Below, piece by piece: positions 1 to 42,891 of a DNA stretch of 42,891 nucleotides. Made by a program: the position numbers and the translations under genes. This DNA is from Candidatus Thorarchaeota archaeon (GTDB lineage Archaea; Asgardarchaeota; Thorarchaeia; Thorarchaeales; Thorarchaeaceae): the NCBI GenBank assembly GCA_048882325.1, contig JBHLRS010000027.1, positions 1 through 42,891 on the forward strand, given 5' to 3'. How positions within the stretch are numbered: the stretch's first letter is position 1; the number at the start of each line of letters is the position of its first letter. The notes under the pieces were generated by a model. The model had not been told where the DNA came from, did no database searches, and saw nothing but the letters and a program-made list of their open reading frames with translations.

Positions 1-345
1 AGCCTCCTCGATAGGTGCAACATCAATTGCATTCTCGATCGGAGCTCTGTCAGTCTCGTCCTGCAAGGGAGCTTCCTCAACAGCTTCCTCGATCGGAGCT
101 ACATCAATTGACTCTTCAGCAGGAGCCATGTCAGCTGCGTTCTCCACAGGAGCTACTTCAACTGCGTTCTCAATAGGAGCATGATCAACAGACTCTTCAG
201 CAGGAGCCATCTCAACAGCTTCCTCGATCGGAGCAACTTCAACTGCGTTCTCAATCAGAGCAACTTCAATTGCTTCCTGTATGGGAGCTCTGTCAGTTGT
301 ATCCAAGATAGTAGCACGATCTGTCTCGTCCTGCAACGGTGCAGC
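1..345 (-). repeat. Degenerate 27-nt coding tandem repeat (~12 units visible)
   Basis: ggagc (Ala-Pro) recurs with 27-nt period. Confidence 0.85.
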
Positions 346-549
346 ATCAACTGTGTTCTCAAAATTACCTCGACTAACTACACTCTCGAATGAGTGATCA
401 GCAGCGAGAATTACATTGCCGCCTCTAAGGTCGGCCTGGACACTCGGGCCATCTGTTGCAGCAACACCTATCGCTAGCATAATCACGAATGATATTGCAA
501 TAACAGCACCGATACCGAGAGCCAAACTATTGATTGTTCTTATCTTCAT
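1..549 (-). CDS. Secreted/membrane-anchored acidic protein with 9-aa tandem repeats (APxEE/NAVE/Dx); runs off the window edge
   Basis: Not in the ORF track. Manual translation from ATG 549: MKIRTINSLALGIGAVIAISFVIMLAIGVAA...APIEEAVEM APAEESVDH APIENAVEV..., open to position 1; AAGGAG SD upstream; hydrophobic N-terminus. Confidence 0.85.
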   Translation of the reverse strand, partial: MKIRTINSLALGIGAVIAISFVIMLAIGVAATDGPSVQADLRGGNVILAADHSFESVVSRGNFENTVDAAPLQDETDRATILDTTDRAPIQEAIEVALIENAVEVAPIEEAVEMAPAEESVDHAPIENAVEVAPVENAADMAPAEESIDVAPIEEAVEEAPLQDETDRAPIENAIDVAPIEEA

Positions 550-559
550 TTCTATCTCC

Positions 560-667
560 TTATGTTACAATCATGAGATTCTCAAATTCAGGTGTCACTG
601 CATCAAGGGCTCTAATGTCGTTGTGTGTTGTTTGGTTGAGTTGTTGGATAATTAGTAATGAACTCAT
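560..667 (-). CDS. Putative 35-aa leader peptide MSSLLIIQQLNQTTHNDIRALDAVTPEFENLMIVT
   Basis: ATG lies just downstream of a promoter motif; its TAA overlaps the SD (TAAGGAG) of the repeat protein. Confidence 0.45.
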   Translation of the reverse strand: MSSLLIIQQLNQTTHNDIRALDAVTPEFENLMIVT

Positions 668-673
668 TAATCT

Positions 674-708
674 CGTATTAGTATTACGTATTACAAGATA
701 TAAGTATT
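674..708 (-). promoter_or_regulatory. TATA-containing promoter with GTAWTA repeats (copy 1 of shared 35-nt element)
   Basis: Ungapped match to 13732-13766: 7/7 and 19/20 blocks. Confidence 0.65.
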
Positions 709-867
709 TCGTTTTGTATCACTGTTACTTATTTCATGGGTTGTGCCATGTTTATGCTAGTTTAGCGCCAAGATTTATCATTCATAAGGAGCATACCTAT
801 TGCTTGAAGTTAGCCCCACCCACTTCTTAACAAGAGGGGCATTATATCGCTTGGTGAGGAGATTGGT

Positions 868-3372
868 TTGAAAGACAAAGTAGTTGTCTGTACCCTTATT
901 GTTCTATTTCTATCAGTGTCTTTCTTGGTACCTATTAGAGTAGTACAGGAAACAAAAGAACCACTTGTGGCAGAGAAACAGATCGAGGTGGCTCAGGCCC
1001 AGATGGTTCTCTTTGACGAATCCCATGTGCCTTACGGTAGTTTCACTCACGATCTTTGGTTTTCAAATTTCACATCAGATCTAGAGGCTGAAGGATATAC
1101 AGTAGATAATATGACAAGTTGGGATGAGAACACCCTAATGTCAGCAGATGTAGTAATAATAGCAGTGCCCACAGTCGCTTATTCTATGAATGAGTTCTAC
1201 ACCTTGCATAACTTCCTAGCAAAGGGAGGTGGTTTCTTCCTGATTGGTGATATTCCATCAGTAAGCGAAGCTGCTGCTTTAGCTGAATTGTTTGGGTTTT
1301 ACTTTTCAGCAACTGAGCTTCAAGACAGTGACAATCATTATGGTCCTCTTAATTGGATACAATGGGATAGAGTATCGAATTTTGGTAATCATCCCATAAC
1401 AACTGGAGTTTCCAATTTAACCACATACCTTGGACACGGGATTATTGAATACCCAGGATTGGGAGTTCCTCTGATGATGATGGATGCTGACGAAAACAGC
1501 ACATACGCCGGATCCGGAGACTATTCTTCTGGAACTGCTGCTATGGTTGCAATTGAATATCCTGGTGGATTAGGAAGGATGGTAGTCACTGCAGACAGCA
1601 ATCAATTTTGGTCAATTGATTTCAATGGCGATGGTGATGAGGAGTACTATGAGGGAGATAATGATTTACTTGCACGGAATATTATCAATTGGCTCTCTAG
1701 TGCTCCTATCCCTGAGGACATCATTGTCTTTGATGAGAGCCACAATGCTCAGAGAAGGACTGGAGTGACATCGAAGCATTTCAATATCTTATTTGACGAG
1801 TCTGAAAGTCCTGAGTGGGGAATTGACAATAATGACAATGGAATTTACGGATGGGCAGAAGACAGCTCCTGGTATGGCGACCTAGCCGCATTCCTTGAAG
1901 GTAGTGGTATGAGTGTTGATAAAATGTCCACATGGGATTGGGTCACTGCTGCCTCATCGGATGTTCTTGTTCTTGTAGATCCAGACACTCTGTATGATAC
2001 GTCTGATGCTGAAGTTCTTAGGTCACTAGTCGCGCAGGGTCTCGGTCTATTATTACTTGGAGATAGAGGGACATGGATAGGCGATGGTACAGTGCAAATT
2101 GCTGAGTTGTTTGGTGTCGATTTCTATGATGGGACCTTGAGTGATTCTGACGAGAATTACAATGCAAATGAAGTATGGATTCTGATGGATGGAACTAATT
2201 TAGCAGACCATCCGTCACTTAGTGGTGTCTCCGAGGTCGGCTTAATTGCAACGGGAGGGTTCAACAACTTTCCGATTGACACTGAGATCATTCTAAGCTC
2301 TGACACTGACTCAAGTTCTGGATGGTTTGAAGAACCACCCGGTTCACCCTCAGCAGAAGGTGTACCATCTGCAATTGCATTTCAATATGGACGCGGAAGG
2401 GTAATGATGATTGCGGACAGTGGAATGTTCGCAAATGGAAATGATGAATTTCTTGAATTTGGGAATAATTCTCTCTTTGCAATAAATGCCATCCGTTGGT
2501 TAGCAGAAGGGACAACGTTCCTTGATTACTATCATTGTGCAAACGAATTGAGGAATCAAGGCTATGGTGTCATGGCGATGATAGAATTCAGCTCATCTTT
2601 CCTTGAAGGAACTGATGCACTAGTCTTGGCTAATCCTATTCTCTTTTATTCTGAAGGTGAGAAGACTGTAATAGACGAGTATGTTTCAGTTCAGGGTAAT
2701 GGATTGTTGATGCTTGGGGATGTTGGTGGTCCTGTTTCAAGCCTCAGAGATTTTGCTGCGGATTATGGAATCATCTTCGATGGATTGGGTTCATCATTAG
2801 TGGATGAAGATGACTTTGTGGAGCCTTCAATTCATGATCTCTTTCAGCTTGATGAGTTCAATCTTCAATCCCACTATCTCACAGAGGGTGTTGAAGGGTT
2901 GCTGTGGAGATGGGGAACAGGTATTATAGAGTATCCAGAAGATGCAGACGTGATTTTAGAGATGGATGACGACACCTTCTCAGAATGGGCTAATGGTTCT
3001 TCAGCAGCAGGCGTGGCAATGATGATAGCTTCAACTAATGGAACAGGTAGGATATTGACAATCGGGGATTCAAATCTCTGGGATAACACTGTTTTGGGTT
3101 CAGATATCTTTAGTGACAAGAAGACTATGACATTGTATGAATTGAACAACTCTCTACTACTGATCAATTCAATAGAGTGGCTACTTGGAGAAGGTAATGG
3201 AGGGACACCCACACCCTTTGAACTACCATGGTGGGCCTTGCCAGCTGTTGGTGGTGGGGTACTAGTGATTGCTCTTGGATTTGGAATCAGCAGACGTTCC
3301 AAAGGTAAGGAAACGACAGCAAAGAAATCCACTACGAAGAAGAAGACCAAGACAAAGACCAAGAAGAAGTGA
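868..3372 (+). CDS. Surface protein with three GIFT/DUF4350 (GldG/IFT52-like) domains, C-terminal TM helix and Lys-rich tail
   Basis: Repeated (V/L)FDES(H), GGG..L.GD, HP...GV, GR....(A/G)DS and N...WL motifs; signal peptide; TM helix then KKTKTKTKKK. Confidence 0.75.
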   Translation: MKDKVVVCTLIVLFLSVSFLVPIRVVQETKEPLVAEKQIEVAQAQMVLFDESHVPYGSFTHDLWFSNFTSDLEAEGYTVDNMTSWDENTLMSADVVIIAVPTVAYSMNEFYTLHNFLAKGGGFFLIGDIPSVSEAAALAELFGFYFSATELQDSDNHYGPLNWIQWDRVSNFGNHPITTGVSNLTTYLGHGIIEYPGLGVPLMMMDADENSTYAGSGDYSSGTAAMVAIEYPGGLGRMVVTADSNQFWSIDFNGDGDEEYYEGDNDLLARNIINWLSSAPIPEDIIVFDESHNAQRRTGVTSKHFNILFDESESPEWGIDNNDNGIYGWAEDSSWYGDLAAFLEGSGMSVDKMSTWDWVTAASSDVLVLVDPDTLYDTSDAEVLRSLVAQGLGLLLLGDRGTWIGDGTVQIAELFGVDFYDGTLSDSDENYNANEVWILMDGTNLADHPSLSGVSEVGLIATGGFNNFPIDTEIILSSDTDSSSGWFEEPPGSPSAEGVPSAIAFQYGRGRVMMIADSGMFANGNDEFLEFGNNSLFAINAIRWLAEGTTFLDYYHCANELRNQGYGVMAMIEFSSSFLEGTDALVLANPILFYSEGEKTVIDEYVSVQGNGLLMLGDVGGPVSSLRDFAADYGIIFDGLGSSLVDEDDFVEPSIHDLFQLDEFNLQSHYLTEGVEGLLWRWGTGIIEYPEDADVILEMDDDTFSEWANGSSAAGVAMMIASTNGTGRILTIGDSNLWDNTVLGSDIFSDKKTMTLYELNNSLLLINSIEWLLGEGNGGTPTPFELPWWALPAVGGGVLVIALGFGISRRSKGKETTAKKSTTKKKTKTKTKKK

Positions 3373-3448
3373 ATGGAATTATCAGAGGGAGCACGCACCC
3401 TCTGAATCTTTATAGGCCCCTAGAACCAGAGACATCTAGTGATTCTGT

Positions 3449-3871
3449 GTGAGCGGCTTTGTATTGAAGAGAGTCTTCCTCCCTATAATCATTGGATTTG
3501 GCGGAACTTTTCTCCTTATCTACATTATCTTCCAGTCATTTGGAATAACTGAGTACGTCTGGCCGATTCTGGTTCCTATTCTAGGCTGGACCTTTGGCAT
3601 CATGATTCTAGTCATGATTATCATTGGAATTACCTGCAGAGTTAGTAATGCAAGTCCTGGAGAGCAAATGATGATTCAAAGAACCTATCCTGAACCAACA
3701 TATCCCTCATACGACGCTCCAACAACTGGCTCTGTATATGTCATACCCGTCTACTGCCCTCATTGCATGAACAAACTTGAGTTGGAGAGAGTCGAGTGGG
3801 TCGGATCCGGGGACATCACATGTCCAAGTTGTATGAGTGTTGTTCAGGTTGGTGTGCGAGAGAATTTCTAG
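3449..3871 (+). CDS. Two-TM membrane protein with C-terminal zinc ribbon
   Basis: Two hydrophobic helices; CPHC...CPSC. Confidence 0.75.
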   Translation: MSGFVLKRVFLPIIIGFGGTFLLIYIIFQSFGITEYVWPILVPILGWTFGIMILVMIIIGITCRVSNASPGEQMMIQRTYPEPTYPSYDAPTTGSVYVIPVYCPHCMNKLELERVEWVGSGDITCPSCMSVVQVGVRENF

Positions 3872-3889
3872 AGGTTGAGGATTAGGATT

Positions 3890-4591
3890 ATGGCTGATGA
3901 AGTGACTTGGGAAAATCAGGAGTGGCTCTATAGTGCGAAACAGATTCTACAATGGATGGCGACAGTGCCGCCAGAATGGCCCCTAATGTTTCTTGTCCGA
4001 CACTCTCACAGAGAAACCCTTGCAAACCATGATGAGATGGCAAGTGGGGGAATCACGGAACTTGGAAAAAAGATGTCAATTGAACTTGGAAAAAGAATTC
4101 CTCAGAAAGGTCGGATGCACCTATTCACAAGTTTTGTGCCACGATGCTTTCAGACAGCAGAAGCAATCGCAGAGGGATTCATACAGCAGGGAGGTGAAGT
4201 GATAGATATAGATCCACTCCCCTCACTTGTCAGCCCGCAGGTTATTGATGAAACTGTATGGATGAACCTCCATCCAGACGGGAGAAATATCACAGATTTT
4301 GTGAACATGTGGGTAGACGGTGGATTTCGTGACCGAGTAGAAAGTTACGATGACTATCGGAAGAGACTAATGGGGGATACTGTGCTGAGACTGGTATCGC
4401 ATGAGGAATGCGAGATTCATGTCCATGTCACTCATGATTTCACAATGATGGGCGCAAAGAGAATGTTTCTTGAAAGACCACTTCTACCAGATGACAGAGA
4501 ACCCTATCTTGGAGGTCTCGGAGTGACACGAAGTAAAACCGGATTATTACTTAATATACAGGGTGACGTAATACCCATCAGCATCCAGTAG
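3890..4591 (+). CDS. Histidine phosphatase family protein
   Basis: VRHS.RE, S.VPRC.QTA and VTHD motifs; ATG 3890 preferred over TTG 3875. Confidence 0.8.
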   Translation: MADEVTWENQEWLYSAKQILQWMATVPPEWPLMFLVRHSHRETLANHDEMASGGITELGKKMSIELGKRIPQKGRMHLFTSFVPRCFQTAEAIAEGFIQQGGEVIDIDPLPSLVSPQVIDETVWMNLHPDGRNITDFVNMWVDGGFRDRVESYDDYRKRLMGDTVLRLVSHEECEIHVHVTHDFTMMGAKRMFLERPLLPDDREPYLGGLGVTRSKTGLLLNIQGDVIPISIQ

Positions 4592-4665
4592 CAAACCAAA
4601 CTCGACAATTATTTTGCAAAAGGATATTTAGCCCTATGAGAAAATCCGATTAGTGGTCGGAATAG

Positions 4666-5526
4666 ATGAGATATGTTAACATCAAGTTTTCTGAAAGGAA
4701 TGCATATCCAGGGGGGGTAATCAGCGGCATTGTAATTGTTCAAACCGACAGTTCCTTTGACTGCAATAGAATCATACTGAAGGTCAAAGGAAAAGAAAGG
4801 ACTGAGATGGGATCAGGTGATAGCAAAATCTCTGATGAATTTATTCATGCCAGTGGCTGGATGGTTCTATCAGATGCAACGCGGGTTCGAGCTGGTACGA
4901 GTGAATTCCCATTCAGATTTCAACTTGATGAAGACCTACCTCCTACCTACTCCGGCTATAATGGTTGGATCGAGTACAGTGTCGAGGCTGTTGTTGAGAT
5001 GGACTGGGCAATAGACCCGAAAACCACACGACGGTTCAGAGTCCTGCCAACACCCCCAAATTACATCCCAGATAAGGACGGATATGATCCCAAGAACAAG
5101 AAAAGCGGGATCCTTAGTGTAGAGCTTCTGAGTAATGTTGTTAGAATGCAGCAGGGAATTCCTGTCCGTTTCATGGTAGAGGAGCACTCTAGGGTGAATG
5201 GTGTACGGTTGGAAATTAGACGACAGGAATATGTCAGGTGTCGAGGAAGAAAGCATACACACGATGTCACTATCAAGAGAAAATTCATTCCTCTTTCAGA
5301 TAGAGACTTCGACAGGTGGAAAGAGGAAGTAGTGGGTGAAGGATGGCGGCGTGTACCCTTCAGTTCGAGACTGCTTTCTACGTCCTATTTTCTCAGAATA
5401 GTTCTTGAGATGCGGTGGGAAATAGATCCGTTTGTGACATTCCAATTGAAAGTATCAGGAGAAACACCAAAGGAAGAAGTCGAGGATGTTCTAGACTCCT
5501 TAGCATTCGACTTTGGATTTAATTAG
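4666..5526 (+). CDS. Arrestin-fold (arrestin_N/SpoOM-like) protein 1
   Basis: YPG..ISG.V, IILKVKGKE.T, FPFRFQL...LPPTYSG..G.IEYSVEAVV signature; second beta-sandwich follows. Confidence 0.85.
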   Translation: MRYVNIKFSERNAYPGGVISGIVIVQTDSSFDCNRIILKVKGKERTEMGSGDSKISDEFIHASGWMVLSDATRVRAGTSEFPFRFQLDEDLPPTYSGYNGWIEYSVEAVVEMDWAIDPKTTRRFRVLPTPPNYIPDKDGYDPKNKKSGILSVELLSNVVRMQQGIPVRFMVEEHSRVNGVRLEIRRQEYVRCRGRKHTHDVTIKRKFIPLSDRDFDRWKEEVVGEGWRRVPFSSRLLSTSYFLRIVLEMRWEIDPFVTFQLKVSGETPKEEVEDVLDSLAFDFGFN

Positions 5527-5576
5527 GCGTTGGAAGAAAACTCTATTTACTCTCACACGAAGTCACTGACAAGTGG

Positions 5577-6446
5577 TTGGTCGAAGTTAGTATGCGAGAA
5601 GTGACGATGTACACTGAAAGAAATGAGTTCTTGCCGGGAGATGATGTCCAAGGACATGTGGTGGTCAGCACTGACAAATCATTCTCCTGCAATAGGATTA
5701 TTCTGAAGCTGCGAGGAAGTGAATACACTCATTATCAAGCTGGTAAGGTTCATGTTAGTGAAACACATCAATTGTTACACGAAGACCTCGAAATCTGGGA
5801 GTGGGGCGACATCCACTCAGGAAACACTAGAATCGAATTCAGTTTCAGACTTCCGTTGGAAATCCCACCCACGTATCATGATACATTCGGAAAAATAGAC
5901 TACTCAATAGAGGCTGTTGTGGAGATCGACAGAGCATTGGATCCCAAATGCAAGATGGAACTTCAAATCGTTCAAAGCCCACCACCGTTCATTCCAGAAA
6001 TGGTTGACCTACAGCCTATTAGAGGCGAAAAGGATCATCTACAAGTTGAGATCCCTACTGACATTCTTAGACCAAGAGAAGATCTTGTGGTGAGATTTCT
6101 CGTGAAAGAACGTTCACGCATTAAGGGAGTTCGGATTGATATCTTGATGCATGATGATGTGGTGTGCCAAGGAAGGAAACTAGAGTCAAATACAGGTCTG
6201 AGTGAAAAACGCATACGGATTGCATTCAACGATTTTGATAGATGGATTGAAACAAGCATGCTGGAGGACTGGAGTTCCTACGCTCCATTCGACGGGACAC
6301 TCATCAAGTCCACAATACTTCTCAAAGTAGTACTAGAGGTTGGACTTTCTCTCGACCCGTACGTTGAGTTTCCTTTGCGACTTTCTGGAGAGCGGGAAGA
6401 GGAAGATGACATCTTCGATGCTATCGAATTAGACTTGGGTTGGTAG
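5577..6446 (+). CDS. Arrestin-fold protein 2 (tandem paralog)
   Basis: PGDDVQGHV, IILKLRGSEYT, FSFRLP..IPPTY....GKIDYSIEAVV; aligns end to end with paralog 1; start may be ATG 5592. Confidence 0.85.
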   Translation: MVEVSMREVTMYTERNEFLPGDDVQGHVVVSTDKSFSCNRIILKLRGSEYTHYQAGKVHVSETHQLLHEDLEIWEWGDIHSGNTRIEFSFRLPLEIPPTYHDTFGKIDYSIEAVVEIDRALDPKCKMELQIVQSPPPFIPEMVDLQPIRGEKDHLQVEIPTDILRPREDLVVRFLVKERSRIKGVRIDILMHDDVVCQGRKLESNTGLSEKRIRIAFNDFDRWIETSMLEDWSSYAPFDGTLIKSTILLKVVLEVGLSLDPYVEFPLRLSGEREEEDDIFDAIELDLGW

Positions 6447-6502
6447 ACTGTAAACAGACAGGAAGTCAGTATGTTCTTCAAGACAGCATTCGTGTATTCC
6501 AT

Positions 6503-7282
6503 TCAAGTAGAGGATTCATCCCGGATGAAGTAGTCCAGAGGAAGGGTTACACCAAAGGCAGACCCTCGTTTCACTTGTGACTCCTTGCGGTCTGGTATGC
6601 TCGGATGCTTTGTGAGTGTGTATACAGTCCGCATAGGAGTTTCATCAACATGAATGTGAACCTGGGCTGAGCTAGCTAAAGTCTTTCCAACTGGAGGATA
6701 TGTTGGGTTATTGCACTTGACACGTGTGGATATCAATGTAACAAGATTGTGTCTCAAGGTAAAAGCGTTAATTCTAGCAGATAGATGTGTCATCTGGCGT
6801 GTTCGCTCTGAGTCCAATCCCTCATCGATGAATAGATCAACAAGACCAGGAAGAACAAGTAACTTGGCTGGAATTCTTTCAAAGAACTCATCGAGATGGT
6901 TAATCACCAAGTCATAGGTCTGACTTGAATTGAATGCTCGTGAGATATAGACCATATCCATAACGCTCTCGGGTTCAAGACCCAGTTGGAATGAGAAATC
7001 ACGCAGCTTAACAATGTCAACCACATTCGAGCTATCAATCATGATTGATGGACTTGAGAATCCACCACGTGTGAGGGGCAGCTGTGCATGCACTACAGCT
7101 CGCAATAGATCACTATTTAGCCGCTCAGAACCATAGAACAAGTAGACAAGCCCGGTTTCAAATCCACCATCTAGCAAACTATCAATCGTTGGAGTTCCTG
7201 TCTTGCACATCACTCTTTGAACTCTGTCTGCAGTCTGGAAAGGTGTCAATAGCATTTCGATCAATCCTGATGCTCTTCTCAA
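6503..7282 (-). CDS. RadA/Rad51-like paralog with degenerate Walker A
   Basis: TG...IDSLLDGGFETG, IDS, V..SRAFNS motifs; P-loop reads YGSERLNS rather than GxxxxGKT. Confidence 0.75.
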   Translation of the reverse strand: MRRASGLIEMLLTPFQTADRVQRVMCKTGTPTIDSLLDGGFETGLVYLFYGSERLNSDLLRAVVHAQLPLTRGGFSSPSIMIDSSNVVDIVKLRDFSFQLGLEPESVMDMVYISRAFNSSQTYDLVINHLDEFFERIPAKLLVLPGLVDLFIDEGLDSERTRQMTHLSARINAFTLRHNLVTLISTRVKCNNPTYPPVGKTLASSAQVHIHVDETPMRTVYTLTKHPSIPDRKESQVKRGSAFGVTLPLDYFIRDESST

Positions 7283-7464
7283 CTAGCAATGTGCGAAAGT
7301 TTGTCTAGAGAGATTTGGTGAGAAATTTGAGCATTCAGAGATTGAGAACTGGAGACAACAGTAATTCTGCACACGTAAATGAAGTGAGTTGATAGGACCT
7401 TAATAGGTATGACACGACACTTCTAACACAACTCTCGCTCTTTGAGAAAGCATATTAAGCCGCA

Positions 7465-7479
7465 CGTTAACAATAGTTA
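7465..7479. promoter_or_regulatory. Operator-like imperfect palindrome (TAACWATWGTTA family)
   Basis: Exact 15-nt reverse complement of 14201-14215; lies between TATTAAG and the ATG at 7482. Confidence 0.55.
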
Positions 7480-7481
7480 CT

Positions 7482-7934
7482 ATGCCACACTTTGGGTTGA
7501 TAGATGACAGACTTCATCCAGCCGACGCGGCACTTCTTCGAGCCAGACTTCATATGAGAGGGGGACGTATCAGACTCTTGGATGGTCGAAATGAAGATGG
7601 TGTGGCTGCACTCTATGACGCTATGGTTAATGCTATGCTCAGGTTTTTCGATTCATCTGAATTGCGACAGAATCTAACAATCGGAGAAGACGATGACCTG
7701 AATGATGATCGAACTCTCTTTGTCATTCTTAAAAAATCGGGAGTCCTTGATTCTACTGTGGACGTCTTAGATTTCGATTACTTGCGCAAAAAGATGGATG
7801 AGGCAATTGAGGACGAACTGGTCGAATTCAATGCACACCGATTCATGCATCTATTCAACAGGATAATGGCTTTACTTGATGTGATTCCCTTCGATGAGAG
7901 TGATCTACCAGAAGCTGACTCTGTGACACTCTAG
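7482..7934 (+). CDS. Hypothetical helical protein (possibly HEPN-like)
   Basis: 150-aa ORF, probably leaderless behind a TATA-like box; fold assignment is weak. Confidence 0.7.
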   Translation: MPHFGLIDDRLHPADAALLRARLHMRGGRIRLLDGRNEDGVAALYDAMVNAMLRFFDSSELRQNLTIGEDDDLNDDRTLFVILKKSGVLDSTVDVLDFDYLRKKMDEAIEDELVEFNAHRFMHLFNRIMALLDVIPFDESDLPEADSVTL

Positions 7935-8053
7935 ACATAAGAGAAGAAACAGTGAATCCGTTCCGCATGATTACCCGGAAAGATAATATGATGGATGATT
8001 CGAACTTCCGTGTAGAAGCGTCCGTATGATTCTGGTTTATTGCTTCGGGAACA

Positions 8054-9721
8054 TCAAAGACTTTTCACTTTCATCACGCCGACCCCACACACAATGACAA
8101 GAGCTGCCACCCCAAACATTGCAGTTAGAACTAGAGCTACCGGGAAACTTGAATTTGGGGGTGGTATTTCTGAGGTCGTTGTTGTCGTACTAGATTCACT
8201 TGAAGAAATGGGCAATGTGGTTGTTGCCACAGGTTCAGGAGTAGTAATTACTGTGGTCTGCGGTATGTCATCGATAATGTATTGCATCCGGTCAACAGTG
8301 AACCCGAATGCGTCCACGCCACCTAAGAAATCTGGTTCTGTAGCAACTACATGAATTCGTAGCTCATCTCCGGAAATCCAAGGAGTCCAAAGAAACTGAT
8401 CATGGACGTACCTGTAGTCTGCAAATACCCGTGAGTTCGAGTCCTTGATCAGGAGTTGATCACTCCCACCGTCAATAACCTCAAACCGAAGTCGAATCAT
8501 TTTCGCTCCAGTCCTGGCAAATGTCCAAATCAGAGGTGAGTCAGGAGGGAGGCTCTCTGCATTAATGTGAATGGCAGGATCAAAGTCCTCACTGTCATAT
8601 GCGACTGCTTCGGATTCTTGAATCTGAGTGAAGTAGTATGTATCATTTGAGAGATGAAGACGTACTGAGTATGTGACCCGGCTTGAGTGCGATAAATTAA
8701 GCAGGAATGAGTATGAATACTGGTTGTCCGATTCCTTGTTCATTGTTGTCCAGACATAACCATCATGCAGGTCCACACTAGTCGCGTTTCGGTTCGCCGA
8801 ATCTGAATAAGTGAACACCACATTTGTAGTCCGACCATAGATATAGTCAGAGAAATCAATGGCACCCTCGATTAATGGTTGAGTCTGGGTGATTGTTACT
8901 TCATCTAATGTCTTGGGCACATCGCTTAAGATCTCACAACCGGTATCTGTGACAAGAACGGTGTCCTCAACACGAACCGCCCAGCCATCATCAAAGTACA
9001 GTCCTGGTTCTATTGCAAGTACATCATCCGCCTCTAGCTGGCCATCCACATTACCGAGGATAGGCATCTCATGAACGTATCTCCCAACGCCATGCCCCCA
9101 GTAGGTAAGAAGTGACACATTGTCGAGTCCAACATAGTCTGAGAGGAGACTCCGCATAATTGCATCAAGATCAGAGATAACCACACCTGGAGCGATAGCT
9201 TCTATGATTCCCTCTTCCGCTTCCAGCACAGCAGCGTATGCATCCTTCATGTCCTGAGTTGCAGACTCGAAAAAGAATGTCCTGGTGACATCTGAGGAAT
9301 GACCGTGATATTTGCATCCAATGTCAATCATGACAATTGGTTCTGTTGAAGGAGTGATTACATGTGTCTCATCATCGTATGGATCACCATGTGCCATTGA
9401 GAGTTCAGAACCTGACATCACGAGAGTGGGAAAAGCGAGAGCCCCATCTGCACCTTCTGCTCGCATTGACGCTTCGAGGTGCTGCAAGATATCCGCTTGA
9501 GTTATTGAAGAAGCGTAGGCATTTCGAAGAACATGCCATGCCTCTTGTAAAGCATTGGATGTAATTGAAGCAGCTTCAGCCGCGCTTACAGACATTGATG
9601 CAAGTTCCATAGGCTGTTTTTCAGACACCTGATATGAAGTGGCTCCGACAGCAAATTGACTAGATAGCAGCAGGGGTAGCACTAGAAATATGAAGGACCA
9701 TACTCTTTCAAATCGCACCAC
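8054..9721 (-). CDS. Secreted, membrane-anchored M24 (aminopeptidase P-like) metallopeptidase
   Basis: IDIG..Y.GHSSDVTRT, GHGVG..VHE, IEPGLY, VRVED; signal peptide; Thr/Ser linker and TM helix. Confidence 0.9.
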   Translation of the reverse strand: MVRFERVWSFIFLVLPLLLSSQFAVGATSYQVSEKQPMELASMSVSAAEAASITSNALQEAWHVLRNAYASSITQADILQHLEASMRAEGADGALAFPTLVMSGSELSMAHGDPYDDETHVITPSTEPIVMIDIGCKYHGHSSDVTRTFFFESATQDMKDAYAAVLEAEEGIIEAIAPGVVISDLDAIMRSLLSDYVGLDNVSLLTYWGHGVGRYVHEMPILGNVDGQLEADDVLAIEPGLYFDDGWAVRVEDTVLVTDTGCEILSDVPKTLDEVTITQTQPLIEGAIDFSDYIYGRTTNVVFTYSDSANRNATSVDLHDGYVWTTMNKESDNQYSYSFLLNLSHSSRVTYSVRLHLSNDTYYFTQIQESEAVAYDSEDFDPAIHINAESLPPDSPLIWTFARTGAKMIRLRFEVIDGGSDQLLIKDSNSRVFADYRYVHDQFLWTPWISGDELRIHVVATEPDFLGGVDAFGFTVDRMQYIIDDIPQTTVITTPEPVATTTLPISSSESSTTTTTSEIPPPNSSFPVALVLTAMFGVAALVIVCGVGVMKVKSL

Positions 9722-9778
9722 TATCTCTCAATCCTAATACGGATTGAGCTGACAATATCAACTGTTCCTATGAAGCAA

Positions 9779-10279
9779 TCACTCTTTCAGTTTTCGGAGA
9801 CATGTAGAGTATGCATCCCAGAGCTCCTGATCATTCGGGAGAAATGGAATCAGCGCTTGGTACAACTCAATCGCTTCAGGATCAGCTCCTCTCACTGAAT
9901 AGAGTATTGCAAGATGTTCCAACGCATGGACATCTGTTGGGTTCAACTCTGTAGCCATTCTATAAGCTCTCTCAGCTTCAACTATCCTTCCTTCTTGTCT
10001 AAGAAGGTCCCCCCAGATTGACCATGTCCAGGCATTGGAGGTTTCGATATCGAGAGAGCGCTCGATTGCCTCTTCGGCCTCACTCACTCTGTCCGACATC
10101 ATATAGACCAACGCCATTGCGTTCCACATCGTGGGGTTCTGGGGTTCGAGCATCATTGAGCGAAGACATGCATATTCAACCCCTATCGTTGAAGTCATCT
10201 CATCAGAGACCTCTACTCTCTGAATTGCTTCTTGGAAATGTCCTAGTATATTCTCATCCTCGATCTCTGTCTCTGACAA
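9779..10279 (-). CDS. Tetratricopeptide repeat protein
   Basis: W..MA.VY....EAEEAI; W...G......EAERAY..A.ELNP. Confidence 0.85.
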   Translation of the reverse strand: MSETEIEDENILGHFQEAIQRVEVSDEMTSTIGVEYACLRSMMLEPQNPTMWNAMALVYMMSDRVSEAEEAIERSLDIETSNAWTWSIWGDLLRQEGRIVEAERAYRMATELNPTDVHALEHLAILYSVRGADPEAIELYQALIPFLPNDQELWDAYSTCLRKLKE

Positions 10280-10311
10280 TTTTGTGACACATCCATTTTC
10301 ACTATGACCCT

Positions 10312-10431
10312 CTAGGGACCATCATAGTAGATCTTCGCCAGCTCCACCAACAGTGCCAACTCACGTTCCTCTTTCTCCGTGAGCTCGTCACGCATTGGTT
10401 TTGTTTCTGGCCGTTTCACCTCTGTCGCCAT
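10312..10431 (-). CDS. 39-aa micro-protein MATEVKRPETKPMRDELTEKEERELALLVELAKIYYDGP
   Basis: C-terminal part of the 67-aa track ORF; preceded by a 7-bp hairpin; weak resemblance to cassette ORF-A peptides. Confidence 0.55.
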   Translation of the reverse strand: MATEVKRPETKPMRDELTEKEERELALLVELAKIYYDGP

Positions 10432-10670
10432 TCTTTCTTGCATCCTGCAGTCTTGTTTCAACTGCATGATTACGTACGCATTTTTGTACCTAAACTGTTG
10501 CTTCAGAATTTTCACCTTGTCAAAAATCTATATTTTGAGAAAGAAACGGAATTAAAATGAGCGAATAATTTTAGGGCACTTATAGAACTTATTTTCCATT
10601 TTAAGGCTGACAAATCAGTTATTGGCACTTAATAGGGTACAAAAGTGCATGAAAAAAGTGGAAACGTGGC

Positions 10671-11819
10671 TCATTCAACCATATATGAATGCAGAAGTTC
10701 ACTGATTCGTCCCAATGCTCTTTCGAGATAATCCTTCTCACTCCCAAACCCGATGCGTATGTAGCCAGGCATTTCGAAGTGCTCACCGGGTGAGATGAGG
10801 ACGCTCTTTTCCTTCTTGAGCCGTGTCGCAAAATCTATTGTATCAATGCCCTCCTTCATCTTGATGAAACAGATAGCTGCAGCCTCAGGTGTTCTGGTTG
10901 TCAGCAACTCAGAGTGAGCTGCTATCCAATTCTCCAAGATTTCCCAGTTGTCTCTGATGACCTGACGAGTGCGCTTCTCGATTTTTAGTTGAACCTCTGG
11001 TGACAGGGCTAGTGTGGCAAGCCAGTCACTCACCTTAGAGGGACACACAGTCGTATAATCGGAGTATGTCCACAGCTCCAGAGCCACCTGGGGGGAAGGA
11101 CTTACAACCCACCCCAGTCTGAGACCGGGAAGACCATACGCCTTTGACAGACTGGATGTGATGAGGACCTTCTCATATCGACCATGCATAGACGGAGCCT
11201 TCCCGTCAGCAAGCTCAGCACCACGATATATCTCATCAGCCACTATCCAAGTATCATGACCCTCCGCGATTGAAACTATGGTGTTGAGTTCGTCATCAGA
11301 GAGAATCTTGCCTGTGGGATTGTTTGGACTACAGATGACGATGGCTGCAGTCTTCTTGGAAACTAAAGACCTGAGACTCTCAAGATCTGGTTTCCATTCA
11401 CCATCAACCAGCTCGAGCTTGAAGTGGATGACATTCCCTCCGAGGTTCTTCCAGATACCACTAATCTGCATATAGTTGGGAACCATGAAGATGAGTTCAT
11501 CTCGATCAGGATTCTCACGACGCAGCCACCAGGTAACTAGAAAGTTTGCCTCAGCACCTCCCGTCGTGGCAAGGATATGCTCAGCAGTGGTTCCGGGATA
11601 GTGATGTGAGATGGCCTCGCGGAGAGGGATTGTGCCATTTGTTTGTGAATACCCAAGCTGAATGTCCATGAGTTGGTCTCTGAGCTTTTCTGTGGGAAGC
11701 AAGTCCCTAATGTGCATAGGTTCAACACCACTCTCACTCAGGTTATAGTCAACCCTATGTTCCCACTCAGACTGGTTCCGTTCAAGCTCAAAGCGTTCAA
11801 AGCGCATTGGTCCAATCAC
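10671..11819 (-). CDS. Class I/II PLP-dependent aminotransferase
   Basis: PNNPTG, DEIY, SLSKAYGLPGLRLGW. Confidence 0.95.
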   Translation of the reverse strand: MIGPMRFERFELERNQSEWEHRVDYNLSESGVEPMHIRDLLPTEKLRDQLMDIQLGYSQTNGTIPLREAISHHYPGTTAEHILATTGGAEANFLVTWWLRRENPDRDELIFMVPNYMQISGIWKNLGGNVIHFKLELVDGEWKPDLESLRSLVSKKTAAIVICSPNNPTGKILSDDELNTIVSIAEGHDTWIVADEIYRGAELADGKAPSMHGRYEKVLITSSLSKAYGLPGLRLGWVVSPSPQVALELWTYSDYTTVCPSKVSDWLATLALSPEVQLKIEKRTRQVIRDNWEILENWIAAHSELLTTRTPEAAAICFIKMKEGIDTIDFATRLKKEKSVLISPGEHFEMPGYIRIGFGSEKDYLERALGRISELLHSYMVE

Positions 11820-11864
11820 CTGATTGGTTTGAATTTTGCAAAATATAAGAATCCTACTTTTGGT

Positions 11865-12926
11865 TCATTTCTCGCAATATCTCTCTAGGTCATCGGTCTT
11901 TATCTGTGCCATAATGCTCTCCTTGTAGATTTTGAATCCCAACCTCTTGTTGATAGAGAGCATGGGTGCATTAGAAGTTGCGTTTCCAGTGACAACAGTG
12001 CTCACAGTCGGCCATCGATTCTTTATCTCTTTGAGCATGATTGCCTTGAGCCACTTACCTTTCCCTGTACCTCGGTATTTTTCAGAAACACCTGTCAAAT
12101 CTTGATATATCAAGGGGTCCTTCGATGGGCGATAGACTATTTCGGTAAGTCCTGAGATCTCACCATTGGATTCCTTTGTGATAGCTGTCAACCAAAAAGC
12201 ATTGACATCTTTCTGGTATTTCTCGAACTGTCGACGAAGCTCTGGGGTGATCACATAATCTCCAACATCCAGGTCCTCCCTTGGAGCTTGGTTGTCAACC
12301 TCAGTGTACACTTTGCAATATGTTTCTAGGATTTCCTCAGGACAGTCCTGAAAGAACTCAATCTGTGATTCAGGAGATCGGACTGGACCTTCCTGTATCC
12401 ATTCCTCCACCATATCCCAATCCACCTTTGTTAGATCAAGTCGATTCTCTAAACCGGATAGGGCTTCCTCAGCTTTCATTTTCCTGATGAATCTCTTACC
12501 ATGTTCTTCTGAAGTATTACCAATGATGACTGTTTTCTTGTGTTTCTTAGCGTACTCGAGAACTACTTTGAGAAGGTGGTTCTTGGCTATCCCCTTTCCT
12601 CTGTAAGGAGTCAATAGTTCTACGTTGTAGACAAAGCATTGACGCTTGTTCTCTTCATAGGAAGGAGAGGTCTCTCTTAGGTGACTGACACGAACAAGAC
12701 CAATCTGATCATCTGGAGCGCTCTTTAGATGCACTGTGTGAGTTTCAATATGTTCTTCGTCCCTCATAAAACGTAGACTTTTCTCAACAGCCTCATCTGA
12801 GGTGATTGGATCATCAGGTGCAAATTCAGGATATCGTTTGTAACGATATTCGTGAAAGCGCCTCCATTCTTGTTTGGTTGCCTTGAATGGATCAAATGGC
12901 CTGAGCTCAATCTCCATAATTGTCAC
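11865..12926 (-). CDS. Tandem GNAT acetyltransferase
   Basis: YRGKGIA; TGV...YRGTGKGKWLK; NA..NAPML.INKRLGF. Confidence 0.9.
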   Translation of the reverse strand: MTIMEIELRPFDPFKATKQEWRRFHEYRYKRYPEFAPDDPITSDEAVEKSLRFMRDEEHIETHTVHLKSAPDDQIGLVRVSHLRETSPSYEENKRQCFVYNVELLTPYRGKGIAKNHLLKVVLEYAKKHKKTVIIGNTSEEHGKRFIRKMKAEEALSGLENRLDLTKVDWDMVEEWIQEGPVRSPESQIEFFQDCPEEILETYCKVYTEVDNQAPREDLDVGDYVITPELRRQFEKYQKDVNAFWLTAITKESNGEISGLTEIVYRPSKDPLIYQDLTGVSEKYRGTGKGKWLKAIMLKEIKNRWPTVSTVVTGNATSNAPMLSINKRLGFKIYKESIMAQIKTDDLERYCEK

Positions 12927-12987
12927 CTACGTAGTCGGATAATCACGCGACTAGAAGTTGAATATTAAACTTAATCATCTACGTAGT

Positions 12988-13320
12988 TTAGGAAGGGGAT
13001 TCAACATCCAATATTGGAATCACATACCTCTGGATATAACCAGTTTCAGCATCATATGAAACACTCTTGAGCGTGCTTCGGAACGCAGGAGCAATAAGAT
13101 CCTCATCAAATGAATGAGAGAGTAGAATGAGTTGGGCCCCTTGTGATGAAATGAAGAGAGTGGCTGTCTTGATTGTGTTTGAATGAGCGATTCTATCAAT
13201 CCCTTCCATTATCTCATCTGCAATTCTGATTGCAGCTTCGTAGACGGTATCGTGTCCAGAAACACCCCGAGCATCATAGACCATGTACGACGAGGTCCGA
13301 GTGTTCACCTGTGCCTCCAT
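12988..13320 (-). CDS. Hypothetical protein
   Basis: 110-aa ORF with TTTATA upstream. Confidence 0.7.
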   Translation of the reverse strand: MEAQVNTRTSSYMVYDARGVSGHDTVYEAAIRIADEIMEGIDRIAHSNTIKTATLFISSQGAQLILLSHSFDEDLIAPAFRSTLKSVSYDAETGYIQRYVIPILDVESPS

Positions 13321-13374
13321 GCTTTTCTGTACATTGTCAAGGGTATAAAATCACCGAGAAAAGTGAAAATGAGA

Positions 13375-13417
13375 AAAAGAGAATGAGAGTGCCCGCATTA
13401 CGCGAGCACACGCTCAT
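13375..13417 (-). terminator. Hairpin plus T-rich tract ending micro-protein cassette 2
   Basis: GTGCTCGCG-TAA-TGCGGGCAC with outer ATGAG/CTCAT, then TCTCTTTTT. Confidence 0.6.
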
Positions 13418-13445
13418 TTGATCTTCAATGGCTGATGCTCTGTGA

Positions 13446-13547
13446 CTACGCACCTTTACGGTGGAGCCAAGCAAAAGCCAGTGCTTCAGTGGTCCAGGCT
13501 TTTCGAGCCTTGGTCAACTTCTTTCTATCTGTTTTAGCTAGTGCCAG
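13446..13547 (-). CDS. Micro-protein B2 (33 aa, CTG start) MALAKTDRKKLTKARKAWTTEALAFAWLHRKGA
   Basis: AAGGAGGT SD 7 nt before CTG; 8/31 ungapped identities to B1. Confidence 0.6.
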   Translation of the reverse strand: MALAKTDRKKLTKARKAWTTEALAFAWLHRKGA

Positions 13548-13568
13548 TTTGATTACCTCCTTAATCGC

Positions 13569-13676
13569 TCACTTTATGCGAGCATAGTCGTAGTACAGGG
13601 ACTCAAGCGTTCTGAGTCTCGGATTCCGATTCCTTCTCATTATGAAGGGCTCATCCTTCTGATTTTCATCAGCCAT
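13569..13676 (-). CDS. Micro-protein A2 (35 aa) MADENQKDEPFIMRRNRNPRLRTLESLYYDYARIK
   Basis: GGAGGAG upstream; shares E.F..RR........LE.L.Y(D/E) with A1. Confidence 0.7.
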   Translation of the reverse strand: MADENQKDEPFIMRRNRNPRLRTLESLYYDYARIK

Positions 13677-13692
13677 TTTTCCTGCATCTCCT

Positions 13693-13729
13693 CCAACCGC
13701 CGTCATTCCTTTCGAACTCTTACGGTTGG
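13693..13729 (-). promoter_or_regulatory. 5' leader hairpin with possible kink-turn
   Basis: CCAACCGT/GCGGTTGG stem; alternative register CCG-TAA-GA-GTTC...GAAT-GA-CGG. Confidence 0.5.
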
Positions 13730-13731
13730 CA

Positions 13732-13766
13732 CGTATTATGTAATACTATTACAACATATAAGTATT
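13732..13766 (-). promoter_or_regulatory. Promoter of cassette 2 with TGTAATA-N-TATTACA palindrome
   Basis: Perfect inverted repeat 13739-13753 beside the TTATAT box; matches 674-708 and 14130-14164. Confidence 0.7.
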
Positions 13767-13901
13767 GTGGTTACGTGTTAAAGATTGGGAGTTGAATGGT
13801 TGAATGGCATAAATAATGTGCAAAACAAATAACAATGATCTGAGAGCCCACACCAATGCAGCCCCTCCACAGTGACGCAATGACTGATGCATCCAGTGCT
13901 A

Positions 13902-13997
13902 CTAAGCTCTAAAACTATAAGTACGTGCATAAGACTTAGTACGTTGAAGCTTGTGCTCTAGCTCACGTTTCAGCTTTTGATTTTCTGCTCGCGCCAC
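13902..13997 (-). CDS. Micro-protein B1 (31 aa, GTG start) MARAENQKLKRELEHKLQRTKSYARTYSFRA
   Basis: GAGGTGA SD 5 nt before GTG; double stop TAG TAG. Confidence 0.65.
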   Translation of the reverse strand: MARAENQKLKRELEHKLQRTKSYARTYSFRA

Positions 13998-14018
13998 CTG
14001 TGTCACCTCTCCTCTTGT

Positions 14019-14114
14019 TCACTCGTATATTTCATAGTGCAAGAATTCCAGGAAATGAAATCCTGAAATTTCATCTCTTCGCTTTGCGAAGGTTTCATTG
14101 GTTGCATCAGTCAT
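14019..14114 (-). CDS. Micro-protein A1 (31 aa) MTDATNETFAKRRDEISGFHFLEFLHYEIYE
   Basis: ATG just downstream of the promoter motif; 8/22 ungapped identities to the A2 core. Confidence 0.7.
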   Translation of the reverse strand: MTDATNETFAKRRDEISGFHFLEFLHYEIYE

Positions 14115-14129
14115 TCTTGTCAACCTGTA

Positions 14130-14164
14130 TGTAATATGTAATACTATTTTATGTAATAAGTATT
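14130..14164 (-). promoter_or_regulatory. Promoter of cassette 1
   Basis: 27/35 ungapped identity to 13732-13766. Confidence 0.65.
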
Positions 14165-14200
14165 TCTATTACTTTTTTCTGCTCTTTTAGAAAGATAAAA

Positions 14201-14215
14201 TAACTATTGTTAACG
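14201..14215. promoter_or_regulatory. Operator-like motif TAACTATTGTTAACG upstream of the peroxiredoxin
   Basis: Exact reverse-complement copy at 7465-7479. Confidence 0.55.
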
Positions 14216-14233
14216 AATAATTAGGTGTGAGCT

Positions 14234-14719
14234 ATGATGTTACTACGGCAACAAAACGTATGTCTTAATGTCGGAGAGGAGGCTCCTGACTTTGAATTGC
14301 CAGATCAAGATGGAAATAGGGTTCGCCTCTCAGATTACAGGGGGAAGAAAAATGTTCTTCTTGCACTGAATCCAGGGGACCTGAATGATTCATGCAAGAA
14401 CTACCTCTTACTCTACAGGGACAATCTTGAGAGCTACAAGGAATTAGATATCCAGGTTGTAGGAATAAACATGGATTCTATCAGGAAGAACAAGACATGG
14501 ACTCAGAGCATGCGGGGTCTCGGATATCCAGTCTTGTCTGACCGTGAACCCCTCGGCGATGTCACGCTAAGGTATGATTGCTTTGTTCCAAAACAAGGGT
14601 ATGGAAAGCGCGGACTGTTCCTCATCGACAAGGAAGGTATCATCAGGCATATCGAGGTGTCTGACGAGAGTGGAACCTGTCCAAACATCGGTGTATTGGT
14701 AAAGAGTCTCCAGACCTGA
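14234..14719 (+). CDS. Peroxiredoxin (AhpC/TSA family)
   Basis: [23 protein letters not shown]......[11 protein letters not shown]. Confidence 0.9.
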
Positions 14720-14818
14720 TACAGATAGAATGACAAAATCTGACACAGAATCGCATTATTCCCTAATAGGAGAAAATTTCCTCCTGAGATGTTTTGCAAG
14801 ACATGAAGAGAGTGCGTA

Positions 14819-15745
14819 CTAAAGCAAATCTGCAAATTTCTCTAGCACTTCTCTAGCATGAATGGTCGCATCGCAGAATTGGCATGTAGTTTCTTTACCT
14901 GCTTTTGGAAACTCTATTTTTCTGAAGCAAGAGGGACAGTCTATTGCCCAAATATCTAATCCCTTTTCATGCAACTGAGAGAAGATGGTTTGAAAGTCGG
15001 ATATCATTTCGAATGGAACAGTGACTCGAGCTAGTGCTCTGTTCGAAACGTATTTGCCCACATCAGTGACTATCCCATCTAATGCACCTTTATCGGTCAG
15101 ATAGGACACAACGTCTACCACTGTCTTGTACACTTGATCCCTTGGAACTTTCCTAGATTCAGACTCATGAAGTAAAGCTATGCGGGAAATTATCCTCCTT
15201 TCACTAGCAGTTTCGAAAAGGTCCGCGTCAAATCTATGTATCAAGAGACCCAGAATATCCTCCTCTATCTTCTCAAGAGCATAAGAGAAGAAGTAGGGTC
15301 TCATCTTTGGGTTCTTGGCAACCTTAAGTAAATCAGCGTTCCTTTTGTATGTCGATAGACTCCGAATTGTGAATGAGGTTTCTTTAGTCGTCATGGGGAG
15401 AAGCTTCTGTCTTTCGTAGAATGCAAGGAAGAGCACCGCTTTGTGCTCTTCACATGCATAGTAGTACGATCGTTTCTGTGCTGATTCTGCTTGATGGTCT
15501 ATTACTAGACCTTGTCTGAAGATCCCTGCTTTCTTCTTTTTCGTTTGAATACGAACGACATCATCGAAGTTGAACTGATGAAGTTGCTCGCGTCCTTGGC
15601 CAAGGATGCCTTTGATTTTGAGGAAGAGGATCCTCTTGTTTGTTAATACGAGATCTCCCCAGTGATTTTTGTAGGTGCACCTGATTCTTTGAATCACTGA
15701 CTCATCTGCCTCGATGCCTTCAAGTCTCTTCAAACCCAACCACAA
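14819..15745 (-). CDS. Protein with N-terminal PH-like domain and C-terminal zinc ribbon
   Basis: GDLVLTNKRILF; CPSC...CQFC; start uncertain. Confidence 0.7.
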   Translation of the reverse strand: MWLGLKRLEGIEADESVIQRIRCTYKNHWGDLVLTNKRILFLKIKGILGQGREQLHQFNFDDVVRIQTKKKKAGIFRQGLVIDHQAESAQKRSYYYACEEHKAVLFLAFYERQKLLPMTTKETSFTIRSLSTYKRNADLLKVAKNPKMRPYFFSYALEKIEEDILGLLIHRFDADLFETASERRIISRIALLHESESRKVPRDQVYKTVVDVVSYLTDKGALDGIVTDVGKYVSNRALARVTVPFEMISDFQTIFSQLHEKGLDIWAIDCPSCFRKIEFPKAGKETTCQFCDATIHAREVLEKFADLL

Positions 15746-15769
15746 TGATTTCGAAAGTGTATGTTTGAA

Positions 15770-16660
15770 TTAAATGTTACTAATTGTATTTTTCCTATTA
15801 TCACTCCTCCGTTGTACGTTTTTTATTTCAAAAATATGTTGTACTAATGCTGTTTGGGTATAATACCAGACTGATTGTTCAGGATCGAGATGTATGGAAA
15901 GGATGTGAGTTTGCAAAGTGAGGATGAATCGCTTTGAGAAAGCCTGGTTTGAATGTGAATGGATTATCGTGAAGTCCTGGGATGGCTCATCACCGGGATG
16001 GCAACCAGTCCAGTAAGTCATAATCTCGAGCGTTACATACTTACCAGGAATTCTATCTCCAGGTGGATAGTTGATATCCCATGGAGTTACATCTGGATAT
16101 TTATTACTCTCTAAGCAGATGTCCTGTCTAACAAAGAAAGTAGCTCTCCAATAATCAGAGGCGCAGCATGGTCCGTCTCGGACATGAGTCCATTGGACAC
16201 AAATTCTGCCCTGATAAACACCCTTTTGCCATACATCAATGTAGCTACCAAACTCCCATGGTTTGTAGCCACCAAACACGAACACTTCTACATACCAATT
16301 CGCCATAGTTTCATTGTTTAGACACAATGGAAGCTCGCTTGGAATTACCTCATCGTAGAAGTCAATATATCCCTGCTCGGTGTCGAGTGGTCCCCAGGAA
16401 CCGCTTTCCGATTCCATCACAAAAACAGGCTCTCTCAAAGTCCGAAGCTGGGCTGTTTCAGCTGAATCAAAGCAGTCCATGACGATATCTTCTTGATCAT
16501 CGTCAGTTGGACTTTGGCTTTGACTCCCGCATAAGTTTGCCGCCACAACGAATCCTCCAACAACTAGGACGAGTACAAGTGAGATAGATATTACAACTAT
16601 CATTTGGTCGGTCCTCTGTTCTGCTATTGGTGTGGCGGAACCCCTATAGGTTTCGCCCAT
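15770..16660 (-). CDS. Membrane-anchored Cys-containing hypothetical protein
   Basis: N-terminal TM helix; GAGGA SD; the last ~35 aa look like run-on into AT-rich DNA. Confidence 0.7.
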   Translation of the reverse strand: MGETYRGSATPIAEQRTDQMIVVISISLVLVLVVGGFVVAANLCGSQSQSPTDDDQEDIVMDCFDSAETAQLRTLREPVFVMESESGSWGPLDTEQGYIDFYDEVIPSELPLCLNNETMANWYVEVFVFGGYKPWEFGSYIDVWQKGVYQGRICVQWTHVRDGPCCASDYWRATFFVRQDICLESNKYPDVTPWDINYPPGDRIPGKYVTLEIMTYWTGCHPGDEPSQDFTIIHSHSNQAFSKRFILTLQTHILSIHLDPEQSVWYYTQTALVQHIFEIKNVQRRSDNRKNTISNI

Positions 16661-17365
16661 ATTTTCATCCTCTCTCAGACCGAAAAGAAGTGATTCCTCC
16701 CGATCTTAAGTTACCAAGTTCGCGAACGTTGATCGTTCAGCACGAACTTGATGCTACCAGAGGTGTCATAGGTATAATATAAGACATCGCTGTTTTCCAT
16801 TTTTTATTGACACTATGGATTTTTTCCATGACCTGAACCAAAATCGATTAATCTTCTGCGTGATTTCCAAGCAAGGAAAATTATCGGGTTGTGGTCTGGT
16901 TCTTTTTACTCATTTCTTTCGAAAAATCGTCAACGGTCGATCTGGCAACATATTGGCATGACGATCAAGATTCTTTACTCAGTCTTGCACTTATGCAGAA
17001 TCTTTCTCTTTTTCGTCTTTGTCCACGATTTATAGAAACATCTATAGAATGCTTGTTCTGCATTATTTTAAAGTCTAAGGACCGGTTAGAAGAGGTAGTA
17101 GTCTACTAAAATACCTGAAATCCTTGAAAAGAAGTACTCACACATTTCGAAATTTCGAAACTTTCGAAAAATGAAAACAGATCCACACTCTATAGGTGCT
17201 ACTTTGCGCCTAGCTAGGTGAAGTGCGTTGGACTATATTTTCTCATTAGTAGATTTCACGGGCATAGACCAAGAGTGCAAAAAGGGAAACCAATCAAAAA
17301 TGGTTTCAGGCTCCAACCATAGTAGTGTCATTACTCACCTTCAGTGCAAGCTACATAAAAGATGT

Positions 17366-17385
17366 AGGGGGTCATCAGACCCCTT
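17366..17385 (-). terminator. Hairpin after the 17391-17903 gene
   Basis: AGGGGGTC-ATCA-GACCCCTT (+ strand reading) directly after the stop codon. Confidence 0.55.
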
Positions 17386-17390
17386 TGAGA

Positions 17391-17903
17391 TTAGAAGTCA
17401 GTTTCTTCTTCGACAGTCTTCCTCACACCGGTTGCAATGGAAGAAAACTCAATCATCTTCCATTGTCCTCTCGAATTAGCTGCGAGTTGTACGGGAGTAT
17501 CGAGGTCTTTTCCGCCACTATCGATAAAGATTTTCAGACCCTTACCATGTTCCTGTTTCTTGACCACAGTCATGATAAGATTGTCCTTGTCAAACTTGTA
17601 GCTGTTTTTGTAAGTACCACCAACATAAGAGCGTGCGATATTGGGATTTCTTTTGAACTGACCAATAAAGTACTTTGCACTAGGACGGAGTTTTAGTCCG
17701 GATGGAGACCCTCCAGCTTCCATAGTATCTCTTTTTGAAACCACAACTGTCATCATAGCCTCGCCAAGTTCCGGATCTTTCTCGATGTTGAGAGCAGCAA
17801 TGAGATAATACATGATCGTGTTCTCTGGTTTTCCTGCATCCTTCTCCCATTCTGATTTGAACTTGGAAAACGATGTGATCATCTTCTTTGTGACTTTAGC
17901 CAT
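17391..17903 (-). CDS. Conserved hypothetical protein (DUF6935-like)
   Basis: IARSY..G....Y, SGG.D..TP..L....G.WK; family name recalled from memory. Confidence 0.65.
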   Translation of the reverse strand: MAKVTKKMITSFSKFKSEWEKDAGKPENTIMYYLIAALNIEKDPELGEAMMTVVVSKRDTMEAGGSPSGLKLRPSAKYFIGQFKRNPNIARSYVGGTYKNSYKFDKDNLIMTVVKKQEHGKGLKIFIDSGGKDLDTPVQLAANSRGQWKMIEFSSIATGVRKTVEEETDF

Positions 17904-17953
17904 GTCAAATCACTTCGCTCTCTATTGGTATAGTGTTGAAAAAGGTTAGGTGA

Positions 17954-18514
17954 CTAGACTATGTCCACCAGGACACGACCTTCTCTGACGAGACCCCAGG
18001 CCAAGAACTCGAGTTGTTTCCATCTTTCATAAGCAATTGCTTCTAGATTTTTGAGCTTACTAAAATAGAGAATCAGTACTAATCCATGAGAAACAATCAA
18101 GACATTCTTTCTATGGAACATAATATCCACTTTCTTGACTGAATCCTCAAATCGTCTGAGTGCAGATGCTCCGGACTCCCACCCTGGAACATTTCCTTCT
18201 GGATCACTGAGAGTTCGATAGACCTTCTCTGTATATTCCTCCTCTGTCAGTTTCCCTTGATGCTCTCGAACCAGTTCATCTAGACCTGAGAGTTGGTACA
18301 TTTGAACTTCAAGACCCTCAGCAAAGATCTCAGCTGTTTGCTTTGTTTTTTCTTCGCTTGAGTGGATGATACCATCAATTGCACTGAGTGTTTCAGAAGA
18401 GGCAAGCTCTCTCGTCAGTCGTGCCCCCTCAGCAGTGATCTGCCACTCCCGAGCTGGGATGGACAAGTCCACCTTGGTCTCAGCATGTCTCAAAAAATAT
18501 AGCGAGTTTGTCAA
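17954..18514 (-). CDS. Histidine phosphatase family protein
   Basis: LRHAET, SS...T.QTA, GWES, IVSHG. Confidence 0.9.
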   Translation of the reverse strand: MTNSLYFLRHAETKVDLSIPAREWQITAEGARLTRELASSETLSAIDGIIHSSEEKTKQTAEIFAEGLEVQMYQLSGLDELVREHQGKLTEEEYTEKVYRTLSDPEGNVPGWESGASALRRFEDSVKKVDIMFHRKNVLIVSHGLVLILYFSKLKNLEAIAYERWKQLEFLAWGLVREGRVLVDIV

Positions 18515-18812
18515 CCTGAATCATCCCTCAGTGCCATTCTTCATGAGCATCCCAAAGTGAATATGACTTCAAAAGGGGTGGGCGATAGTAAGAAGGCATT
18601 GGGTGTGGCAAACTAATGGAAGGTAAGTTTACCATGACTCCTCACGGACGCCCACGTCTTACTACTGGTACTTCTTGTACTAAAGGGTTCTCATATTAGG
18701 AAAAATCCTACCTAATCAGTTATGAGCATAGTCGATGAAGAGTAAGAGTGATATAGCAGTAAATTTGGATTAAGTATGTCAGCACTAGTTACATCTTGGA
18801 GGCAGACTTGAG

Positions 18813-19139
18813 GTGCAAACTGACGCCAGTGCAGCAATGTCAAAAGCTCGCAAGAGATTGGACCTAGTTCTATACTGGTACAAGCTTGTCACTGGAATGG
18901 TTTTTGGATTTTTGAGCTACATGATAATGAGAGTAAGTGATCTGACTTTCTTTCTCATTGTTCCTTTGCTTCTCTTTATAGCGCTACTTATCGCGCTGGG
19001 AATTGTGTATAACTATAACCAGAAACACCCAACGCAGTTCACGAAAAAGATGATTATCAAGAGGTCATTGATGTATACGGGAACATACTTCCTCGCGTTT
19101 CTTGCCCTGGCTACTTTGTCATTCTATTGGGGAGCATGA
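18813..19139 (+). CDS. Small membrane protein
   Basis: Three hydrophobic helices; ATGA overlap with the next gene. Confidence 0.7.
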   Translation: MQTDASAAMSKARKRLDLVLYWYKLVTGMVFGFLSYMIMRVSDLTFFLIVPLLLFIALLIALGIVYNYNQKHPTQFTKKMIIKRSLMYTGTYFLAFLALATLSFYWGA

Positions 19140-20422
19140 AGATGAAGCATCAAACACAATTGATTCTAGTATTGGCAATTATCGGGGTGGTTGCTTTACC
19201 TGTTTATTTTATCGTGATTCCGGCAAATCAACCAATAGGGTTACCTTTGGATGTAGACTATATCACTGAGGGCGATTATGCTGGAAACTTCTTGGTAACT
19301 GACAATATAGGCAAGATTCTGATTGTAGATACCGAACTCAATGTGCTCTGGGAGAGTGACGTGCCAGAGCGGTTTTGTCATGAAGCGGAAATCTTACCAG
19401 ATGGAAATATCATCGTAGCAGACACAGCAATTGGTCGTGTCATTGAAATTAACATTTCAGATCCGACAGATATTGTGTGGGAATGGGACCCGAGAAACTC
19501 GGCCGATATCAACTGGACGGAACTTGCTATCAGAGCTGGATGGAGTCAGAAAGCCATAAATTATGTCCAAAATCCGAAAGCGGATTGGGCGCACACCAAT
19601 GATGCTGAATGGATTAATGGCACAAAGCTAGGTCGACCCTATGACTCATTGATGATCTCATTACGTAACTTCAATCTCGTTCTTGAAATCAATTACACAG
19701 ACACAAAAGAGGTCATCTGGTGGTATGGAGAACCAGAGGACTATGACACTCTCAACCATCAACACAACCCAGATGTCAGAGAGAATGGCAATATCATAAT
19801 CTGCGACAGTGAAAATCGACGCATATTAGAAATCGATTATAACACAAAGGAAGTCGTATGGAAGTTCCGTCTTGATTTTCCATTTGGAGAGCTGAGATGG
19901 GCCAGGGATTGTGATGATATAGGTAATGATACATATATGATAACTGACTCGAACAATGGCCGAGTTTTTTTTGTGGATAGAGAAACAAAGACCATAGTGA
20001 AGGAGTTTGGTGGTTGGTATCTGATTCAACCGTACGAAGCAGATTATGTTGAGATTGACGGTAAAGATTGGATTCTGGTTGGAGACTCGCCCTCAACTGC
20101 AATCACGCTGATCGATCCTGAGAGTGATACGTTTATTGTCTATGGATTTCCGAGTATCCCCAACTATCTCAGACTGTTTGTGGGTCTCTTCTCGACATAT
20201 TACACTTTCATGTTCATCTCGCAGTTCTTGGCCGTGAAGAATCAATCTGTTATTAATAGACTAAAGAAACCAAGCGTCTATCGAGAATTTACCTACCTTA
20301 TCCTAACAATCGTCTTACTAATTTTCGGAGGTTCACTCTACCGCTATCTAGTGGAATTTGGCCTTTGGGAAATCATGGATAACGCAATACACAATTGGGC
20401 TGTTTCAGGCAGTGTAATCTAA
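19136..20422 (+). CDS. Membrane-anchored beta-propeller, arylsulfate sulfotransferase-like
   Basis: HEAE, WAHTND, ISLRN, HQHNPD, WARDCD; N- and C-terminal TM helices. Confidence 0.8.
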   Translation: MKMKHQTQLILVLAIIGVVALPVYFIVIPANQPIGLPLDVDYITEGDYAGNFLVTDNIGKILIVDTELNVLWESDVPERFCHEAEILPDGNIIVADTAIGRVIEINISDPTDIVWEWDPRNSADINWTELAIRAGWSQKAINYVQNPKADWAHTNDAEWINGTKLGRPYDSLMISLRNFNLVLEINYTDTKEVIWWYGEPEDYDTLNHQHNPDVRENGNIIICDSENRRILEIDYNTKEVVWKFRLDFPFGELRWARDCDDIGNDTYMITDSNNGRVFFVDRETKTIVKEFGGWYLIQPYEADYVEIDGKDWILVGDSPSTAITLIDPESDTFIVYGFPSIPNYLRLFVGLFSTYYTFMFISQFLAVKNQSVINRLKKPSVYREFTYLILTIVLLIFGGSLYRYLVEFGLWEIMDNAIHNWAVSGSVI

Positions 20423-20865
20423 ACACCAATCTTTACCACGGATTCGAAATCACTCACAACATAGATTTTGTCGATTGCAACTCTCATAATCGCACAATCG
20501 GGAAAACTCACGAAATCTGTCAGAACAGGATGTTGGTCTACTAGCAGTGATGCATAATCGTTACGCGTTGGACCTTTCACATCTACTGCTGAACCTATGA
20601 TAGTAATCGAAGTTGTTTCATTAAAGTCATTGTTCTGTTCGTTTCTATCATCAATCATTAGTGTGACTCTAGGGTTTGCTGCCATATTCTTGTACTTGAG
20701 TCTCTGTCGCATAGTAGCGAATACTAGTTCCCTCATACCCTCTGTCACTACAAAGCCCACAAGGCTGGAATATGGTTCATTGTCCTTGGATGTACCAAGA
20801 ACTGCAATGCTTTGAGATGCAAGCACCTTCTCGATTCGTTTCATCACTTCGGGATTGATTTCCAT
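20419..20865 (-). CDS. Pyridoxamine 5'-phosphate oxidase-like FMN-binding protein
   Basis: AVLGT....PY.SLV, FAT....KY.N..NPRV; true start probably MEINPE at 20865. Confidence 0.85.
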   Translation of the reverse strand: MEINPEVMKRIEKVLASQSIAVLGTSKDNEPYSSLVGFVVTEGMRELVFATMRQRLKYKNMAANPRVTLMIDDRNEQNNDFNETTSITIIGSAVDVKGPTRNDYASLLVDQHPVLTDFVSFPDCAIMRVAIDKIYVVSDFESVVKIGV

Positions 20866-20944
20866 GATAATTCCCCATATTTCTTGATGTCTGATTAGAC
20901 CTATGTAAATATTGAAAACTATCGTTAATATGTTTCGCGTCATT

Positions 20945-21403
20945 ATGACAAAGAAATTTCCACCCGTGAAAGGGGACAATCTGAATGGGCAGACCATCCA
21001 AATTCCCGAAAATCTCAAGGGGGAGGTTAATGTTCTCCTAGTTCCATTTCAAATGTGGCAACAAGATTTAGTCAATAGTTGGGTTCCGTTTCTTGAGCAC
21101 CTTATGCAAAACAACTCTCGATTTGACTACTATGAACTTCCAACCATCAGAAAGATGAACTTCCTCGCCAGAAGAATAATCGATGGGGGGATGCGTGGGG
21201 GGATTCCTTCAAGAGATACACGAGGACGTACCGTAACGCTATACATTGATAAGGTCCCCTTCAAGGATGCATTGGAAATTCCAACAGAGAATACACTTTA
21301 TCTCTATCTGGTTGACCGAGAAGGTACTATTCTATGGGAAGACTCTGGAGGAATCACTGATGAGAAAGCTACCTCACTAGCAGAGGCTCTGAAAGTAGAG
21401 TGA
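20945..21403 (+). CDS. Thioredoxin-like fold protein (ATP10-related)
   Basis: FP.....L.G....P, Q..V.SW, YLVD..G.I.W...G. Confidence 0.65.
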   Translation: MTKKFPPVKGDNLNGQTIQIPENLKGEVNVLLVPFQMWQQDLVNSWVPFLEHLMQNNSRFDYYELPTIRKMNFLARRIIDGGMRGGIPSRDTRGRTVTLYIDKVPFKDALEIPTENTLYLYLVDREGTILWEDSGGITDEKATSLAEALKVE

Positions 21404-21419
21404 AGCAGTAATGTACTGC

Positions 21420-22442
21420 TTAGCTGGTGCTAATATCATTCCGTGTCTTGATAATCGCGAAGAGAGCACTAAGAAGTACTAACGTAGGACCTACAAGTAA
21501 ACCCGCCCAGAGAAATGGCGATATCATTCCTATGAGTAGCAATCGTAATTGCTTTGATCTAATGCTTCGCCAATTCTCCGCAAGTACTAATCTTATTGTA
21601 AACACTCCTAAAAGGATAGGAAGAATCCCAAAGAGAGTTGAGATAATTATCTGAAGGTTGATAGTAAACAGTGCAGCAAGAATTATTTGATAGAAGATTG
21701 TGACACCACTTCCAATGAAGAGAAGTGCACCTAATGCAACTATCCAGCTAATCCCGTTTTTCAGTTCCCTAATTTCCTCCTTCTGAGTCCAAAGTATTCC
21801 CAAACCGACAACAAGTGTCGCAATCATTGGAGCAAGAATTGAAAGGAAACTCTGACCATTCCATAGATGAATTGTCATAACACTAAATGGAACAAAGAGC
21901 CATTCTGTAAGTGTGAATGATTCGACATATCCCAAAGCAACAGAAAACGAACCTTTGTTGTCTTCATCGTAGACTGCAAAATAATACTCGCCTGTGGCCG
22001 GAGCGAGCATATCAATATCGATTAATGTGTAGAAGCTCGTCGGTGTAAAACCTTCATACTCAGGTGTTGCTAATTCACTTTCTAAAATCATCACACCAGC
22101 AGATTCTGGTATCTCCAAAACACTGGGAATCGAACTTGAGTTCGAAATTCCAGGACCCATAAGAGCAATAGACGGATTGAAAGTCGCTGGCTCTGTCTTG
22201 GCCGGAATTGAAAGCAACATTCTGATTCTTGTTCCGGCGTCTATTTCAAACGCGAAATATTGCGGATGTCCGTCTCCATGAAGCTGAGAATAAATCACCC
22301 AACTCTTAGTGGGATCCCCAATGAAGAATGCAGTTTCCAATGTTTCTCCATCTTGCGCGGATATCGGGACATGAGCCGCGATGGTTGGTATCAAGAGGGA
22401 AAGTGCAATTAAGATTGTCACTGCGAAAATAGTTGTTCTCAT
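21420..22442 (-). CDS. Membrane protein with exported N-terminal domain
   Basis: Signal peptide ending AA|HVP; about five C-terminal TM helices; ATG 22442. Confidence 0.75.
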   Translation of the reverse strand: MRTTIFAVTILIALSLLIPTIAAHVPISAQDGETLETAFFIGDPTKSWVIYSQLHGDGHPQYFAFEIDAGTRIRMLLSIPAKTEPATFNPSIALMGPGISNSSSIPSVLEIPESAGVMILESELATPEYEGFTPTSFYTLIDIDMLAPATGEYYFAVYDEDNKGSFSVALGYVESFTLTEWLFVPFSVMTIHLWNGQSFLSILAPMIATLVVGLGILWTQKEEIRELKNGISWIVALGALLFIGSGVTIFYQIILAALFTINLQIIISTLFGILPILLGVFTIRLVLAENWRSIRSKQLRLLLIGMISPFLWAGLLVGPTLVLLSALFAIIKTRNDISTS

Positions 22443-22450
22443 AATCGAAT

Positions 22451-22470
22451 ATATTAACAATTGTTAATAT
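22451..22470. promoter_or_regulatory. Perfect 20-bp palindrome ATATTAACAATTGTTAATAT
   Basis: Lies between the TATA-like box and the start codon of the 21420-22442 gene. Confidence 0.65.
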
Positions 22471-22578
22471 TATATTTTGGGTCTGTCATATTCACTCAGG
22501 ACTGGTCGGGATGACAAGTACGGAACAAAAATCGAGATTCTGCAGAATCTAGTCTGCAGAACTCTACTTCTTTTGACA

Positions 22579-24642
22579 CTATGCAGCCTTACTTCCAGGT
22601 GGAAGCTCATCTAGCTTGACTGGCACCCAAGCGCCTTCTTCGTCAGCCCTTTCCACGGCTAGAATCATTCCGTGACTCTCTATGCCGCCAATCTTCTTTG
22701 GTTCGAGATTGACTAGGAAGAGAGCTGTAAGACCCTCAAGGTCCTCTGGTTTGTAGAGATGTCCAAGCCCTGTCGCCATGGTGCGCTTCTCTGAACCGAT
22801 GTCAACCTCAATCTTGAGGAGCCGGTCTTTGCCTTTTACCTTCTCACACTTCACAATCTTACCTGCTCGCAGGTCAATCTTCTGGAAGTCGTCAAATGTT
22901 ATAGCGTCTTTAATTGGTGCCAATTTCAGTTTCACCTCTCCCGATGCTGCTGCACTTACCGCAGCCACACGGTCACTGATGATTTGCCTGAGTTCGACTA
23001 TGAGCTCTTCATCTATCTTGGAGATCACTGGTTTTGGTTTGACAATTTTTGTTCCTTTCTCAGGAGGTGTAAGAGCATCCTCGAGCAGAGCTTCGTGGAC
23101 TGTAGTAACTTCGTAACCCAGTTGCGTCCATATTGCTTCTGCAGCTGATGGTAGGAACGGTTCAACGAAGATAGCTAACGCCTTTGAAAGGGCGAGAGCA
23201 TTGAAGAGGACATCTCCGGTCTTTTCTTTGTCTTCTTTGACTAATTTCCACGGTTGTTGGGACTGGAAATACTCGTTTCCAACAGATGCAATTCTCAATA
23301 CCTCGTCAGCCACTTTCTTCAATTCATACTCGTTCACAGCGGCTGTAATAGTCTCAATAGCAGTTTCAAGCTCCTTCTTCAGGTTTGGATTGAGTGTGCC
23401 CTTCGGCACTTCACCAAAGTGTTTGTGAGTGAAGTGTATGGCTCGATAGAGGAAGTTACCCAAGGTAGCTACAAGCTCGTTGTTCACCTTCTCGGCGAAC
23501 GCATCCCAGCTGAAGTCCAAGTCCTTCGTTTGCGATGTGTATGAGGCTATGTAATATCGAAGATAGTCAGGGTCAAGACCCCTGTCAAGATAGTCATCTT
23601 CAACCCACACCACATAGCCGCGACTGCGACTGAAGTTGTGACCTTCGATCTTGACCATTCCTGATGCAACAATAGCGAATGGTAGATTATAGCCACTGCC
23701 CTTCAGCATGGCAGGCCAGAATATGCAGTGATGCTGGACTATATCCAGACCGATGTAGTGAACCAGTCGACCGTCACCGGGTTTCCAGTACTTCTCCCAT
23801 TCATCGGGCTTACCGATCTTCTTTGCCCACTGCTCTGTGCTCGACATGTAGCCAATCGGTGCGTCAACCCAGACATAGAGGACGAGTGAATCGTCTCCAG
23901 GGAACTTGATTCCCCAGTCGAGGTCTCGTGTGATGCACCAATCTCTGAGACCCTCTTTGACCCACCCAAGGGCGAAGTTCCTTGCATTCTTGGTACCGTC
24001 CACGGTCTGCAGGTACTCTCCGATGAAGTCCTCAAAAGCACTCAGTCGAAGAAATTGGTGTTTCCGGGTGATTGGTCGTGTGGGGTTTCCGCACACTGCG
24101 CATCTCGGGTTCAGGATCAGACCGGGTTCGATGTATCTGCCACAGCCCTGGTCACACTCATCTCCGCGAGCATCTGAGCCACAGTAGGGACATTCACCCC
24201 GAACGAAACGGTCAGGTTGAGACCGACCGCATGTATCGCAGAACGGAGTTTCAATCTCTTTTGCATAGATGTGTCCATTGTCCACGAGTGTCTGGACAAT
24301 CTGAATGGTCCGGTTGTGGTTCTCCTCATTGTCTGTATGTCCATAGTTGTCAAAGAAGATGTTGAGTCGGGGGAAAGTGTCCTTCAGAATTTTGTGGTAT
24401 TTCTGGTAGGTCTCTTTCGGAGTAAGACCCTCTATTTCAGCCTGCACGATGACAGGTGTACCGTGGGTGTCAGACCCACACACAAAGGTGACATCCACTC
24501 GCATCTTCTTCAGGAGTCTGACAAATACGTCTGCTGGCACGTAGGTCCTGAGGTGACCGATGTGCATTGGACCGCTTGCATATGGTAGTCCGCATGTTAC
24601 AAGCACTGGGTCTTTTGTTGGATAGTTATTCAGTTTAGTCAC
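22579..24642 (-). CDS. metG: Methionyl-tRNA synthetase with C-terminal tRNA-binding domain
   Basis: LPYA.G..HIGH, zinc knuckles, RDW.I.RDL.WG, YVW.DA, FSRS (KMSKS equivalent), OB tRNA-binding domain. Confidence 0.98.
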   Translation of the reverse strand: MTKLNNYPTKDPVLVTCGLPYASGPMHIGHLRTYVPADVFVRLLKKMRVDVTFVCGSDTHGTPVIVQAEIEGLTPKETYQKYHKILKDTFPRLNIFFDNYGHTDNEENHNRTIQIVQTLVDNGHIYAKEIETPFCDTCGRSQPDRFVRGECPYCGSDARGDECDQGCGRYIEPGLILNPRCAVCGNPTRPITRKHQFLRLSAFEDFIGEYLQTVDGTKNARNFALGWVKEGLRDWCITRDLDWGIKFPGDDSLVLYVWVDAPIGYMSSTEQWAKKIGKPDEWEKYWKPGDGRLVHYIGLDIVQHHCIFWPAMLKGSGYNLPFAIVASGMVKIEGHNFSRSRGYVVWVEDDYLDRGLDPDYLRYYIASYTSQTKDLDFSWDAFAEKVNNELVATLGNFLYRAIHFTHKHFGEVPKGTLNPNLKKELETAIETITAAVNEYELKKVADEVLRIASVGNEYFQSQQPWKLVKEDKEKTGDVLFNALALSKALAIFVEPFLPSAAEAIWTQLGYEVTTVHEALLEDALTPPEKGTKIVKPKPVISKIDEELIVELRQIISDRVAAVSAAASGEVKLKLAPIKDAITFDDFQKIDLRAGKIVKCEKVKGKDRLLKIEVDIGSEKRTMATGLGHLYKPEDLEGLTALFLVNLEPKKIGGIESHGMILAVERADEEGAWVPVKLDELPPGSKAA

Positions 24643-24858
24643 ACTCCTGTTAATATTGATAACCTACTCCAAAGTGATGCGGAAACTCTGCAGAAAATGT
24701 GAGATACTCTACTCTGAGGTGTCTCGCATAAGCGACCTTTGAAACAAGTGTTCTGTCGTTTCTTTCGTTGAGTTCTTTTCCCGCCTTCAATAAAGTAGGT
24801 TATCGCTTCAGCGCGGTCTACGGATATAACTCTAACGATAATTCGTAAAGAAGATTGG

Positions 24859-24900
24859 AAAAAAAAAGAAACTGAGGCTCCTTGTAGAAAGAAGCCCCAG
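24859..24900 (-). terminator. Hairpin plus poly-T terminator
   Basis: CTGGGGCTTC/GGAGCCTCAG followed by TTTCTTTTTTTTT. Confidence 0.75.
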
Positions 24901-24912
24901 TTTGTAACCACA

Positions 24913-26274
24913 TTACCACCAGAGAAGCATCACATGGTTGCTAGTTCCTTCGTCTAACACTGTACTGCTGTCACCTTTTGTAAGGACCCAGCAGTCTGAT
25001 GTCCCAGGGCCCAGCCAGATCGCCGCAATATCGGCTTCCAAATCAGCAATGTCATTCAGGACCAGAATCCACCCACTAACTGTATCTCCGAAAATGCCAG
25101 TGAGAATACCTGCCTCTCCACTTCCACTAATGGTGTTACTGACAAGTCGTAGGTCCTGCACACCATTACCAACGATGCCCCAAGCATAAGAACCGCCCAA
25201 TACAATATCATTCTGATAAGCAAAGACTGATACTCCCTCTACCTCTCCCGGCACAGCAAGCCAGTCGTCAATCCAGATCCCATTCGAGTAACCAGGCACT
25301 TCGACATGATTGTGATGGATATAAGCCCGACCTGGTTCTAAGCTAGAAGCGTACATACCATTTGCCAGATAGATACCGTACCAACCACCCTCTCCGACCG
25401 AAACATCGTTGAATGCCACCTCCGCTTGTGAGTTGTAGAGGTCATAGATCTCAGGACCTATCATGGTATTGACGTATGTGTTTCGTACAATCTGAATACG
25501 CGAATCCACTGATTGGCCAGGTACGACACTTGAGCCTAGGCTGTTCTCGAAGTGACATCCCTCAATCACAAACGTGCCACTGATCCTCTCATTCGCGAAG
25601 GTATCAATATTGAAGCGACCCTGAATGAATAGTCCATTCTGGATGCTAAAGCCGAATACACCATAAATCTCACCGATGTCACCCAAGAACTCAAGATTCT
25701 TGGCAGTCACGTCGAAGTGGGATACGGTCTCTTCGTTCCACTCATCGACGACTTTACCCGTGATTTCGATTGGGTTCATAGCCCTGAAACCACCAGCATA
25801 TTCTGGCAACCACAATTCAGTCGGGTATTCTACCGTCACTGTGAAGTCGCTCAGCTGTATCTTGTATGGGTGTCTATGGGTGCTGGTGGAATACTCATCC
25901 TGATAAAACATTAACATTCGTGGATTCTCAAAACCAAGATTGGCTGGGTCCTGCAATGGAAAGTTATCTATACTATGAAGAACTGTCTTTCCAGTCCCAG
26001 AACCTTTGAATGTCCCATCAAAGTTGACACCAACGAGTGTTTCACACAGATAGAAGTCACCTTCTTCAAGAAGGACTGTTCCCTTACCTGCGGCAATCAC
26101 GTCATCTATCGCTTGTTGAATATTCGCAGTGTCTGTTACTCCAGTCGTGTCACCTGATGGAGCGACTACGAATGCATGGCTTCCGTAATGTCTCCCGGTC
26201 ACTGGACCAACGATGGACATACAAAATGCAAAACACAGAGCCACCGCTAGTATTCTCATTCTGTTTTGTTCCAA
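24913..26274 (-). CDS. Secreted right-handed parallel beta-helix protein
   Basis: DT..IQ.AID, GTV.L..G.F, G.G...TVL, repeated ..N.I.. strands; start probably TTG 26274 (GGAGGAG SD) or ATG 26259. Confidence 0.85.
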   Translation of the reverse strand: MEQNRMRILAVALCFAFCMSIVGPVTGRHYGSHAFVVAPSGDTTGVTDTANIQQAIDDVIAAGKGTVLLEEGDFYLCETLVGVNFDGTFKGSGTGKTVLHSIDNFPLQDPANLGFENPRMLMFYQDEYSTSTHRHPYKIQLSDFTVTVEYPTELWLPEYAGGFRAMNPIEITGKVVDEWNEETVSHFDVTAKNLEFLGDIGEIYGVFGFSIQNGLFIQGRFNIDTFANERISGTFVIEGCHFENSLGSSVVPGQSVDSRIQIVRNTYVNTMIGPEIYDLYNSQAEVAFNDVSVGEGGWYGIYLANGMYASSLEPGRAYIHHNHVEVPGYSNGIWIDDWLAVPGEVEGVSVFAYQNDIVLGGSYAWGIVGNGVQDLRLVSNTISGSGEAGILTGIFGDTVSGWILVLNDIADLEADIAAIWLGPGTSDCWVLTKGDSSTVLDEGTSNHVMLLWW

Positions 26275-26341
26275 ATTCTCTCCTCCTGCATCCCTACTCG
26301 AAACCGTAGGGAGTACCACATGTTGCTCTACAGTAGTCATC

Positions 26342-26427
26342 GTCAATCAAGACTCGCCTCATACAACGAGTCGTAACCCCGGGGCCAAAGTTAGTCTTCG
26401 TAACCTTTATTGTGTAATATTATTACA
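26342..26427 (-). promoter_or_regulatory. Conserved 5' leader element, copy 1
   Basis: 64/86 manual identity to 38860-38945; includes TGTAATA-T-TATTACA. Confidence 0.75.
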
Positions 26428-26552
26428 TGTCATCCTGTAACTTAAGTGTCTCTGAAAACCAAAATAGTCTTTGAACAAAAGCGTGTTGAGATTGGCGCTG
26501 TTGATAATCTTAAAGAGCGACCAAATCTCCAACGCGAACTGGCTGACACATA

Positions 26553-26951
26553 ATGACTGGGAGAGTAGGACCTTCCATTGAATTGGAATCACCCCTAGGG
26601 ATTGCCAACATGGTCCAGGTATTGTCCGCGATACTGATAATTGGCGGAACACTCTATTGTGGACCACCGAACTCTGAGATGCTCTGGTTAATCGTTGTAG
26701 GAGTTCTCTATACAATTGGGTTTGTCCAACTGTTAATGACAAGATATCTTATGCAGAGAGAAAAGAGCAGCATTGAAGGTGCGATCATTGTTGCAATGCT
26801 AGCGATGCTTTTCTCTTTTGTAGATGCACTCGTTTGGGGTATCGTGATTGGCCAATTGATACCTACAGTGCTCTACTTGATTATCTTTGCCATCAATGTA
26901 CCAAACACCAGCGTTCTTAGGAAGCAAAGGAATCTACTGGGAGCTTTCTAG
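26553..26951 (+). CDS. Four-TM membrane protein
   Basis: Four hydrophobic helices. Confidence 0.7.
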   Translation: MTGRVGPSIELESPLGIANMVQVLSAILIIGGTLYCGPPNSEMLWLIVVGVLYTIGFVQLLMTRYLMQREKSSIEGAIIVAMLAMLFSFVDALVWGIVIGQLIPTVLYLIIFAINVPNTSVLRKQRNLLGAF

Positions 26952-26988
26952 ATACAATCGGATCATTGAAACAAAAGAGGTTAAGGTC

Positions 26989-27330
26989 CTACTCGCAACA
27001 GCTTGTGCCACCAGCGTTGCTCTCTGATACGGGCCCAACAGCTGTATCCTGACAACCACTCTGACGTTTCCTTGCCTGATTCCAGACACAACCACAACCT
27101 AGATTCATAACTGTGATAGCCCCACCTAGACAATTCTTGGCACATGCAGTGCAATTTGTGCAGTCTTCTGGTCTAGCAACGACAGCTGGCCCTTCCGCGG
27201 GGAGTTCCCACACATTGAATCCACATACCTCAAGACAATTGCCGCACCTGTTGCACTTTGTTGGGTCATAAGAAAAATCAGTCCGTCCCGAGTCCGAGAT
27301 TGTTGTCACAAGTGTCATTTTCTTCACCAT
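26989..27330 (-). CDS. hgcB: HgcB-like 2x[4Fe-4S] ferredoxin
   Basis: CNRCGNCLEVC, CTNCTACAKNC, GCGC, C-terminal CC; adjoins the hgcA-like gene; start may be 27318. Confidence 0.7.
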   Translation of the reverse strand: MVKKMTLVTTISDSGRTDFSYDPTKCNRCGNCLEVCGFNVWELPAEGPAVVARPEDCTNCTACAKNCLGGAITVMNLGCGCVWNQARKRQSGCQDTAVGPVSESNAGGTSCCE

Positions 27331-29087
27331 CCCATAAGGGCAACAAGGATATTGAATCCTACTATCATGACAATCCCTGCTCCAAGTGTGTATAACATAT
27401 AGGGGTATTCTCGTTCAATCACCTTTGGATCACTCACTGATGTCATTCCAGACCAGTCCATCGTCAAAGTTACAGCTATGACGAACTGAGCTATTGACCA
27501 AACTACATACTCTGTCCAATGTGCACTAAGTACGAACATAAAGACAAGTGCTATAGGAAGCGTGATAGCTGCCAACCCAAGCCCACGCCTATAGAACGAG
27601 TTTCCCTTAGACGGAAGGATTGGAAAGATTAGTCCAAGGACAAATGCAGTTCCAAATAGCGCTGCGAAAATCTGAATGATCAGTAACAAGATACCTAAAC
27701 TAATGGAGAGAACTTGCATGTAGAAGGTTTGGATGAATAATGCGGCTATTATGTCAATCAGGAAGATTGACCCCAAGAGGATTGCAAGTGGGCGACCAAG
27801 TAGCACAGCTAGTAGAAATGGTATGTGAGCGACTGTCTGTTCCATTCTCTCTCTGAGGTTGAAGGTCACAGAGGCCATCTCTCGAGGTTTGGGTTTTGGT
27901 TTCCCAAGCTCCATCCATTCATTTAGGTCCTGAATTCTGACTGGCCCATATCGAGCCCTGAAACCTGTCCTCCTGCGAATCTCTCTTGTGTCCATTCCAG
28001 CTGCAGAGAGTTGAGGCAGGATTATCTCTCGATGAGTGACCAATTCATCGAGGTGTGTCAGATGTATCATTTCGACAACATCTTTTGTATCAAAGTGAAT
28101 CCCACGAGCGGCACACCAGACGTTAATCCCATTTGTGTCACAGACCAACACCCATGCGTCTAACTTGTCTTTGTTCAGAGCTCGCATCACAGTGTAGTAG
28201 GTCAATTCATAATTCGCTGTGACAACAACTGGACTGTCTTCTGTGGGGGCGCCAGCGCGATACAACCCGGGAGCAATCGGAATTCCCCTCCATCCTCCTG
28301 TTAGATGATTGTACCATATTCGTGTTCTGGCTTTGGGACCTTCAAACTTCCTCTTTCTATCCTCATACTTGGATAGGTGTCTTCTCTGTCCGATCTTCCC
28401 AAGTACAAGGGTTATCTCAGAACCATAGTTCTCTGTTTCAGTTATGTCAAACCCCGATGACATAACTATTGACTCAAGATCATCCACTGGTGGTTGGAAT
28501 CTTCTCCTGACGAGTTTCTCAGCCTTTGCTCTTTGCCTCCAAAAGGTTCTTTGTTCATCCCGCAATCGCGGAAGTGTTTCGGAGGCAAAAGCGATGATTC
28601 CATTTGGGTTCAGCACAGAATGAATACGTTGAAGAAAGAGTTCACGTTGATGTGGTTTCAACTCAGACAAAAGAAAGGTGCTCACAACGAAATCGTATTT
28701 CATATTCAATTGAGGGACATCAGCGTTAGTCGACGCATGAGCCGACCCTGATAGATTACCACACAGAATCTCAAGGAAATCAAGCACATCAGCCACAAAG
28801 AAGGAAGGACGTTTCTTCAATAGGACTACAGACTTCTCAGCGGTCTTTATCATTTCCAGACTTGAGTCAACACCTACTGCATCAGCACCCTTTCTAGATG
28901 CTTCGAAGACAAATGACCCAGGACCGCAACCAAGATCAAGTACGTTCATACCGGGTTTAACAAGTTCTAGAATCTTCGCACGGATGATGACTTGTCGACC
29001 ATCTAAAACTTTGTTGAACTCTTCATCATAGGTTTCTGGTGTCTTCTCCAATGCAGCCATGAACGCTACTGCCATCTTGTTCATCAC
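27324..29087 (-). CDS. hgcA: Class I SAM methyltransferase fused to an HgcA-like corrinoid membrane protein
   Basis: VLDLGCGPG; then PGLY..G.P...SPV.VTANY, DTNGINVWCAARG, HR.IILPQL.A.G, YGPVR..D and about five TM helices. Confidence 0.8.
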   Translation of the reverse strand: MMNKMAVAFMAALEKTPETYDEEFNKVLDGRQVIIRAKILELVKPGMNVLDLGCGPGSFVFEASRKGADAVGVDSSLEMIKTAEKSVVLLKKRPSFFVADVLDFLEILCGNLSGSAHASTNADVPQLNMKYDFVVSTFLLSELKPHQRELFLQRIHSVLNPNGIIAFASETLPRLRDEQRTFWRQRAKAEKLVRRRFQPPVDDLESIVMSSGFDITETENYGSEITLVLGKIGQRRHLSKYEDRKRKFEGPKARTRIWYNHLTGGWRGIPIAPGLYRAGAPTEDSPVVVTANYELTYYTVMRALNKDKLDAWVLVCDTNGINVWCAARGIHFDTKDVVEMIHLTHLDELVTHREIILPQLSAAGMDTREIRRRTGFRARYGPVRIQDLNEWMELGKPKPKPREMASVTFNLRERMEQTVAHIPFLLAVLLGRPLAILLGSIFLIDIIAALFIQTFYMQVLSISLGILLLIIQIFAALFGTAFVLGLIFPILPSKGNSFYRRGLGLAAITLPIALVFMFVLSAHWTEYVVWSIAQFVIAVTLTMDWSGMTSVSDPKVIEREYPYMLYTLGAGIVMIVGFNILVALMGW

Positions 29088-29150
29088 GGTCTATATTTTG
29101 ATTTACTAGTAACTTTCTTTCAACGCATGAATTACATATGGCATGACCTG

Positions 29151-29834
29151 TCACCCGAAAGTGCCTGCTAATCGACGAAAGAGTATCGAGGCAACTAGTA
29201 AATCAATCATAAAACTAAGATTTCTGAACACCAGGAATGGGGGTTCAATTATCGCAATCACTCCTAAACCCACATAGAATCCCAAGAGAATCACAAAGAT
29301 CACTTTTGAAGTCCGGGCTTCAAGAGGGTCACTGAGGGAGAGCATGAGCAACACAATGAACGTGAATCCAGCCATGTAGCTCGATATGTCCTTCACGTAC
29401 ATGACAATCCAAAATGACGAAAAAACATTGTCAGCTGGCACCCAACCGTTTGGGACTCCATTCAAGAGGGCTACTTGGAACGCATTTTCTAGGAGGTCCG
29501 AAACGAATGTCAAGCTCCCGAGTGCAAAGGCAACCTTGGAGAGAAATTCCTCCCTCTGTCTTGTGAGGAGATAGAAACCGTAGAAGATAGCGAGGTATCC
29601 AATCATGAAGAAGTTATCAAAGACCAGACTCACGAGTTTGATGCTGATGTCCATCGGAGTGGCGCTAACCAAGTCGGAAATCACGTCACCAGTCGGTCGC
29701 AGCTCGTAGAGATTTCCACCTCCCGGATTAAGGAAAATTGTAGCAACCATTCCGAGAGTCATGAGGAAGCCTAGGAAGATAAAGACAGACGCCACCTTTA
29801 GTCGTGGACCCATTGTGCTTGTCATCAATCTCAC
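29151..29834 (-). CDS. Multi-pass membrane protein
   Basis: About six TM helices; SDLLEN motif. Confidence 0.75.
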   Translation of the reverse strand: MRLMTSTMGPRLKVASVFIFLGFLMTLGMVATIFLNPGGGNLYELRPTGDVISDLVSATPMDISIKLVSLVFDNFFMIGYLAIFYGFYLLTRQREEFLSKVAFALGSLTFVSDLLENAFQVALLNGVPNGWVPADNVFSSFWIVMYVKDISSYMAGFTFIVLLMLSLSDPLEARTSKVIFVILLGFYVGLGVIAIIEPPFLVFRNLSFMIDLLVASILFRRLAGTFG

Positions 29835-29911
29835 CCTGACTAAACAGGAGAGAGGAATAAGGATTGCACCTTATAACTCTCTTCACTTTCACTGCTGCGA
29901 ATCTAACTCTG

Positions 29912-32900
29912 TCACATGGTTAGAATCACATCAATGAGTGCCTGTGCGAGAGCTATGAGTGCGTTTCCTTCCTCCTCAGATAGCTTTCCTGAGTTGATCA
30001 TTGAATATATCTGAGAGATGAGGTCGTTGAGCTTTTGAGTTGCTTGTGTCAGCTTGCCTTTGTCCATGAGGTCACGTGCAGCATCAAGTTTCCTTAGCAG
30101 TGGGCTAATGTCCTTACTAGTCAAGACATCTTCTTCGACCAGTTCCTCCAGATCCGAATCAATGACTTCACTGACTTCTTGAGGTGTATTGAAGGTGAGA
30201 GGATCTGTGAAGTAGAAACGCCATTCGTCGCCGTCAATGAAGTAGTCTCCATCTGAATCAGCGTCATTGGGATCTGTTCCGATTTCAAGCTCACCATAAT
30301 ATGAGAGACCATCATTATCGAAATCACCAGCTACGAGTGGATACATGTCATAGCCTTCACTTGGCCAAGGAATATCTGTGTCTCCGATTCCGTCTCGATC
30401 AAAGTCCACTCCGATGTAGTCAGACCAGATATTGCCCTCGAGTAATTCAGGATTATACCAGTCATTCCCGGATGGTGAGTAGAGATCAGTGGCTTGAATA
30501 GTGTTCCATATGATGCTGTTCCAATAGATCAGATTACCTTCTGATTCAAACAGGAAGATTCCATTTCCGCACAATGTAATGTTGTTCTGAGTCAGATTGT
30601 TGTAATGCGAGAGATTGAGATAGATCCCAAAGTAGGTATTATCATAACAGGTATTGTTGATCAGCCAGTTGTAAATAGAAGCATTCAGGAATATACCCAC
30701 ATTATTCGAAGTGAATGTGTTATCCCGAATTTCGTTCCCGATACTTCCCCCTCTAATGGAAATACCATATCCTAGATTTCCATAGCAGTCGTTCGCTCTG
30801 ACAATATTGCCATCTCCATTCCAGAAATGAATTCCCGCGTATCCATTGTTGTACACGGTGTTATGCTCAATCGTATTGTCGGTAGCTCCAAGTCCAACAC
30901 CAATGCCATTGACATCATTGTCATAGCACCAGTTGTCCGAAACAGTGTTCAAGTTACTATCTCCGACTACAACGATTCCTTCAAAGTCATTCGAGAAACA
31001 ATCGTTACCCGTTACAGTGTTTGAGTCAGAGTTTTGTATGAAGATACCTTGATAATTGTCCCAGCAGTCGTTCTCAAGAATATCGTTGTCACTGCTAGTA
31101 CCTCTCACAGCGATTCCCCAATAATTCCCATAGCAGTCATTGTCTACAATGGTGTTGTCATATCCCAAGAATATGTGGATTCCCGTACCTTCATCGCCTA
31201 GATTGTTGTACACAAAGTTATGCACAATTTGGTTATTATAGGCTCCGACCCCAATACCTATTCCATTCCCAAGAAGGCCATCATTGTCAAAACAGTAGTT
31301 ATCTGTCACGACACACTGTGTACTATCTAATAACACAGCAATACCTTCCCAGTCATTGGAATAACAATGGTTGTCTGTTATTGTCACAGCAAAACTATAG
31401 TCCACACGGATACCATAGCAGTTGTCAAAACAGTAATTGTTTGTCACCTCTGCATATTGAACATTGGAGAGCCAGATCCCTGCATATGCTTCAATAAATG
31501 GTATCTCACCCAGTCCACCTTCAGGTACTGAGGTGCCTGTCACAGTACAATCACGAATGATGAAATACGTGTCAACAATGTTCAGAACCTTGATGCAGCT
31601 TGCATCAGCTCCGTTGACATCGATGTAGTAGTCTTCAATGATGATTGGATCTCCATACTCTCCTGAACCAAGCCAACCATGCCAAGCATCCATAGCTCTG
31701 AGTTGCGCATCACCATCGATGTAGAACGGACCTGGATCGAGGGGATCAGTTAAGATTGTGAAAATCTCATCATAGTCACTCCAACCATCCATATCTGTGT
31801 CTGGATTGTACGGATCTGTGCCATAGATGTTTCTCTCTTCATAGTTCCATAGCCCATCTCCGTCATCATCAGGGACAATGATATCAGTATAGCCTACACT
31901 ATGGAGTAATTCTCTGGCGAGTATCACATCGCGATAAGCATCTGAAACTGCATCATATCCCGGAAACATTGGAAGGGTTGGGGTATGAACCAAATGGGGG
32001 TTGAGGCCTTCTAATCCAGCAGTGAGCATCAATTGTCTCCACATAACTAGATCTACTGCTTGGCGAACCTCCCGTATGGTAAGATGTTCATTACCAAGAT
32101 TTGACAGCGCGACAGCCCACCCAGTTGTATCAACACCAGATGCCCAATCGTCGCGACCCCACATTATCCAGAAAGGCTGATCTTCAGCCCAAATCGCCTG
32201 CAACTGACGGATGATGTCAAGGGCTTCACTGCTTAAATCCGGCGGATTCGGCCAGTTTGCATTCCAATCAATGTTGAGTGCGAGCAATGCTGCCACTAGG
32301 TCTTCATAATCCGGATTGTAGTATCCTTCATTGAAGTTACTGTCTATTGAAGCAAAATCTAACCCTGAGATGTATCCATTAGAGCCTAATCCAAAGATTG
32401 CAACATCAAAGCCAACATAGAGAGAGATACTTTCATCCCATATTGGAGGACCTGCAGATGTTGGACGCTCAAGCCCATAGTCTTCAGGATTAGTCATAGA
32501 GTAAATCCATTGTTGCCAAGGCAATGCGTGAATAACTAACTCAATACCGATACAACGAAGGTCTCTGGCCAAATTCTCTGCACGCATCATTGCGATTTCA
32601 GATTCCACAGCCACTAGAAGGTGCAGAGTAAACAATGGTTGTCCTGAAATTGTAGGCCATGGAGGATCAACAACAAGAGGATCAGTAAAGACCCAATAGA
32701 CCTCGTCACCATCTCGCCATAGATCACCATCTGTGTCCCACTCCATTGGATGAGTAAAGAAGGTGTAGAGTTCTTCAGGATCTAAAATTCCGTCAAAATC
32801 ACTGTCCGCCTCCAATGGATTTGTCGGGACACCCTGTGGGTTGTTGCCAAAGATCTCATCAACGTCGCTGATCCCGTCTGAGTCCCCGTCAACGCTAGTT

Positions 32901-35900
32901 GGGTCGGAGAAGTAGTATCGCCACTCCATTCCATCTGAGAGTGAATCACCGTCTGTGTCTGGATTCTCAGGATCTGTACCAATGATTAGCTCGCCGGTGT
33001 CTGAGATTCCATCGCCATCACTATCTATCACAAGCGGGTACATGTCAAGACCATGCCATGGGATGTCTGTGTCCCCAATCCCATCTAAGTCAAGGTCCAC
33101 TCCGATATAGTCTGACCAGATATTGCCCTCGAGAAGGTCTGGATGATACCAGAAGTTTCCATTCGGTGAGTCAATGTCAGTAGCCTGGTTGACGTTATCA
33201 ATAATCGAATTGTGATAAATGGTGTTTGATGAACTTCCCATCAGATAGATCCCATATTCATTATCAGAACAGATGTTTCCAGCCACCTCATTGTCATCTG
33301 CTGAGTTCAGAGTGATACCTCGTCGCATATTAGTACTGAAAGTGTTTCCAATTATATCGTTGTTATCAGACAGGTATAGGTAAATTCCATCATATTGATT
33401 TGTATTGCAGGTGTTCCCGATGAGCTCATTCTCTGTTGCACCATTGAGATAGATGCCTACTAGATTCACTGTGCATGTGTTGTCTGAAATTGTGTTCGAG
33501 TGCGAATCGACAAGGTAGATTCCAAACCAACCATTTCCGTCACATGTATTATCTGCGATTGAGTTCAAAGTAGAAGTTTCAAGAGAGATTCCAGAATCAC
33601 TGTTGCCATTGCAAGTGTTCCCAACCAGTATATTCCAATGTGAATCATCGAGTTGAATACCAAATTCCAGATTCCCGGAGCATATATTTCCAATTATATG
33701 ATTGCCAGAAGACTCACCCAATCCGATTCCAACATCATTCCCTGAACATGTATTCCAATAAAGAATATTTGAATTCGACTCGATAAGGGCAATTCCAGTC
33801 TCACCGTTACCGTCACAGGAGTTCTCGAAAATCACGTTCATATCTGAGAACTCTAATCGGACACCTGTGTAGAAATTATAGTTGCATATGTTCCTGGTGA
33901 CGTTATTCTCGTGTGAGTTGCTGAGGAATATACCAAAGAGGGAATTATTGTTGCAGGTGTTCCCAACCACTGCATTACCCGGACCTGAGCTCTCGAGTTG
34001 GATGCCATGTTCACCATTACCAAAACAGGTGTTTCCACTGATCAGGTTGCCATTTGAGACAATGAGCTTGATACCGTTGTAGAAGTTGTCATTGCACGTG
34101 CTCCCAATTATATGGCCATAATGAGAATTATAGAGGAAGATGCCAAACTGATCATTCTCATTGCAGATATTATCAATCAGTATGTGATTTGTCGAGTCTC
34201 CTACATCTATACCAGCGAATCCGTTGTAGTTGCATGTGTTCTCCCGCACCTCAACAGCATGAGAGTTCAATAACCAGATACCTCGGTAAACATTGCTATT
34301 GCAGGTGTTTTCAATGAGGTCATTCCCGGTTGTGTCGTGGACGTAGATTCCGATTTCGTTGTAGTTGCATGTGTTTTGTTCAACAGTGTTTCCGGGACCT
34401 CGAAGCTCAATCCCATAGTTGTTATACTTACAGGTGTTATCTCGGATTGTGTTTCCATTTGCCGATGGTGACGTAACAATACCAAAGCCATTGTTGTTAC
34501 ATTCATTCCTCAGGACAGTGCAGCCATCCGAGTTGTAACCTAGACCTATTCCAGCATACGCATTGTCATAACAGACATTGTCAACAATGGTGTTCCAAGA
34601 GCTTCCTAATCCCAGAATTATTCCGCTGTAATCATGGTCGTAACATAGATTATCAGAGATCGTGTTCCAATTACTGTCCCAACCAAGGGCAATGCCCTCC
34701 CAGGTATTCCCATAACAGGTATTCTCAGAAATTAGACAGTCTGAAGATTGATTGAGTGTGATTCCCCAGACGTTTCCGAAACAGATGTTATCGATTATCT
34801 TGGCCCCGACAACGTTGTACAGGTATATCCCTGCACGACCGTCTGTTGGTAAAGTCCCAACTGTTGCACCCGTGAGGGTACATCCACGAACCATGACATA
34901 GCTAGAAACGATGTTCCGAATCTCGATACAGCTTTTGTCAGCACCTTCAGCATCGAAATAGTAGTTCTCAATGATGAACGGGTCACCCTCAGCACCAGTA
35001 CCAGACCATCCATATAGCTCCGCTTGTGCCGCTAAGTCTTCATCACCATCGATATACAATGACTCCAGAGTGAATGCATACTCTGATGTGTTGAATACCA
35101 TCCCACCAACCAAAATGTTTCCTATGTAGAGGTCCACCTGGAAGAATCGTCCAAGCTCAAACTCCTGAATAAGAGGATCAATATAGAGTGTGACTACTTC
35201 ACTTGTCCCTTGGATAATACGTTGTGAGGAGTATTGTAGTATCTCGGCATACCAAACATCTGTATGTTCTCCCAGTTGTCTGACCTTGAGATTGACATAA
35301 GCAGTGCTGTTTATCAGTTGACCAACCAAGAATGAAATCTCACCTGGTGATTTCATCTCAATAATTTCAACATTCTCATAGCCCACATTATTAGTCTGGT
35401 CCTCGGGAGTTTCTCGGGAGGGGTCAATCTGTACCTTCAAACATCCGCTGATGAGTGTGGGCGTGAAGGTAAAGGACGCAATCGCAGATTCACCATGGTC
35501 AATTTGAACATAGTCTTTGTATCCTACCATATCAGTAGCAATTCCACCTCCAAATGGCACCTCCCAAAGAGTTACTTCAACGGGATCATTATCTGGAACA
35601 TCATTGCCTCTGTTATACACTGTGACATCGATTCGATTCAGTTCATTCTGTTTCAGTCGTAACTTCTCTTTCCATACCCCTGGGCTAATCTCACGATAAA
35701 TCTTGATGTCAGGGTTGTCCCATAACAGACCTCTTCCATCCCACGTGCTTGAATCATCTTGAGAGTATAGATACATATCTGGCGTATCTGTTGAGGTGCG
35801 ACGCTGGAAGCAGCTCACAGCATCAGCAGAGTATGAGTTGGAACCAACCCATATGTTCATGTATCTGGTATCCCCGAGGTCGTCTATTGGATACCATATG

Positions 35901-38785
35901 TAAGAGCCAGCCCCAGTCGGATAAGCAGGATGAAGAGTTTCCCATCCATTTTGTCCCTCATATTTAATGGTGACATAGGCCCCTGGAAAATTAGAGAATT
36001 TGATTTCTAGGGTGTCACCATCTATGCCTCCTACTGCTGAAACTAATACATCTCCTGCATGAGGATTGAGCTCAACTCTTGTGCCAAAGCTAGTAACAGG
36101 AATCTCATCGATGTGGGGTGCGAAGTTCCTTTTTGTCACAGTCACAGAAACATCAGATCCAATGGCGGGATCTATATTGAACAGAGCCTGTCCGTTACTA
36201 TCAGTATATTCAACTGCATAGACATACTGTCCTTGATGAAGACAGACTTTCGCAAACTTGACCGGTTTATTGGTGTCATCATTTTTCACTGTCACAGCAA
36301 AAACCTGAGGGTCAGTGGATCCAATTGACTCTGGATAAGAAACATCGAGAATTGTTGGTGTAGACGTCCAGAGCTTGGTCTCAGGGTCTCCGAAGAGATG
36401 ATATTCCTCGAAGGTTGTCTGAGCAACCTCAAAATTATCATGGAGTGTCCCCCATTGTTTCGCAGCGTGTAATTTGCCAAGTAATAACGCCCCTCCCATT
36501 TCATATACTGGTTGGTTCTCAGACTCCAAAAATCCTGGCCAGAATGATTGGATGAGTCCATCCATAAGATATGAGCTAATTATTGAATAAGCAAGACGTG
36601 AAGACGAGATTGCTGCAACAGCTCCATCTTCATCTCGTGTGATTTCCTCCGCAAAGGACTCCTTGGCGTACTCCTCAAATGGATTAACATGATTATTATA
36701 AATATCATCTACGTCCACCAGCCATCCCCCTGAATAATAACGTGTGTACATATCCATATGTTCCTGATCAGTTTCTCCATCAAACCATCCACTGTCACAT
36801 GCCATACTGATAACTAGGGGAGTGAATCCTGCGTCGCCGGTATTCAAGAGACCTAAGATATCGTAGTTTTGATTATCAGTATCAAAGTAAGGGGTAAGCC
36901 ATCCGTTAGTATCATCTCTATCACCTCTATCCCAACCATTATCATCAGTGTCAAACCTGTAAATCATGTTCTCACTCCCGCCATGACCATAGTAGAGAAC
37001 AAGGAATTTTCCATCGTTAATAGCATTCGAGATTTCGGTTAATGATTGGCCCCAAGCTATGTCATCATGATATGCATCGAACCAAAAGAAAGTAGGATCA
37101 TTAATGTATGTCAGCCAATCGGAAACCAAATCCGAACCAACATGTTCCAAAACATCATGGAACTTCTGAGGCATATGATGCTCCCAAGTGCTTGAATATA
37201 GCGTTTCTATTTCTTTTCCAAAGGAGTCTTCAACATAGTCTCTGATTCTTTCCAAAGTATATACAAACGGGAAACTCGGATCCTCATTTCCAGAATGCTC
37301 GGTGTCTTCGAATTTTGCATTGGAGAGAATACCTTCGTAGAATGAATCCGTCAGAGGTGGGGATGTTTCATAGAATATGATCTTGTCAACTGCAGTTTCA
37401 GCTTCTGCTGGATTATCAACTGATATGCGACCGTAGATCATATCTGGGAAATACTCCGCCCCTTCAATATCGAAATAACCCAGATCTGACGCGATATCTG
37501 GTCCAGAAACACCTGTGTTCGGATCATACATTTTGTAATTAGTAAATAGCCGCCTGAATTCCGCTTGATGTTGTAGATTATAAGTAGTTGGAATCATCTC
37601 GACATCGCCTAGAAATAAGACATAGGTCGGTGCAGGATTCCAAGTGTTGTAGGCTCGTTCTATCGCATATTCGATAAGAGCTGAATCTGGTGAAACTATC
37701 ATGAATGCAGCAGGAACTCCTTTCTTTGTCTTCCAAGCCGCCAAATCAAGAGCATATTGTTCCAGTTCAGCAACTGTAATTACCAAGTACTCGACGCCTT
37801 CAACGTTTTCCTCACCAGCACTTATGGAATAAGTATTATTGTCTCTTGCCACTAGCGGTCCAGTTGGTATATCAACTGGATTATAATCCAAGAGAATATT
37901 GGACATGATGTTTTCAAAGGCTTCAGAGCGTAATTCCTCCCGAATTGGTTCTATCTGGGCGGGGCTGCTGTAGTCAGCCTTCACCAACATCTGGGAGTGC
38001 GCAATCGTCCTGTCCTTGTCAGGGTTGTATTGGATAGGGAAGAAGTTAATGGATGATAATCTATGACCCCTCATTATCAGAGGTGTTGCAGGATTTCCTC
38101 CTTCGATACTTGTCCTAACTGCTGGGAAGTACGCGTTGTTGGTATATGCTGGACCTTCTTCTGTTGGGAGAATTGCGTCAACCTGTGTATCCTCTGACCG
38201 ATTCCCTTCAAATATCATCATGACCTGTGGAGGCGAGGCCGGACGTATATTGTAGGTCTCGGTGATGATTGTTGATGAGTTTGTGATAGCACTCATGGTA
38301 ACAGCAATATCGTGTGGTATTTCTACTAGCTCTGAGAGCAGGGGAACCATTGGAGCTCCAGGCTCACGACTATATGTGGCTCCAGGCATCTCCAAGAAAT
38401 CGTAAGTATTGCCCTCTATCGTGACAGTCCTCTTCCAGAACCCATAGAAATCAGCCACAATCGTGATACCTGTTGTATCGGAAGTTGTCACATGCACTTC
38501 AGCAGGTGTACCAGCGGGAGTTGCACCCCCATCAAGAGACACCCATACTCCACCCTGAGCCAGGACCGTTCTCACCTCACAAGGACGGACTTCATATGGT
38601 TCATTCACAAAACCGAAGTCGCTATCCCTCTCAAGACTTGACTCACCTACAATGTCAGGACCTGTGTCATTAGTAACATCGATCATCGAAACTGATGATG
38701 CTGATGAGATTACAAACATGGCTGCAACAGCAACCACAACAATATTCAGAAGTACCTTCTTTCGAGTCCAGCTGACCCTTTTCAT
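29912..38785 (-). CDS. Giant secreted protein: C25 propeptide + gingipain-type C25 peptidase, Ig-like domains, two NosD-type beta-helices, TSP3-like Ca-binding repeats, SBP5-like insert, helical C-terminal domain
   Basis: PG.P.VP, WK..KG, YVLFLGD, GRIS, YYGHGG, MACDSG, LFGDP; GI.L..S..N.I..N.C..N repeats; DSDGDG..D..E; ATG 38785 follows GGAGGAG. Confidence 0.9.
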   Translation of the reverse strand: MKRVSWTRKKVLLNIVVVAVAAMFVISSASSVSMIDVTNDTGPDIVGESSLERDSDFGFVNEPYEVRPCEVRTVLAQGGVWVSLDGGATPAGTPAEVHVTTSDTTGITIVADFYGFWKRTVTIEGNTYDFLEMPGATYSREPGAPMVPLLSELVEIPHDIAVTMSAITNSSTIITETYNIRPASPPQVMMIFEGNRSEDTQVDAILPTEEGPAYTNNAYFPAVRTSIEGGNPATPLIMRGHRLSSINFFPIQYNPDKDRTIAHSQMLVKADYSSPAQIEPIREELRSEAFENIMSNILLDYNPVDIPTGPLVARDNNTYSISAGEENVEGVEYLVITVAELEQYALDLAAWKTKKGVPAAFMIVSPDSALIEYAIERAYNTWNPAPTYVLFLGDVEMIPTTYNLQHQAEFRRLFTNYKMYDPNTGVSGPDIASDLGYFDIEGAEYFPDMIYGRISVDNPAEAETAVDKIIFYETSPPLTDSFYEGILSNAKFEDTEHSGNEDPSFPFVYTLERIRDYVEDSFGKEIETLYSSTWEHHMPQKFHDVLEHVGSDLVSDWLTYINDPTFFWFDAYHDDIAWGQSLTEISNAINDGKFLVLYYGHGGSENMIYRFDTDDNGWDRGDRDDTNGWLTPYFDTDNQNYDILGLLNTGDAGFTPLVISMACDSGWFDGETDQEHMDMYTRYYSGGWLVDVDDIYNNHVNPFEEYAKESFAEEITRDEDGAVAAISSSRLAYSIISSYLMDGLIQSFWPGFLESENQPVYEMGGALLLGKLHAAKQWGTLHDNFEVAQTTFEEYHLFGDPETKLWTSTPTILDVSYPESIGSTDPQVFAVTVKNDDTNKPVKFAKVCLHQGQYVYAVEYTDSNGQALFNIDPAIGSDVSVTVTKRNFAPHIDEIPVTSFGTRVELNPHAGDVLVSAVGGIDGDTLEIKFSNFPGAYVTIKYEGQNGWETLHPAYPTGAGSYIWYPIDDLGDTRYMNIWVGSNSYSADAVSCFQRRTSTDTPDMYLYSQDDSSTWDGRGLLWDNPDIKIYREISPGVWKEKLRLKQNELNRIDVTVYNRGNDVPDNDPVEVTLWEVPFGGGIATDMVGYKDYVQIDHGESAIASFTFTPTLISGCLKVQIDPSRETPEDQTNNVGYENVEIIEMKSPGEISFLVGQLINSTAYVNLKVRQLGEHTDVWYAEILQYSSQRIIQGTSEVVTLYIDPLIQEFELGRFFQVDLYIGNILVGGMVFNTSEYAFTLESLYIDGDEDLAAQAELYGWSGTGAEGDPFIIENYYFDAEGADKSCIEIRNIVSSYVMVRGCTLTGATVGTLPTDGRAGIYLYNVVGAKIIDNICFGNVWGITLNQSSDCLISENTCYGNTWEGIALGWDSNWNTISDNLCYDHDYSGIILGLGSSWNTIVDNVCYDNAYAGIGLGYNSDGCTVLRNECNNNGFGIVTSPSANGNTIRDNTCKYNNYGIELRGPGNTVEQNTCNYNEIGIYVHDTTGNDLIENTCNSNVYRGIWLLNSHAVEVRENTCNYNGFAGIDVGDSTNHILIDNICNENDQFGIFLYNSHYGHIIGSTCNDNFYNGIKLIVSNGNLISGNTCFGNGEHGIQLESSGPGNAVVGNTCNNNSLFGIFLSNSHENNVTRNICNYNFYTGVRLEFSDMNVIFENSCDGNGETGIALIESNSNILYWNTCSGNDVGIGLGESSGNHIIGNICSGNLEFGIQLDDSHWNILVGNTCNGNSDSGISLETSTLNSIADNTCDGNGWFGIYLVDSHSNTISDNTCTVNLVGIYLNGATENELIGNTCNTNQYDGIYLYLSDNNDIIGNTFSTNMRRGITLNSADDNEVAGNICSDNEYGIYLMGSSSNTIYHNSIIDNVNQATDIDSPNGNFWYHPDLLEGNIWSDYIGVDLDLDGIGDTDIPWHGLDMYPLVIDSDGDGISDTGELIIGTDPENPDTDGDSLSDGMEWRYYFSDPTSVDGDSDGISDVDEIFGNNPQGVPTNPLEADSDFDGILDPEELYTFFTHPMEWDTDGDLWRDGDEVYWVFTDPLVVDPPWPTISGQPLFTLHLLVAVESEIAMMRAENLARDLRCIGIELVIHALPWQQWIYSMTNPEDYGLERPTSAGPPIWDESISLYVGFDVAIFGLGSNGYISGLDFASIDSNFNEGYYNPDYEDLVAALLALNIDWNANWPNPPDLSSEALDIIRQLQAIWAEDQPFWIMWGRDDWASGVDTTGWAVALSNLGNEHLTIREVRQAVDLVMWRQLMLTAGLEGLNPHLVHTPTLPMFPGYDAVSDAYRDVILARELLHSVGYTDIIVPDDDGDGLWNYEERNIYGTDPYNPDTDMDGWSDYDEIFTILTDPLDPGPFYIDGDAQLRAMDAWHGWLGSGEYGDPIIIEDYYIDVNGADASCIKVLNIVDTYFIIRDCTVTGTSVPEGGLGEIPFIEAYAGIWLSNVQYAEVTNNYCFDNCYGIRVDYSFAVTITDNHCYSNDWEGIAVLLDSTQCVVTDNYCFDNDGLLGNGIGIGVGAYNNQIVHNFVYNNLGDEGTGIHIFLGYDNTIVDNDCYGNYWGIAVRGTSSDNDILENDCWDNYQGIFIQNSDSNTVTGNDCFSNDFEGIVVVGDSNLNTVSDNWCYDNDVNGIGVGLGATDNTIEHNTVYNNGYAGIHFWNGDGNIVRANDCYGNLGYGISIRGGSIGNEIRDNTFTSNNVGIFLNASIYNWLINNTCYDNTYFGIYLNLSHYNNLTQNNITLCGNGIFLFESEGNLIYWNSIIWNTIQATDLYSPSGNDWYNPELLEGNIWSDYIGVDFDRDGIGDTDIPWPSEGYDMYPLVAGDFDNDGLSYYGELEIGTDPNDADSDGDYFIDGDEWRFYFTDPLTFNTPQEVSEVIDSDLEELVEEDVLTSKDISPLLRKLDAARDLMDKGKLTQATQKLNDLISQIYSMINSGKLSEEEGNALIALAQALIDVILTM

Positions 38786-38859
38786 TAGATGTCCTCTCCT
38801 CCATCTTCCCCACACATGAAACGAGGGGCACGCTACACAGATGTCATTATGCAACCCTT

Positions 38860-38945
38860 GTCAATTATTGCTCGTATCTTACAACGAAACGTGACCTCAA
38901 GGTCCAATGCTAGTTTTCGTAACCGTTAATGTGTAATCTAAATAC
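38860..38945 (-). promoter_or_regulatory. Conserved 5' leader element, copy 2
   Basis: Homologous to 26342-26426, at an equivalent position downstream of the TATA box. Confidence 0.75.
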
Positions 38946-39069
38946 GCTTCAGAGGTTCGATATAAGTCTCTCCACCCTTCGAAAAATCGAAAGAAGCGGA
39001 TTGATTCTCCCAGTACCTTTTGAACACGTGTTCCAAGTTTATCAATAGAAAGATCGTTCAGCAAGAACC

Positions 39070-39720
39070 TCTGCAAAATTACCCTCGCGTCTTGAGGCGC
39101 CGACGAAGAGTACGCTCAGCGTGGAGTCGGTGCTTACGGAGAATTGTTGATGAGCCCTTTGATCGGGCCAGTTTGGTTCGTTCAGTTGTCGCCATTTTTC
39201 AACCTCTTGAATAAGGTGTGGGGGCCTGACCTAGGGGAGTCCGCCCCCACTGTGTCTCTGATGCCGGGAGGTGCACGGAGACAGCGAATTGACCTCATTG
39301 GAAAATGAGGATCGTAAAGAGTCAGGAACTCGCGTAGAGGTAGCGTAGGCTCTGCGCGTCTTGGTCTGTTGGTTCACGGTCGCTGTCCAGAAGGCCGTAT
39401 AGAGTATGAAGCACTTCTGCATTCTTTTGGAGGGTTGATGTTGGTCGTGATTCCTCGGTCATCGCTTCCGTCTCCGTTTACTCAGTTTATGTGGTACAAC
39501 ACACCTCTTCTTCCACTGAATTTGCTAATAATACTTGGCGTTATGAGAAACAGTATGTGGGTGTTACGGACGTAATACGTGGAGCAGATATGGACAATAC
39601 ATCTATAGAAGGATTCTGGGAGGCCGGAACTCTCAACAGAAAGACCCCTACAAATTGGGTTCCAAAAGAAGGAAAGGGGGCGGGGGGCATCCTAATTTCG
39701 GTGCATACGAACGGTAAGGG
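39070..39720 (+). ncRNA. Candidate large structured non-coding RNA of unknown family
   Basis: At least eight stems, two with GNRA tetraloops; G-U wobbles favour the + strand; no credible ORF; boundaries approximate. Confidence 0.55.
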
Positions 39721-39795
39721 TTTCTTTATTTGAAAGTGTGACTATGCAATGATTACTTCATCCAAGATGAAGTCGATGTGAAAGGAGGAAAGCAT

Positions 39796-40788
39796 TTGAG
39801 AAGATCTAGAGTTTTTGCTCTATTAGTGTCAGCCATGCTTCTTCTTGGGATTTCAACTGTGTATACAGTCGCAGTGGATGCAACCTCATACCCAGTCACC
39901 TTTGAAGAACACATTGGACACAGGGAGTACCTATACGTCGGTTCAATAGACCTTCAGTTTGATGATGAGGTCCATTTCAAACTGACAATAGACAGTCCCA
40001 TTCCAGAAACTGATTTGGATATGGAAGTTTACTACGATGGCGAAATAGTCTTCTATCTAGCTACGGGTTATGGCTACATAGGTGATCCTGAGATAATCGA
40101 GGAGGGATATTTCTGGGTGCCGTACACTGGAACATATGATATAATGATGTTCGGATATTATGTTCCATACGACATGGGAGTTGACTATACTCTCTTTATC
40201 GACTCAGCTGAAGAGTTGTTCAACATGGCGCCTCTTATGTCCCATGGATTATCTGTCGGAGCCTTGACGAGCTATGAAAACAACAACCCCCAAGCAATTG
40301 GAGCAAATGAGAAGGCCGCATTTCAAGATGTGGCAGGCGCATATACATCAGCAGCTGTCAATTTTCAGAGTGCATTTAACACAAATAGTTGGACACAATA
40401 CTCGCTTGATCCAGCGAGGTTCTGTTCAGAAGATGCATTGATAGTCGGAGGATGGGTCTGGCAGCGACCTGTTTGGGCTCACAGTAGCTTCAGTGATGCC
40501 AAGCAATTCATGGACGCTCGTAACTTCGTGTACTACATTGATGGCACTCCACTTACCGACCTCTCTAATGTTCAGACAGGACCGGTGCAGAAAGTGTTTG
40601 AAAATGGGGAGGTCGTTGGCTATAGGAAGGTGTTCGAACATGCTGTCTTTGGACCCGGGGAGTTGGCTGAACTCATAGGTACGGGAGAACATTCTATGCT
40701 AGTCCGCTATATTGGACCAGGCTTTGACATTCCATACATATACTTCTACTTCTGGCTAATGCCCGAGGGATGGACCGGACCATATTAA
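39796..40788 (+). CDS. Secreted hypothetical protein with PPC-like beta domain
   Basis: Signal peptide; DLDM.VY and TGTY.I motifs; TTG 39796 follows AGGAGG. Confidence 0.75.
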   Translation: MRRSRVFALLVSAMLLLGISTVYTVAVDATSYPVTFEEHIGHREYLYVGSIDLQFDDEVHFKLTIDSPIPETDLDMEVYYDGEIVFYLATGYGYIGDPEIIEEGYFWVPYTGTYDIMMFGYYVPYDMGVDYTLFIDSAEELFNMAPLMSHGLSVGALTSYENNNPQAIGANEKAAFQDVAGAYTSAAVNFQSAFNTNSWTQYSLDPARFCSEDALIVGGWVWQRPVWAHSSFSDAKQFMDARNFVYYIDGTPLTDLSNVQTGPVQKVFENGEVVGYRKVFEHAVFGPGELAELIGTGEHSMLVRYIGPGFDIPYIYFYFWLMPEGWTGPY

Positions 40789-40804
40789 GAACGTAGCAAA
40801 CAAG

Positions 40805-40840
40805 ACATGGAGGCCAAGACCTCCATGTTTCTCCTTTTTT
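40805..40840 (+). terminator. Hairpin plus T-tract between convergent genes
   Basis: ACATGGAGG-CCAAGA-CCTCCATGT followed by TTCTCCTTTTTT. Confidence 0.75.
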
Positions 40841-40845
40841 GCATA

Positions 40846-42141
40846 TTATAGAAAGATGGTATCGCCATAAAAGCCAGAGCCAAAAACTACCGGTCCCAAC
40901 GAAAGACCCATGCCGTCCCCATCGTCATCATAGAGAGGAGTTTCAGGCCTACTGTCATGGGCAGCCGCATAGATGAATGCCTCACGCATAGAGATCATTC
41001 CATCAGTAATGTAATCCGCGTTAGCTGGACCAATACCTCCAGGCAACTGTATACCGATTAAAGCGGACATGAAGTGATAGACAAACTCGTCCCATTGACC
41101 TTCAGTGTCACACCCATAGGAACTCTCTGCAACTCCTGCTGCTGTCATTATCACTCTGTTTGAAGCACTGATATATTGAATGAACTTGCCAGACACACAT
41201 TGTTCCATCACAATAATCATGTGATCACACGTAATCGAATCAAGCCAGTCAGAAACCTGAGCGTGCGTAAGTGCACCACTAGAATCCATTGGACCCCATA
41301 CACTAATCCCGCTACTGCCTCCATGGTTCGTCGTGTAGAAGAAGAGTGTGTCCCGGTATCCCATCTGATCACTCAGAGTAGCAAAAACAGTGTCAAGCGA
41401 CGTGTGAGTTGCAGGATAGTCCACAGGCGTATATGGATCCTCTCCTACGCCATCCTTGTAAACGACATAGATGTTCTGTGACTGGTAACCATGCATCTGT
41501 AGGATGAAATACATGTAGATGATGTCATTCCAGTATCGGTAGTACGCCTTCTCAGGCTTTATCCCACCGCTATAAAGGACTGCATACTTCTCAGCAGAGG
41601 GATCATACTGAAATGGTTTGTATTCATTGAGAATGTCCGTGTCGAGAATCTGATCCTTAAAGAAACCTTGAACAACCGAATCCACGGGTCGCGCAGTATA
41701 CTGTGAATATCTCACTCCTAGGACACCATCACTTTCATCTGCCCACTCACCAGTCCCTTTCACATCACATCGTTGCCCAACATAGTCTTCCATAGCCTGA
41801 GGTGGTTCCCCAGTCACAAGTATGTAATTGTCAGGTTGGAGTGAGTTATTCAAAAACGACCAAAGACTCTCCACCAGCATCGGAAATCCAGCAGAAATAA
41901 CATAGAAGCCAGTAATCGTAATCGTCTTACCAATGTATGCCTCTGGATTACTTGTAACATCTCCAATCCCCATGGGAACATTTTCGAGAGGAACTGAAGG
42001 CCTATAGAAAATGAAGTAGTATAACGTCCCTAAATTAGTACCAATCAGAATTACAATCAGCGCAATCAATGTGACTGGCCGCTTTGAACCTGTTTTACCC
42101 TTTTTACTCTTCGACACCGTTGTAACCTCTTGTTGAATCAT
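40846..42141 (-). CDS. Membrane-anchored clan CD cysteine peptidase (C13 legumain/caspase-like) with OB-like domain
   Basis: YAVL.SGG, RYWND...Y..L...G, TTNHGG, MEQCVSG, SYG; start may be GTG 42117. Confidence 0.85.
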   Translation of the reverse strand: MIQQEVTTVSKSKKGKTGSKRPVTLIALIVILIGTNLGTLYYFIFYRPSVPLENVPMGIGDVTSNPEAYIGKTITITGFYVISAGFPMLVESLWSFLNNSLQPDNYILVTGEPPQAMEDYVGQRCDVKGTGEWADESDGVLGVRYSQYTARPVDSVVQGFFKDQILDTDILNEYKPFQYDPSAEKYAVLYSGGIKPEKAYYRYWNDIIYMYFILQMHGYQSQNIYVVYKDGVGEDPYTPVDYPATHTSLDTVFATLSDQMGYRDTLFFYTTNHGGSSGISVWGPMDSSGALTHAQVSDWLDSITCDHMIIVMEQCVSGKFIQYISASNRVIMTAAGVAESSYGCDTEGQWDEFVYHFMSALIGIQLPGGIGPANADYITDGMISMREAFIYAAAHDSRPETPLYDDDGDGMGLSLGPVVFGSGFYGDTIFL

Positions 42142-42471
42142 CGAAAACCTGATGAATCATTGATAATCCTTCAGGTCTGAGTTAATTATTGTTAAGTACT
42201 TCCATATATATCATATGGATTAATCTTGCACGAATAGAGAAAGGACGATTGGGAGAATTTGCCTGAGTTGTTCAGTGTTTCTCTAATACCAGTAGTTGTT
42301 GACAACATACTCACAGAGGACGTCTGAGGGCGGGAACTTCCTACGAACTCATCCCTACAACTCGTACTCCAAGAGAAGGAAAAGGAGCAAGCTGCTGAAC
42401 TTTTTCACCAAATATCGCGTAAGTGGACTGATTTTTATTGCCTAGAGTTTTGTTGTTCATGGTGCGTTGGG

Positions 42472-42891
42472 ATGAGGTTAAAGATTGCAGGATTCATGGC
42501 GATTCTAATCTTGACGCAACTCTCTGTGGGTGGTCAGCATTTCGTGACAGCAGATGCCATCACTTACTTTCCTGATCAACGGTGGGTCAGTACTTCTCCA
42601 GAGGACCAAGGACTTAGTTCAACAGTCATAAACGAGATGGAACAGTTCCTTAATGACACGGATGTACCTATCAGGGGACTCGTCATAACGAGGAATGGAT
42701 ACATTGTCGAGGAGCAATACTGGGCCTACAACACTGAGAACTCTAGTCGCCACATCTTCTCTTGCACAAAGAGCTTCATAGGTGCGCTCATAGGAATTGC
42801 ACTTAAACAAGGATATCTTGACAATGTCAGTCAGAAGGTACTTGATTTCTTTCCGAATATGACCATAGACAACATGGACGCAAGAAAAGAA
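42472..42891 (+). CDS. Secreted serine hydrolase (beta-lactamase/AmpC family), truncated by the window end
   Basis: Not in the ORF track. Manual translation: MRLKIAGF...SPEDQGL...RNGYIV.E.Y...FSCTKSF.GALIGIA (SxxK motif). Confidence 0.9.
   Translation, partial: MRLKIAGFMAILILTQLSVGGQHFVTADAITYFPDQRWVSTSPEDQGLSSTVINEMEQFLNDTDVPIRGLVITRNGYIVEEQYWAYNTENSSRHIFSCTKSFIGALIGIALKQGYLDNVSQKVLDFFPNMTIDNMDARKE

Follow-up and report, generated by a model that had tools for sequence, protein, structure and literature searches.

The window, a stretch of 42,891 nucleotides, carries on its minus strand two consecutive cassettes of identical layout, in which a promoter is followed by a small open reading frame (ORF A), an SD sequence, a second small reading frame (ORF B) and a hairpin (Table 1). 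They are flanked by a divergent AhpC/TSA peroxiredoxin gene (14234-14719) and by a gene encoding a 110-aa protein (12988-13320, minus strand), beyond which lie a double GNAT gene and a class I/II aminotransferase gene. A sequence-only reading of this region had described four micro-ORFs, promoters identical at 27 of 35 positions, an SD sequence in front of each B and a hairpin behind it, and all of these features are present. The gene for the 110-aa protein is assigned to a separate transcription unit outside the cassette, since it has its own conserved TATA box, the gene order is changed in L235 and a gene is inserted in L016. The protein itself has no match in Pfam or NCBIfam, and its gene is kept beside the cassette in most orthologous loci. 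Farther along, positions 29912-38854 (minus strand) hold an ORF of 2980 aa.

Table 1. Features of the two cassettes and of the adjoining promoter (window coordinates)
Feature	Position	Strand	Basis and remarks
Cassette 1 promoter block	14130..14164	-	TATA box ~14153-14162, then operator repeats 14130-14148; conserved in orthologs
ORF A1, 31 aa, A-class microprotein	14019..14114	-	A-profile match, E 8.8e-11; counterpart in L233
B1 SD	14003..14014	-	sequence
ORF B1, GTG start, 31 aa, diverged B-class	13902..13997	-	codon changes, shuffles, ungapped match to L233 B
3′ lock element 1 (predicted)	13879..13898	-	18/20 complementary to A1 start region 14096-14115; inverted repeat; pairing probability 0.99
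Cassette 1 terminator-like hairpin	13842..13867	-	predicted fold
Cassette 2 promoter block	13732..13766	-	TATA box 13756-13764 and palindromic operator 13739-13753; conserved
Cassette 2 5′ leader hairpin	13693..13729	-	followed by SD-like 13688-13694; folds in orthologs
ORF A2, 35 aa, A-class microprotein	13569..13676	-	length conserved; coding region doubles as chain of conserved hairpins
B2 SD	13555..13562	-	GAGG core invariant across all aligned units
ORF B2, CTG start, 33 aa, B-class	13446..13547	-	dN/dS 0.19; family profile match
3′ lock element 2 (predicted)	13427..13437	-	11/11 complementary to A2 start region 13667-13677; inverted repeat; covariation
Cassette 2 terminator-like hairpin (13383-13417) and U-rich tract	13362..13417	-	compensatory changes at 6/9 pairs
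TATA box of 110-aa gene	13341..13350	-	conserved; ~25 nt upstream of gene 12988-13320

Coding capacity of the micro-ORFs

A DNA search located the cassette in a further 20 genomes of the genus (relatives named Candidatus Thorarchaeota), mostly in the same gene order. A lack of frame-preserving homologs or the presence of stop codons in orthologous loci had been named beforehand as evidence against translation; neither was encountered, as the annotated A and B frames contain no stop in 16 of 16 orthologs. In the remaining sense frames, breaks occur in 7 and 16 of these orthologs for A and in 15 and 16 for B. Ortholog comparison gave a dN/dS of 0.19 and a pS of 0.59 for B2, the corresponding values for the neighbouring 110-aa gene being 0.12 and 0.72. 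The dN/dS of A2, 0.64, is weak evidence of coding when taken alone. Because the core of A2 (codons 18-32) has a pS of only 0.15, compared with 0.59 in B, A is constrained at the RNA level as well as at the protein level. The coding function of A is supported by A-class genes at unrelated loci, which keep the peptide motif while using different codons, including both TCN and AGC for serine. At the level of sequence comparison these data establish that both ORFs are protein-coding, and the proposal of translated, paralogous micro-ORFs under a common regulated promoter is supported by ortholog conservation and open frames. The non-ATG starts that had been pointed out for the B frames are present in the window (GTG in B1, CTG in B2) but are not conserved: B2 orthologs begin with ATG, as do 97 of 110 family members, and the GTG and CTG codons are thus best regarded as local strain quirks.

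B1 differs from its ortholog in G027 by 5 synonymous and 3 non-synonymous codon changes, and scores 9.9 bits on the B-family profile, a value reached by 4 of 2000 shuffled sequences. The syntenic locus of GCA_044344285.1 (L233) contains the same tandem pair of cassettes with an intact B in the slot of B1, to which B1 aligns without gaps at 14 of 31 identical positions. By these comparisons B1 is a diverged member of the B class. Cassette 1 (window 13800-14164) is closer to a subtype found in distant genomes (L013, L015 and L018; 69% for L015) than to cassette 2, a relationship that suggests an old duplication with differential loss.

Two other readings of the frames were considered and rejected. 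A and B are in frame with each other in both window cassettes, as fusion by stop-codon readthrough or selenocysteine insertion would require, but the frame is not conserved across orthologs; a tRNA-Sec gene is predicted by ARAGORN elsewhere in the genome (C26:31242-31332). An antisense reading frame is open in some orthologs and broken in others and in the window.

Peptide family and array forms

In profile searches, the source genome yielded 10-11 B-class copies at 5 loci. The B profile matched approximately 500 times across the taxonomic family, in 74 of its 86 genomes, and a search of 314 other genomes of the phylum gave no match; the A profile gave 38 matches in 32 of the 86. A third class, C, has a conserved terminal E-A-T motif that overlaps the terminator hairpin. 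Arrays occur in the full form A-B-B-C and as B-B-C, B-B, A-B and single genes, and since A-B-B-C is the full array of the family, the window cassettes represent a reduced A-B form. This array context, together with the 3′ UTR pairing and the shared operator described below, goes beyond what had been read from the window alone. Four more B-class arrays are found in the source genome at L061, L062, L063 and L064 (C31, C14, C18 and C8, respectively), two of them with a C-class gene; in these arrays the stop codons embed the next SD sequence.

A search of 1.84 billion representatives returned six matches, all of this peptide kind. No significant match to the peptides was obtained in Pfam, NCBIfam, PDB sequences, Foldseek or the ESM Atlas, the cassette RNA has no match in Rfam, and no relatives were found on viral contigs, in agreement with the initial failure to recognise a family. 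A literature search found no description of these microproteins. As far as the searches reach, the family is undescribed and confined to Thorarchaeota (Asgard archaea). In a comparison for common origin, the A and B classes come into register at the C-terminal motif, but only weakly (hhalign E 0.03; 2 of 8 A peptides beat shuffles), and no alignment was obtained between C and B. Prediction of an A+B complex scored 0.02, which carries no weight either way.

B-class peptides are 27-37 aa long and basic (median charge +6). A basic, variable linker connects their short conserved N-terminus to a likewise conserved C-terminal end in which, by column conservation, S-T-x-A is followed by a hydrophobic residue and then by [YH]-A-Y-x-Y. 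AlphaFold predicts a confident helix only at residues 20-29 (pLDDT ~87), and this C-terminal helix carries small residues and Tyr/His. No transmembrane stretch was found: the median of the best 19-residue hydropathy is -0.21 in the family and the four window peptides do not exceed 0.02. A PCNA PIP-box reading of the A core was discarded, its position pattern being gone in distant A genes, and suggested likenesses of B to eL39, to histone H3/H4 segments or to RHH helix 2 received no profile support.

The conserved C-terminal aromatic motif raises the possibility that the peptides are scattered RiPP precursors whose Y-x-Y or H-x-Y motif is cross-linked by a radical SAM enzyme acting in trans. 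A candidate enzyme exists in the form of an orphan PqqD(RRE)-rSAM-SPASM gene in the genome (C19; L129:6602-8029, minus strand), which is present in 60 of the 86 family genomes; the ortholog search gave 59 of 85 in the family and only 4 distant matches elsewhere in the phylum. The overlap is at family level only, however, and within the limits set by MAG incompleteness the enzyme is present in 9 of 12 peptide-negative genomes, where 8.4 would be expected, while 23 peptide-positive genomes have no detected enzyme. No peptide gene lies near any of 25 enzyme loci, no maturase or protease lies beside any of ~60 arrays, and no YcaO or P450 was found. We consider this reading unlikely.

It is improbable, too, that the cassettes encode leaderless multi-peptide antimicrobials (archaeocins) exported by MFS pumps, although in size, cationic character and arrangement as leaderless tandem paralogs the peptides recall aureocin A70 and garvicin KS. 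Several other arrays directly precede MFS transporter genes. Arrays at other loci have two different upstream motifs, one of which, a long motif present in three of the L061-L064 arrays, is common to MFS, 1102-aa GNAT and bactofilin-domain genes. The median GRAVY, on the other hand, is -0.7 for B and -1.3 for A, compared with +0.4 to +0.7 for A70 and KS. No transporter or immunity gene is conserved at the window locus, and the occurrence of the peptides in nearly all genomes of the family points to a core role as opposed to patchy weaponry.

Operator and predicted 3′ lock element

The palindromic operator lies just behind the TATA box, which is the position of a repressor site. Elsewhere in the source genome the operator motif stands before genes for two RHH-like regulators, for ARPP-1 and a shorter ARPP-1 paralog, and for some proteins that are secreted or membrane-bound. 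Five other genomes contain 14 exact operator sites: five lie upstream of RHH-like genes, four of A-type cassettes, two each of ARPP-1-type genes and of a 56-aa gene, and one of the gene for a secreted protein; a reversed-pattern control gave 2 sites. These occurrences demonstrate an operator in the cassette promoters that, judged by its motif, is common to the RHH-like regulator and ARPP-1 genes. The regulator is weakly assigned to the RHH class, by Pfam RHH_1 matches of two homologs (E 0.02-0.03). Three genera without a match to the regulator are also without A, yet have B, although as kin they are not independent cases. For ARPP, an activity on ADP-ribose within conflict systems has been proposed (PMC9503650). 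The suggestion that the cassettes have a stress-regulatory function is plausible in light of this regulon; a dedicated A+B toxin/antitoxin-like pair, the other possibility that was raised, is not supported.

The genome has four RHH-like regulator paralogs, and those at L124:3201-3545 (plus strand) and L127:1251-1598 (minus strand) have the operator in their own promoters; one regulator gene is divergent from the ARPP-1 gene (L127:1689-2678). Within the window, operator copies at 674-708 (minus strand) and 26413-26427 lie before genes for a signal-peptide protein of 183+ aa (1-549, minus strand) and a 477-aa protein (24913-26346, minus strand), which are candidate regulon members. An unannotated gene of 56-62 aa, conserved in other genera, is found behind the operator at L125 ~2020-2200 (plus strand; genome C22:11949 region) and at L217 and L219.

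Directly behind the B stop codon, both cassettes contain an element of 10-20 nt that is complementary to the start codon of their own A. Over 10 bp in 16 orthologs this helix is 99.4% paired, compared with 31-46% for slid controls. Two positions are changed on both sides and three are changed to wobble pairs, counts that come from 10-13 bp, comprise few independent compensatory events among close relatives and are inflated by relatedness. The match is kept in L039, L040 and L080 despite divergent A starts, and both L233 cassettes have it, each with its own variant. The element is confined to this locus type and is absent from other array types. The alignments thus demonstrate that a 3′ element complementary to the A start codon covaries with it.

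Folding models give a probability for pairing of the A start with the element of 0.92 and 0.99 in the window and of at least 0.78 in 12 of 17 units. The predicted unpaired fraction of the A start is 0.19 in the full-length RNA and 0.61 after removal of the 3′ end, whereas accessibility of the B ribosome-binding site is unaffected (0.53/0.52). In the free fold of 5 of the 17 units the element prefers the C-terminal codons of B itself. A modelled ribosome in the B C-terminus closes the A lock (at least 0.85) in 16 of 17 units. A terminating ribosome that covers 15 nt past the B stop, an assumed footprint, is predicted to open the lock, whose element lies 8-13 nt from the stop, in most units but not in three with a 13-nt offset.

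A two-ORF mRNA in which 5′-3′ pairing blocks the upstream start is reminiscent of hok/mok (PMC4147584), and the cassettes might be read as a toxin/antitoxin-like module, with A as toxin and B as antidote, or as a type I locus of the hok/mok kind in which A is the leader and B the toxin. A lock that allows A only during translation of B would suit a toxic A. The downstream neighbour of A is nearly always B, and losses fall on A: it is cut to 7 codons in L016 and is gone from the second cassette of L017 and from L235, with B intact in each. Against this, most B genes lie at loci without an A (4 of 5 loci in the source genome) and A occurs without a nearby B in L173, so that the obligate co-occurrence characteristic of type II systems does not hold here (L016 and L235 likewise). 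No peptide forms a hydrophobic toxin helix or is hydrophobic enough for a membrane toxin, the ortholog alignment contains no conserved antisense promoter, chromosomal synteny is stable and viral matches are lacking. The dedicated A+B toxin/antitoxin-like pair that was originally envisaged must therefore be considered improbable.

We also give little credence to a reading of the ORFs as cis-acting leader or arrest peptides, in which stalling on the C-terminal motif would shift the RNA structure and control an upstream or downstream gene. Conservation does cluster immediately ahead of the stop codon, in most close orthologs the 3′ element can pair with either of two partners (the A start and the B C-terminal codons), closure of the lock by a ribosome in the B C-terminus is what the models predict, and some arrays are translationally chained to MFS genes. 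Most arrays, including those of the window, nevertheless end in a terminator-like hairpin without a coupled gene, and cassette 1, L013, L015, L018, L039, L040 and L080 lack the alternative partner. That the structured RNA is the functional product and ORF A is incidental is very improbable: the cassettes do have fold z-scores of -5.5 and -3.1 and synonymous sites in the A core are frozen, but B is under clear protein selection, A-class peptides encoded at unrelated loci use different codons and lack the lock, and no match was found in Rfam.

Proposed mechanism and relation to known systems

The reading that we favour, tentatively and with a probability of roughly 0.4, is that the cassettes encode repressor-controlled, trans-acting, helix-docking microproteins of which A is limited by the RNA lock. 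Each cassette would produce a short, separately promoted mRNA for two cytoplasmic microproteins that act in trans. An RHH-like repressor bound behind the TATA box would keep the cassette silent until stress or conflict is signalled. A would be translated from the nascent mRNA, after which the completed 3′ end would lock the A AUG; as the ribosome-binding site of B would stay open under the lock, B would be the main product of mature mRNA. The lock could be reopened by a ribosome that terminates on B at a distance of 8-13 nt from the element, and the output of A would thereby be tied to translation of B. The C-terminal helix of each A, B or C peptide would serve to dock it onto a larger target in the cell, and the basic arm would bind either nucleic acid or a surface of acidic character (the ribosome, the transcription machinery or a regulator). 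Action in trans is suggested by the covarying hairpin at the end of the cassette, by the separate TATA box of the next gene and by neighbours that differ between loci; arrays located directly before MFS transporters argue against it, as they fit export or cis control. We infer expression, the identity of the repressor, the dynamics of the lock and target docking.

A broader version, which we regard as doubtful, would make this a lineage-wide three-class microprotein system with, at this locus, a closed-loop mRNA whose upstream gene is unlocked when the downstream gene is translated (reverse translational coupling), which would set the dose of an effector peptide induced by stress or conflict within an RHH/ARPP-1 regulon.

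Standard annotation overlooks most of the approximately 500 gene copies in 74 Thorarchaeota genomes, so that comparative studies miss a conserved layer of Asgard biology. Peptides of this length can be synthesised, and the lock can be addressed with a reporter and one compensatory mutation, making the claims testable without culturing. Few examples of post-transcriptional control are known from Asgard archaea, and their number would grow with a long-range, covarying lock on the start codon of an archaeal mRNA and with a regulon that ties the peptides to ARPP-1.

By its sequence organisation, the layout is like that of a hok-type locked bicistronic mRNA, while membership in type I or type II toxin/antitoxin systems, bacteriocins or RiPPs fails on the features that were tested. 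The hok mRNA folds back on itself, 5′ end to 3′ end. In hok/mok, translation through the upstream ORF becomes possible only once the 3′ end of the full-length mRNA has been removed or refolded (PMC4147584). The hok/sok locus of plasmid R1 (mok-hok) shares with the cassettes two small ORFs on a short mRNA and long-range pairing over a start, which is predicted here. The cassettes differ from it in having no hydrophobic toxin, in their location on an archaeal chromosome, in the absence of sequence similarity and in a B that has its own strong SD sequence, with an accessibility unaffected by the lock. In coupling by RNA unfolding, a ribosome on one ORF melts structure that hides the start of another (PMC12548453); here the predicted geometry is reversed, with the stop of the downstream ORF adjoining the element that hides the upstream start.

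Aureocin A70 and garvicin KS are leaderless peptides of 30-34 aa with charges of +4/+5 (PMC6131525). The cassettes resemble such leaderless bacteriocins, including the cereucins, as tandem cationic paralogs of 30-35 aa that have no leader and are usually unannotated, but their peptides are hydrophilic, no dedicated ABC exporter or immunity gene accompanies them at the window locus, and there are several loci per genome with different regulators. Triceptides and aminopyruvatides are radical-SAM RiPPs with aromatic three-residue motifs. Short peptides with a C-terminal Y-x-Y or H-x-Y and an RRE-rSAM-SPASM enzyme in the genome are common ground with their precursors, in contrast to which no clustered or co-varying maturase, protease or exporter is found here. 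Sda, MciZ and ComS of Bacillus are trans-acting regulatory microproteins of 30-50 aa with a short docking helix and tightly regulated promoters. The peptides described here are like them in small size, in a short conserved helix predicted to dock and in regulated promoters; they have no sequence relation to them and belong to a multicopy, three-class family with predicted control of peptide ratio at the RNA level.

Follow-up and report, generated by a model that had tools for sequence, protein, structure and literature searches.

The window, meaning the whole 42,891-nucleotide stretch of DNA that was analysed, is an entire contig of a 3.6-Mb Candidatus Thorarchaeota assembly that is 93% complete and was derived from sediment metagenomes. 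Two tandem two-ORF cassettes, built to one shared plan and with all of their parts on the minus strand, lie between a divergent peroxiredoxin gene (AhpC/TSA; 14234-14719, plus strand) and a gene for a 110-aa protein (13320-12988, minus strand). Read 5' to 3', the plan consists of an AT-rich promoter block, AATACTTAT[AT], with a TGTAATAnTATTACA palindrome, followed by ORF A, a GGAGG-type ribosome-binding site, ORF B, a short 3' UTR, a GC hairpin and a T-tract. The individual features are as follows.

Cassette 1 promoter region, 14137..14164, minus strand: TATA-like AATACTTAT at 14164-14156 and a degenerate putative operator half-site, ATAGTATTACA, at 14147-14137; corresponds in the alignment to the promoter block conserved among homologs.
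Cassette 1 5' arm, 14096..14126, minus strand: the core AATGACTGATGCA at 14115-14103 includes the A1 start codon, and the extension spans nearly all of the short 5' UTR.
ORF A1, 14019..14114, minus strand: 31 aa (MTDATNETFAKRR...), ATG at 14114, stop TGA; homologue of the ORF A family (HMM, 53.8 bits).
ORF B1, 13902..13997, minus strand: 31 aa (MARAENQKLKRELEHKLQRTK...), GTG start with Shine-Dalgarno-like GAGGAGAGGTG upstream, stop TAG at 13904-13902 (HMM, 54.4 bits).
Cassette 1 3' arm, 13868..13898, minus strand: core TGCATCAGTCATT at 13891-13879; the flanks CACTGG and GTCACTGT pair with codons 4-6 and the 5' UTR.
Cassette 1 3' hairpin and T-rich tract TTGTTATTTGTTTTG, 13819..13867, minus strand: taken from the fold; presumed transcript end.
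Cassette 2 promoter, 13739..13766, minus strand: TATA-like AATACTTATAT at 13766-13756 and the perfect palindrome TGTAATAGTATTACA at 13753-13739; nearly invariant in 30 cassettes.
Cassette 2 5' UTR hairpin, 13688..13729, minus strand: CCAACCG at 13729-13723 with CGGTTGG at 13699-13693; the Shine-Dalgarno sequence GGAGGAG at 13694-13688 follows directly.
Cassette 2 5' arm AATGGCTGATG, 13667..13677, minus strand: spans the A2 start codon (13676-13674) and codons 2-4.
ORF A2, 13569..13676, minus strand: 35 aa (MADENQKDEPFIMRRNRNPRLRTLESLYYDYARIK), ATG at 13676, stop TGA; conserved in length and sequence.
ORF B2, 13446..13547, minus strand: 33 aa (LALAKTDRKK...TEALAFAWLHRKGA), after the Shine-Dalgarno sequence AAGGAGGT, with CTG where homologs have ATG; stop TAG at 13448-13446.
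Cassette 2 3' arm CATCAGCCATT (anti-start element), 13427..13437, minus strand: 8 nt past the B2 stop.
Cassette 2 terminator-like element, 13374..13409, minus strand: GC hairpin GTGCTCGC/GCGGGCAC at 13409-13389, conserved CTCATTCT, and T5 at 13378-13374.
Neighbouring gene, 12988..13320, minus strand: 110 aa, with its own TATA sequence TTTTATAC; conserved.

As read from the promoter and terminator motifs, each cassette is predicted to give one short transcript of ~310-360 nt that carries ORF A and ORF B on a single RNA, and the cassette 1 transcript would start at approximately 14136-14130. TBP genes are encoded in the genome of this archaeal host. The palindrome TGTAATAGTATTACA is likely to be an operator and recurs at other promoters in the same genome. 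A promoter look-alike at window positions 669-708 was set aside, as it drives a long signal-anchored repeat protein and no micro-ORF. RNAalifold recovered the cassette 2 5' UTR hairpin (alignment pairs 39-43 with 71-75), in which pair 43/71 changes from C-G to U-A in 6 sequences, and the GC hairpin of cassette 2 showed compensatory changes at 5 pairs (pairs 376-384/395-403). The 3' hairpin and T-rich tract of cassette 1 are less conserved than their counterparts in cassette 2. Orthologs of ORF B1 that start with ATG are present at loci L036, L047 and L048.

A DNA search of relatives returned homologs of cassette 2 at 68-79% identity in approximately 15 congeneric species. Further cassettes were found in metagenome and genome collections with the 110-aa gene as the anchor, giving a total of 30 distinct cassettes from Thorarchaeota. 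The lengths of ORF A and ORF B are kept among homologs, and indels within the ORFs occur in multiples of three only; the UTRs and the spacer between ORF A and ORF B carry indels of 1, 2, 4 and 5 nt. Codon-position entropy was 0.57/0.46/1.07 for ORF B and 0.65/0.56/0.82 for ORF A, with the third position the most variable in both. Judged by indel pattern and codon-position entropy, both ORFs behave as coding sequence. Read-through of the TGA codon, giving a single A-TGA-B protein, would be in frame in both window cassettes. It was rejected because the 1, 2, 4 and 5 nt indels in the spacer make the frame relation vary among homologs, and because ORF B is equipped with a separate Shine-Dalgarno sequence and ATG. 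Pfam-A searches at E up to 0.01 returned no family for ORF A, ORF B or the read-through products, and the ESM Atlas gave no usable neighbour for ORF A or ORF B. Structure prediction for a complex of the two peptides gave a score of 0.02, a value that counts neither for nor against contact. Only this genus and a more distant Thorarchaeota group yielded ORF A; in the sample covering the phylum its matches came from the genus alone, with the exception of one weak match in another family that contains an internal stop.

The 110-aa gene directly follows the cassette on the same strand in 16 of the 17 loci that were found through the cassette itself. In the more distant group the cassette is instead located just downstream of the 110-aa gene, and across genomes the site carries 0, 1 or 2 cassettes. 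Homologs of the 110-aa protein are annotated only as hypothetical proteins, from assemblies labelled Candidatus Thorarchaeota, Sifarchaeia or Promethearchaeota. The structural model of this protein had a pLDDT of 70.5; its best VIA-align hits were generic alpha/beta sandwiches (Z of 5.9 at best), and a Foldseek search of the model against the PDB gave no match at E up to 0.001.

A preliminary description of this DNA had claimed that the 3' UTR of each cassette is complementary to the start of its first ORF. This was found to be so: 14115-14103 pairs exactly with 13891-13879, and 13677-13667 with 13437-13427. In a repeat search the two pairings were the two best inverted repeats of the region, namely I1 (arms 13879-13898 and 14096-14115, 20 nt, 90%) and I3 (arms 13427-13437 and 13667-13677, 11 nt, 100%). 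The 3' partners begin 12 nt past the B1 stop and 8 nt past the B2 stop, upstream of the hairpin and U-tract. No oligo-T tract precedes the 3' arm, so that transcripts reaching the conserved hairpin and U-tract would include the arm. With at most one mismatch, AATGGCTGATG occurs at 6 sites in the 42.9-kb window against 1.33 expected, a count reached by none of 100 shuffles, and four of the six sites are the four arms. The complementarity in the window cassettes is far above chance. A search for sequencing runs that cover the locus returned no RNA run, and DNA contigs from four runs contained four SNPs at the locus, none of them within the arms.

In the minimum free energy (MFE) fold of each predicted window transcript, the helix forms the closing stem of the whole RNA, with folding energies of -123.9 kcal/mol (z = -5.3) for cassette 2 and -91 kcal/mol (z = -2.3) for cassette 1. 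The extra pairs UGAC/GUCA, ACAG/CUGU and CCA/UGG lengthen the cassette 1 helix to ~27 bp and carry it to the predicted 5' end of the RNA; RNAduplex gave -29.2 kcal/mol for the cassette 1 arms, compared with a shuffled mean of -14.5. This extended helix is interrupted by a 3x2 internal loop and a 2-nt bulge, both on the same (5') strand. A bulge-helix-bulge stem for processing or circularisation, which has a 4-bp helix and two 3-nt bulges on opposite strands, was considered and rejected, as the core helix is 10-13 bp long and uninterrupted.

Alignment of homologous cassettes, which the preliminary description had put forward as a check, was carried out with the 30 cassettes, and the pairing was kept. 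RNAalifold recovered the long-range helix unprompted from the first 15 congeneric sequences, in which 149 of 150 cells were paired, compared with 14-57% when the 3' partner was slid along the alignment. In the 30-cassette set 93.6% of cells were paired, compared with 15-57% for slid partners, and none of 500 shuffles matched the observed percentage of paired cells or the covariation score. The arms lie 215-232 nt apart, with the 3' arm 8-15 nt past the ORF B stop and most often at 9 nt (18 of the 30 cassettes).

The A/G difference between the two window copies (14111 against 13673) had been described as matched by T/C in the partner strand. This A-U/G-C covariation with 13883 and 13431 is genuine and was seen again in other genomes. 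Compensatory double changes were observed at three helix pairs among the 30 cassettes: G-C to A-U in 6 sequences, at the same pair that differs between the window copies; C-G to U-A in 4 sequences (ATGGTT with CAACC); and G-C to A-U in 1 sequence (GCTAATG with TATTGGC). Since variation in the 5' arm is limited by coding and the sequences are related by descent, these represent few independent compensatory events, roughly 3-6 and not eleven. In the divergent G003 copy, a D-to-E change breaks two pairs at one end of the helix and five are gained at the other, an upstream shift that leaves 13 bp (ACACAATGGCTGA / TCAGCCATTGTGT). Other clades have additional flanking pairs of their own.

The arms are inverted repeats at the DNA level too, as they would be if they served as protein-binding half-sites or as a recombination site, or had arisen by chance. 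We regard these explanations as highly improbable. All eight one-sided changes yield G.U pairs. Such pairs are allowed in the sense RNA alone, their counterparts on the opposite strand being A.C mismatches, which indicates a constraint at the level of the sense RNA rather than the DNA. The shift in helix register with pairing kept, the 215-232 nt between the arms, the location of the 5' arm inside coding sequence and a chance expectation that is far exceeded also argue against them.

RNAduplex was used as an alignment-free test, with a 30-nt start window paired against the 55 nt past the ORF B stop. The AUG lay within the best duplex in all 28 ATG-bearing cassettes, with energies of -17 to -34 kcal/mol compared with shuffled means of -10 to -16. 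The MFE structure included the helix in 17 of 28 homologs, and the mean probability of its pairs was at least 0.5 in 21 of 28. In 7 of 28 intact cassettes the predicted helix probability fell below 0.2, the 3' arm being contested by a local hairpin. Pairing of the 3' arm with UGGCUUAUGC in ORF B, a local hairpin seen in some MFE folds, is not proposed as a conserved switch, since it is limited to one clade and its covariation is not above that of shuffles. A GAG/CUC pairing between the Shine-Dalgarno sequence and the region past the terminator is possible, but it is invariant and hence uninformative. Comparative sequence evidence confirms the start-codon helix as a real sense-strand RNA structure under selection.

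ORF A is deleted, truncated or without its ATG in several loci, and ORF B is intact in all of them. In the loci that have lost ORF A, the 3' arm carries 1-4 substitutions and the duplex does not exceed random expectation, as listed below.

L049: ORF A deleted; 3' arm CATCTGCTGT.
L017, L048 and L062, second unit: without an ORF A of its own; 3' arm CATTTGCCAT or TATTTGCCAT.
L016 and L063: ORF A cut to 7 codons; 6+2 bp remain.
L055 and L069: ATG changed to ATC, with a frameshift in ORF A; duplex z = -0.2.

Arrays of ORF-B-like frames without ORF A are present in the same genome (contigs C8, C14, C18 and C31), and in these the pairing between start and 3' region was not above that of shuffles. 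Decay of the 3' arm upon loss of ORF A, together with the missing helix in the arrays, indicates that the helix belongs to ORF A; this comparison of natural knock-outs and paralogues shows it to be tied to an intact ORF A.

The same decay bears on whether the helix might instead act as an end-to-end stabiliser or closed loop. In such an arrangement the mRNA would be protected from exonucleases at its 5' and 3' ends, or ribosomes terminating on ORF B would re-initiate at ORF A, so that expression would be promoted and not silenced. We consider this rather unlikely, given that the helix decays upon ORF A loss even though a stable mRNA is still required for ORF B. What is conserved at the core of the helix, moreover, is the start codon with codons 2-4 and not the RNA ends, and cassette 2 and most homologs leave a 5' UTR of ~60 nt, with its own hairpin, outside the helix. 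A stabilising role would nevertheless fit the cassette 1 pairing, which extends to the predicted 5'-terminal nucleotides, and the conserved GC hairpin that caps the 3' end. The near-constant 9 nt between the ORF B stop and the helix (18/30) would also set a terminating ribosome beside the ORF A start. There is archaeal precedent for functional interplay between UTRs in translation: in haloarchaea, translational efficiency depends on the joint action of the 5' and 3' UTRs (Brenneis and Soppa 2009, PMC2636863), although the dependence described there is functional, with no defined base-paired helix or covariation, and concerns unrelated genes in an unrelated phylum.

The reading that we prefer, and that is on balance probable, is that the full-length mRNA folds back on itself, as those of hok and aapA1 do, and thereby prevents initiation at ORF A. 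Driven from the TATA box and operator palindrome, the transcript would comprise, in order, ORF A (31-35 aa), ORF B (31-33 aa), the GC hairpin and the U-tract. In the finished RNA, the ORF A start region would form a 10-13 bp helix with the anti-start element 8-15 nt past the ORF B stop, and lineage-specific extensions could lengthen this helix up to ~27 bp. The mRNA would thereby be closed as a stem-bounded circle in which the ORF A start codon is buried and initiation there is blocked; ORF B, with its own Shine-Dalgarno sequence and start inside the loop, would be translatable. We infer translational repression by this helix and three routes by which ORF A might be released from it: translation during transcription, before the 3' arm is made; opening of the helix by a ribosome that reaches the ORF B stop; and nuclease trimming or another trigger.

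Synthesis of the 3' arm lags that of the start by ~230 nt, so that co-transcriptional reading of ORF A followed by shut-off would be possible. The nascent RNA would have a free Shine-Dalgarno sequence and start for those ~230 nt, so the proposed lock cannot be absolute, and a helix of 10-13 bp can be melted by initiating ribosomes or helicases. Opening by a ribosome that terminates on ORF B is possible on geometric grounds, as the spacing from stop to arm implies that this ribosome would abut the helix and perhaps fray it. Removal of the anti-start element by hok-like 3' trimming would be less straightforward, since the conserved 8-9 bp GC hairpin stands between the element and the extreme 3' end.

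Start sites masked by distant sequence are known from other systems. The aapA1 mRNA of the Helicobacter pylori aapA1/IsoA1 system contains a 5'-3' interaction that hides the ribosome-binding site until the 3' end is trimmed. Common to aapA1 and the cassettes is a long-distance 5'-3' interaction that masks, or in the cassettes would mask, the initiation region of a ~30-aa ORF in the primary transcript. In aapA1, however, the masked element is the Shine-Dalgarno sequence, the product is a membrane toxin and the antitoxin is a cis-antisense RNA, whereas in the Thorarchaeota cassettes the AUG and codons 2-4 are covered and there are two ORFs. In the single-stranded RNA phages MS2 and Q-beta, a complementary stretch far away on the RNA covers the replicase start until passing ribosomes open it. 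The cassettes resemble the phages in that the start is occluded by a complement hundreds of nucleotides away and could be opened by a ribosome on another cistron. The phage mask lies inside a translated upstream cistron, whereas that of the cassettes lies in the 3' UTR, 8-15 nt past the stop of the downstream cistron, where a ribosome would arrive only at termination.

Long-range 5'-3' pairing in a small, structured, two-frame mRNA is also the feature that the cassettes have in common with hok of the hok/sok system (Enterobacteria, plasmid R1; fbi/tac pairing). Full-length hok mRNA is closed and translationally inert, and the pairing of cassette 1 likewise involves the very 5' end. The hok lock works indirectly by way of the tac element, with the 3' partner at the extreme 3' end; in the Thorarchaeota cassettes, by contrast, the start codon itself is paired and the partner is upstream of the terminal hairpin. 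The cassettes differ further from hok/sok in their hydrophilic peptides, in that a Sok-like antisense RNA was not seen, in their Asgard host, and in having no sequence or Rfam similarity to it. The peptides had been described as not hydrophobic, and this held for A1, A2, B1, B2 and the L009 homologs, with a maximum Kyte-Doolittle value of at most 0.52 over 15-aa windows and GRAVY values of -0.48 to -1.44. Fold-back pairing of the hok/sok type was found in the 30 cassettes and as the closing stem of MFE folds, but the defining hydrophobic toxin is lacking, and the cassettes are thus not members of the hok family.

One could still imagine a full hok-like type I toxin-antitoxin module, in which ORF A (or ORF B) inhibits growth, the folded mRNA serves as an inactive reserve until 3' processing activates it, and the antitoxin is an as yet unseen antisense RNA. 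The fold-back architecture and a bicistronic layout in which coupling is possible would suit such a module, as would a copy number of 0, 1 or 2 at one site and the asymmetric decay, with ORF A lost at least four times and ORF B always kept, as for toxin genes. We nevertheless judge it unlikely. Neither peptide has a hydrophobic segment, and the cassette is chromosomal and syntenic, with no evident mobile element. Simple 3' trimming would not remove an anti-start element that lies 5' of the terminal hairpin. Inspection of the cassette alignment brought out no conserved TATA-like block or ORF on the opposite strand, and an antisense ORF starting from the 3' arm was rejected because the plus-strand frame stops after 5 codons. 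Type I systems have, in addition, been reported so far from only a few bacterial phyla (PMC12390103).

The anti-start element and terminator hairpin might also act as a small RNA derived from the 3' UTR, either cut off or separately made, that represses ORF A starts in trans, including that of the sister cassette. Its single-stranded seed, GC hairpin and U-tract resemble those of bacterial 3'-UTR-derived small RNAs, and a G.U pair would still allow the cassette 1 arm to anneal to the cassette 2 start. This is very unlikely, however, as no internal promoter precedes the arm, the helix is kept in genomes with a single cassette, and intramolecular pairing is kinetically favoured over pairing in trans.

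With these alternatives weighed, the helix is most likely a built-in translational lock of the kind so far described for bacterial toxin mRNAs. The fold-back lock is a known type of mechanism, here proposed in a new domain of life and in sequence families without Rfam or Pfam match; Rfam 15 covariance models gave 0 matches at the gathering score over the whole window, and the literature search found no paper on such cassettes in Thorarchaeota. A bolder reading makes the cassette the first archaeal (Asgard) counterpart of the hok/aapA logic. The mRNA would then be stored as a base-paired circle, and ORF A would be a potentially harmful or tightly dosed peptide, made only co-transcriptionally or upon opening by ORF B termination or a nuclease, with ORF B, and perhaps also the 110-aa protein, as its partner or antidote. 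We offer this reading as speculation with the odds well against it.

Post-transcriptional control is poorly charted in archaea and hardly at all in Asgard. If the helix represses, direct RNA circularisation would be an ancient translation gate in the prokaryotic lineage closest to eukaryotes. The host organisms are uncultured, yet the cassette RNA is amenable to in vitro study: it is a compact, synthesizable RNA of ~360 nt that combines a start-masking helix with covariation, natural loss-of-partner controls and two unannotated microprotein families. ORF B itself belongs to a multi-copy set of related frames of ~31-38 aa, detected in 41 of 59 genomes from the host's own family and in 0 of 191 other sampled Asgard genomes, a family-wide set of ~31-aa genes overlooked by gene callers.

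The start position of ORF B2 (window 13545-13547, minus strand) is CTG, and ATG is found there in 27 homologs. B2 has this CTG in common with the nearest relative (L044), and the rest of the ORF is intact. Other non-ATG codons at this position are GTG in B1 and TTG in loci L048 and L049. Taken together, these codons suggest that ORF B is read either by non-ATG initiation or by re-initiation after ORF A. ORF A has lost its stop codon or had its 3' end deleted in two species (L014:1593-1739 and L012:682-798), and the run-on ORF overlaps the ribosome-binding site and start of ORF B. From these comparisons, ORF A appears to be evolutionarily more labile than ORF B.

A hairpin in the 5' UTR (window 13693-13729, minus strand) directly abuts the Shine-Dalgarno sequence, and 6 of 15 homologs show a compensatory change in it from C-G to U-A. 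In cassette 1 of this genome both the hairpin and the Shine-Dalgarno sequence have been lost, and the leader is only ~15-20 nt long. A nearly invariant element, CTCATTCT (window 13381-13388, minus strand, and homologs), separates the terminator hairpin from the U-tract. RNAalifold predicts that its CUC pairs with GAG in the Shine-Dalgarno sequence of ORF A; the pairing is without variation and hence gives no covariation signal.

Several unrelated genes, in the window and on other contigs of the same genome, have the palindrome TGTAATAnTATTACA or GTAATAC repeats between their TATA box and their start:
Window 13739-13753, palindrome or repeats
Window 26413-26427, palindrome or repeats
Window 669-708, palindrome or repeats, followed by a long leader and then the gene of a signal-anchored repeat protein, which continues past the contig end
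C22:~11972, palindrome or repeats
C47:~16672, palindrome or repeats
C3:~14136, palindrome or repeats
This element resembles the operator of a single regulator.

The gene for a 110-aa protein (window 12988-13320, minus strand) almost always adjoins the cassette, on its upstream or downstream side. The protein is conserved in Thorarchaeota (58-82% identity across 74 database proteins) and may work together with the microproteins. It was predicted to fold as an alpha/beta sandwich (pLDDT 70), without a confident structural match.

Four further contigs of this genome carry tandem arrays of 2-4 ORF-B-related micro-ORFs, each 30-38 aa long and probably unannotated:
C31:19950-20160, minus strand, array
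C8:65250-65470, minus strand, array
C18:38800-39010, minus strand, array
C14:24850-25240, minus strand, array
The encoded peptides begin with MAL and end in STDA[IL]tHaYxYRR, and the YRR-stop codons of each ORF double as the GGAGG site for the ORF that follows. Among the genomes sampled, the ORF-B-related family was present in 41 of 59 within the window's taxonomic family and in none of 191 other Asgard genomes.

Follow-up and report, generated by a model that had tools for sequence, protein, structure and literature searches.

The window, a stretch of 42,891 nucleotides from a Candidatus Thorarchaeota contig, encodes on its minus strand a single protein in which a class I SAM methyltransferase (MT) domain is joined to an HgcA-type corrinoid domain and five transmembrane (TM) helices. 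Together with the ferredoxin encoded by the next gene, this protein would constitute, with a probability of roughly 55%, a two-gene, three-module, membrane-anchored relay that carries a methyl group from SAM to cobalt and from there to a thiophilic acceptor, and that belongs to the HgcAB-like/CpaM assemblage rather than to the mercury methylase clade.

The open frame starts at a GTG and runs without interruption through 587 codons (27,324–29,087, minus strand). The alternative ATG at 29,075 gives a product of 583 residues beginning MAVAFM; as the orthologues and the genome search start there, the gene for the CpaM-type methyltransferase/HgcA-like corrinoid membrane protein fusion most likely spans 27,324–29,075 (minus strand, 583 residues plus stop). 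Residue numbers are counted from the GTG at 29,087, which would give 587 residues. AlphaFold2, run with 105 homologues, models the whole chain with a mean pLDDT of 91.2 and a pTM of 0.86. Pfam, AlphaFold2 and the orthologues all agree with the initial annotation that a single frame fuses a SAM methyltransferase to an HgcA-like domain with TM helices. About 60 full-length orthologues of the fusion (47–77% identity) are present in independent NCBI, JGI, ENA and Logan assemblies, including a closed 3.16-Mb chromosome. Among 87 Thorarchaeia genomes, about 21 carry a full-length orthologue (the genome of the window and 20 more), and in the 20 others the uninterrupted frame is 577–597 residues long. 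The MT–HgcA-like fusion is found in about 30 additional clusters at 50% identity; Loki-type Asgard archaea and Chloroflexota carry more distant fusions. Chance falls far short of explaining this architecture. That the window comes from a draft genome of 89 contigs might speak for an artefact of assembly or gene calling, or for a pseudogene in decay, but the same frame in 20 other genomes of the class and on the closed chromosome, the invariant catalytic motifs and a junction between the MT and HgcA parts that is 65% identical among Thor-type orthologues refute that reading, which retains a negligible chance. An assembly artefact, which the initial annotation had named among the results that would overturn it, is thus excluded.

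The MT domain (28,368–29,075, minus strand; residues 5–240) has the class I Rossmann fold according to Pfam, NCBIfam and Foldseek. The Pfam matches (Methyltransf_23/25/31/11/12) cover residues 35–217, and the Foldseek neighbours are CmoA, CysG(N-16) and ChlM. An insertion at about residues 104–128 is lineage specific and modelled with low confidence. The SAM-binding motif I, VLDLGCGPG, is located at 28,917–28,943 (minus strand; residues 49–57). Across 105 fusion proteins, G53, G55 and G57 of this motif are invariant; the acidic D74 is retained in at least 90% of them, as are D132, S141, E142 and E170. The domain has no conserved cysteines able to bind a metalloid, the sole conserved cysteine being C54 within motif I. 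CpaM (NF043040) is the best NCBIfam family for this part, although the fusion protein stays under the cut-off of 180 bits, with 111.2 bits spread over two stretches; three relatives (P0073, P0124 and P0101) pass with 211–250 bits. The physical association with an HgcAB-like corrinoid protein that characterises CpaM is provided here by the in-frame fusion. The NCBIfam grade of CpaM is only "hypothetical equivalog".

The corrinoid-binding domain is of the HgcA/CFeSP type (27,888–28,283, minus strand; residues 269–400, with Pfam CdhD at 273–366) and is the best conserved part of the protein, Thor-type proteins being 75% identical here and distant fusions 46%. A sequence search of the PDB matches it to the large subunit of CFeSP (4djd_C and 2h9a_A, E about 1e-9); that search returned CFeSP corrinoid domains and generic methyltransferases only, with no solved HgcA. 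The top Foldseek match, 9a0b_A, is a published integrative model of HgcAB and not an experimental structure. The cap helix reads NVWCAARG (28,101–28,124, minus strand; residues 322–329; AAC GTC TGG TGT GCC GCT CGT GGG), an exact codon match to the initial annotation, which had described a retained cysteine and RG in place of the canonical GK. This cysteine is the cobalt ligand in HgcA. N322, V323, W324 and C325 are invariant in the 105 fusion proteins compared. With G53, G55, G57 and C325 invariant and D74 kept at the level given above, both halves of the fusion are suggested to be functional. The TM domain (27,327–27,887, minus strand; residues 411–585) has five helices predicted from the AlphaFold2 secondary structure. 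The NCBIfam HgcA model aligns to residues 270–576, and P489, P492, G502, G547 and E560 of the TM domain are common to canonical HgcA; at the sequence level, the TM domain is homologous to the HgcA membrane domain.

The next gene overlaps the fusion gene by 7 nucleotides and encodes an HgcB-like 2×[4Fe-4S] ferredoxin of 113 residues (26,989–27,330, minus strand) with the motifs CNRCGNCLEVC, CTNCTACAKNC and GCGCVW and a C-terminal SCCE. The post-cluster cysteine (in GCGCVW) and the C-terminal vicinal cysteine pair are features of HgcB, whereas the second cluster motif is CTNCTAC rather than C(M/I)ECGAC, and the score against the HgcB model NF040864 is 44.7 bits versus a cut-off of 99. A ferredoxin gene lies downstream of the fusion in all six distinct Thor loci outside the sublineage of the window and in all 15 Loki-type species loci; GCGCxW is kept in every one of these ferredoxins and the C-terminal CC in nearly all. 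The fusion had been described as a self-contained machine, a description that we abandon since the separate HgcB-like ferredoxin of the next gene is required. A multi-pass membrane protein of 227 residues belonging to no known family is encoded 64 nucleotides upstream of the fusion frame (29,151–29,834, minus strand). It is conserved in the closest relatives only, and its part in the system is uncertain.

The fusion protein shows the HgcA arrangement of a corrinoid domain followed by a multi-helix TM domain, and its partner is, like HgcB of the Pseudodesulfovibrio mercurii ND132 type, a 2×[4Fe-4S] ferredoxin. In 77 canonical HgcA sequences, 48 positions reach at least 90% conservation, and the fusion protein retains 38 of these. 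In both systems the methyl group probably comes from SAM, and ArsR or ars genes are frequent neighbours of both. In the HgcA model NF040863, however, it scores 193.5 bits against a cut-off of 275, and its cap helix departs from the motif N(V/I)WCA(A/G)GK. The G and K of GK are 100% conserved in the 77 canonical sequences, whereas a cap helix ending in GK is found in none of 125 MT-fused proteins. Residues conserved in canonical HgcA, mainly charged, are replaced (R266W, D298Y, R301M and K329G), and the arginine position just N-terminal of R266 is missing. Conversely, canonical HgcA has no such N-terminal domain, as the initial annotation held: none of 166 stand-alone proteins with the NVWCAAGK motif carries it. 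Two trees of the HgcA domain (FastTree, 133 rows; IQ-TREE, 78 rows) both recover canonical HgcA as monophyletic with 100% support and place the protein of the window outside; IQ-TREE does not fix the root or the order in which the canonical clade, the AARG fusion clade and the AB/MT-A-B group branch off. The corrinoid and TM domains are thus HgcA-like, as had been claimed, while the protein is not a canonical HgcA and is classed on this sequence evidence as a member of the paralogous HgcAB-like/CpaM assemblage. This membership makes mercury an unlikely native substrate.

Among the NCBIfam models, NF043039 (HgcAB-like) scores best on the corrinoid and membrane portions, and with CpaM it describes the same three modules. 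The order differs: the two families are defined by an A–B fusion with a separate MT, whereas here the MT is fused to A, and B, which NF043039 places in the same polypeptide, is a separate gene. The Thor branch has also diverged, with 214 bits against a cut-off of 285 for NF043039, over profile positions 11–281 of 350 only, in addition to the low CpaM score (111 versus 180 bits). The relative P0101 passes both cut-offs. Four arrangements are found, namely MT-A with separate B, MT-A-B, A-B, and separate MT with A. They are intermixed on the HgcA-domain tree, where the MT-A label requires nine changes, at least four to five of them forced by well-supported branches. Three of the arrangements are present within Thorarchaeia, and the genome of the window also carries a split CpaM and HgcA-like pair, on contig 38. 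The ferredoxin of the Thor fusion keeps its CC tail, whereas the two Thorarchaeia triple-fusion proteins examined are without it. Such repeated fusion and fission argues that the three modules would work together, and the independence of these events backs the idea that the MT domain may serve the corrinoid domain. Stand-alone methyltransferases near HgcAB-like genes, mentioned in the initial annotation, are indeed catalogued as CpaM. As the link between methyltransferase and HgcAB-like protein is therefore already in NCBIfam, the novelty is that of a variant; a literature search for a methyltransferase–HgcA fusion or CpaM found no description of the fusion.

In the proposed relay, the corrinoid domain would bind a cobamide whose cobalt takes Cys325, in the cap helix, as its lower axial ligand, and the HgcB-like ferredoxin would reduce the cobalt to Co(I), both steps following from what is known of the family. 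The fused CpaM-type domain would bind SAM and convert Co(I) to CH3-Co(III). From there the methyl group would go to an acceptor kept close to the membrane domain. The most plausible candidates are thiophilic metal(loids), for instance As(III), and other soft ions, which the ferredoxin may present through its free cysteines (in GCGC and in the C-terminal CC). A point against the relay is that none of the characterised class I Rossmann methyltransferases is known to act on Co(I) bound to a protein. When the MT domain and the HgcA part were predicted as split chains, the complex gave an ipSAE of 0.45, with the best of three controls at 0.00, contact agreement of at least 70% between runs and a partner pLDDT of at least 80. 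In calibration, 58 of 80 solved complexes and two of 110 mismatched pairs attain the pass mark; scores up to 0.60, a range that includes 0.45, come from only seven of the 80 solved complexes and from both passing mismatches, so that the prediction may be taken as weak support for contact between the two parts. That SAM has been demonstrated to donate the methyl group in canonical HgcAB (PMC11588087) speaks for the relay; yet no separate methyltransferase takes part there, and loading the cobalt does not obviously call for a dedicated SAM domain.

Three other functions were weighed against the relay. The demonstrated role of SAM as methyl donor of canonical HgcAB (PMC11588087) would equally suit a genuine mercury methylase, that is, a divergent HgcAB with its donor module fused that methylates Hg(II) in vivo, and so would the cap-helix cysteine, the homologous five-helix membrane domain, the 38 retained HgcA positions and the post-cluster and C-terminal cysteines, which HgcB needs. 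We consider this distinctly improbable in view of the placement outside the canonical clade in both trees, the low NF040863 score, the lack of GK in the cap helix and the CTNCTAC motif of the ferredoxin; moreover, cultures of two species whose fused, non-canonical hgcAB belongs to the HgcAB-like assemblage, P. furiosus and M. methylutens, yielded no methylmercury (PMC5893877; PMC10083202). Non-methyl chemistry of the corrinoid module, such as reductive dehalogenation of halomethanes, with the fused MT acting on a separate small molecule or product, is very unlikely. Corrinoid and ferredoxin are the standard kit for dehalogenation, and dechlorination of CCl4 by heterologously expressed HgcAB has been reported, but in a 2026 preprint that is not peer reviewed and covers canonical HgcAB only (10.64898/2026.04.26.720869). 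No dehalogenase-type genes lie nearby, and this chemistry leaves unexplained why, on several separate occasions, a SAM methyltransferase came to be joined to the corrinoid protein or placed next to it.

SAM, a low-potential reductant and cobalamin together make up the reactivation chemistry of methionine synthase (MetH). The MT domain could accordingly be a repair module that, like the SAM-dependent reactivation domain of MetH, re-methylates oxidised Co(II) with the ferredoxin, the methyl group for turnover coming from a methyl-pterin or a methylated substrate and passing to an organic acceptor. Taken together, these two propositions are unlikely. A Wood–Ljungdahl/ACDS system is present in the genome, with its own CdhD/E on contig 6, so methyl-pterins would be available, and one distant relative of the fusion lies near B12-binding and MeaB genes. 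Against this, in about 40 loci examined the ferredoxin is the sole constant neighbour and no conserved pterin-binding or MtaA/MtbA-type methyltransferase accompanies the gene pair, and MetH uses a different fold for its reactivation domain. The large subunit of CFeSP (AcsC/CdhE) in the Wood–Ljungdahl pathway shares the homologous corrinoid-binding Rossmann domain; unlike the fusion protein, it comprises a TIM barrel and an N-terminal [4Fe-4S] domain, lacks both a membrane domain and a cysteine ligand, and receives its methyl group from methyl-tetrahydrofolate through MeTr.

The locus bears on the native function of the HgcA family and on the route of the SAM methyl group to cobalt, canonical HgcAB included; a natural fusion of SAM methyltransferase and HgcA-like protein that evolved repeatedly lends the family independent support, from genomes, for methylation of the corrinoid driven by SAM. 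With all three modules in two genes, the system is a compact target for biochemistry. Surveys of hgcA filtered by motif would drop many such sequences, which have no GK, or miscount them as mercury methylators. More tentatively, and with the balance of probability against it, the pairs of MT–HgcA-like protein and ferredoxin could represent a class of metal(loid) methyltransferases, membrane-bound and dependent on both SAM and a cobamide, that has so far gone unrecognised in anaerobes (Asgard archaea and Chloroflexota) and is distinct from ArsM and HgcAB. On this reading, the fused CpaM domain would become the first of the class I methyltransferases with demonstrated methylation of a protein-bound Co(I) corrinoid and would, by contrast, pinpoint the mainly charged residues that serve canonical HgcA in its place. 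There is a hint that sediment Asgard archaea may methylate metal(loids) by a cobamide route.

The genes around the relatives touch on metal(loids). In six Thor loci an ArsR with the motif ACVCE(F/I)Q abuts the fusion gene or sits 2–5 nucleotides upstream, and in Loki-type relatives the gene pair is flanked by an ArsC-like reductase, an ArsR and an arsenite efflux gene of the ACR3 type, which clears the TIGR00832 cut-off of 282.8 with 285.6 bits. An ars-type context is absent from the window and its closest relatives. A search of the genome of the window for the Thor-type ArsR gave a weak 28-bit match alone, on a different contig, so the regulator is absent beside the gene in this lineage. On the favoured reading, most Thorarchaeia operons are headed by an ArsR/SmtB metalloregulator, which has been lost in the sublineage of the window. 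Near the fusion, ars genes are not enriched relative to canonical hgcA, because canonical loci have ArsR, Acr3 and ArsC at similar rates; this, and the ArsM and ACR3 that the genome encodes elsewhere, were counted against the relay. ArsM, the As(III) S-adenosylmethionine methyltransferase, shares with the fusion the class I SAM fold and, through the relatives, the ars-type neighbourhoods. Membership of the MT domain in ArsM was rejected, as it has no conserved As(III)-binding cysteines and scores 24.6 bits, far under the cut-off, on NF040539, the model for ArsM-type methyltransferases of arsinothricin biosynthesis. The separate ArsM of the genome is a true one, with 308 bits against a cut-off of 263.

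The fusion gene lies in a frame on the reverse strand that is open for 587 codons (27324..29087); the ATG at 29075, which is the start shared with the orthologs and the profile search of the genome, gives a protein of 583 amino acids (residues are numbered here from the GTG at 29087). Residues 35-217 match Pfam models of class I methyltransferases, and residues 273-366 match the corrinoid model CdhD. The AlphaFold2 model, built from a 105-sequence alignment (mean pLDDT 91.2, pTM 0.86 for the whole protein), has a Rossmann-fold methyltransferase and an alpha/beta domain of the corrinoid type, and residues 411-585 form five long helices. The cap helix, NVWCAARG with the Cys kept and RG for GK, is found in the fusion frame exactly where the initial annotation had read it (28124-28101, reverse strand). 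G53, G55, G57, N322, V323, W324 and C325 are invariant across the 105 fusion proteins; D74, D132, S141, E142 and E170 are retained in at least 90% of them. Judged from this alignment, the catalytic signatures of both halves are under constraint.

The joining of a methyltransferase to an HgcA-like protein in one ORF is genuine, because full-length orthologs recur in independent assemblies: about 60 relatives (565-590 aa, 47-77% identity) are annotated as Thorarchaeota, Sifarchaeia or Promethearchaeota, and one full-length ortholog is located on a closed 3.16-Mb chromosome. An assembly artefact is ruled out by the same intact frame in independent assemblies and in other genomes of the class; a profile search of 87 such genomes gave an uninterrupted frame of 577-597 aa in 20 genomes beyond that of the window, plus one truncated copy, with a distribution patchy by genus. 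About 30 more clusters of the same architecture, at roughly 30% identity, are present in a library clustered at 50% identity. Among species-representative genomes, distant fusions occur in Asgard archaea of the Loki, Hermod and Promethearchaeia types, as well as in Chloroflexota/Anaerolineae, Poribacteria and one Desulfobacteraceae MAG.

The window protein scores under the curated cut-offs of all three relevant NCBIfam models: HgcAB-like fusion (NF043039; 214 bits against 285, covering only profile positions 11-281 of 350), HgcA (NF040863; 193.5 against 275) and the corrinoid protein-associated methyltransferase CpaM (NF043040; 111 against 180). Relatives that are more typical do clear the CpaM threshold, and P0101, a retrieved CpaM-HgcA-HgcB triple fusion of 631 aa, is above both the CpaM and HgcAB-like cut-offs. 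Within 359 retrieved proteins, NVWCAAGK is present in 166 of the 204 stand-alone HgcA-type sequences; none of the 125 methyltransferase-fused proteins has a cap helix ending in GK, and 98 carry NVWCAARG. Trees of the HgcA part, with CdhE of the same genome as outgroup, were calculated with FastTree (133 rows) and IQ-TREE (LG+C20, 78 rows). In both, the canonical GK sequences form a single clade (100% support) that excludes the window protein; the Thor clade of the window protein joins a Loki-type 'AARG' fusion clade (89-94% support). The HgcA-like domain of the initial annotation is thus not a canonical mercury-type HgcA: it has RG for GK, lies outside the GK clade and is below the NF040863 cut-off. 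The kind is already known, as a member of the HgcA family whose CpaM association is curated in NCBIfam. Lin et al. placed Thor and Loki sequences within a 'fused hgcAB' subtree and left the methyltransferase unmentioned (PMC10083202); no description of the fusion itself was found in the literature searched.

Among 48 positions that 77 canonical HgcA proteins conserve to 90% or more, the window protein keeps 38. The replaced positions are mostly charged; substitutions include R266W, D298Y, R301M, G328R, K329G and E336D, and the Arg position just N-terminal of R266 is missing. Purified HgcAB takes SAM directly (PMC11588087), and the replaced residues are therefore candidates for a donor site that the fused domain may have supplanted. 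The next gene (26989..27330, reverse strand), which shares 7 nt with the fusion gene, encodes an HgcB-like ferredoxin of 113 aa; its two CxxCxxCxxxC motifs are followed by GCGCVW, and SCCE stands at the C-terminus. Ferredoxins beside Asgard fusions have CT(N/E)C(T/S)AC and then GCGC(V/I/L)W, and almost all carry CC at the C-terminus, whereas canonical HgcB has C(M/I)ECGAC, GVGCA and CC; by these motifs, the former appear to be a type of their own.

Fusions of the window type, triple fusions, HgcAB-like fusions and HgcA-only proteins are interspersed on the HgcA-part tree, where the window-type label needs nine changes, four to five of them forced by well-supported branches. Such repeated joining and splitting speaks for a joint function of the modules. 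Thorarchaeia contain three forms: the fusion whose ferredoxin is a separate gene product, split CpaM plus HgcA-like pairs, and triple fusions about 650 aa long, of which the two examined have no CC tail on the ferredoxin part. Up to three such paralogous systems occur per genome (for example L104 and L105, from other Thorarchaeia genomes), which suggests diversified substrates. The genome of the window has a split pair on contig 38 (L004:706-2109), in which a 243-aa CpaM-like gene is followed at once by an HgcA-like gene with the cap helix INAWCGSRG. The two share one reading frame, parted only by TGA with a TTG start directly after (...GCG AGC TGA TTG AAG...). The same kind of junction, a single stop (TGA, TAA or TAG) with the frame kept, occurs in at least 10 further genomes of Thorarchaeia; recent fission, translational coupling or read-through may explain it.

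Predicted as separate chains with SAM riding along, the methyltransferase domain and the HgcA part gave an ipSAE of 0.45 (best of three controls, 0.00); in the tool's calibration, 58 of 80 solved complexes cleared the pass mark, as did 2 of 110 mismatches, and values up to 0.60 stemmed from just 7 of the 80 complexes and from both passing mismatches. At least 70% of contacts agreed between runs, and partner pLDDT was at least 80. The prediction weakly supports an interaction of the two parts.

An ArsR/SmtB regulator, each with an ACVCE(F/I)Q motif, lies 2-5 nt upstream of or abuts the fusion gene in six distinct Thor loci, including all five species representatives. In the window and in the relatives nearest to it (69-76% identical), where the order is giant surface protein, 224-227-aa membrane protein, fusion gene, ferredoxin and MetRS, ArsR is absent beside the fusion gene; a search of the window's genome found no close copy of the Thor ArsR. 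On contigs 2 and 22 (L096, L095), that genome encodes a canonical ArsM that scores 308 bits and an ACR3 for arsenite efflux that scores 293.9 bits. In Loki-type relatives the fusion/ferredoxin pair is often inside an ars-like cluster with ACR3, an ArsC-like reductase and ArsR; ACR3 is directly upstream in three to four loci, one scoring 285.6 bits, above the TIGR00832 cut-off. ArsR, Acr3 and ArsC occur near canonical hgcA at comparable rates in the same data, as also noted in the literature (PMC7438021); the neighbourhood thus suggests soft metal(loid)s for the whole family without singling out one substrate.

We favour, at a probability of about 0.55, a relay in which SAM bound on the CpaM domain would be the methyl source, the methyl would pass to Co(I) of the Cys-ligated corrinoid and then be handed to a thiophilic acceptor, the ferredoxin giving electrons and possibly also cysteine ligands for the acceptor. 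The SAM domain could instead be a repair module like that of MetH, to which we give a small chance; no second methyltransferase is conserved near the fusion gene in the roughly 40 loci examined. A true mercury methylase is unlikely, because clade, motif and score all tell against HgcA and two cultured organisms with non-canonical fused hgcAB yielded no methylmercury (PMC5893877). Corrinoid chemistry other than methyl transfer, for example the dehalogenation put forward in a preprint of 2026 (10.64898/2026.04.26.720869), would leave the recurrent methyltransferase fusion unexplained and is improbable.

Between the ferredoxin and MetRS are reverse-strand ORFs of 477 aa (24913-26346) and 111 aa (26407-26742), neither of which has a Pfam or NCBIfam match; none of the related loci fetched contains a counterpart. 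Downstream of the fusion/ferredoxin pair, five to six Loki-type loci share two small ORFs (115 and 107 aa; L012:7065-7412 and L012:8190-8513) that match no known family and may be further components of the system. A 431-aa ORF (40846-42141, reverse strand) has a legumain-like Peptidase_C13 domain. The giant 2980-aa ORF (29912-38854, reverse strand), syntenic in close relatives, combines a gingipain-type Peptidase_C25 and its propeptide with many NosD/right-handed beta-helix repeats and with TSP3 repeats, carries a FIMAH domain at the C-terminus, and presumably acts as a protease or adhesin at the surface.

Follow-up and report, generated by a model that had tools for sequence, protein, structure and literature searches.

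A Thorarchaeota-specific minus-strand gene cassette carrying two microprotein genes and a conserved three-hairpin RNA element

What is encoded in the apparently empty DNA between the start of a giant peptidase gene and the next open reading frame (ORF) of a Candidatus Thorarchaeota archaeon? To our knowledge, the small proteins and regulatory RNAs of Asgard archaea, the closest known relatives of eukaryotes, are almost entirely uncharacterized. The window analyzed here is a stretch of 42,891 nucleotides, and all coordinates are counted from its first letter. The region of interest is bounded by the start of a C25-peptidase gene of 2980 aa (29912-38854, minus strand) on one side and by an ORF starting at 39778 on the plus strand on the other. 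A preliminary description had read 39070-39720 as an intergenic, hairpin-dense stretch of ~650 nt and a candidate for one large noncoding RNA on the plus strand; the sequence strings that it listed were checked and are present at the coordinates given. We report that 39017-39690 is a Thorarchaeota-specific minus-strand gene cassette and not one large plus-strand RNA. Two minus-strand protein genes and a promoter region fill most of the supposedly intergenic DNA, and the structured RNA measures ~115 nt.

Using blastn, 39017-39690 (~670 bp) was recovered at 73-82% identity in 19 of the 24 same-genus genomes, with sharp edges of conservation. The conserved block runs from ~39020 to 39690, near the 39070-39720 span described earlier. 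Columns of an alignment of 21 same-genus copies of the region (alignment A1) fall into four kinds, namely a first small ORF (ORF1), a second small ORF (ORF2), ~115 near-invariant bases, and flanking non-coding blocks that comprise a palindrome, a TATA-like box, a TAYYAC repeat run and a C-rich box.

ORF1 (P0001; 39322-39462, minus strand) encodes a 46-aa protein, MTEESRPTSTLQKNAEVLHTLYGLLDSDREPTDQDAQSLRYLYASS, and ends in TGA. Its conservation is codon-periodic, with 18/9/39 variable columns at the three codon positions and a pN/pS of 0.12 in frame versus 0.25 to 4.7 in the remaining five. The codon alignment is ungapped, with no frame-breaking indels in A1; the start codon is ATG in 20 of the 21 same-genus sequences and GTG in the remaining one, and the stop column is fixed, reading TGA or TAA within this genus and TAG in other genera. 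A Shine-Dalgarno (SD) sequence, GGAG (39472-39475, minus strand), lies 9 nt before the ATG, and nearly all genomes have GGAGA or GGTGA here, at a distance of 8-10 nt from the ATG across genera. ORF1 is a protein-coding gene under purifying selection. A six-frame search located it in 66 of the 87 genomes of the order (Thorarchaeales), representing 17 of 17 genera, and in 23 of 24 high-quality genomes of the order. It is single-copy in every carrier save G020 and G025, which have two copies each, the G025 pair being paralogues. By contrast with the order, the ORF1 profile had no match in 223 Asgard genomes belonging to 28 other families. Database matches to ORF1 come from Thorarchaeota and are named only "hypothetical protein", and the protein belongs to no Pfam (E up to 10, DUF1127 included), NCBIfam or PHROG family. 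AlphaFold predicts a helix-loop-helix (helices at residues 10-27 and 33-44; pLDDT 82.5) whose helices bear the repeated motif LHTLYG / LRYLYA. A Foldseek comparison of the model with the PDB gave no match below E = 3, and the ESM Atlas returned unnamed clusters only. ORF1 is acidic, with a net charge of about -4.

ORF2 (P0039; 39079-39195, minus strand) encodes 38 aa, MATTERTKLARSKGSSTILRKHRLHAERTLRRRLKTRG, ends in TAA and has GAGGT 8 nt upstream of its start. Its 18-codon core has a pN/pS of 0.25, versus 1.0 and 3.6 off frame. Codon-family switches occur at Arg (CGN/AGR), Ser (TCN/AGY) and also Leu positions, all alignment gaps are of 3 or 12 nt, and the start and stop columns are conserved. 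ORF2 is likewise a protein-coding gene under purifying selection. Its product is very basic (net charge +11), matches no Pfam, NCBIfam or PHROG family and, like that of ORF1, is hydrophilic without a membrane helix. No copy of ORF2 was found outside this locus, and its range comprises this genus, three genomes from genus g25 and, more diverged, four from genus g22; the ORF2 of some g25 genomes is close to that of this genus. It is absent from 13 of the 16 genera that retain the RNA element.

That element (39211-39325, minus strand; model R1) is 115 nt long, lies within 10-20 nt of the ORF1 stop codon and consists of three hairpins. In minus-strand order these are P3, CUCCUCAU / AUGAGG (plus-strand CCTCATT-GGAA-AATGAGG, 39293-39310); P2, GUCUC / GAGAC (plus-strand TGTCTC/GAGACA, 39253-39283), capped by UGC-ACCUCCCG-GCA with the apical loop ACCUCCCG at plus-strand 39265-39272; and P1, GUGGGGG... 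/ ...CCCCCAC (plus-strand 39218-39250, GTGGGGGC/GCCCCCAC), which encloses a variable inner hairpin and is followed by CACACC. Each of 60 sequences from 16 genera folds independently into the same three hairpins. In a MAFFT alignment, 90.8% of cells are paired in the R1 structure versus 35-59% when the partners are slid, 13 of the 27 pairs have changed on both sides, and none of 500 shuffles reached the observed values. Compensatory changes thus maintain the RNA fold. The 115-nt stretch is not coding, since its indels of one or two bases disrupt all reading frames. Its folding z is -3.57 in the minus and -2.84 in the plus sense, and every other sub-segment of the stretch has |z| ≤1.3 (300 dinucleotide shuffles each); over the whole 651 nt, folding was unremarkable (z -1.44 plus, -2.30 minus; 20 shuffles). 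The P3 stem sequence and the P2 loop are invariant, the loop core CUCCCGGC being present in 60 of 60 sequences and CCUCCCGGC in all but four, which belong to g29.

A covariance model of R1 matched 64 of 67 loci, directly after the ORF1 stop. The element occurs once in its own genome and in 23 of 26 sampled genomes of the family, versus 0 of 124 other Asgard genomes. Rfam gave no match to the stretch at gathering thresholds, and cmscan of 38855-39777 against 4227 Rfam families with E up to 10 returned five chance-level matches only. RNase P RNA and SRP RNA lie elsewhere in the genome, on contigs C3 and C25, respectively, and ARAGORN found nothing tRNA-like in 38900-39800. The ORF1 family and the RNA motif are both undescribed, and ORF2 is likewise new.

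The hairpins of the preliminary description divide into the three central ones (39218-39250, 39253-39283 and 39293-39310), which are conserved in 16 genera, and the others, which are not. The helices 39095/39126, GCCC/GGGC, 39331/39350, ACGGTC/GGCCGT, TTCTGG/CCGGAA and GCATC/GGTGC are not kept among the 21 same-genus sequences, and neither is the helix TCAACC/GGTTGA, which had been named as able to close a multi-branched domain. These outer helices are paired in 32-78% of cells, with shuffle counts of 11-60 in 500, and several fall inside ORF1 or ORF2; one non-central helix reaches 91% because it lies in invariant coding sequence. The long-range pair CCGCCCCC/GGGGGCGG occurs in this genome only, its relatives having CCCTCTCCCC, and the proposed AGGTGTG/CACACCT pairing meets leader variants that are uncompensated. 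Covariation was confirmed within the 115-nt element, and none was seen outside it. The suggestion of a novel RNA outside any known family stands, that of a large RNA does not. A decayed ribozyme or intron had also been considered; the sequence matches no Rfam family above chance level with E up to 10, has no fold resembling a tRNA and shows no decay, and strong conservation of a unit that is single-copy in all but two carrier genomes counts against such a remnant.

On which strand is the element made? Plus-strand transcription had been read from G-U wobbles, and raw G.U counts from single folds do not decide the strand. Across the alignment, in the minus sense, G.U outnumbers A.C at paired positions by 59 to 23 overall and by 37 to 5 in P1, the best-covarying helix; this favors the minus strand, and the element stands behind a minus-strand ORF. 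Folding energy did not discriminate, the minus strand being lower in only 27 of 60 sequences. Since G.U exceeds A.C in the minus sense, the minus-strand stop codon is 10-20 nt away and T-runs follow P1 in several genera without ORF2, the element is predicted to be the 3' domain of the ORF1 mRNA. Six metatranscriptome runs contain part of the stretch. Contigs from four runs in four studies cover 39235-39477, that is ORF1, P3, P2 and part of P1, at 80-97% identity; these contigs carry neither strand nor end information and may include DNA carry-over. They come from relatives, given that range of identity. ORF2 and the promoter side are missing from them, a gap that is uninformative in runs that hold relatives.

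Upstream of the genes, conservation begins with a C-rich box, in the minus sense CCCCCGCCCCC-N-TTCTTTTGGAAC (39659-39686), which precedes the ORF1 ATG by 215-240 nt, a distance that is fixed in many genera of the family, and is near-unique in its own genome, with one other loose match. The inverted repeat GTGTTAC-N4-GTAATAC (39561-39578) sits within the TAYYAC repeat run upstream of the TATA box. The TA(T)YAC repeat blocks keep their register across 21 sequences of the genus and 27 from across genera, and we infer that the inverted repeat is a candidate operator or upstream promoter element. A TATA-like box, minus-sense TATTATTA (39526-39533), is aligned across genera, and other genera have TTTATAT, TTATATA or TTTAAT at its position; in the g16 representative the TATA-type box is 23 nt before the AGAGGTG motif (AGAGGTGAGTTGTACCAC), and elsewhere it holds the aligned place. 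The leader motif AGAGGTGTGTTGTACCAC (39491-39508, minus strand), which contains the SD-like GAGGTG, is kept in most genera, 44-90 nt upstream of the ORF1 ATG, and probably lies at or just before the predicted transcription start. At the downstream edge of the cassette is the palindrome TTGAACACGTGTTCCAAG (TTGGAACACGTGTTCCAA; 39017-39036), with the core GAACACGTGTTC at 39022-39033. It is invariant in 16 of 21 same-genus sequences and also follows the cassette in several other genera. The 3.6-Mb genome has 8 exact copies of GAACACGTGTTC, where ~0.4 would be expected and the reversed control has none. All save one are intergenic, and four are located within a 700-bp stretch of contig C9. Such a distribution is typical of a transcription-factor site, and the palindrome is a candidate operator.

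The neighboring genes of the cassette vary among several genomes. The ancestral gene order, on one strand, is c0 (a 405-aa gene of unknown function), then the cassette, then metS (methionyl-tRNA synthetase), and at least 7 genera have metS on that strand, downstream of the cassette. Within this genus, the two are not neighbors in most genomes. Here metS lies at 23500-24633, ~14 kb from the cassette with the giant peptidase and HgcAB-like genes between, and the cassette is fully conserved despite that distance. Because metS is now ~14 kb away and the cassette intact, the cassette is a chromosomal unit that is not mobile and is independent of metS. Where the neighbors change, the palindrome remains beside the cassette, and not beside metS.

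How might such a unit work? The P2 loop holds CACCUCC, which is identical to the 3' tail of 16S rRNA. The 16S rRNA of its own genome is unassembled; that of family member G042 ends in GGAUCACCUCCU, and a typed pattern for the 16S 3' end had no match in 41 family genomes. In the model that we favor, a TATA-type promoter would drive a short minus-strand mRNA of ~320 nt, or ~450 nt where ORF2 is present. This mRNA would encode the 46-aa ORF1, followed by a 3' domain of ~115 nt with three hairpins; in this genus the second cistron, the 38-aa basic peptide of ORF2, would come next, and the GAACACGTGTTC palindrome would close the unit. The 3' domain would pair with GGAGG-type ribosome-binding sites through CACCUCC in the exposed P2 loop and CUCCUC in P3, acting in cis on the ORF1 and ORF2 SDs or, once it has been released from the 3' UTR, in trans. 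We regard the model as a whole, namely a cassette mRNA with ORF1, an anti-SD-type 3' regulatory domain, ORF2 and the palindrome, as the best explanation, with a probability of roughly 0.45. Its central element, a 3' domain that acts as a regulatory RNA through C-rich anti-SD-like motifs, is a tentative proposal, a little short of even odds. Complementarity of the loop to the leader and to the SD is inherent to any SD/anti-SD pair, and no covariation was detected between the P2 loop and the leader GAGGUG or between the ORF1 SD and the P2 5' arm. The extended complement CCGGGAGG occurs before 7 of 59 start codons of its own genome versus 5 of 59 in the control, that is without enrichment, and the second motif, CUCCUC, is in the stem of P3 and not in a loop.

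Several known systems offer points of comparison. The ccaF1-CcsR1-4 ("cuckoo"; Rfam family ar14 and relatives) locus of Rhodobacter sphaeroides and other Alphaproteobacteria has a small ORF of 47-71 aa followed by 3'-UTR hairpins; in Rhodobacter the gene encodes a 71-aa DUF1127 protein and the hairpin loops carry CCUCCUCCC, the cuckoo RNAs are cleaved out of the 3' UTR to act on targets and are bound by the small protein (PMC8034643). The present cassette resembles this arrangement in its small ORF with a row of hairpins in the 3' region, here predicted to form one transcript, in a C-rich, anti-SD-like loop motif, CCUCCUCCC there and ACCUCCCG here, and in the linkage of ORF and RNA across a whole clade. 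It differs in having three unlike hairpins rather than repeated two-hairpin units, in carrying the motif in one loop only with the full 9-mer CCUCCUCCC absent, and in an ORF1 that is acidic where CcaF1 is arginine-rich. ORF1 has no match to DUF1127 or any other Pfam family, and the RNA none to ar14 or Rfam, at E up to 10. The cuckoo locus is bacterial and the cassette archaeal; archaea, as far as we know, lack RNase E. The comparison is a design analogy only, since neither Rfam nor DUF1127 is matched.

In Staphylococcus, the C-rich loops of RsaE and RNAIII, with their UCCC motif, pair with ribosome-binding sites, and these RNAs are encoded by stand-alone sRNA genes. An exposed CCUCCC loop complementary to GGGAGG-type SDs is shared with them; the Thorarchaeota element differs in that no complement is enriched before start codons and targets were not found. 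Archaeal H/ACA and C/D sRNAs are likewise multi-hairpin RNAs, and ACA-like triplets follow P2 and P1 (GAGAC-ACA and CCCCC-ACA). As an H/ACA sRNA the element lacks a pseudouridylation pocket (its internal loops are of 1-3 nt), a conserved K-turn or K-loop and an Rfam match, and as a C/D sRNA it lacks C/D boxes conserved across genera. The one K-turn candidate, UGAUG...GGAGAC, occurs in this genus only and in the plus sense only.

A role in protein binding or in 3'-end stability has nearly the same likelihood as the pairing role. The three-hairpin domain would then be a putative protein-binding platform or a 3'-end stability/termination module, its C-rich motifs would be protein sites, and ORF1, the basic ORF2 or a KH or L7Ae-type host protein would be the candidate binders; taken by itself, we consider this reading possible although doubtful. 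The P3 stem and the P2 loop are more invariant than the fold needs, and invariant P3 stems would fit protein recognition too. G025, of a second family, points the same way, retaining the three sequence motifs GCUCCUCA, CCUCCCGGCA and CCCCCAACACC and losing parts of the stems, and T-runs behind P1 where ORF2 is absent would suit a module at a 3' end. The charge of ORF2 (+11) would be appropriate to a binder, but ORF2 is missing in 13 of the 16 genera that keep the RNA, and the charge of ORF1, about -4, is unusual for an RNA binder. There is no conserved K-turn. A precedent exists in the small protein of the cuckoo locus, which binds its RNA (PMC8034643). We find it distinctly improbable that the transcript is bifunctional and forms the core of a ribonucleoprotein peculiar to Thorarchaeota, in which the 3' domain, with its CACCUCC mimic of the 16S tail, would be a global decoy or sponge for SDs or for factors that bind this tail, and would tune translation initiation together with the encoded microproteins.

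The remaining explanations rank below these. Very unlikely, in our judgment, is a plus-strand noncoding RNA of several hundred nt that would start near the palindrome and the TTTATC at 39038 and be antisense to both ORFs and to the hairpins between them. An operator-like palindrome does lie just upstream of a T-rich, weakly TATA-like plus-sense sequence, but TTTATC at ~39038, which had been offered as a possible promoter, is in a region that is not conserved. The element is slightly more stable in the plus sense (-45.7 versus -42.7 kcal/mol for 39211-39325), T-runs follow the G-rich box near 39690-39730, and GGGA and GGAA would form GNRA-like loops in the plus sense in this genome. Yet the GGAA loop varies freely, the GGGA reading concerns an invariant segment without covariation, and the P1 pairs favor the minus strand. 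Outside the 115 nt there is neither excess folding nor covariation, and conservation of the flanks is explained by the two codon-periodic minus-strand ORFs. A marginally slimmer chance goes to the RNA and palindrome as a metS leader and operator with ORF1 as leader peptide, for which the tRNA-mimicking thrS operator of Escherichia coli is a model. The position of metS in at least 7 genera would fit, and P3 contains CUCAU, the sequence seen in the anticodon loop of tRNA-Met; these letters are base-paired and not in a loop, however, and conservation of the ORF1 protein goes far beyond what a leader peptide needs. Moreover, the cassette is intact with metS ~14 kb off behind large genes, most genomes of this genus have no adjoining metS, and the palindrome accompanies the cassette and not metS. 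The least credible reading is a type I toxin-antitoxin or mobile module, in which a small toxic peptide and an antisense or fold-back RNA would move between loci. Small ORFs beside a structured RNA, flanking genes that vary among several genomes and an ORF2 in some g25 genomes close to that of this genus would agree with it. Both proteins, however, are hydrophilic without a membrane helix, and the unit is near-universal in the order, single-copy save in G020 and G025, and retains the ancestral synteny of c0, cassette and metS; no PADLOC-type or PHROG family was matched, and there are no terminal repeats save a shared TGGAAC half-site.

Should the 3' domain act through its anti-SD loop, as in the favored model, the cassette would be an archaeal counterpart of the bacterial design of small ORF plus 3'-UTR RNA, reached by convergence. 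Real genes lie hidden in intergenic DNA of these genomes that looks empty. The unit is present in every searched genus of one Asgard order, mostly as a single copy and conserved like housekeeping genes, and in databases it appears as scattered "hypothetical protein" entries, if at all. The covariance model and the protein profile derived from the cassette are ready for use in annotation.

In many Thorarchaeota genera, the cassette's ancestral neighbour on the downstream side is the gene for methionyl-tRNA synthetase. In the window this gene occupies 23500-24633 (- strand), ~14 kb from the cassette (39017-39690); a giant C25 peptidase gene and HgcAB-like genes lie in between, apparently as insertions. 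Adjoining the cassette is an ORF of 336 aa (39778-40788, + strand) for which no Pfam family was found, and the gene after it (40846-42141, - strand) encodes a partial Peptidase_C13 (legumain-like) domain. Ahead of the cassette, 33 genomes carry a gene of cluster c0, a family of ~405-aa proteins without a Pfam match, and this gene ends ~250-300 nt upstream of ORF1 in loci L039, L027 and others. The organism's own genome (G000) has three distant c0 paralogues elsewhere: contig C8 carries two of them and C24 the third.

Additional copies were identified in two of the compared genomes. One congener, G020, has the whole cassette twice (G020:C45:4025-4405 and G020:C261:49-475), with the second copy on a contig of 567 bp. 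G025, the sole genome of the second family, encodes two diverged ORF1 paralogues (C48:45550 and C56:11339), and a compacted form of the RNA follows one of them.

Separately, the model for archaeal RNase P RNA matches G000 at a second place, C5:8936-9065, but only weakly: the score of 25 bits (E 4e-5) is under the cut-off. The true RNase P RNA gene is on contig C3. In G042, a family member, the 3' end of the 16S rRNA gene (L103, G042:C2) has an insertion of ~95 nt, positioned after ...GGUAUCCGUAGCGG and before the 3' tail GCUGCGGAUGGAUCACCUCCU. It contains three similar hairpins with CAUUUCG loops; an expansion segment and an intron are both possible readings.

The palindrome GAACACGTGTTC, which lies within 39017-39036 at the downstream edge of the cassette, has 8 copies genome-wide in G000 versus ~0.4 expected. 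Four exact copies fall within 700 bp of contig C9 (G000 C9:80034-80731, outside the window), in an ORF-poor gap of ~900 bp with divergent genes on either side, and further copies are at C3:60638, C20:5758 and C40:16833. The palindrome is a candidate regulon operator; alternatively, its copies may mark more hidden small genes.
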